From the human T2T-CHM13v2.0 reference genome, Homo sapiens, in the NCBI RefSeq assembly GCF_009914755.1, contig NC_060933.1: 64,000 nt of DNA. One strand, written 5' to 3'. This document shows positions 1 to 64,000 of the stretch, piece by piece. The notes below the pieces were generated by a model that did not search any database, had not been told where the DNA came from, and worked only from the letters and a program-made list of their open reading frames with translations. Within the stretch, counting starts at the first letter, position 1; each line of letters opens with the position of its first letter. Made by a program: the position numbers and the translations under genes.

Positions 1-3000
1 ACTGGAGGTTGCATTGTCCCCCAGGATTCCTCCTAAGCCGTGCCCTGTCTGTGCGGGCCCCCACTGGAGGTTGCATTGTCCCCCAGGATTCCTCCTAAGC
101 CGTGCCCTGTCTGTGCGGGCCCCCACTGGAGGTTGCATTGTCCCCCAGGATTCCTCCTAAGCCGTGCCCTGTCTGTGCGGGCCCCCACTGGAGGTTGCAT
201 TGTCCCCCAGGATTCCTCCTAAGCCGTGCCCTGTCTGTGCGGGCCCCCACTGGAGGTTGCATTGTCCCCCAGGATTCCTCCTAAGCCGTGCCCTGTCTGT
301 GCGCGCCCCCACTGGAGGTTGCATTGTCCCCCAGGATTCCTCCTAAGCCGTGCCCTGTCTGTGCGGGCCCCCACTGGAGGTTGCATTGTCCCCCAGGATT
401 CCTCCTAAGCCGTGCCCTGTCTGTGCGGGCCCCCACTGGAGGTTGCATTGTCCCCCAGGACTCCTCCTAAGCCGTGCCCTGTCTGTGCGGGCCCCCACTG
501 GAGGTTGCATTGTCCCCCAGGACTCCTCCTAAGCCGTGCCCTGTCTGTGCGGGCCCCCACTGGAGGTTGCATTGTCCCCCAGGACTCCTCCTAAGCCGTG
601 CCCTGTCTGTGCGGGCCCCCACTGGAGGTTGCATTGTCCCCCAGGACTCCTCCTAAGCCGTGCCCTGTCTGTGCGCGCCCCCACTGGAGGTTGCATTGTC
701 CCCCAGGACTCCTCCTAAGCCGTGCCCTGTCTGTGCGCGCCCCCACTGGAGGTTGCATTGTCCCCCAGGATTCCTCCTAAGCCGTGCCCTGTCTGTGCGC
801 GCCCCCACTGGAGGTTGCATTGTCCCCCAGGATTCCTCCTAAGCCGTGCCCTGTCTGTGCGGGCCCCCACTGGAGGTTGCATTGTCCCCCAGGATTCCTC
901 CTAAGCCGTGCCCTGTCTGTGCGGGCCCCCACTGGAGGTTGCATTGTCCCCCAGGATTCCTCCTAAGCCGTGCCCTGTCTGTGCGGGCCCCCACTGGAGG
1001 TTGCATTGTCCCCCAGGATTCCTCCTAAGCCGTGCCCTGTCTGTGCGCGCCCCCACTGGAGGTTGCATTGTCCCCCAGGATTCCTCCTAAGCCGTGCCCT
1101 GTCTGTGCGCGCCCCCACCGGAGGTTGCATTGTCCCCCAGGATTCCTCCTAAGCCGTGCCCTGTCTGTGCGGGCCCCCACCGGAGGTTGCATTGTCCCCC
1201 AGGATTCCTCCTAAGCCGTGCCCTGTCTGTGCGCGCCCCCACCGGAGGTTGCATTGTCCCCCAGGATTCCTCCTAAGCCGTGCCCTGTCTGTGCGGGCCC
1301 CCACCGGAGGTTGCATTGTCCCCCAGGATTCCTCCTAAGCCGTGCCCTGTCTGTGCGCGCCCCCACCGGAGGTTGCATTGTCCCCCAGGATTCCTCCTAA
1401 GCCGTGCCCTGTCTGTGCGCGCCCCCACCGGAGGTTGCATTGTCCCCCAGGATTCCTCCTAAGCCGTGCCCTGTCTGTGCGGGCCCCCACCGGAGGTTGC
1501 ATTGTCCCCCAGGATTCCTCCTAAGCCGTGCCCTGTCTGTGCGCGCCCCCACCGGAGGTTGCATTGTCCCCCAGGATTCCTCCTAAGCCGTGCCCTGTCT
1601 GTGCGCGCCCCCACCGGAGGTTGCATTGTCCCCCAGGATTCCTCCTAAGCCGTGCCCTGTCTGTGCGCGCCCCCACCGGAGGTTGCATTGTCCCCCAGGA
1701 TTCCTCCTAAGCCGTGCCCTGTCTGTGCGCGCCCCCACCGGAGGTTGCATTGTCCCCCAGGATTCCTCCTAAGCCGTGCCCTGTCTGTGCGCGCCCCCAC
1801 TGGAGGTTGCATTGTCCCCCAGGATTCCTCCTAAGCCGTGCCCTGTCTGTGCGCGCCCCCACTGGAGGTTGCATTGTCCCCCAGGATTTCTCCTAAGCCG
1901 TGCCCTGTCTGTGCGCGCCCCCACTGGAGGTTGCATTGTCCCCCAGGATTCCTCCTAAGCCGTGCCCTGTCTGTGCGCGCCCCCACTGGAGGTTGCATTG
2001 TCCCCCAGGATTCCTCCTAAGCCGTGCCCTGTCTGTGCGCGCCCCCACTGGAGGTTGCATTGTCCCCCAGGATTCCTCCTAAGCCGTGCCCTGTCTGTGC
2101 GGGCCCCCACTGGAGGTTGCATTGTCCCCCAGGATTCCTCCTAAGCCGTGCCCTGTCTGTGCGGGCCCCCACTGGAGGTTGCATTGTCCCCCAGGATTCC
2201 TCCTAAGCCGTGCCCTGTCTGTGCGCGCCCCCACTGGAGGTTGCATTGTCCCCCAGGATTCCTCCTAAGCCGTGCCCTGTCTGTGCGGGCCCCCACTGGA
2301 GGTTGCATTGTCCCCCAGGATTCCTCCTAAGCCGTGCCCTGTCTGTGCGCGCCCCCACTGGAGGTTGCATTGTCCCCCAGGATTCCTCCTAAGCCGTGCC
2401 CTGTCTGTGCGCGCCCCCACTGGAGGTTGCATTGTCCCCCAGGATTCCTCCTAAGCCGTGCCCTGTCTGTGCGCGCCCCCACTGGAGGTTGCATTGTCCC
2501 CCAGGATTCCTCCTAAGCCGTGCCCTGTCTGTGCGCGCCCCCACTGGAGGTTGCATTGTCCCCCAGGATTCCTCCTAAGCCGTGCCCTGTCTGTGCGCGC
2601 CCCCACTGGAGGTTGCATTGTCCCCCAGGATTCCTCCTAAGCCGTGCCCTGTCTGTGCGCGCCCCCACTGGAGGTTGCATTGTCCCCCAGGATTCCTCCT
2701 AAGCCGTGCCCTGTCTGTGCGCGCCCCCACTGGAGGTTGCATTGTCCCCCAGGATTCCTCCTAAGCCGTGCCCTGTCTGTGCGCGCCCCCACTGGAGGTT
2801 GCATTGTCCCCCAGGATTCCTCCTAAGCCGTGCCCTGTCTGTGCGCGCCCCCACTGGAGGTTGCATTGTCCCCCAGGATTCCTCCTAAGCCGTGCCCTGT
2901 CTGTGCGCGCCCCCACTGGAGGTTGCATTGTCCCCCAGGATTCCTCCTAAGCCGTGCCCTGTCTGTGCGCGCCCCCACTGGAGGTTGCATTGTCCCCCAG

Positions 3001-6000
3001 GATTCCTCCTAAGCCGTGCCCTGTCTGTGCGCGCCCCCACTGGAGGTTGCATTGTCCCCCAGGATTCCTCCTAAGCCGTGCCCTGTCTGTGCGCGCCCCC
3101 ACTGGAGGTTGCATTGTCCCCCAGGATTCCTCCTAAGCCGTGCCCTGTCTGTGCGCGCCCCCACCGGAGGTTGCATTGTCCCCCAGGATTCCTCCTAAGC
3201 CGTGCCCTGTCTGTGCGCGCCCCCACCGGAGGTTGCATTGTCCCCCAGGATTCCTCCTAAGCCGTGCCCTGTCTGTGCGCGCCCCCACCGGAGGTTGCAT
3301 TGTCCCCCAGGATTCCTCCTAAGCCGTGCCCTGTCTGTGCGCGCCCCCACCGGAGGTTGCATTGTCCCCCAGGATTCCTCCTAAGCCGTGCCCTGTCTGT
3401 GCGCGCCCCCACCGGAGGTTGCATTGTCCCCCAGGATTCCTCCTAAGCCGTGCCCTGTCTGTGCGCGCCCCCACCGGAGGTTGCATTGTCCCCCAGGATT
3501 CCTCCTAAGCCGTGCCCTGTCTGTGCGCGCCCCCACCGGAGGTTGCATTGTCCCCCAGGATTCCTCCTAAGCCGTGCCCTGTCTGTGCGCGCCCCCACCG
3601 GAGGTTGCATTGTCCCCCAGGATTCCTCCTAAGCCGTGCCCTGTCTGTGCGCGCCCCCACCGGAGGTTGCATTGTCCCCCAGGATTCCTCCTAAGCCGTG
3701 CCCTGTCTGTGCGCGCCCCCACCGGAGGTTGCATTGTCCCCCAGGATTCCTCCTAAGCCGTGCCCTGTCTGTGCGGGCCCCCACCGGAGGTTGCATTGTC
3801 CCCCAGGATTCCTCCTAAGCCGTGCCCTGTCTGTGCGGGCCCCCACCGGAGGTTGCATTGTCCCCCAGGATTCCTCCTAAGCCGTGCCCTGTCTGTGCGG
3901 GCCCCCACCGGAGGTTGCATTGTCCCCCAGGATTCCTCCTAAGCCGTGCCCTGTCTGTGCGGGCCCCCACCGGAGGTTGCATTGTCCCCCAGGATTCCTC
4001 CTAAGCCGTGCCCTGTCTGTGCGGGCCCCCACCGGAGGTTGCATTGTCCCCCAGGATTCCTCCTAAGCCGTGCCCTGTCTGTGCGCGCCCCCACCGGAGG
4101 TTGCATTGTCCCCCAGGATTCCTCCTAAGCCGTGCCCTGTCTGTGCGCGCCCCCACCGGAGGTTGCATTGTCCCCCAGGATTCCTCCTAAGCCGTGCCCT
4201 GTCTGTGCGCGCCCCCACCGGAGGTTGCATTGTCCCCCAGGATTCCTCCTAAGCCGTGCCCTGTCTGTGCGCGCCCCCACCGGAGGTTGCATTGTCCCCC
4301 AGGATTCCTCCTAAGCCGTGCCCTGTCTGTGCGCGCCCCCACCGGAGGTTGCATTGTCCCCCAGGATTCCTCCTAAGCCGTGCCCTGTCTGTGCGCGCCC
4401 CCACCGGAGGTTGCATTGTCCCCCAGGATTCCTCCTAAGCCGTGCCCTGTCTGTGCGCGCCCCCACCGGAGGTTGCATTGTCCCCCAGGATTCCTCCTAA
4501 GCCGTGCCCTGTCTGTGCGCGCCCCCACCGGAGGTTGCATTGTCCCCCAGGATTCCTCCTAAGCCGTGCCCTGTCTGTGCGCGCCCCCACCGGAGGTTGC
4601 ATTGTCCCCCAGGATTCCTCCTAAGCCGTGCCCTGTCTGTGCGCGCCCCCACCGGAGGTTGCATTGTCCCCCAGGATTCCTCCTAAGCCGTGCCCTGTCT
4701 GTGCGCGCCCCCACCGGAGGTTGCATTGTCCCCCAGGATTCCTCCTAAGCCGTGCCCTGTCTGTGCGCGCCCCCACCGGAGGTTGCATTGTCCCCCAGGA
4801 TTCCTCCTAAGCCGTGCCCTGTCTGTGCGCGCCCCCACCGGAGGTTGCATTGTCCCCCAGGATTCCTCCTAAGCCGTGCCCTGTCTGTGCGCGCCCCCAC
4901 CGGAGGTTGCATTGTCCCCCAGGATTCCTCCTAAGCCGTGCCCTGTCTGTGCGCGCCCCCACCGGAGGTTGCATTGTCCCCCAGGATTCCTCCTAAGCCG
5001 TGCCCTGTCTGTGCGCGCCCCCACTGGAGGTTGCATTGTCCCCCAGGATTCCTCCTAAGCCGTGCCCTGTCTGTGCGCGCCCCCACTGGAGGTTGCATTG
5101 TCCCCCAGGATTCCTCCTAAGCCGTGCCCTGTCTGTGCGGGCCCCCACTGGAGGTTGCATTGTCCCCCAGGATTCCTCCTAAGCCGTGCCCTGTCTGTGC
5201 GGGCCCCCACTGGAGGTTGCATTGTCCCCCAGGATTCCTCCTAAGCCGTGCCCTGTCTGTGCGCGCCCCCACTGGAGGTTGCATTGTCCCCCAGGATTCC
5301 TCCTAAGCCGTGCCCTGTCTGTGCGCGCCCCCACTGGAGGTTGCATTGTCCCCCAGGATTCCTCCTAAGCCGTGCCCTGTCTGTGCGCGCCCCCACTGGA
5401 GGTTGCATTGTCCCCCAGGATTCCTCCTAAGCCGTGCCCTGTCTGTGCGCGCCCCCACTGGAGGTTGCATTGTCCCCCAGGATTCCTCCTAAGCCGTGCC
5501 CTGTCTGTGCGCGCCCCCACTGGAGGTTGCATTGTCCCCCAGGATTCCTCCTAAGCCGTGCCCTGTCTGTGCGCGCCCCCACTGGAGGTTGCATTGTCCC
5601 CCAGGATTCCTCCTAAGCCGTGCCCTGTCTGTGCGCGCCCCCACTGGAGGTTGCATTGTCCCCCAGGATTCCTCCTAAGCCGTGCCCTGTCTGTGCGCGC
5701 CCCCACTGGAGGTTGCATTGTCCCCCAGGATTCCTCCTAAGCCGTGCCCTGTCTGTGCGCGCCCCCACTGGAGGTTGCATTGTCCCCCAGGATTCCTCCT
5801 AAGCCGTGCCCTGTCTGTGCGCGCCCCCACTGGAGGTTGCATTGTCCCCCAGGATTCCTCCTAAGCCGTGCCCTGTCTGTGCGCGCCCCCACTGGAGGTT
5901 GCATTGTCCCCCAGGATTCCTCCTAAGCCGTGCCCTGTCTGTGCGCGCCCCCACTGGAGGTTGCATTGTCCCCCAGGATTCCTCCTAAGCCGTGCCCTGT

Positions 6001-9000
6001 CTGTGCGCGCCCCCACTGGAGGTTGCATTGTCCCCCAGGATTCCTCCTAAGCCGTGCCCTGTCTGTGCGCGCCCCCACTGGAGGTTGCATTGTCCCCCAG
6101 GATTCCTCCTAAGCCGTGCCCTGTCTGTGCGCGCCCCCACTGGAGGTTGCATTGTCCCCCAGGATTCCTCCTAAGCCGTGCCCTGTCTGTGCGCGCCCCC
6201 ACTGGAGGTTGCATTGTCCCCCAGGATTCCTCCTAAGCCGTGCCCTGTCTGTGCGCGCCCCCACTGGAGGTTGCATTGTCCCCCAGGATTCCTCCTAAGC
6301 CGTGCCCTGTCTGTGCGCGCCCCCACTGGAGGTTGCATTGTCCCCCAGGATTCCTCCTAAGCCGTGCCCTGTCTGTGCGCGCCCCCACTGGAGGTTGCAT
6401 TGTCCCCCAGGATTCCTCCTAAGCCGTGCCCTGTCTGTGCGCGCCCCCACTGGAGGTTGCATTGTCCCCCAGGATTCCTCCTAAGCCGTGCCCTGTCTGT
6501 GCGCGCCCCCACTGGAGGTTGCATTGTCCCCCAGGATTCCTCCTAAGCCGTGCCCTGTCTGTGCGCGCCCCCACTGGAGGTTGCATTGTCCCCCAGGATT
6601 CCTCCTAAGCCGTGCCCTGTCTGTGCGCGCCCCCACTGGAGGTTGCATTGTCCCCCAGGATTCCTCCTAAGCCGTGCCCTGTCTGTGCGCGCCCCCACTG
6701 GAGGTTGCATTGTCCCCCAGGATTCCTCCTAAGCCGTGCCCTGTCTGTGCGCGCCCCCACTGGAGGTTGCATTGTCCCCCAGGATTCCTCCTAAGCCGTG
6801 CCCTGTCTGTGCGCGCCCCCACTGGAGGTTGCATTGTCCCCCAGGATTCCTCCTAAGCCGTGCCCTGTCTGTGCGCGCCCCCACTGGAGGTTGCATTGTC
6901 CCCCAGGATTCCTCCTAAGCCGTGCCCTGTCTGTGCGCGCCCCCACTGGAGGTTGCATTGTCCCCCAGGATTCCTCCTAAGCCGTGCCCTGTCTGTGCGC
7001 GCCCCCACTGGAGGTTGCATTGTCCCCCAGGATTCCTCCTAAGCCGTGCCCTGTCTGTGCGCGCCCCCACTGGAGGTTGCATTGTCCCCCAGGATTCCTC
7101 CTAAGCCGTGCCCTGTCTGTGCGCGCCCCCACTGGAGGTTGCATTGTCCCCCAGGATTCCTCCTAAGCCGTGCCCTGTCTGTGCGCGCCCCCACTGGAGG
7201 TTGCATTGTCCCCCAGGATTCCTCCTAAGCCGTGCCCTGTCTGTGCGCGCCCCCACTGGAGGTTGCATTGTCCCCCAGGATTCCTCCTAAGCCGTGCCCT
7301 GTCTGTGCGCGCCCCCACTGGAGGTTGCATTGTCCCCCAGGATTCCTCCTAAGCCGTGCCCTGTCTGTGCGCGCCCCCACTGGAGGTTGCATTGTCCCCC
7401 AGGATTCCTCCTAAGCCGTGCCCTGTCTGTGCGCGCCCCCACTGGAGGTTGCATTGTCCCCCAGGATTCCTCCTAAGCCGTGCCCTGTCTGTGCGCGCCC
7501 CCACTGGAGGTTGCATTGTCCCCCAGGATTCCTCCTAAGCCGTGCCCTGTCTGTGCGCGCCCCCACTGGAGGTTGCATTGTCCCCCAGGATTCCTCCTAA
7601 GCCGTGCCCTGTCTGTGCGCGCCCCCACTGGAGGTTGCATTGTCCCCCAGGATTCCTCCTAAGCCGTGCCCTGTCTGTGCGCGCCCCCACTGGAGGTTGC
7701 ATTGTCCCCCAGGATTCCTCCTAAGCCGTGCCCTGTCTGTGCGCGCCCCCACTGGAGGTTGCATTGTCCCCCAGGATTCCTCCTAAGCCGTGCCCTGTCT
7801 GTGCGCGCCCCCACTGGAGGTTGCATTGTCCCCCAGGATTCCTCCTAAGCCGTGCCCTGTCTGTGCGCGCCCCCACTGGAGGTTGCATTGTCCCCCAGGA
7901 TTCCTCCTAAGCCGTGCCCTGTCTGTGCGCGCCCCCACTGGAGGTTGCATTGTCCCCCAGGATTCCTCCTAAGCCGTGCCCTGTCTGTGCGCGCCCCCAC
8001 TGGAGGTTGCATTGTCCCCCAGGATTCCTCCTAAGCCGTGCCCTGTCTGTGCGCGCCCCCACTGGAGGTTGCATTGTCCCCCAGGATTCCTCCTAAGCCG
8101 TGCCCTGTCTGTGCGCGCCCCCACTGGAGGTTGCATTGTCCCCCAGGATTCCTCCTAAGCCGTGCCCTGTCTGTGCGCGCCCCCACTGGAGGTTGCATTG
8201 TCCCCCAGGATTCCTCCTAAGCCGTGCCCTGTCTGTGCGGGCCCCCACTGGAGGTTGCATTGTCCCCCAGGATTCCTCCTAAGCCGTGCCCTGTCTGTGC
8301 GGGCCCCCACTGGAGGTTGCATTGTCCCCCAGGATTCCTCCTAAGCCGTGCCCTGTCTGTGCGCGCCCCCACTGGAGGTTGCATTGTCCCCCAGGATTCC
8401 TCCTAAGCCGTGCCCTGTCTGTGCGCGCCCCCACTGGAGGTTGCATTGTCCCCCAGGATTCCTCCTAAGCCGTGCCCTGTCTGTGCGCGCCCCCACTGGA
8501 GGTTGCATTGTCCCCCAGGATTCCTCCTAAGCCGTGCCCTGTCTGTGCGCGCCCCCACTGGAGGTTGCATTGTCCCCCAGGATTCCTCCTAAGCCGTGCC
8601 CTGTCTGTGCGCGCCCCCACTGGAGGTTGCATTGTCCCCCAGGATTCCTCCTAAGCCGTGCCCTGTCTGTGCGCGCCCCCACTGGAGGTTGCATTGTCCC
8701 CCAGGATTCCTCCTAAGCCGTGCCCTGTCTGTGCGCGCCCCCACTGGAGGTTGCATTGTCCCCCAGGATTCCTCCTAAGCCGTGCCCTGTCTGTGCGCGC
8801 CCCCACTGGAGGTTGCATTGTCCCCCAGGATTCCTCCTAAGCCGTGCCCTGTCTGTGCGCGCCCCCACTGGAGGTTGCATTGTCCCCCAGGATTCCTCCT
8901 AAGCCGTGCCCTGTCTGTGCGCGCCCCCACTGGAGGTTGCATTGTCCCCCAGGATTCCTCCTAAGCCGTGCCCTGTCTGTGCGCGCCCCCACTGGAGGTT

Positions 9001-9691
9001 GCATTGTCCCCCAGGATTCCTCCTAAGCCGTGCCCTGTCTGTGCGCGCCCCCACTGGAGGTTGCATTGTCCCCCAGGATTCCTCCTAAGCCGTGCCCTGT
9101 CTGTGCGCGCCCCCACTGGAGGTTGCATTGTCCCCCAGGATTCCTCCTAAGCCGTGCCCTGTCTGTGCGCGCCCCCACTGGAGGTTGCATTGTCCCCCAG
9201 GATTCCTCCTAAGCCGTGCCCTGTCTGTGCGCGCCCCCACTGGAGGTTGCATTGTCCCCCAGGATTCCTCCTAAGCCGTGCCCTGTCTGTGCGGGCCCCC
9301 ACTGGAGGTTGCATTGTCCCCCAGGATTCCTCCTAAGCCGTGCCCTGTCTGTGCGGGCCCCCACTGGAGGTTGCATTGTCCCCCAGGATTCCTCCTAAGC
9401 CGTGCCCTGTCTGTGCGGGCCCCCACTGGAGGTTGCATTGTCCCCCAGGATTCCTCCTAAGCCGTGCCCTGTCTGTGCGCGCCCCCACTGGAGGTTGCAT
9501 TGTCCCCCAGGATTCCTCCTAAGCCGTGCCCTGTCTGTGCGCGCCCCCACTGGAGGTTGCATTGTCCCCCAGGATTCCTCCTAAGCCGTGCCCTGTCTGT
9601 GCGCGCCCCCACTGGAGGTTGCATTGTCCCCCAGGATTCCTCCTAAGCCGTGCCCTGTCTGTGCGCGCCCCCACTGGAGGTTGCATTGTCC
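1..9691 (+). repeat. 62-bp minisatellite (VNTR), about 156 copies, continuing past the window start; derived from the HERV-H gag zinc-knuckle coding sequence
   Basis: Unit actggaggttgcattgtcccccaggattcctcctaagccgtgccctgtctgtgcg(g/c)gccccc repeats with an exact 62-nt period (the ORF track repeats every 62 nt). The last unit runs directly into unique gag sequence at 9692. Confidence 0.99.
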
Positions 9692-9791
9692 GACTCACAT
9701 CGTCGCGGCTCCTAAAGCCCCTGGAGCCCAAACCCAACGTTCTTTGGCCGACTCCCTCCCAGATCTCCTCGGCTTAGCAGCTGAAGACTGA
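9624..9791 (+). pseudogene. gag: HERV-H gag C-terminus (last zinc knuckle and tail)
   Basis: Translates as ..PRIPPKPCPVCARPHWRLHCPTHIVAAPKAPGAQTQRSLADSLPDLLGLAAED* with TGA at 9789-9791. It contains a C-x2-C-x3-H-x4-C knuckle and a tail I recognise as HERV-H Gag. Confidence 0.85.
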
Positions 9792-10200
9792 CGCTGCCTG
9801 ATCGCATCCCCTAGGAAGCCCCCTGGATCATCACGGACGCCGAGCTTCGGGTAACTCTTATGGTGGAGGGTAAGTCCATCCCCTGTTTAATTGATACGGG
9901 GCCTACCCACTCCACATTACCTTCTTCTCAAGGGCCTGTTTCTTTGCCCCATAACTGTTGTGGGTATTGACGGCCAGGCTTCTAAACCCCTTAAAACTCC
10001 CCCACTCTGATGCCAACTTGGACAACATTCTTTTATGCACTCTGTTTTAGTTATCCCCACCTGCCCAGTTCACTTATTAGGCTGAGACATTTTAACTAAA
10101 TTATCTGCTTCCCTGACTATTCCTGGACTACAGCCACATCTCATTGCCACCCGTCTTCTCAACTCAAAGCCTCCTTCATGTCTTCCTCTCGTATCCCCCC
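9792..10200 (+). pseudogene. pro: HERV-H protease remnant (disrupted)
   Basis: tta att gat acg ggg encodes LIDTG, the aspartyl protease motif, at 9887-9901. No intact ORF is present. Confidence 0.8.
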
Positions 10201-12808
10201 AACTTAACCCACAAGTATGGGACATCTCTACTCCCTCCCTGGCAATCGATCACATGCCCATTACTATCCTATTAAAACCTAATCACCCATACCCTGCTCA
10301 ATGCCAGTATCCCATCCCACAACAGGCTTTAAGGGGATTTAAGGGGATTATCACTCACCTGCTACAGCATAGGCTTCTAAAACCTATAAACTCTCCTTAC
10401 AATTCTCCCATTTTACCTGTTCAAAAACCAGACAAGTCTTACAGGTTAGTTCAGGATCTGCGCCTTATCAACCAATTTGTTTTGCCTAGTCACCACGTGG
10501 TGCCCCACCGTACACTCTTTTGTCCTCAATACCTTCCTCCACAACTCACTATTCCATTCTCGATCTTAAAGATGCTTTTTTCACTATTCCTCTGTACCCC
10601 TCGTCCCAGCCTCTCTTTGCTTTTACCTGGACTGACCCTGACACCCATCGGTCCCAGCAGCTTACCTGGGCTGTGCTGCCGCAAGGTTTCGGGGACAGCC
10701 CTCATTACTTCAGCCAAGCTCTTTCTCATGATTTACTTTCTTTCCACCCCTCTGCTTCTCACCTTATTCAATATATTGATGACCTTCTTCTTTGTAGCCC
10801 CTCCTTTGAATCTTCTCAATGAGACACCCTCCTGCTCCTTCAACATTTATTCTCCAAGGGATATCGGGTATCCCCCTCCAAAGCTCAAATTTCTTCTCCA
10901 TCCATTACCTACCTTGGCATAATTCTTCATAAAAACACACGTGCTCTCCCTGCCGATAGTGTCCGACTGATCTCTCAAACCCCAACCCCTTCTACAAAAC
11001 AACAACTCCCTTCCTTCCTGGGCATGGTTGGATGCTTTCACCTTTGGAAACCTGGTTTTGCCACCCTAACAAAACCATTATATAAAGTCACAAAAGGAAA
11101 CCTAGCTGACCCCATAGATCCTAAATCCTTTCCCCACTCCTCTTTCCATTCCTTGAAGACAGCTTTAGAGACTGCCCTCACACTAGCCCTCCCTGACTCA
11201 TCCCAACCCTTTTCATTACACACGGCTGAAGTGCAGGGCTGTGCAGTCGGAATTCTCACACAAGGACCGGGATGATGCCCTGTAGCCTTTTTGTCCAAAC
11301 AATTTGACCTCACTGTTTTAGGCTGGCCATCATGTCTCCATGCAGCGGCTGCTGCCGCCCTAATACTTTTAGAGGCCCTCAAAATCACAAACTATGCTCA
11401 ACTCACTCTCTATGGCTCTCATAACTTCCAAAATCTATTTTCTCCCTCACACCCGTCACATATACTTTCTGCTCCCCGGCTCCTTCACTCTTTGTCGAGT
11501 CTCCCACAGTTACCATTGTTCCTGGCCCGCACTTCAATCCGGCCTGCCATGTTATTCCTGATACCACACTTGACCCCCATGACTGTTTCTCTCTGATACA
11601 CCTGACATTCACTCCATTTCCCCATATTTCCTTCTTTCCTGTTCCTCACCCTGATCACACTTGGTTTACTGATGGCAGTTCCACCAGGCCTAATTGCCAC
11701 TCACCAGCAAAGGCAGGCTATGCTATAGTATCTTCCACATCTATCATTGAGGCTATCGCTCTACCCCCCAACTACCTCTCAGCAAGCCAAACTCGTTGCC
11801 TTAACTCAAGCCCTCACTTTTGCAAAGGAATTATGCGTCAATATTTATACTGACTCTAAATATGCCTTCCATATCCTGCACCACCATGCTGTTACATGGG
11901 CTGAAAGAGGTTTCCTCACTATGTAAGGGTCCTCCATCATTAATGCCTCTTAAATAAAAACTCTGCTCAAGGCCGCTTTACTTCCAAAGGAAGCTGGAGT
12001 CCTTCACTGCAAGGGCCACCAAAAGGCATCAGATCCCATCGCTCAGGGCAACGCTTACACTGATAAGGTAGCTAAAGAAGCAGCTAGCGTTCCAACTTCT
12101 GTCCCTCACATCCAGTTTTTCTCCTTCACATCGGTCACTCCCACCTACTCTCCCACTGAAACTTCCACCTATCAGTCTCTTCCCACACAAGGCCAATGGT
12201 TCTTAGACCAAGGAAAATATCTCCTTCCAGCCTCACAGGCCCATTCTATTCTATCGTCATTTTATAACCTCTTCCGTGTAGGTTACAAGCCGCTAGCCCG
12301 TCTCTTAGAACCTCTCATTTCCTTTCCATCATGGAAATCTATCCTCAAGGAAATCACTTCTCAGTGTTGCATCTGCTATTCTACTACTCCTCAGGGATTA
12401 TTCAGGGCCCCTCCCTTCCCTACACATCAAGCTCAGGGATTTGGCCCTGCCCAGGACTGGCAAATTGACTTTACTCACATGCCTCAACTCAGGAAAATAA
12501 AATACCTCTTGGTCTGGGTAGACACTTTCACTGGATAGGTAGAGGCCTTTCCCGCAGGGTCTGAGAAGGCCACCGCAGTCATTTCTTCCCTTCTGTCAGA
12601 TATAATTCCTCGGTTTGGCCTTCCCACCTCTATACAGTCCAATAACAGACCAGCCTTTATTAGTCGAATCACCCAAGCTGTTTCTCAGGCTCTTGGTCTT
12701 CAGTGGAACTTTCATACCCCTTACCGTCCTCAATCTTCAGGAAAGGTAGAATGGATTAATGGTCTTTTAAAAACACACCTCACCAAGCTCAGCCTCCAAC
12801 TTAAAAAA
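10201..12808 (+). pseudogene. pol: HERV-H pol remnant (RT, RNase H, integrase) with frameshifts and stops
   Basis: RT motifs PVQKPDKSYRLVQDLR, LDLKDAFF, LPQGF and QYIDDLLL (ORFs 10254 and 10520). RNase H motifs WFTDGS (~11662) and NIYTDSKYAF (~11840). Integrase motif DWQIDFTHMP (~12455). Confidence 0.92.
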
Positions 12809-13060
12809 GAGGACTCTGTCAAGGATAGAGCCCAAAAACTCACCAACCAAGCTGAACCCCCTTGGACACTCTCTAATTAGACGTCCTGGGTTCTCCCAAT
12901 TCTTAGTCCTTTAACACCTATTTTTCTCCTTTTATTCAGACCTTGTGTCTTTTGTTTAGTTTCTCAATTCATACAAAACCACATCCAGGCCATCACCAAT
13001 AATTCTATACAGCAAATGCTCCTTCTAACAACCCCACAATATCACCCCTTACCATAAAAT
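12809..13060 (+). pseudogene. env: HERV-H env 3' remnant (TM/cytoplasmic tail); most of env is deleted
   Basis: Integrase sequence joins at ~12808 directly to the env TM tail (..ccttgtgtcttttgtttagtttctcaattcatacaaaaccacatccaggccatcacc..). No SU region is visible, as is typical of the common env-deleted HERV-H. Confidence 0.7.
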
Positions 13061-13236
13061 CTTTCTTCAGCTTCATCTCTCCCACTCTAGGTTCCCACGC
13101 TGCCCCTAATCCTGCTCGAAGCAGCCCTGAGAAACATCGCCCGTTATCTCTCAATACCACTCCCAAAAAATTTCACTGCCCCAACACTTCAATACTATTT
13201 TATGTTATTTGTCTTATTAATATAAGAAGGCAGGAA

Positions 13237-13669
13237 TGTCAGGCCTCTGAGCCCAAGCTAAGCCATCGTATCCCCTGTGACCTGCACGTATACATCCAGA
13301 TGGCCTGAAGCAACTGAAGATCCAATTGAAGAAGTGAAAATAGCCTTAACTGATGACATTCCACCATTGTGATTTGTTTCTGCCCCACCCTAACTGATCA
13401 ATGTACTTTGTAATCTCCCGCACCCTTAAGAAGGTTCTTTGTAATTCTCCCCACCCTTGAGAATGTACTTTGTGAGATCCACCCACTGCCTGCAAAACAT
13501 TGCTCCTAACTCCACCGCCTATCCCAAAACCTATGAGAACTAATGATAATCCACCACTCTTTGCTGACTCTCTTTTCGGACTCAGCCCACCTGCACCCAG
13601 GTGACATAAACAGCCTTGTTGCTCACACAAAGCCTGTTTGGTGGTCTCTGCACACGGACACGTGAGACA
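13237..13669 (+). mobile_element. 3' LTR of HERV-H (LTR7 family), 433 bp
   Basis: Preceded by the polypurine tract aagaaggcaggaa (13224-13236). TG...CA termini and characteristic LTR7 sequence throughout. Confidence 0.95.
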
Positions 13670-15430
<1,761 letters not shown>

Positions 15431-15532
15431 GACATATTCCATGTGCTGATGAGAAGAATGTGTATTCTCTCCCTGTTGGATGAGTTCTTCTAGAATTGTC
15501 TATTAGGTCCATTTGGTCTGTAGTGCTGTTTA

Positions 15533-15838
15533 CTTATTTATTTATTTTTTTTTTTGAGACAGAGTCTCACTCTGTCACCCAGGCTGGAGTGCAGTGATGT
15601 GATCTCGGCTCACTGCAAATTCTACCTCCTGGGTTCAAATGTTTCTCCTGCCTCAGCCTCCTGAATAGCTGGGATTACAGGCGTGCGCCACCACACCCGG
15701 CTAGTTTTTGTATTTTTAGTAGAGATGGGGTTTGACCATATGGGTCAGGCTGGTTTCGAACTCCTGCCCTCAACTGATTCACCCACCTCGTCCTCCCAAA
15801 GTGCTGGGATTACAGGCATGAGCCACCACGCACCTAGC
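15533..15838 (-). mobile_element. Alu (S-type) with target-site duplication
   Basis: ctgtagtgctgttta flanks the element on both sides. Confidence 0.9.
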
Positions 15839-16267
15839 CTGTAGTGCTGTTTAAATACAATGTTTCTTTGTTGATTTTCTGTCTAATTGATCTGTCCAGA
15901 GCTGAGAGTGGGATGTTGAAGTCCTAACTGTTATTGTTGGAGTTTATCTCTCCCTTTATACTATTAATAATAATAATGTTTGCTTTATATACCTGGGTGC
16001 TCTGGTGTTGGGTGTGTATATATTTACAATTGTTATATCCTCTCGCTGAACTGATCCCTTATCATCAGCTAATGACCTTCTTTGCCTCTTTCTTCAGTTT
16101 TTGACTTAAAGTCTATTTTATCTGATGTAAGTATAGCACTCCCACTCACTTTTGGATTCTATTTGCATGGAAGATCTTTTTCCAATCCTTCACTTCTAGT
16201 GTATGTATGTCTTTACAGGTTACTTGAGTTTCTTAAAGGCAGCATATAGTTAAAAAAATTTTTTTTT

Positions 16268-16564
<297 letters not shown>

Positions 16565-17184
16565 TTAATCCATTCAACCAGTCTATACCATTTAATTGGG
16601 GGAACTTAATCTGTTAGCATTCAAGGTTATTATTGACAGGTGAGCACTTACTTCTGTCATTTTGTTAATTGTTTTCTGGTTGTTTTGTATATCCTTTGTT
16701 CTTTTCTTATTGTTTTTCTTTGTGGTTTGGTGGTTTTCTGTAGTACTGTTTTGATTCCTTTCTCTTTCTCATTGTGTATCTGCTGTACTGTAGTACTGTT
16801 TTGATTCCTTTCTCTTTCTCATTGTGTATCTGCTGTACCAGTAAATTTTATACTTTTACATGTTTTCATGATGGTCATTATTGTCCTAGGACTCCCATAA
16901 GCAATTCTTGCAAGGCTGGTGTAGTGGTAACAAATTCCCTCAGTTTTTGCTTATCTAGGAAAGACTATTTCTCCTTCATTTCTGAAGGATAACTTTGCTG
17001 AGTATAGAATTCTTGGCTGGCAGGTTTTTTTTTTTTCTTTTAGCCCTTTGATTATGTCATCCCATTCTCTCTTGGCCTATAAATTTCTGCTGAGAAATCC
17101 GCTGTTAGTTGAATAGGGATTCTCTTATGTGTGACTTTATACTTTTCCTTTGCTGTTTTTTATAATTCTTTCTCTTCCACTTTT

Positions 17185-18968
<1,784 letters not shown>

Positions 18969-20957
18969 CACTGGGTTATTTCACAAGGCCTAGCTTCAAG
19001 TTCAGAAATTATTTCTTCTGCTTGTCTAATCTGTTGTCAAAGCTCTTGATTATATTTTTTATTTTATACACTGAATTCTTTAGCTTCAAGATTTCTGTTT
19101 GGTTCTTTTTTATGATATCTATTTTTTTGTTACATTTCTCATTCAGATTTGATTTTGTTGAATTGTCTATCTGTATTCTCCTGTATCTCACTGAGTTTTC
19201 TTAAGATCATTATTTTGGATTCCTTTTCAGGCACTTCATAGATTTCCTTTTCTTTCAGGTCTATTTGTAGAGAACTATTGCGTTCCTTTAGAGGTGTCAT
19301 GTTTCCTTGCTTTTTCATGTTTCTTGTGTCCCTATATTGACATCTCTATGTCTAGTGGAAGAATTGCCTCTTCCAGTCTTATGGAGTAGCATTCATAGGG
19401 AAACTGTTTTCTGTAGATGTGTCCTATAGTGTCAGTTAGGTGGGATGCTTTGGCTTTGGCTCTGGGCAGTAGTGTAGTCTCCATGTGATTTCTTTAACTG
19501 TAATCAACACCCATAGTGTCTGCAAATGCCTCAGTGGCATAGACTGCAGCTCTATGTGGAGAGAGGGCATGGCTTTTGTGGAGAGAGGACATGGCTTTTC
19601 TAGGGATGGAAGTCACTGGGCAGGCTGGATTTTAGGCCCTAGAGGAGCACATGCAGGGCACAGCAGGCCCATTGGTCATGGAAGTGGGGTTCCTGGTGGT
19701 GGTGGCAGGTGCAGGCAGGCTGATCCTCAGACTATGGGGGTGCATGCAACACATGGCAGCTCTGCCATTCAAAGGGGTGGGGTTTCCAGTGGCAGTGGGC
19801 ACTGATTGGCCAGTCCTCAAACCCTCTGGGGTGTGTGCATCAGTTCTCCCAGTCTTTGGGGCAGCCTTCCTGCTGTGCTGGACTGCTGGTTCCTTGGGGG
19901 TGCAGGGTGCTGTGTGGGCTCAGGAGCTGCGTGATGGTTATACCACTGAGTCTAGCTGGGGTCCTGGCATTGCAGCCTTGTATGAGGGTATGATGGGATG
20001 GAAGTGGGGCCTCATGGATGTGGAGATGCAGGGGCTATTGGCCCTTAGGGCAGAAGGCACTCCAGCAGTGGCTGTCTTCTCAAAATGGCAATGTGCCATA
20101 GCAGCTTGGGTCCCTGGGAGTGCAAGGGGCATTGTGTGTTGGTTCTCCAGAGCAATGCAACTATGTGGACTCCTGGCAGCTCCCTCTACTGGGCTCAGGG
20201 CCTGTGAGGACTATGGGGCTCTCCTGTAGCTAGCATTGTAGACATCCACCTTGGTAATGGGGACTGCTGGGGATCTACCACTTACCTTTTCCCCATAATG
20301 GGGAGTCTGTTGTGGGTCTAAGCTAATCCTGGACAGATGCTTTGCTTCCCTATGTTGCCATCTGGAATTTACAGGGGGGTTTTGTTTTTTCCTTGCTGTA
20401 TTTCAGTGTCCTCCCTTAGATATCCCACTCAAAGTGTAGTTATTTATTTGATGTTTTGGCTCTTCTTTGTGGAGGAGATGAGCATTGAGTACCTCTAGTC
20501 AGCTATCTTCCAGATCACTCTAGGAGTATCTCAAAATGGTTACTTCTACCCTCCCCCCTCCCCCACCCTTGTTAGAAACATGAGGAGTTTCTCTTGGCTC
20601 TTTACTGTCGGAATCTGGTGAGACTCCAGGAGGTAAAAGCCACAGAAGTATAGAGGGGGTGTCCTAAGACTGAAACCCCTAGAAGTTTCTCACTCTTGTG
20701 CTAGTCTACATGCTGCAATTTTTCAACATGTAGCAATTTTTCAAAGTTACTATTAAGTGTTCGTACCAGTTTATGGCTCCAGCAGCTTCTGATCCAGGTA
20801 AGCTGATCTCAACAGTGATTCTTTGTACTTGCCTGTACTTCCAGATTTCATGGTGGCAGTTTGTCCTGTGACCTTAATTCTCTGATAAGTTCAAGAAAAG
20901 TAATTTATTTTAAGTTTGTTCAGCTTTTTAAATTATCGTACTAAAGAGAGAGATGAC

Positions 20958-21318
<361 letters not shown>

Positions 21319-21575
21319 TTATACACAAATTTACAATTTCTGGTGCTCCTTTATTCCTTTTTGTGGATCCATATTTTCAACTTGTGTCATTTTTCTTTAG
21401 CTCAAAGAACTTTTGAAAATATCTCTTTTAGCATAGATTTTCTGGCAGTAAATTATCTTACCTTTTGTTTGTTCAAAAGTATCTTTGTTTTGCCTTTGTT
21501 TTTAAGGTTACCTCTGTGGGTCTAGAATTCTAAGTTGGCTGATTATTTCCCCTTTTCAGCACTTGAAAGATGTAG

Positions 21576-23602
<2,027 letters not shown>

Positions 23603-24329
23603 CCTCCTTTTATTCTCTATATTGTAATTCTGTCATCTCTGTCATACCTGGTTTCATATATGTTTACTAATTTATCTTCATTTATGTCATGTTTCTCCAC
23701 CTCTTTGCATGTCTAGTAATTTTTGATTGAGTGTTGGACAGTATGAATGCTATGTTACTAAGTGTTTGGATTTGTCATCTTCCTTTTATTGAGTTTTGTT
23801 TGTTAAGTAGTTAATTTACTTGTAGATCAACTTGACCCTCAAGTCTTCTCTAAAAGTTTTGTTAGAGAAGGTCTCAAGTAGGCTTTATTCTATGGATAAC
23901 TTAGGTCTACACTTGAGGCATGGCCTTTCTGAGTTTTCCGCTGAATGGCCAGAGTTTTCAGCAATTTTTCTCCACCCTGACTCGTCCTGCGTGAGCTGAG
24001 GTGACTGTTCAGGTCAGAGCTCCTCTGCAGATTTTCTTTGCCCCACTTTGTGGAGTCTCACTCTACACATGCCCAGCTTCATATTCAGCCAAAGACTCAA
24101 GGGGACACCTATGCAGATTTCTGAAGCTCTTTTGCTGTGTGGCTCCTTCTTTTTTGGCAGTCTGCCCTTCAAATTCTGCCTCCTTTGTTGCCCCACCTTC
24201 CACCCTCTGTCCTGTAATCTCAATAGGAGGATTGGACTTCCTTTGGTATCCTCCTCCTCAGGCTGTGGTTAGAAAATTGTTCCTAGAGAGCCAGGCAAGG
24301 CAATTGTGAACAAAAAAATGACATTTTAA

Positions 24330-25487
<1,158 letters not shown>

Positions 25488-25879
25488 ATTTTCTTTTAAA
25501 TTGAATGCCAATACTAACCTGTTGAATACCAATTCCAACAACATTTGTTGAATAATCTTTCCTTTCCTCACAAATTTTAAGTCTCATCTACTAAATTTGT
25601 GTACACACACACCCGTTTTCTTCTATGGCACTATTCTATTAGTTTTTTCTCTTCATACATGTATCCTAGTTCTTTATGATTTTATGTTTTAAATATTAAA
25701 TAGAAAAAGTTTATTGTAAATATGATACAGAAAGAAAGAGTTAAAATTCCATTATTTCCAATGTCTTCCTTAGGTTAATCACTGTAACAGTTTCATGAAT
25801 ATGCTCCCAAACATTTTATATAAAAATATATCGACAAAAAGAACAATACCTAACACTTATTAAGCTTTTACTGTTTTTT

Positions 25880-26336
<457 letters not shown>

Positions 26337-26354
26337 AAGCTTTTACTGTTTAAC

Positions 26355-26560
26355 ATAGTTTCTAGGCACTGTTCTAAGTGCTTTACAAATATGGACTCCT
26401 TTACTTCTCATAATAACCCTATATGGTGGGGATTACCCTCTCCTTAACAGATGTGGAAACAGACATCGAGGATCATGCCCCGGGTCATACAGCTAGTCAA
26501 TGGCAAAGCCATGATGTGACGACGTGGCAACCTGGCTCCAGAGCCCAAACCTCCTGTTGC
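26355..26560 (-). mobile_element. MIR SINE remnant
   Basis: ggcactgttctaagtgctttaca...aaccctat...acagatgtggaaac..ggtcatacagctagt matches the MIR core. Confidence 0.7.
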
Positions 26561-27134
26561 TTCTTCATTCCCACAGATGGTCTCACTGGGCACCATAAAG
26601 CTTCTAAGCCTTTGGCTGCCTAAAACGTCCCATTGCTGTGTCATTGCAAGTTCTTTCATGACTGCGTATGTCTTTCCCAGTGAGGCAATTTGTCACCTTC
26701 TTTGCCTGTTTTTGGTTGAATCATCTTTTTATTGTTCATCTTAAGCAGCTCTGTGGATGTCAAGAAAATCCACTCTTAGTCGCATGGATTGCTAATATTT
26801 CAAAGGTGTTTATTTACTTTGCTTATGATTTTTTTTTTTAATTAGCCTTTGAGTGCTTTTTTTGCTTCTGTCTTACAAGAATTTCAAATTTTTCTAGAAT
26901 CCAACTTACCAGTGTTTTCCTTTAATGTGGTGGTTCTTAGCCCTGGCTATGCACTATACACAGGCTTTTATGTTTACAAAGCTCCCAAGTGATTCTCCTG
27001 TGCCACTGCCCTGAGGCTTCCTCTACTTTAGGATTACAAAATTCTTAGCTCTTTTTGTTCTCCTTGGTAATTTTACTTTGTATTTGCATCAACCTATCTA
27101 GAATTTGTGGTCTTTTTTGATTGTTTATTTGTCT

Positions 27135-27662
<528 letters not shown>

Positions 27663-27918
27663 TAATTATTGTCACTTTATCATACATTTTTATATGGTCG
27701 GAAAAGTCCCTCTTGATTTTTTTCTATGCTGTACTCAGCATTTCATTTATCTGTTCTTTCAGATTAGCTTTGTTATGAATATTTCTATTTCCTTGCACCC
27801 ATCTTTTTACACTCCCATTTCTCCAGGGGAAAACGTCCAGAAACAAATGAATCCTCAGGTCTGGAACTCAGGAGAAGACTCTGGACTGAGCTATGGATCT
27901 GGAAACTCCTGAACAGAG

Positions 27919-28127
27919 CAGTGGTTCCAAGCTGGAGACGATTTTGCACCTGGGGGACGTCTGCAAGGTCTGGAGACAGTTTGGGTTGTCACAACCGAAG
28001 GAGTGCTATGGCACTTAGTGGGATCAGGCAGGGATGTTGTTAAACACTGTACAGTGCACAGGACAGCCCTCCCCAACAGAGTTCCTGGACCGTACATGTT
28101 AATGGTGCTGGGGCTGAGAGGCCACTG
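27919..28127 (+). mobile_element. MER20 (hAT-Charlie non-autonomous DNA transposon)
   Basis: CAGTGG...CCACTG terminal inverted repeats. Internal gtctggagaca..ggttgtcacaac and tgcacaggacagccc match MER20. Confidence 0.8.
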
Positions 28128-28646
28128 ATGGACTCGTGGAGCTGGCGAGGCGGCCCTGGAGTCTGTGGCCTGTGAGGGAAGCGGGAACCTCTGAGGGAGT
28201 GCAGCGTTCAGCAGCATCCACCCATCCAGCCACGAGGCCTGGCAGAGGGGTGGGAGAGGAGGTGGACCTGCCGTAGACCCCACAAGCCTGTCAAGGAGCT
28301 GGGACTTGGAGTGAAAAGGAGAGCGACGTGGTCAGAACTGTGCCTTAGAAAGACCACTCTGGACACAGAGAGGGGGCTGGGGAGAGGCGAGGGCTGCATG
28401 GTGCTGTGGCTGCCTGCTGGAATGGCAGGCTAGGCCATTGTGGGCAGCAGTGAGGGAAGGGGTGATTCGGGAGCTGGAAGAGGCAGGACAGGGCAACGGG
28501 CTGGACTTGATGGGTGAGAGAAGCTAGTGACCTTTGGCATGTAGCAAACAGTTCTCATGCCCTGCCACCAGCATCATGCCAGGGCAGGCTGGGCTCTCAC
28601 CCTCACAGAATGTCCCATGAATAATTATGTAACTAAAAGTGCTGTG

Positions 28647-29077
28647 TGTTGCAGGTAGCAACTAACCGGGGCTGGTGGCGTGGGCAGTAAAAAGAATTTA
28701 CCAAGACTGTTGTAGGTAAAGAAAGGCAGATTTATGAGAGAAAGTAGGAAAATACGTTGCAAGAAAGCAATGGGCAATCACCAAGAGAGGCGCTGGCAGC
28801 AAGAGCTGAAGGCGTGCTGGGGATTTTATAGGATGGGGCTTGTGCCGGAGAGGGCCATGTGCAGTGCTGATAACGCCCAGGTTGCAGGGAGCTAACGCGT
28901 TTTTCTATCAGCCGAGGATCTGGTGATAACTGGGCGTAGGAAGATTGTGATTTGTCTGCACGGGAGGGCCGTGTGTCCTGGACCATGAAGAAAGGCAGAC
29001 TCACAGCTTCTCCGCTCTCTCTGTTGCTTTCCCCTGGTCCCACCAGTCTGACTCCTTTCCCTCATTAGGACTCCGCA
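28647..29077 (-). mobile_element. Solo ERV LTR (LTR47-like, tentative)
   Basis: About 430 bp with TG..CA ends. The minus strand begins TGCGGAGTCCTAATGAGGGAAAGGAGTCAG. Family assigned from memory. Confidence 0.55.
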
Positions 29078-29791
29078 GCATGGACACCATGAAGGGAGGC
29101 AGAGCCTGTGACAGGAACGCTCAGCCAGGGAGGCTTCTCTGATGAGGGCCAGAGCTGTCCAGGCCAGGCCTGGGGGGACAGACGCACATTCACGTTCAAG
29201 GTTTTATTTGAACATGGTTTCAATGAATCCTCTCAATGTTTTGAAATTCCAACTTAGTTTCAGTCGTCTACAAAACCTTTGCTCCCCCGTAGCAGCACCC
29301 CCTTTATGTTGTTATTATCACAAATTACATCTTGACACACTGGGCCACCAGCAGGACTTATAATTATTGTAATAGGCAGTTGTCTCTTTAAATTGCAAGG
29401 CACTTACAGCGAAGGTGCCTGCATGCTCCCTCTAGTCCCCCAGGGAAGCAGCCCGAGCCCCTGGGAAGGGCCAGGTATTAACTTGCCAGACATCGCAGCT
29501 CATTCCAGGCTCCCAGCCACTCTTCCGTCAGTGGATTCCAATTCTGAAAATCGGCTCATGTCCAGAAACAGCACGGGAGTGTGACTTCCTGCTGGGGCAG
29601 CCCCTCAGCCCCTGCCCTCTGTTGACTCTTACATGTGAAGCTTCCCCCTTGTTGGCCACTGGTTTCACCCCTCAGGGCACCGTGCTCTGTTACCACCCCC
29701 TGTTACTGCCCCCAAGCCCCTCGGTGGCCGCCTGCCTCATCTTCCCCACGGGGATTAGGGAGCCCGGCTCTGTAGCTGCGTCTCCCATCAT

Positions 29792-30083
29792 CAGCACAGG
29801 CTGCAGAGGGGGAACCCCTCGACTCTCCCACCCTCAGCACAGGCTGCAGATGGGGAACCCCTCAACTCTCCCACCCTCAGCACAGGCTGCAGACGGGGAA
29901 CCCCTCGACTCTCCCACCCTCAGCACAGGCTGCAGAGGGGGAACCCCTCGACTCTCCCACCCTCAGCACAGGCTGCAGACGGGGAACCCCTCGACTCTCC
30001 CACCCTCAGCACAGGCTGCAGACGGGGAACCTCTTGACTCTCCCACCCTCAGCACAGGCTGCAGACGGGGAATGCCTCGACTT
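29792..30083 (+). repeat. 43-bp minisatellite, about 6.7 copies
   Basis: Unit cagcacaggctgcagacggggaacccctcgactctcccaccct starts at 29792, 29835, 29878, and so on to 30050. Confidence 0.95.
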
Positions 30084-31085
30084 CCTGGTGATGCTGGTGT
30101 TCTCCCTAGGGCTTCCTGCACACCCACCTCCCTCCACCCCATTCCTTCCTCTACCAGCTGTCAGAGAACTTGAGGGTTTCTGCTTCACTGTGAGCTGGCT
30201 ACCACTTTTTTCAAGGCTTTTAAGAGCCATTCCAAGTTTTCCCCACCTCCTGGGTCCTGAGAAAGTGCCCCACTGCAGCAAATGCTTCCAGACCCTTGGT
30301 CAAGCTCCTCACTCTCCCATCCCGGGACTTCTCTTCTGCCCCAGCTGAGGCCATCAACCAGTTCTTGCAATTACTTAGCTGTGCAGCCCCTTTCTCCCTT
30401 TTTAGGCTTAGCACCCTGCCCCTTCCCGTTGGTCTGTGCTGGGATTTAGCCCTCGCAATTGGCCTGGCAGGCAGGTGGGACAGCTCCTGAGGCGAGCACT
30501 TGCTTCCTGGTGAGACAGGTGATTCCGTAACATCTCCAGCACAGTAGATGTGCTCACCTTTATGGGGCAGGAGGACCTGTGCACTTCCAGAGGTTCCAGA
30601 GGACTGGAGGGTCCTCATCGTTACATCTTTGGGACCCAGATTTTCCCCAGGGGACCCTTACTTTCTACCTTTGCAGAGCTGACCCACCGGTGGCCCTTCA
30701 CTCTGGTTAAGTGCCTGTTTACCTCTGTGGTAGAGGCACTCCAGTCTCACACCGAGCTTGGTAACAGTTCTCAGGATGTCGGTATGGGGAACCAGCCCGC
30801 TGTCCTGTCTTTGTTGGTTTGGTTGCTCCCCACTCCCAGTTTTTCAGGGGCCTGCATCATCCCACCAGCCACAGCGCTGTGCTCCACCGAGATATTTTCC
30901 CAGGTCATCACTCATGAAGCTCCCACCGTGTGCCAGGGACCACCGGACCTCCCAGCCAACCAGGACAGCAGCCTCTGCACCCTTTGGGTGGTGGGCAGGA
31001 CAGTCCCAGATCCTCTCCTGATGCCACTTATGTTAGTCCAGGTCTTCCAAGATGCAGATGGGATAAAGGTATAAGGATTTGGTTA

Positions 31086-36200
<5,115 letters not shown>

Positions 36201-37432
36201 GACTTTTTATTTTTTTTAAAAAGAAATGAATTTCAAAAGCATGTACAACTGCACAATAAATTGCACGTAGATGTACAGAGAGAAAGGGAACGGTGAACAC
36301 AAAATTCTGGACAGTGATGACCTCTGAGATGCGGAAGTCCGGGAGGGGCTGCACCGTGCTTGGATGCTGGGATCCTCTGTGTCTTCCACAGAGCCCTAGT
36401 GCCTGTTATTATTTGTAGAATTAAATGTTAATTATATAAAAAGAAAAAAACCCTCCTAGTTCTCCTCCCCGCTTCCCCATAAGAGGACCCAGCACACAGT
36501 GACAGAGTTGAGATCTACAGGGGACATCGCAGGAACAACTGAAGAGGTGCTGGGCTTGCAGGTGCTGTGCTGGGAGGGTGGGGTGCAGGAGCCTAGTGTG
36601 GAGGGCGGCCGGGGTGTGGCTACAACCACCACCTCCCACCGCAAGGGCTGTGACCAACTTTGGGACCCCTGGAGGAGTTTCTGGGGAACCAGAGTGACAC
36701 CAGTCTGTCCAATTTGTGACCTTCCCCAGTGGCGGGAGCCTGGGTGGGTGTCTCTGGAGGTTCCAGATGGGAATTCTGCCAGGTGAGAAAGAGGGTGAGG
36801 GAGTGAGGGATGGGGGTGGGGGACAGGGGGCAGCAGAAGGACTCTGAGGTTGGAGAGGGATGGGGGAGGGGCTGTGAGCAAGTGTGCTGGAGGGTCCGGA
36901 GGAAGATGGGACCCTCGAGGGGTGACAAGCTCGCTGGTCGTTGGCTTAGACACTGCAGCAGTGCCCACCACGCAGCCTGTCCTGGACTTAGTCACCCCCA
37001 GCTCCAGACTTGTCAACTCTACACATTTCTCTTGTGGATTCTCTTCCCTATAGCCCTGGATGAGCATTTCAAACCCTCTCCTCCCTCGCCAACCTGCAAA
37101 TGCCCCCTTCTCACTCTCAGTTGCTTGTTTTGTTTCTTGTTTCACTGAGAAAGTAGAATAATCACAATAAAACCCTCATCCTCCCCCAAATGAATCCTCC
37201 AGCCCACCTGTGCCTGCAATCGTGCGACCCGCTTTTCTTTCCCTGCCTCGAGTGAGCTGTCCCAAGTCTGATGCCCTCTTGCCTGGACGAGGCAAGACAC
37301 TCTTTTTCTTGCATCAGCAATTTTTCTTTCTGTTGAGTCATTGCCATCACATACGAAGTCCAATAATATCCCCTACCTTAAAAAACAAACAAACAAAAAA
37401 CTCCTTAATGCTGCATCTGTGTTGTTCCCTGT

Positions 37433-38413
37433 CTCACTGGACAAGCTGTCTACACCTGCTGTAGGGACTTCCTCACCGAACGAGCTGTCTACACCTGCTG
37501 TAGGGATTTCCTCACCAACCGAGCTGTCTACACCTCCTGTAGGGACTTCCTCACCGACCGAGCTGTCTACACCTGCTGTAGGGACTTCCTCACCGACCGA
37601 GCTGTCTACACCTGCTGTAGGGACTTCCTCACCGACCGAGCTGTCTACACCTGCTGTAGGGACTTCCTCACCGACCGAGCTGTCTACACCTGCTGTAGGG
37701 ACTTCCTCACCGACCGAGCTGTCTACACCTGCTGTAGGGACTTCCTCACCGACCGAGCTGTCTACACCTGCTGTAGGGACTTCCTCACCGACCGAGCTGT
37801 CTACACCTGCTGTAGGGACTTCCTCACCGACCGAGCTGTCTACACCTGCTGTAGGCACTTCCTCACCGACCGAGCTGTCTACACCTGCTGTAGGCACTTC
37901 CTCACTGGACGAGCTGTCTACACCTGCTGTAGGCACTTCCTCACTGGACGAGCTGTCTACACCTGCTGTAGGCACTTCCTCACTGAACGAGCTGTCTACA
38001 CCTGCTGTAGGGACTTCCTCACCGACCGAGCTGTCTACACCTGCTGTAGGGACTTCCTCACCGACCAAGCTGTCTACACCTGCTGTAGGGACTTCCTAAC
38101 TGAACAAGCTGTCTACACCCGCAGTAGGCACTGCCTCACTGACCGAGCTGTCTACACCCGCTATAGGGACTTCCTAACTGAACAAGCTGTCTACACCCAC
38201 AGTAGGCACTGCCTCACTGACCGAGCTGTCTACACCCGCTATAGACACTTCCTCACTGACCGAGCTGTCTATACCTGCTGTAGGGACTTCCTCACTGAAC
38301 GAGCTGTCTACACCTGCTGTAGGCACTTCCTCACTGAATGAGCTGTCTATACCTGCTGTAGGGACTTCCTCACTGAACGAGCTGTCTACACCCGCTGTAG
38401 GGACTTCCTCACA
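37433..38413 (+). repeat. 39-bp minisatellite, about 25 copies, embedded in an L2 remnant
   Basis: Unit gagctgtctacacctgctgtagggacttcctcaccgacc (13 codons). The downstream flank cattctcttcaatccgccccactcgggc..tctgtggaaactgct resembles L2 RT sequence. Confidence 0.95.
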
Positions 38414-40799
38414 ACTCATTCTCTTCAATCCGCCCCACTCGGGCTGCTCCTCTGTGGAAACTGCTGTCCGGGTGATGGGCACCTCTGTCTTTCCACTCTG
38501 ATGGCTGAATGTCGGTCCTCATCTCTATGGACTACACGCACTCCTCCCTCAGCTCCGGGACAGGGCACTCCCCCGACCCCCCACAGCCCTGGCTGCTCCT
38601 CCTCACCGGCTTCATTCTTGGGGAGTGGCAGCATCCTCTGTCTCTGACTTCGGTCGCTTCCTCGGTGGTGATGCATCAGGCAGGATGACACTTGCAAGGG
38701 ACCATCTACCACAATCTGTGCGATCTGTGCAAGGCGCAGGGAAGTCCCAAGGGCCAGGATTCACCATGCCTGCGTGATGCCATCCCCCGCTGGCAGGAAC
38801 AAGGGGAGGACGCAGGAACTGGAACTGGAGAGAGAGAAAGGAGAGTGGTGGGTGCCTGACAGGGCCGGAGCTTCAATTGAGGTGCACAGCCAACCCTCGG
38901 TGACCTGGCAGGAGGAAGTCAGGGGAATAGTAGACACCTTGGCCTTGCTCTTTCCTTCCCTCAAGGGCCTTTGGTGCTCCTGTTGGGCTAGCATAACCAG
39001 AAACCACAGGTCAAGGAACAGGCTGATGTGGCTTTCAAAGGCCAGCTCCAGCGTCACGCAGCACGGAGGGAAGGGCAGAGCAGATGTGGCGAGCCCAGCC
39101 TCCAGGCGCAGGGCTGCAGCAGTGGCCTCTCGTCTTGGCATCCCTCGAGAAACTCCACCCCTGCATAGCATCTCCACTTCTGTCCCCAGTAGGCAATTCT
39201 TAATTTCCACCCTGTGACTAACAAGCTCTTCCCTCTGTCTTCCCCATCTCGGCAAAGGGCATCCCCCTCGACTCAGTCACTCAGACCAAAAATGAAGAGC
39301 CTGTGTTTCTATCTCTCCTTCACATTTACACTGGACGCACTCTCTCTAAGAGAAAGAGGCACTGCTCATGGCCCCCATGTTCAAACCACATCATCTCTCT
39401 CTGTGCTGCTGTCAAAACCCCTCCCTGGGCTCTGATTTTTCTCTGTGACAGGCCAGTTGGCAGCCTCCCCGACAGCCTTAGCACCTGCTTCCCAGCTAAG
39501 CGAACCCTGATTTTGTTTGGGGCAACTATGTGCTCGCCTAGTGGGGGCTGGCCATCCTGGTCCACTTTGACACATGTTCACTTTCCCACCCTGTTAAAGT
39601 CAGGGCCGGCCACATGGCCCATGGCCTAACGGGGTTAAAGAGACACTTGCAGGGGGAGCCTCTGAGAAGCTTTTCCTTTGTTAGAAAAGAAAATCGTAAC
39701 CTGATTCACAAAGTGGTCATCCTTTGTACACCTGCCACTTCCTTCCCGTTTGAGATGCTGGTGTAGCGGTGTGATGCCCTGTGCTATGACAGCCACCCTG
39801 GGGCATGAGGCAACAGGCAGGAAGGCAGAAAGTGTATGTGGGGATTTTGGAGGGAGGAGAGATGGTGGCTTCGTATTCAGTGAGATCACAATGGCATCGT
39901 GCAAGCTGCTGCTAGCTGGGAAGCGGGTTGTTCGCCTCTGAATGCATCCTAAGTGATTCAGCACCCCAGCCTCCTGCAGTCCACACTCCACACGGCAGCC
40001 CGAGGGACCCTTCAGAGGCCTACGCGCCTCTGCTCGGAACTGTGCGGACTGCCTCCCTCTCAGAAGGCGCAGCCCGCACCCGGCCTCACTCTGCACTCAG
40101 CGCCTTGCGAGCGAGCTTCAGGTCCGAGAGGGTCCCTTGTTCCCGAAGGTCTCCCCGACCCCGGGGCCGCCTTTTTGGAGGTTGTGAGGACCCACGGGCC
40201 TGCACGAAGTGAGCGCTGTGTAAATGGTTGCTGTGCTTTGTACAAAACGGTCAGCTCCGTGAGGGCAGAGCTGGGAGCCCAGGACAGGCCCGGCCCGCGG
40301 TGGGCGCTCAAGGAGGCCTGGGGAATGGCAGTGACCGTGACAGGTTCCCTAACGGGGCGTGGCCTGCAAGGCGGTCAGAGGCTTCTCTGAGCTGAGATCC
40401 CGGAGCCAGCCCCGTGCGTGGAAACAGCAGGTCCCGCACCCGGGCTGGGGGCCCCCGACAGAAGCGTCCGCGTGGCACCAAGGCCGCGAGCCGAGCGCAC
40501 CCGGAGGGTTGGGAAGGCCGGGGACCCGGCGGGGACGGGGCGGGCCGGCCCAGGCCTGGCGCCCAGCTCTGGGCTGCAGCCCCAGGGCTGGTGGCGCCTC
40601 CGGGCGGAGCGAGGGGTCCGTCTGGGCCGAGTTTGAGGAGCCGAGGGCACCCAGGGGCGGTGCGGCCGGCAGAGTGGGCTCCGGGGACGGCCCGGGCTGG
40701 CGCTGAGCGGCCGTCGAGGACCCACAGGCTCGTCCGCTCCTGGGCCCGGCCCAGCCCCGGGGTGGGAGGCGCGGGGCGAGGGAGGCGCAGCCGGAGGGG

Positions 40800-40900
40800 C
40801 CGGGGCGGGGCGGGGGCGGCCGCGGGGCGGGGCCGGCGCGGCAGGGTGGGCGGGGCCGGCGCGGATTGGCCGGGCCCCGCCACGTGACCGGCCCCTTATA
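40800..40900 (+). promoter_or_regulatory. CACNA1B: CACNA1B core promoter: GC boxes, inverted CCAAT, E-box and TATA-like element
   Basis: Several GGGGCGGGG (40802-40832), ATTGG at 40865-40869, CACGTGAC at 40881-40888 and TTATAG at 40896-40901, all about 180-280 nt upstream of the ATG. Confidence 0.7.
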
Positions 40901-41077
40901 GGGCGTGGCGCGGGGCCGCGGAGTCGGGTGAGGCGGCGGCGGCTGCGGCGGTGGGGCCGGGCGAGGTCCGCTGCGGTCCCGGCGGCTCCGTGGCTGCTCC
41001 GCTCTGAGCGCCTGGCGCGCCCCGCGCCCTCCCTGCCGGGGCCGCTGGGCCGGGGATGCACGCGGGGCCCGGGAGCC

Positions 41078-41361
41078 ATGGTCCGCTTCGGGGACGAGCT
41101 GGGCGGCCGCTATGGGGGCCCCGGCGGCGGAGAGCGGGCCCGGGGCGGCGGGGCCGGCGGGGCGGGGGGCCCGGGTCCCGGGGGGCTGCAGCCCGGCCAG
41201 CGGGTCCTCTACAAGCAATCGATCGCGCAGCGCGCGCGGACCATGGCGCTGTACAACCCCATCCCGGTCAAGCAGAACTGCTTCACCGTCAACCGCTCGC
41301 TCTTCGTCTTCAGCGAGGACAACGTCGTCCGCAAATACGCGAAGCGCATCACCGAGTGGCC
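41078..41361 (+). CDS. CACNA1B: Voltage-dependent N-type calcium channel alpha-1B (Cav2.2), coding exon 1
   Basis: GCCATGG Kozak context. Translates [25 protein letters not shown]...[51 protein letters not shown]. 284 nt, ending at the ATATCCT donor. Confidence 0.98.
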
Positions 41362-42450
<1,089 letters not shown>

Positions 42451-45400
42451 TAACACCTTCCTCGAGGGCCAGGGCAGCTGGGGTCACCGGCTTAGCCCTG
42501 GGCGTGGCCACGTTAGCCCTGGGCCAGTCTGCCCTGTGCCACGAGCTACTCCTGCACCTCAATGGCTGTCCTGGCTTTCGGCGCTAGACTTTGATCCAGA
42601 AAACCATGTTCTAAACTTGGGGTGGGGAAGGGGCATTCATGTCTTCGGGAAGGTCAGCTCTGAATGCCATGTGTGCCCTGCTGGGCTGAGATGGGCTTTG
42701 GCCTGGATGTGGGAACCCTGAGCCTCATCCTCCAAGTTGTCTTGTGCGGGCCTGCTTGGAACCTCTTCTCCAGTGGGCCTCACCATCCTGTGGGAAGCAT
42801 TCCTTCTCAAACATTCTGAATCATTTTTACCTGTCCCCAGATTCCAGCCAAGAGGCCCCCGTGGTAGCCCCCATTGGAGCATAGAGTCTGTGTGAGTCAG
42901 GGTGCCAGGGCAAGGTCTCCGTGGCTCAACAGGAGGCAAGGTGGAAGGCCAGCCCTGTGGGGTCTCTGGAGGGGCTGGGTCAGAGGAAGGGCAGCATTTT
43001 GGAGGTGAGCAGTTTCTGAGGTCAGAGCATGTCCCCCAGCCCCCACTCTTCCCTGATGCCTGGCCCCATGTCTGGGTTCCGAGTGTGCCTAAAGACTGGA
43101 GCCTCCAGGTGAGCAGAAGGCAGAGCAAGTGGGGGCCCAGGGGGTGCGGGGCCAGAGGCGTCCAGGAGACGGCCTCTCTGGGGTGTCAGGAGCTGCTCCC
43201 TCTTCCCTTAAGCCTGGCTTCCGCCCCCACTAGCATCCTGAGACAAGAGCTATTCAGACTTTAGCCCTGAAACTGAACTCCCTTTGAACCTGGGCCACCG
43301 CAGGCCCAGGAGTGCAGAAGGGGAGACAGGGAGCCTGTCCTGGAGGTGAGGCACCAGGAGGTGAGTTATGGGTGGCCGAGGTGAGGAGGTCTTAATGGAG
43401 CACAGTCTGGAATGCCCAGTGGTCTGGGTTACGGCCGGGTGAGGAGGAGGAGCATGGACAGCCCAGCCACACCATGAGGCAGGCGTGAGTCATGGTCCCT
43501 GTGGGGGACTTGGGCAGGACCCTGGTGGGGCCCATTGCTTTCTGGAGGCTGGAGAAGAGGGTGAGCTTGAGAGGAAACAGGCAGAGAGCCTTGAATGCCA
43601 AGTCACAGGAAGGAGGGCAGGGCCAGGGTCAGAGGGACGCAGGCCCAGGAGCCAGGCCGGGGCGGGGGCAGGGAGGATCAAGCTGTCTTGCCCTGCCAGG
43701 CAGTGGGTGTCCAGCCTTGCAAGTTCCTGCCTCGCAGGTGTGGGAGGGTTTACTTTGTGGTCATAGGTTGGGGAGGACACTTCTAGGAGTGGCGAGCTAA
43801 CCTGTTGGGAAAACTGCAGAACATGCCCGCCCTGAGCCAGCCTAGAGGTCTGGGGAGCTCTTGACCAGTCCCAGTCCCATGTGCAGGCCCAGCCATTGAT
43901 GTCCCCTGGGATGGAGGGGAGGCTGTGCTGCTGCCCACAGAGCAGGCCGAGGCTGGGTGGTGCAGGGGCAGCCCCTCAGTTGTCTCCCAGCCTGGCCCTG
44001 GGCGAGGCCTCCCTGGTTCCCTGCCTCTCGGGGCTGTTTCCCACCTCCCCGTCGACTCTGGAGCTACCTCGAGCCAGGCCCCAGCTTGCAGTGCAACACC
44101 AAGCTGCCTGCACACCCATCCCTCCCACCTAAGCCAGCCTTCAGCCATGGGCTGGGCAGGGCAGAGCTGTGAGGAGAGGGCTCGGGCTGGGGGCTCCTTC
44201 CCAGCTGAGGGTGCTGGCTGGTCCTTCCTAGGCGTCGGGCCTGTTCTCTTTTTCACCAGGAAGTTTCCTGTGAAGATCTCTGTCTGCTGCGGCCCCACTG
44301 TTCCCCTGGGGCAGATGGTCAGCAACCCCACCCCTTGGGAAAAGGGGTCCCTCCTAAACAAATCAGACCAGAAGGCTCGAGGCCAGGAAGAGCATGGGCG
44401 AGTCAGCACGGGTCATGATGGACCCTTGGGTGCTGGTAGCTTCTACCAGGTACTGCCAGCCAAGCCTTGGGCCAGCTCCACCACAGGACAGGAGGAGCCC
44501 AGGCTGAGTAAGGTGGGAGTCAGATGCGGAGAGCCCTCGAGAGCCTGGCTTCCTGGGGAGGAAGGCACAGGCTGTGGAACTGGTGGCACTCACCTCACCT
44601 GGCAGCTCTGTGGCAGCCCAGCAGCTGCTTCTTCCTGTGACTTCCACAGTCCTGAAGACGAACCCTCAGGGGAGGCCCTTGAAGCTGGTCTCCTCTCCCC
44701 ACCCCTTCACCTGCTTCCTAAGGCAGCAGCCCTGGAGTGCAGGTGTCCGACACCCCCATGCCAACCCTGCACATGCAGCTCCCTCAGCCCAGCTTCCCGG
44801 GCTTGCCTTGCACAGGGCCTTTCCCTGCCAGCCCCACGCGTGTGCTCACGAGGAGTCTTTGGGGTCTCCCTAAGCTCCACACAGCCCCATCTCCACCCTG
44901 TTTGCTGCTTCCAGCTCGGCACTGGTAGGGCCTGGCTCTGCTCTCTCATGTCCAGTAACTGTTGGCTGGAGCTCAGCCTGGGGTGCAGGAAAGGGATCTT
45001 TTTAGGATCAGCTGTCTTCATTCCTTTGGCTGCTCTGTTCCCTCCACCTGGATCCCTTTCTCAAAATCGAGCTGTGGAAGCCTTGCCTGCAGGCGCCACG
45101 CCCTCTGGGAGGCTCCCTGCGGTCTGAGCCCAGGGTGGCTCCCAGCTTCAGGCTCAGACTGTGGCTGGCTGCCTCCAGGGTCCTCACAGATGTGGCGGTC
45201 GTCGCTCAGCACACTCAGGGCTGAGGTTGTGCTTCTCATTTCTGTTGTTTTCTGCCGAGATGTGCATGTTCTGGTTACCCGGGTGCATGTTGAATGCATA
45301 AACGGGGCCTGGACTGAGTTCAAGAAAGCCTGAGCTGTATCCAGGCAACCTTGTGCAGGTTCCCACCCAGAGGCTGCTGTGGCCTCTGCCTGGCTCCTGG

Positions 45401-45887
45401 GCATCTCTGTGCCTCTGTCTCCCACATGTTAGAATGGGGATGACCTCATGGGGTATTAAAGGGCCACCCTAGTTGATAAAGGAAAAACTACCTGATAAGC
45501 ACCCACAACTAGTACTGTTACATCACTGTCTTCCCCGAAGCAAGGCCCACTGCATGGTGCTAGCAGGGAGATTGGGGCCCCACTGTGACGTGGGCAGAAG
45601 CTGAGATGCCAGGGTGGGAGGCACGAGGGGCCTGCAGGCATGACTGGGATGTTGCTGCTGTAAACAGTGGTGTCCCCATTAGGGGACATGTGCAGACAGC
45701 AAGCAGGCTCAGTGATGGGAATGGCTCCTTGGAGAATCTGCAGGGTGTTGGGGGCAAGGTGAGGAGGGTCAGACCCTCACGATAGCTGTGGCCTGCACAT
45801 GGTGGGGTGGGGTCCTCACCAACCGTCTCTGCCCGCTACTACACCGGGTAGGGGCCAGGGGTGACCACTGTTCTGCGCTTCTCCTAG

Positions 45888-46028
<141 letters not shown>

Positions 46029-47446
46029 TAGGCAAGCTGAGGCCAGGAGGCCCAGCGTGTGAGGCCCGGGCGTGTGCTCTCTGAAGCTCAGTTGCGCCGT
46101 GGAGCTGGGGCAGCTGCAGTCCCCTCACTGGGGTCCCCTCACAGCCCTGCTGGAGATGAACGAATGTGAGACAGTCTGTTTGCCACCCTGTGTGCTATGG
46201 GGGTGCTTCTCCCAGGGGTGCCAGTGCTGTATTTCTCGCTGACGGATCACAGTGACCTGTCCCCAGGAGGCGCTGGCTTGCAGAGCGCACAGGCCAGGGG
46301 CCACCAGCTTCCATGGCTGGCCTGAGCCAGCATGGTGCCTGTTGGAGGTGGCTTTGCTGCCCAGGTGAGGGGCTTCCTAGCGAGGAGGAGGGCTGGACTT
46401 CTGGCCTCACCCAAGCCTGTGGTCTGGGAGGGGCACTTGGCGGTTTGAATTCTGTGCCTGCCTGAGACGCTCACCTGTGGTGTCCACCTCGCTCAGAGCC
46501 CTTGTGCTGCCTGGGATGAGGCTGTGTGTGTCGAGTGCTTTCACAGTTCCTAGTGCCAGGAAGGTGCTTCGGCAGTTTCTCCTCAACCACTTACCCTAAC
46601 AACAGCTTGTGATTGCCAAAGTAACCAGCACATCTAGAAGATGGACCCAAGGGGCCTGGATGGGAGCTCAGGTCCAGTGCTCTGCACCCCACCCTCCAGG
46701 GTGTTAACTCCCCAACCTGTGCAGTGGGCACTGTGAGGTCCCCTTTCCTGCTTCCCTGACTGGCAGGCGGAAGGCTGGGCTGGGCTGCTGTGGCTCTGGT
46801 GTGGAGAGTGGTGGCTGGGGAGTGAGTGCTTGGGGAGTTGCCCCCACAGAGCCTGTTAGCACTTCAGTGTCAGAGGCCCTGTGCTGGGCCAGGGACCACT
46901 GTCTGCTCTTTCCTGAGCCTTATGGTTCCGAGGCTCAGAGCCCAGATGGAAGAGGAGGGAGCAGGCCCCACAGCAGGCGAGAGCTCTCCTTCCAGAGCCC
47001 CATCCTCACCCAGTGACTGCCCCAAGATGCCTGGTGCACAGGAGGGTATATGGAGGGGTGTTTGGGCTGGTGGCAGAGGAGGAAGGAGATGGCTGTGGAG
47101 TCCTCGAGTCTGGGGCTCATGCCTTCAAGGTTCTGTGTGTGTGAGGAAGAAGCAGTCGGCTACATGGCCTCTGGTCTCTTGGGTGAGGCCCTCAGAGGGA
47201 GCCTCGCATTGCCTGCCTGGATCCCGGGGTGCTGCCCCCATCTGCTCTGCCTGCTCCTGAGCCTGGGGCTGGCCCCTGCTGGGTGAGAGCAGCATGTACA
47301 GAACTGGGCTTGGGGGTGTCGCATGGAAGGCTCAGCCCCCAGAGCTGTCTGGGCTTGGGAGTGTCACACAGAAGGCTCAGCCCCCAGAGCTGTCTGTGAT
47401 GTGCTGGGCACAGCAGCATTGAGGTGGATTCTGTGCCTTTCTGCAG

Positions 47447-47543
47447 CACGGCCCTGGGGTAGAATTTATGGAAGGCCCTGTGGGGGTCTGTGGCTCCACG
47501 GCCCTGGGGTAGAATTTATGGAAGGCCCTGTGGGGGTCTGTGG
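47447..47543 (+). repeat. Tandem duplication, 50-bp period, about 2 copies
   Basis: cacggccctggggtagaatttatggaaggccctgtgggggtctgtgg occurs at 47447 and 47497. Confidence 0.9.
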
Positions 47544-47879
47544 TTCCGCTAGCAATGCCCGTTGGGGGCTGGGGTGGGAGGTGGCTGGTGGAGAGTGTGG
47601 CCTCTCAGAGGACTGGGCGCTCCCACATCCAGTGGGCACTCCCAGAAGCAGCCCAGGAGTCATGGTAGCTGTTTACCCCTCTCTCTCCCTGTGGACCCAA
47701 GTCCCTGAGGACAACGGTGCCTTATTTTTTTCAGGAGGTCCCTAGAGCCTCACTTGGAGTGGGCACCCAGGAGGGGCAGTGTGCCTCTGCTGAAGTAATG
47801 AATTGTTGGGGTGTAAGCAGTGCTGGGGGGTGCGGGCCAGCGGGCAGCTGGGTAGAGGTGGCAGCACCCGGCCTCATGG

Positions 47880-47900
47880 GGCGCTGTCCATGGTGCTGAG
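47880..47900 (-). promoter_or_regulatory. RE1/NRSE (REST binding site), intron 3
   Basis: Minus strand CTCAGCACCATGGACAGCGCC matches the consensus at 19 of 21 positions. Confidence 0.92.
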
Positions 47901-50900
47901 TGTGTCGGCCCTTGAGGGCCAGGAGAGGAGGCAGGAGGAGTTGCACCAAGCCATGGGCAGGACCCCTGGATCTCCCAGCACACATAGACTGGGTCCAGGG
48001 CTGCTCCTCCTTCCCCTCCCCTTCTTCCCCCTCCCCCTCCTCTTCCCGCCTCCCTCTTCTGTTTCTCTTCATCTCTCTCCCTCTCCCTCCTCTCCCCTCT
48101 TCCCCCCCCCCCTCCTCCCACTTTGCCTGTCTAGCCCTTTGTCTCCTCTCCACGCTCTCTGTCTCTGGCCCTCTTGGTGTCTTGGTGTCTCTCTGCCTCT
48201 CCCTCTTTTCTTCTGCCCCTCTTTCCCTTGGCTTGGGCACGTCTCTGCTCGCCTGTGTCTGCAGCAGGGCCTGGGCGTTGCTGGGGTGGCTCCCAGGTTC
48301 CTCTGCCTCCACACGTCTTCCCTCCAGGCAGCCTGGGTTGTGCAGGGAACCCCGGGTTGGAGGTGATCTGTGTCCCACGGGGCCACATGCTGGCTCCAAG
48401 TCACGGGAGGGAGCCGCTTTGCTGCTCTCGTGTGGGGCACCTGGGGACACGTGAACCCCTGTGTGCGTATCTGTGTGTGGAGGGGGCTGGGTCTGCTGTG
48501 CGGCGAGTGCTGGTCCATGGGGAGCCCAGGGAGGAACCCTCACCTCACCCCTGTGAGCCAAGGGCCTGTGGGTAGTGGGCGGTATTTCTCATTAGTTTGT
48601 TGTTTTTAATTAGAGTTGATTTAATTGGTGCTCAGAGGGTTGGAGGGAGAGGCAGACACCCTGGCCTGTTGCTTGGCAAAGCCTTGAGCACCCTCAGAGG
48701 CCAGCTGGGGCCGCTCTGCTCCTGAGGCTGGTGTGGAGCTATGGAGGAGGCCCTGGGTCCATGCCTCCTGCTGCCTGGAGAGGCTCTGAGCCTCCGTGTT
48801 CTCACCTGGGAGGGAAGGCGGGCGCTCTGTCCCCTTGTCTCCGCTTTGCTTCTCTCCCAGGACTTTGGGGCACCCTTTGTTAGCCTGCGTGAGTGCGTCT
48901 GGGCTGTGGGGGGGCTGTAGTCGGCTGTAATGCTGCCGAGCTCCTGCTGCCCTGGGGAGCAGCTGTGGGGCCTGGGCTGGGGTACTGTGAGGATCATCAG
49001 AGTGTGCTTCTGAGAAACCCTAGGCCTGTGAGGGCTGCTGGCAGCTTCCTGCTCTTGTGTGTGCCCAGGGCCTCCAGGCCCTCAGTTCCCAGCCATGCTC
49101 TTGACTGGGTCAGCCCATGTGTGGCCACCTGGAACTCCTCTGACTCGCTTGGGCCGGGGTGAGGTCACAGTGGCTGGGTCCCTGCCACAGGACTCTGCCT
49201 CCTTTCCAGGAGGGCTCCTGGCGCCTGGCCGTCTCCTGTGGTCGTCTGAGTGGATCATTTGCCAAGAGAGATTCTGGGCCCAGGAGTGAGGCTTCCCTTC
49301 CCCGGCTTCCAATAACACCGTGCTACCAGGGTGGGGTCGGGGCTGAGCCGGCTCCCCACACAGAGTGGGCCTGGGGTGAGGACAGGGGTCCGGTTGTGTC
49401 TGACATGGGGGCCTCCAGCAGTTCACTCCAGCAAGAGCCCCACTGAGTGCTAGGGCGCAGCTCTTAAGGACCTCAGGCCACGGGGAGGAGGTGGGAGGAG
49501 GCGGGAAGGCCACCACTTCCCTGCCTTCGTCTGCCTTCCCGTCCATGCCCCATCCACCATCCTGCCCTCTGCTCAGCTCTCTGGCCCTGTGTCTGTCCAG
49601 CCAGGTGGGCAGCCCTGCTGCCAGCCCTCCCTCCACCTGTTCATCATTCATTCATTCAGTGTTCATGGAGCCTCTGCCAGGTGCTGAGGACTCAGGAGTG
49701 AAGGAAGACAGCTGAACCTCTGCCCGGTGGCCCATGTTCTGGGGACAAGACACCTCCCGGGCCTGGTCTCTTTGCAGCCTGGTGTGGTGCACAGCGGCAT
49801 AGGCGTGCCCCAGAGAGCAGTCGGCGGGTGGACGGATGACCAGAGAGCAGTCGGCGGGTGGACGGATGAGTGGATGGTGATGAGTTGCGGCATGGGCGTG
49901 CCCCAGAGAGCAGTCGGCAGGTGGACGGATGAGTGGATGGTGATGAGTGGCGGGCTTTTTTTCCCCACATATGAAATGAGATAAAGCATGCAGGGTGCAG
50001 GCCTGGAGGTGCCACTTTGCATAGGGTCATCAGAGGAAGGACTGGAGAGCGTGAGGGGTGAGCCATCTAGCAGCCTGGGAAGAGGTATGGCTGGAGGTGG
50101 TGATTCGAGGGACATGGGTGTCCCAGTCATCTTCAGAGCTTGAGACCACCCAGGATCCCCAGGGAATGGGAAGTGTGGAGGAAGAGCTGCCCTGTGATGG
50201 AGACCAGGGCACCTGGACTTACAAGTGGCAGCTGGCGGTGAGGTTGGCGGAGCAGCGGAGGTGTGCCTGGCGTAGACGGTGTTCTAGGAAGGAAGAGCAT
50301 GCAGAGGCCTCTGCAGAGGCCACGAGAGGACCCAAGGCTGTGCACTGCGCCCCGTGGGTCTGAGGCAGGAGCTGGTCCAGCCATGTGGTGGGGGTGAGGG
50401 CTTGCTGGGAATGGGAGGAGAGGGGTTGTGGTGGGCACCTGTAGGCAATGCTTGTCTTTTAGAGAGTTTTGCAGCAAAGTGAGGCAGAGTGACAGGGGCA
50501 GGGGCAGGAGGGAGATGGAGGCCAGGAGAGTTTTATGAAGTTGGGGGTTTGCAGCCCGTCCATGCCACGTGCATAGTCCAGGAGGGAAGGACAAGTGGAC
50601 AGTGTGGACAGAAAGGGGACAGCCCTGGAGCCGTGAGGGAAGCAGAGTCCAGGACCTCCGGGAGTGCGGGCCTGTGCATCTGCATAGACCAGCAGATGCA
50701 GGAAGGGTGGCGTGGAAGTCCTCTAACTGTGTCCAAGTTTCCACTGAATTTGGAAGCACGTCCATCAGCCAAGGTGGGGTGCGAAGTGAGACAGAGGGAG
50801 AGGGAGCGAGTGAGTGAGTGCGTGGACTAGAAGCCCCTCCATCCGCTGCCCCAGCCTCTCACTCCCCCTGCCCCACCCTCCATCCACCCCTTCTTTGTCC

Positions 50901-52085
50901 CCTTGTCATCCATTCACTCATTCCTTAGGAAGGGGCTCGTCGAGCGCAGCTACTACCTCCTCGTCCCTGTTCCAGTTGCTGGGGACACAGTAGTGCACAA
51001 CACAGGCCGTTCCTGCCCTCTCAGAGGCTGCGTCCTCCTGGGCGAGGCAGGCAGTGAGTGTTGCAGGGCAGTCGGGGTGTAGTGTGTCCTTCCACTGGGG
51101 TGGGGTGGCCCCTGGGGAGCAGCTCCAGCAGGGGAGAGGCTGGGAGGGTGGCGGGGGCAGGGGGGCCTTGGCTCGGGCGTTGGAGGGCTCTGAGCACAGG
51201 TGTGGCCCAATTGACTCGTGATGGGTGCTGGGGGCACAGTGTAGACGGTAGGGAAGGAGAGTGGGAGCCGGAAGCAGTGATCCAGGTGGGAGTGGTGAGG
51301 GTTTGTACCAGGGAGTGGCGCTGGAGAACGGGGCAGGTGGGCTCTGACACCCAGAAAAGGTAGAGCCCACGGGAAGCCCCGTGGTGCCTCCGGAGTCTGT
51401 CACCCATCGGCGCAGGTGCCTTTCCCCTTCCGTGCCCCAGCCAGTCTCACGTGCATCCACGCTCCCAGTCCTGTCCCCACGTCACTGCCTCTGCCCTCCC
51501 GGGCCCCTCAGGAAGCCCCTGTCAAGCCTCTGGCCCTGTGGGGCTGGTTGCACCTGGGGGTCAGGGACATGGGCAGGGCCCCCAGAACCCCAAAGCCCTG
51601 CGCGTCCCCACCCCTGTTGTGGCTCCAGCCTGGTGCTACCCTCCATGGCCCTTGGGGACATCAGAGAAACACATCCTGGCTCAGGCAGGTGGCTCTCCGG
51701 GGGAGCTTTCCAACCACGGCTTCTTGTTTTAGTCTAAATTAAACTGGGATTTCTTTCCAGGACATGTAATTAGAGCCCAGCTTTCTCCCTGGACCCGGCC
51801 TCCTGTGGGTTGAAGAGAGGGTGTGTGGGTGTGTGGCCGCTGCACCAGGAGGGAGTCTGGTCAGCGGAGCTCAGGGGCCGAGGCACTGCTGACCCTGAGC
51901 TTCCTGGGCAACCACTGTGGCCTCCTGTTCTTTTGGGCTTTGTGGACGCAGGCCGATTCAGATGGTGGCAGGCACTTCTCAGGGAGAAGCCAGGCCCAGC
52001 TCAGGGCCCCACAGAGGGTCCCCATGGGCAAGGAGGGTCCACCCAGGGGAGCAGCAGCCCATGTGCAAGTGTGCGGCTCAGGGAT

Positions 52086-52293
52086 GACCTGACGCTGTGT
52101 CTGAAAACAGGTGACAGCCCAGAGACGCTGCCTTCCCGCAAGGCGACCTGACGCTGTGTCTGAACACAGGTGACAGCCCAGAGACGCTGCCTTCCCGCAA
52201 GGCGACCTGACGCTGTGTCTGAACACAGGTGACAGCCCAGAGACGCTGCCTTCCCACAAGGCGACCTGACACTGTGTCTGAACACAGGTGACA
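52086..52293 (+). repeat. 59-bp minisatellite, about 3.5 copies
   Basis: Unit gacctgacgctgtgtctgaacacaggtgacagcccagagacgctgccttcccgcaaggc starts at 52086, 52145, 52204 and 52263. Confidence 0.93.
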
Positions 52294-55200
52294 AGAGACA
52301 CTGTGCCCGAGGGGCCAGGACACGTTGGAGCATGGACCGAGCTGGGTGTGTCCGTGCTGTGACGGAACTCTTCTGCCACAGGCTCTGCTTCAGCCTGGGG
52401 TCCTTGGACTGCAGCCCTGCGGGAGGTGCAGCACCCCGACCTCCAGTGCCGGGTCGGGCTGGGGTTTGCCAGACATTCTCTCCCTTTCCCTACCAGAGTC
52501 TGGAAATGGCCTTTGTAGGCCCTGACCCTCCCTCCCTCACCCCTAGTGTGGCTGGAACCGGTGGAGCGGGGGCTGAGTTCTGACAAGTCCCTGGAAAGCA
52601 GGGAGAGCCCCCGTGTTCTGGGGCTGGGGCTGGGATCACTCCAGGCATTGCCTGACTGGGGGCTCCACAGCCCCCCTCGTGTCAGTGAGAACCCACCAAC
52701 TCCACCCCACAATGCAGGGCCCTGGCCCACGTGCAGTCCATGTGGTGTGGCTGTGAGGACCAGGTGGGGCGGTGGCGGGTGGCTGCTGATCTAGGACCCT
52801 GTGACCAAGCTCTGGTGCCCCTTCCTGACAGTGGCCTCCCATCGGGCCTCCATGTCCGTGGGGACAGGCCTGGCAGCCATGCTGGGGATGTAACAGCCTG
52901 AGAAGGTGCTGCTCTGATAGGGTGGGATCCTGGCCCCCTCTTCAGCACACGCCCCTGGCTGGGTCCTTATGGAGGGCCTGGCCCATGCCCCCGCTCTCTT
53001 TCTCTGTGTCTCCCCCCTCCCTCTCTGCCTCCTTCCTGCATTTCAGGGTTCTTAACACTCTCCTGGACTGGGGGGCAGAACTGGGCCCACTGAGAGCCCC
53101 CAGGGTCCCCTGATTCTGTGCGGGGTGAGGGTCCACACTGCCCGGGCATGAGACCTGGGGCTTGGCTGTGCTGTGCTTGGGAGGCTGACCCTGGCCTTGG
53201 GCTCCAGTCCTGTGGGGTCTTCTCTGGGGTCTCCGCGTCTCCATGTGTGCTCTGCTGCCTGAGGAGCCCAAATCCAGAGACTCCCTGGATAGAAGCAGCG
53301 CGGGGCTGGCTCACTGGATGGGCATCGGGCCAGCGTTGCAGACGTCTGGGGCCTCTCATATGCCCGCCTGGCATAGCCGACCCAAGGGAGGGTTGGCCTC
53401 TCTGCGGATCTTTCACCATGGGGACTGGAGAGCTGAAGGAGCCCAGGGCTGCCCTTGGATACCGCAGACTTTCCCAGGGGGACGGGGGACATGGGTGGGA
53501 GATAAGGAAGGGAGGTTTCAGCTCAACCCAGAGAAGGACTTTCATCATTCATGGGGGTCTGGGCTGCTGTCCTCAGGCAAGTGGGGACTGGACCAGGTGG
53601 TCTGTCCTTTACTCATATGTCCCTGATATGGGCCAGGTACTTGCTGGGCACGATGGAGCCAGGGCCCTTCCCCCCAGGGTGCGTGTTCTGCCAACGGCAA
53701 AGTCCCCATGCCACAGGATCCACTCTGTGCTCCAGGCCTCTCCTCTCGACGGTGACTGCAGGCCGGGCTCCAGGGATGGGCGGTTCTGCAGGTGTGCAGA
53801 GTCCCCCTTACGCAGGTGTGCACAGAGTCCCCCTTACACGCCTTTCTCTTCAGGGGTCCCACCAGGAGGGTCAGTCGGAGGCTTGATTTCCTGCCCCAGC
53901 AGCTGGAGGGGTGGGGGTCCAGGGAGAGTGTGGTGGGGACAGTGAGCGGCAGAGCTGGAGGCCGTGAGGCTGGGGTGAGCTGTGTGAGAAGCCTTGAAGG
54001 TCACAGTTTGGGGAGTCTCAGCCCAGGACCCAGCTCTGAGGGGACAGTTCGGGAGGGATGGGGCAGGTGGGCAGGGCGGCCTGGGGGCCTGGGACTGGCC
54101 ATGCTCGTCTCTCTCCGTGGTGCTGATCTTTCCAGCTCTGCCTGTGGGTGGGGGATGGAAGGGAGGGACACAGCTGTGTGGTGTCGGGGGCACACGCCCA
54201 CTCCTGGGACCATGGCTGGCCTGTGCGTGGCCAGGCAGGTTGGGCTCTCAGGGCGCATGGCTACTTTAAATTTTGGGTCTGTGGCTGTTGGGCTGATGGA
54301 GCACAGCCAGGGATCTGAGATGGGCTCTAAACTTGCTGTCAGTATTTAAGAAGGAACTTTCACGCAAAAACCTGTGTTTTCATCTTGCTTGGGAGAAGTC
54401 CCTGGAGCCCCCACTCTCTCTGGAGCAGCTGCCTCTGGATCTGGGAGGCTGGGCGGGCAGTGCCGGGCTGGCTGTAGAAGAGCCGCCCCTCCTGGGGGCT
54501 GGCCTGTTCGAAGCCGTCCGTGGCCTCCGGTCCAGGCTCGGGCTCCAGGTGCTCACTGGGGCTGCTGTGTTCCAGTGCCCTGGGGGGTCCCAGGCCTGTG
54601 GCGGCTCGCGAGGATGGCTAGGCTGGTGTGGTGCGGTGGCTGGGGGACAGGGGACCTGCATTCTGTGCAGATGCACCCACAGAGGTCACAGGGGTTCAAG
54701 TTCATACCCCGGGAGGGTGGGAGCCTTGCTCCTGTGGGCACGTGGTGGTGGACACCCCTTCCTGCTCTCCTTCTCCTCCTTCACACTGGAGCGGCAGAGT
54801 TGCAGATTCACACTGAGGTGAGGATGGTTGCTAATGGCTTCTCGGGCCCTGGACTAGAAGAGGTGAGAAGGCAGGTGCTGGCTGTGGGGCTGTAGAGTGG
54901 AGGGGCCTCCACCCTGCGTGCCTGTGTGCAGCCCCACACGTGCTGAAGCATCTCTACTCCAGCCAGACGGACGCTAACGCAGATTCATTCCTAGCAGGTC
55001 ACATGGTAGCACCCCCCACCCAGTCCCTGCCCTCTTCACGACCCTGCTGTGAGCTCCTTTCTCCAGGGCTGGGCAGGCCCTTCTAGCCAATGCCACCCTC
55101 CCTGTCTCCCCTGAGAGCACAGGAGCCTGGTGAAAAGGGCCTTGCGCCTTGGTCCTCCTCACTCAGTGTGCGGCCTCTGTGTCTTCTCCACTCCCACCCC

Positions 55201-55319
55201 TTCTTCCCCACCAGGCTGGCCTCTCTTTGCCCTCCTCCCTCCCCGAGAAGTTTCCCTGCTGGCTCACCACAAAGCCCAGCCTCTACTGACAGGCTCATTC
55301 CCTTGAACGACTGGACACT

Positions 55320-55480
55320 GGTCTGCTGGGGAGGCTGGAGCAAAGCAGCACAGCCGGGCGCTGCAACAGCAGACATTTCCTTCTCAGTCCTGGAGGCTGG
55401 AGGTCCAAGATCAGGGTGTTGGCAGGATTGGTTTCTGGCGAGGCCTCTCCTCCTGGCTGGCAGATGACTGCCTTCTTGTG
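55320..55480 (-). mobile_element. MLT1 (MaLR) LTR fragment
   Basis: tctcagtcctggaggctggaggtccaagatcagggtgttggcaggattggtttct..gaggcctctc matches the MLT1 signature. Confidence 0.7.
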
Positions 55481-56512
55481 GTGGGCGGTGCTGATCCGAT
55501 GGACCCCAGACCCTGGGGCAGGCGGGATGCAGGGCCAGGCCTGCGGGGTCCACTGTGGCCATGTGGCTGTTGCTGGTGCATCATTGCATCGTGAAATGGT
55601 TAGATGGTTTGATGTCTGCAGAATCCGCCATAGTTCTCCCCCTTTCCTCTGACTGTGGGTCCTTTCTCACGCTTCTCTGTCATCAGCCTCTGGGCCTGAC
55701 AACACAGCTGCACTGGAGCCACAGGCACCCCGAAGGGGCCAAGGGTGGGACCAGGTGAGGAGGAGGGGCACTGTGAGACTGCAGGCAGGAGGGACGTCCC
55801 CCAGCACAGGGCAGCCTCCCGTCCAAGGGTGGGGGCTCCTGAGCACCACCTCCTGCTCTGCCTGCCGGTCCCACCCCAGCACCTGCTGTCTTAAAGCCTT
55901 GCTCTGGGAGTACAGCGTGTGGGGAGGGAATGGTGTCCCTGTTCCCATCACGGGCCTACTCAGCACTGGGTGGAATTCGACACTGCAGGCAGACAGGCAG
56001 AGACTAGAGACCAGGAGCAGCAGGTGGGGTGGCCGCCGTGTTTCCATTGGCATGCATCAGAGGTGCGTGGGCTCCCAGAGCCCGACAGGCCTGAAACGCC
56101 CAGACACACAGATACAGGGACACACGGGAGGGGGGCCGCCATGGCACTCCGTGTCTCGCCTGGTGCTGGGCTCTGTGCCATCTCCAGTGAGGGGCTCTCT
56201 CCAGGAGGGCAAAGGCCCCCCACCCTCCCAGGAGGTGCCTTTACTCCACGGACTTGCCAGGATCCACAGCCTGGGACCGTGGGCATGTGGGTGAAGGCCC
56301 GGTGCACAGCTGCTAGAAGTGAGCAGCACAGCTCCTGAGACATGAAAAGGTAAAAGAAAAAATAAAAGCTGGCCCTTTTTTTTTTTTTTTTTTAAAGCTG
56401 ACTCTTTTGTGAGGTTTATTATGTGCTGGCTGCTGTTTTAATAACAATAATTTTATAAATCCAAGAACTAGACGCTGATATTAACAACTCCCCCCTTTAA
56501 AAAAAAAAAAAA

Positions 56513-61640
<5,128 letters not shown>

Positions 61641-61644
61641 CTTG

Positions 61645-62512
<868 letters not shown>

Positions 62513-63555
62513 GATATGCTTTCTTAACCTCAGTTTCCTTCTCTTACAAAGAACTGTGTAGTCTGCCAACTCCTGAGGGTGTCATGAGAGTCCCTGGCTT
62601 GTAGTAATGGCTCACCGCTGTCGTGTGTGTGCTTGGGGTTGGGGTTCCCCGCATGCCATGCCTAGCTCTTCTTCTCCCCTGTCCTTGCTTTGGAGCAGGC
62701 TAGGTGGCTCCCACTTCTTGGCCTGTTAGAGCAGGGACTGGGGTGGGGAGGCCGAGGGGATGCTGTGGCGTCTTTGGCCGAGAACTGCCGGCTCTCTCCA
62801 TGGCAACTGCAAGCAGGCTTCTGGGTGAGAACCAGTGCCTGGAAGGTCAGTGACAAAGCAGATCCTGGAGATGGTGCCTCCCCTGCCAGCTTGGCTCCCA
62901 TGTAGAACCAGCCTGAGAGTAGTAAGCAGTCTCCCTGGACTGGGCCTGACTGGCACCTGACCCACCTGCCCCGGCCCAGGGACCCCCGCACCTGTGCAGG
63001 ATTTGTGGTCTCCCCTGGCTCAGCGCAGACCCTCTGAGGGGCTGGTCCAGGTTGATGGGGCGTGGGTAGGGCTCTGTGCCACAGGGACGGGGTACAGGGG
63101 CTGGCCAGCGTGGGCCAGATGCATGGGGACAAGGGAGCATCCATAGTTTCTCATAGAACATAACAGCTCTGAGTCCCCAGTCACCTCTGCCAGCTCTTGG
63201 CATTTTCAGAACTGGGGGGTCCTGTGGGGTATGGCTGGGCTGTGAAGTGTGGAGGTGGCTAGACCAGGCCTGACTGGGGTGTGCCCCAGAAGCTCCTCAC
63301 AGACGGCTGTGGAAAGGCAGGGTGCCCCCCTGGCCCACGCGGAGGGTGTGTGAGGTGCCCCCCTGGTCCAGGTGGAGGGCGTGTGGCTGGGACCTAGAGT
63401 CTGGGGGATGTGAGGTGAGTTTTGGGTTAGGGTTAGGGGGCCCAGAAGAAGCCTGCAGCAGTGTGGTTCCAGCCTTCCTCCCCTCTGTGGGGCTGGGAGC
63501 ACTCCCCGACCTTGGGTGCCAGAGTGAGGGCGGGTCTTTACATGTGTGACTGCTG

Positions 63556-64000
63556 TTGTGTCTCTGCTGTGTGTGTCTGCGCCGTGTGTCTCTGTGTCTG
63601 TGTATGTGTGTCTCTGTGTCCGTGTCTGTACTGTGTGTCTCTGTGTCTGTGTCTGTGTGTCTCTGTGTCCGTGTGTCCATGTCTGTGCTGTGTGTCTCTG
63701 TGTCTGTCTATGTGTGTCTCTGTGTCCGTGTGTCCATGTCTGTGCCGTGTGTCTCTGTGTCTGTGTATGTGTGTCTCTGTGTCTGTGTGTCTGTGCTGTG
63801 TGTCCCTGTGTTTGTGTATGTGTGTCTCTGTGTTCGTGTCTGTGCTGTGTGTCCCTGTGTCTGTGCCGTGTGTCTCTGTGTCTGTGCTGTGTGTCTCTCT
63901 GTCCCTGTGTCTGTGTGTCCCTGTGTCCTTGTGTCTGTGTGTGTACCGTGTGTCCCTGTGTCTGTGTGTCCTTGTGTCTGTGCTGTGTGTCCCTGTGTCT
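63556..64000 (+). repeat. Low-complexity (TG/TC) degenerate tandem repeat running off the window end
   Basis: Composed of tgtgtgtctctgtgtctgtg-type units and almost free of A. Confidence 0.9.

What the first reader, a model, noticed from the sequence alone, without database searches (positions are those of the whole stretch)
1..9791. A 10-kb minisatellite whose unit is the HERV-H Gag zinc-knuckle coding sequence
Seen: the 62-bp unit read in one frame gives PRIPPKP-CPVCA(G/R)PHWRLHC-P, a C-x2-C-x3-H-x4-C motif. The last copy continues in frame into the Gag C-terminus (THIVAAPKAPG...DLLGLAAED*), followed by pro, pol and LTR7. Known: HERV-H Gag nucleocapsid has zinc knuckles immediately before this tail. 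Inference: one knuckle was duplicated inside the provirus and then amplified at least 156-fold, making the array longer than a typical whole HERV-H. Because 62 is not a multiple of 3 and each unit has a TAA, no poly-knuckle protein is encoded, so any effect would be at the DNA, RNA or chromatin level. I cannot tell whether this origin has been reported before.
Basis: partly seen in the sequence, partly recalled or inferred. Interest (0 to 1): 0.8.

Follow-up and report, generated by a model that had tools for sequence, protein, structure and literature searches.

The report
Retrovirus gag fragment amplified into minisatellite
A 62-base piece of a dead HERV-H retrovirus gene, the part that once encoded a zinc knuckle, has been copied head to tail 161 times to form a 10-kb non-coding repeat between EHMT1 and CACNA1B; it is real and large, but its retroviral origin was already listed in a 2012 repeat catalogue.

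Summary
The array is 161 whole 62-bp units (9,982 bp, no indels). It starts 291 bp before the window and ends at window 9691. The unit is the linker plus second zinc knuckle (C-x2-C-x3-H-x4-C) of a gammaretrovirus-like gag. It lies after a Gag_p30 capsid remnant and a first knuckle, and before the gag tail, protease, RT, integrase and an LTR7-type 3' LTR. It is single-copy in 8 of 8 related proviruses. The tandem junction occurs 160 times in the genome, exactly the 160 junctions that 161 units make. All six frames close every 186 bp, so no protein is encoded. The provirus lacks its 5' LTR, primer-binding site and gag start, so the proposed target-site duplication cannot be checked. The origin is not new. 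Ahmed & Liang 2012, supplementary table, lists this locus in hg19 with the identical unit, matched to HERVH-int, at only 23 copies. That is the highest of 146 HERVH rows. Best reading: a subtelomeric retrovirus-derived VNTR grown by slippage or unequal exchange, probably neutral. No function was shown.

The parts
1..9691 (+). 62-bp tandem array. The window holds the last 19 bases of unit 5 and units 6 to 161. The array starts 291 bp before the window at L009:9710. Total 161 units, 9,982 bp.
   Evidence: TRF; unit census; junction 30-mer found 160 times genome-wide, equal to the 160 junctions of 161 units
9692..9791 (+). gag C-terminal tail read in frame from the last unit, ending in a TGA stop at 9789-9791
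   Evidence: translations; colinear with relatives
9848..9949 (+). retroviral aspartyl protease remnant, contains the LIDTG motif
   Evidence: Pfam RVP 18.1 bits, below the cut-off of 20.7; translation
10538..10804 (+). reverse transcriptase remnant, contains the YIDD motif
   Evidence: Pfam RVT_1 55.5 bits, cut-off 29.6, E 8e-15
11138..11263 (+). RNase H-like remnant
   Evidence: Pfam RT_RNaseH_2 20.1 bits, below the cut-off of 29.8
12446..12730 (+). integrase core remnant, split over two frames
   Evidence: Pfam rve 19.9 and 27.6 bits, both below the cut-off of 32.6
13238..13669 (+). 3' LTR of the LTR7 family, subfamily not determined. It holds a 31-bp x 2.3 internal repeat at 13403-13473.
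   Evidence: 91-93% identical to the 5' LTRs of 3 related proviruses; first 22 nt identical to the LTR7 sequences printed in bioRxiv 10.1101/2021.07.08.451617; TRF

Best explanation
This is a non-coding minisatellite (VNTR) that arose in place inside an already dead, 5'-truncated HERV-H provirus. A 62-bp segment of gag, the linker plus the second nucleocapsid zinc knuckle, was duplicated in tandem once with a blunt junction. It was then expanded and homogenised by replication slippage, unequal sister-chromatid exchange or gene conversion to 161 copies in this assembly. The setting is a GC-rich, minisatellite-rich region about 0.5 Mb from the chromosome end. Shown here: the structure, the origin, the uniqueness of the junction, the lack of coding capacity and the block-wise variant pattern. 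Inferred: the molecular mechanism of growth, and that the array is selectively neutral. If it has any effect, that effect would be in cis and depend on length: up to 491 extra CpGs and 10 kb of spacing, 7.7 kb past the EHMT1 3' end and 31 kb before the CACNA1B start.
For: The array is 161 whole units with no indels. The unit is single-copy and colinear in 8 of 8 relatives. All 39 scored genome matches to the array are 62 nt or shorter, that is one unit (39 of 478 candidates were scored). The junction 30-mer with up to 3 mismatches occurs 160 times genome-wide, the number expected from this array alone; the 100 listed places all lie inside it and 60 were not listed. All 161 units carry GCAT where all 8 relatives have GGAC, so the array grew from this provirus's own sequence. 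Copy 1 keeps CCCGGG, as 4 of 8 relatives do, while the other 160 read CCCAGG. Variants sit in blocks: 35 runs against 101 +/- 4.8 in shuffles, with 0 of 10,000 shuffles as low. All four combinations of the two common variant sites are present. These patterns fit local duplication and exchange. Copy number differs between assemblies: 23 in hg19 and 161 here. Other minisatellites lie nearby: 25 bp x 19 and 66 bp x 12 upstream, and 39 bp x 25, 43 bp x 7 and 57 bp x 8 in the window. The array ends 505,556 bp from the contig end. No frame stays open beyond 61 aa.
Against: No direct evidence bears on mechanism or neutrality: I had no reads, population data, methylation data or expression data. The 23-copy hg19 allele could be a collapsed or deleted clone rather than a true short allele. 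The single strands of the unit do not fold unusually well (z 0.61 and -0.42). The array holds no canonical G-quadruplex motif (0 at loops up to 12). It holds no exact PRDM9 13-mer: 0 of the window's 13 matches fall in the array. So nothing in the sequence explains why this segment, of all HERV-H segments, expanded.
Confidence: 0.85

Rival explanations
1. The array has a length-dependent cis-regulatory or chromatin role. It would act as a CpG-dense, methylated or KRAB-zinc-finger/TRIM28-bound block whose 161 identical sites nucleate heterochromatin or insulate EHMT1 from CACNA1B.
For: The array has 491 CpGs in 9,982 bp at GC 65%. HERVH-int is reported as the preferred target of ZFP69B, and VNTRs inside SVA elements recruit many KZFPs (passages of PMC10547255). 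The array sits between two dosage-sensitive neuronal genes (hub annotation; distances).
Against: CpG observed/expected is 0.48, below the usual CpG-island threshold. RefSeq lists no functional element over the array (hub annotation). Where ZFP69B binds within HERVH-int is not known to me. No binding, methylation or expression data could be examined. A 7-fold length difference between two assemblies argues against tight constraint.
Confidence: 0.1
2. The 10-kb length is an assembly artefact, an over-expanded repeat, and the true allele is near the 23 copies of hg19.
For: hg19 holds 23 copies, 1,435 bp. The array contains a run of 48 identical units, about 3 kb, whose count is hard to verify without reads.
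Against: The array is an exact whole number of units and has a structured, non-periodic variant map with 9 unit types in 35 runs. That is not what a collapsed or inflated repeat usually looks like. From general knowledge, not tested: 10 kb is shorter than the long accurate reads used for such complete assemblies, and clone-based references tend to lose tandem copies.
Confidence: 0.04
3. The repeat was carried by the infecting virus, or was copied in from another locus, rather than arising in place.
For: None found.
Against: 8 of 8 relatives have one copy. No tandem junction was found elsewhere in the genome. The array is the only row with this unit among the 146 HERVH rows of the hg19 catalogue. 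All units carry a locus-specific substitution. From general knowledge: 10 kb of extra RNA would not fit a retroviral particle.
Confidence: 0.01

Closest known systems
TE-derived minisatellites catalogued by Ahmed & Liang 2012 (PMC3389668; passages and supplementary file 2 seen)
   Same: This very locus is row 2569: TR ID 168122997, hg19 chr9:140739506-140740940, unit 62 bp, 98% identity, matched TE HERVH-int on the + strand. Its consensus is identical to the commonest unit here. The class is a TE segment duplicated after insertion; 7,276 of 31,472 minisatellites fall in it.
   Different: The catalogue lists 23 copies where this assembly has 161. It has the most copies of the 146 HERVH rows; the next are 12.86 and 9.63. 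The passages I read do not discuss this locus, and the table has no column for gag or the zinc knuckle.
VNTR region of SVA retrotransposons
   Same: A GC-rich, variable tandem array inside a retroelement that encodes nothing and is a strong recruiter of KRAB zinc-finger proteins (passages of PMC10547255).
   Different: The SVA VNTR is part of the mobile unit and is spread by retrotransposition to thousands of loci. This array is confined to one immobile provirus remnant. KZFP binding is not shown here.
Internal tandem repeats of LTR12 and L1PA, and the SST1 TE-derived satellite
   Same: Tandem repeats whose units come from retroelement sequence.
   Different: The LTR12 and L1PA repeats are in the family consensus and recur at many loci. 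SST1 forms arrays on several chromosomes and is described as carrying an enhancer in each unit. Here the unit is single-copy in the family and amplified at one locus only.
Retroviral nucleocapsid CCHC zinc knuckle
   Same: The unit's reading frame gives Cys-Cys-His-Cys directly after a canonical first knuckle and the capsid, as in 6 of 8 relatives.
   Different: The spacing is C-x2-C-x3-H-x4-C, not the canonical x4. Pfam reports no knuckle family at E <= 0.01. In the array the motif is never translated as a repeat, because 62 is not a multiple of 3 and every frame closes.

Membership tests
HERV-H provirus (HERVH-int with LTR7-type LTR) | Internal sequence homologous to HERVH-int | tested here: met
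   A published hg19 table assigns the identical unit at this locus to HERVH-int. Gag, unit and pol are colinear at 78-93% identity with 8 dispersed genomic copies. I could not align to the Dfam/Repbase consensus itself.
HERV-H provirus (HERVH-int with LTR7-type LTR) | LTR of the LTR7 group | tested here: met
   The first 22 nt of the 3' LTR (window 13238-13259) are identical to the LTR7 sequences printed in bioRxiv 10.1101/2021.07.08.451617. By eye, both ends resemble those sequences and the central block differs. The subfamily (7, 7B, 7C or 7Y) was not determined.
HERV-H provirus (HERVH-int with LTR7-type LTR) | Primer-binding site complementary to tRNA-His | tested here: inconclusive
   This copy has no PBS because it is 5'-truncated. 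In 3 of 3 fuller relatives the site after the 5' LTR starts TGGTGC. In L016 it matches the 3' end of an ARAGORN-confirmed tRNA-His at 13 of 16 positions with one gap. Local scores are 7-8 for His, 4-5 for Gly and 5-6 for Lys. Only three tRNAs were compared.
HERV-H provirus (HERVH-int with LTR7-type LTR) | Gammaretrovirus-like gag-pro-pol order | tested here: met
   Gag_p30 scores 34.7 bits (cut-off 27.4) upstream of the array. RVT_1 scores 55.5 bits (cut-off 29.6). RVP, RT_RNaseH_2 and rve appear in the expected order but below their cut-offs.
Retroviral CCHC zinc knuckle (zf-CCHC) | C-x2-C-x4-H-x4-C spacing and a profile match | tested here: not met
   The unit reads C-x2-C-x3-H-x4-C. No Pfam knuckle family appears at E <= 0.01 for the two fragments that contain it. 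It is a knuckle-like motif by position and residue pattern only.
Minisatellite / VNTR | Head-to-tail units of roughly 10-100 bp | tested here: met
   62 bp x 161 copies, 99% matches.
Minisatellite / VNTR | Copy number varies between individuals | tested here: inconclusive
   There are 23 copies in hg19 and 161 here. That is only two assemblies, and the older one is clone-based and may have lost copies. No population data were reachable: one search found nothing in the supplements held for the 1,019-genome study.
TE-derived tandem repeat that arose after insertion | Unit is single-copy in the parent family and tandem only at this locus | tested here: met
   8 of 8 relatives are single-copy. The junction is unique to this array. 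There is one row with this unit in the hg19 catalogue.

The most novel reading that the evidence does not exclude
The array is a highly multi-allelic variant, 23 to at least 161 copies (1.4 to 10 kb) and up to about 490 CpGs. Its repeated HERV-H gag motif would act as a multiplied landing pad for a HERVH-int-binding KRAB zinc-finger protein or for DNA methylation. Copy number would then tune chromatin and expression of EHMT1 and/or CACNA1B in cis, and the expansion may be human-specific.
Probability: 0.1. Interest if true: 0.6.

Novelty: already known. Interest (0 to 1): 0.3.

Why it matters
As it stands this is an ordinary kind of object, a retroelement-derived minisatellite, in an unusually large form. 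Two things are of practical use. First, the array is about seven times longer in the complete assembly than in hg19, so short-read and hg19/hg38-based analyses of the EHMT1-CACNA1B interval misjudge about 8.5 kb of CpG-rich sequence. Second, it is the most expanded HERV-H-derived tandem repeat in the one catalogue I could check. That makes it a convenient locus for studying how a single retroviral segment becomes a VNTR. It would matter more if copy number proved to influence methylation or expression of the two flanking neurodevelopmental genes.

Tried and rejected
1. Unusual single-strand DNA structure as a driver of slippage: three units folded as DNA give z 0.61 on the + strand and -0.42 on the - strand against shuffles. 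Rejected.

2. G-quadruplex potential: 0 motifs on either strand with loops up to 7 or up to 12. Only a non-canonical definition with loops up to 20 gives 117, on the - strand. Rejected as a clear feature.

3. PRDM9 hotspot 13-mer (motif recalled from memory): 13 matches in the window against 7.0 expected, none inside the array.

4. Known RNA families in window 1-14000: none at gathering score.

5. Search for the 5' LTR, primer-binding site and target-site duplication: there is no LTR homology in 30 kb upstream or elsewhere in the window. Homology to relatives starts at L009:8597, about 870-1,190 nt into the internal region of 3 fuller copies. The AGTTC flank cannot be paired.

6. Literature: searches found no paper that discusses this array. 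The terms covered HERVH/VNTR/CACNA1B, a 24-nt piece of the unit, EHMT1/CACNA1B/tandem repeat, HERV-H/minisatellite/gag, HERVH-int/tandem repeat/T2T-CHM13, VNTR/CACNA1B and EHMT1/VNTR. The T2T repeat preprint has no HERVH, LTR7 or chr9 mention in its main text. PMC3927684 and PMC8102501 proved irrelevant. The supplements held for PMC12350158 contain no number beginning with the digits of the array's start or end coordinates. A paper on human-specific tandem-repeat expansion that I recalled could not be opened.

8. Not tried: protein homology searches, structure prediction and complex prediction. The unit encodes no protein, so they would not bear on the question.

Full report
**What is there**

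Tandem Repeats Finder reports a 62-bp period, 156.3 copies, 99% matches and no indels over window 1-9691. The array runs off the window's start, so I fetched 30 kb upstream from the same contig. The array begins at L009:9710, only 291 bp before the window.

Phased as in gag, it is exactly 161 whole units, 9,982 bp, at contig C9:150101710-150111691. Six of the 62 positions vary and there are nine unit types. The commonest type makes up 90 of 161 copies, and 84 of 9,982 bases differ from it. GC is 65%, with 491 CpGs at observed/expected 0.48.

**What the unit is**

Read in one frame, the unit gives P(G/R)IPPKP-CPVCA(G/R)PHWRLHC, a C-x2-C-x3-H-x4-C motif. The last copy runs in frame into THIVAAPKAPG...DLLGLAAED and a stop at 9789-9791.

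The 1.1 kb before the array (L009:8597-9709) is gag:
- Two fragments match Pfam Gag_p30, at 34.7 bits (above the 27.4 cut-off) and 23 bits.
- Just before the first unit lies a first knuckle, which here reads CFKG...HWASEC and so lacks its second cysteine.

After the array, in order, come:
- a protease remnant with LIDTG (RVP 18.1 bits, below cut-off);
- reverse transcriptase (RVT_1 55.5 bits, cut-off 29.6);
- RNase H-like and integrase-core remnants (below cut-offs);
- a 432-bp LTR at 13238-13669.

**Is it HERV-H?**

Three lines of evidence bear on this.
- A genome search with the array returned single-unit matches of 62 nt or less at 87-98% identity on many chromosomes; 39 of 478 candidates were scored. 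Eight fetched loci are colinear with the gag flank and with the downstream flank.
- The first 22 nt of the LTR are identical to the LTR7 sequences printed in the methods of Carter et al. (bioRxiv 10.1101/2021.07.08.451617; passages seen). By eye both LTR ends resemble those sequences while the central block differs, so I leave the subfamily open.
- The supplementary table of Ahmed & Liang 2012 assigns this very repeat to HERVH-int.

The histidine primer-binding site cannot be tested at this locus because the 5' part is missing. In three fuller relatives the site after the 5' LTR begins TGGTGC. It matches the 3' end of an ARAGORN-confirmed tRNA-His only imperfectly, 13 of 16 positions with one gap at best. 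That is better than the two other tRNAs at hand, but it is a thin control.

**Origin in place**

In 8 of 8 relatives the 62 bp are a single contiguous stretch. It sits between a first canonical knuckle, whose CxxC is kept in 5 of 8, and the THI... tail. The second knuckle's C-C-H-C is kept in 6 of 8.

All 161 units carry GCAT where all 8 relatives have GGAC, so the array was built from this provirus's own, already mutated sequence. Copy 1 keeps CCCGGG, as 4 of 8 relatives do, and the other 160 copies read CCCAGG.

The junction is blunt; I see no microhomology between the two ends in the alignment. A 30-nt junction pattern with up to 3 mismatches occurs 160 times in the whole genome, all on the forward strand, with 0 in the reversed-pattern control. 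That equals the 160 junctions of 161 units. The 100 listed places are all in this array and 60 were not listed. A junction built on the relatives' version of the unit would differ at 4 positions and would escape this pattern. For those copies I rely (no match longer than one unit) and on the hg19 catalogue (one row with this unit).

**How it grew**

Unit types sit in blocks: 35 runs against 101 +/- 4.8 in 10,000 shuffles, none as low. The state GCGGGC, shared with 4 of 8 relatives (the other 4 differ from it by one base), is concentrated at the 5' end. The bulk is a derived GCGCGC type, including a run of 48 identical units. All four combinations of the two common variant sites occur.

This is the pattern expected from repeated local duplication, unequal exchange and conversion. 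The mechanism itself is inferred, not observed.

The neighbourhood is rich in other minisatellites, and the array ends 505,556 bp from the contig end. From general knowledge, subtelomeric regions are enriched for VNTRs.

**Coding capacity**

There is none. The 160 extra units add 9,920 nt, which is not a multiple of 3. Each of the six frames has 53-54 stops and a longest open stretch of 61 aa. Gag was already broken upstream by stops and by the damaged first knuckle.

**The provirus is incomplete**

No LTR homology exists in the 30 kb upstream or elsewhere in the window. Homology to three fuller relatives starts at L009:8597, about 870-1,190 nt beyond their 5' LTRs. The five bases after the 3' LTR are indeed AGTTC.

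The array (9,982 bp) is about twice as long as the rest of the provirus, which is 1,113 + 3,978 bp.

**Prior knowledge**

Seven full-text searches found no paper that discusses this array. Nor did the main text of the T2T repeat preprint.

The locus is, however, listed in Ahmed & Liang 2012, which catalogued 7,276 TE-derived minisatellites in hg19 (PMC3389668; passages). Supplementary file 2, row 2569, reads: chr9:140739506-140740940, unit 62, 23 repeats, 98% identity, HERVH-int, + strand. Its consensus is identical to the commonest unit here.

I read all 146 rows whose matched TE begins with HERVH. This row has the most copies; the next have 12.86 and 9.63. From my recollection of the hg19 start of CACNA1B, which is not from a call, the distance from the array's end to the gene is about 31.3 kb in hg19. 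It is 31,235 bp here, which fits the same locus.

So the TE origin is already recorded. To my knowledge what is not in print is that the unit is exactly the second nucleocapsid knuckle, and that a complete assembly carries 161 copies rather than 23. Supplements of other VNTR catalogues that I could not open may well list the locus.

**Function**

Nothing I could compute points to one:
- no Rfam family;
- no unusual strand folding;
- no canonical G-quadruplex motif;
- no PRDM9 13-mer in the array;
- no RefSeq functional element over it (hub annotation).

The seven-fold difference between two assemblies suggests loose constraint, if both are correct. The boldest reading still open is a length-dependent chromatin effect. 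HERVH-int is reported as the favoured target of ZFP69B, and SVA VNTRs recruit many KRAB zinc-finger proteins (PMC10547255, passages). Whether any of them binds this 62-bp segment is unknown.

**Verdict**

The object is an already catalogued, probably neutral, retrovirus-derived VNTR of exceptional size for its family.

Noticed in passing
L009:6933-7426 (window -3067 to -2574): A 25-bp x 19.2 C-rich minisatellite with 85% matches, 2.3 kb upstream of the array.
   Followed up: no
L010:7704-8482: A 66-bp x 11.7 tandem repeat with a 334-bp higher-order period, about 12 kb upstream of the array and upstream of the RefSeq EHMT1 3' end, so inside the gene's span.
   Followed up: no
window 37444-38412: A 39-bp x 24.8 minisatellite with 93% matches and no indels. 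It partly overlaps the RefSeq enhancer 36685-37884 and lies about 2.5 kb upstream of CACNA1B exon 1. It may be a more plausible regulatory VNTR than the HERV-H array.
   Followed up: no
window 29781-30082, 52086-52293, 63557-64000: Further minisatellites of 43 bp x 7, 59 bp x 3.5 and 57 bp x 8, the last within a GT-rich tract. The whole interval is minisatellite-dense.
   Followed up: no
window 13238-13669: The 3' LTR shares its two ends with the printed LTR7 sequences, but its central block differs from them and holds a 31-bp x 2.3 repeat at 13403-13473. A similar LTR sequence appears in another HERVH row of the hg19 catalogue, row 1634. The subfamily was not assigned.
   Followed up: partly
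L009:8597 (window -1403): The provirus is cut off here. The sequence just upstream shows no homology to the 3 fuller relatives compared. By eye it looks like LINE-1-type repeats, as does the DNA after the 3' LTR; I did not test this. How the 5' LTR and leader were lost is unexplained.
   Followed up: partly
L009:9650-9709 (window -350 to -291): The first nucleocapsid knuckle of this copy lacks its second cysteine: it reads CFKG where 5 of 8 relatives read CFKC or CFIC. Gag was therefore already defective, apart from the array.
   Followed up: yes
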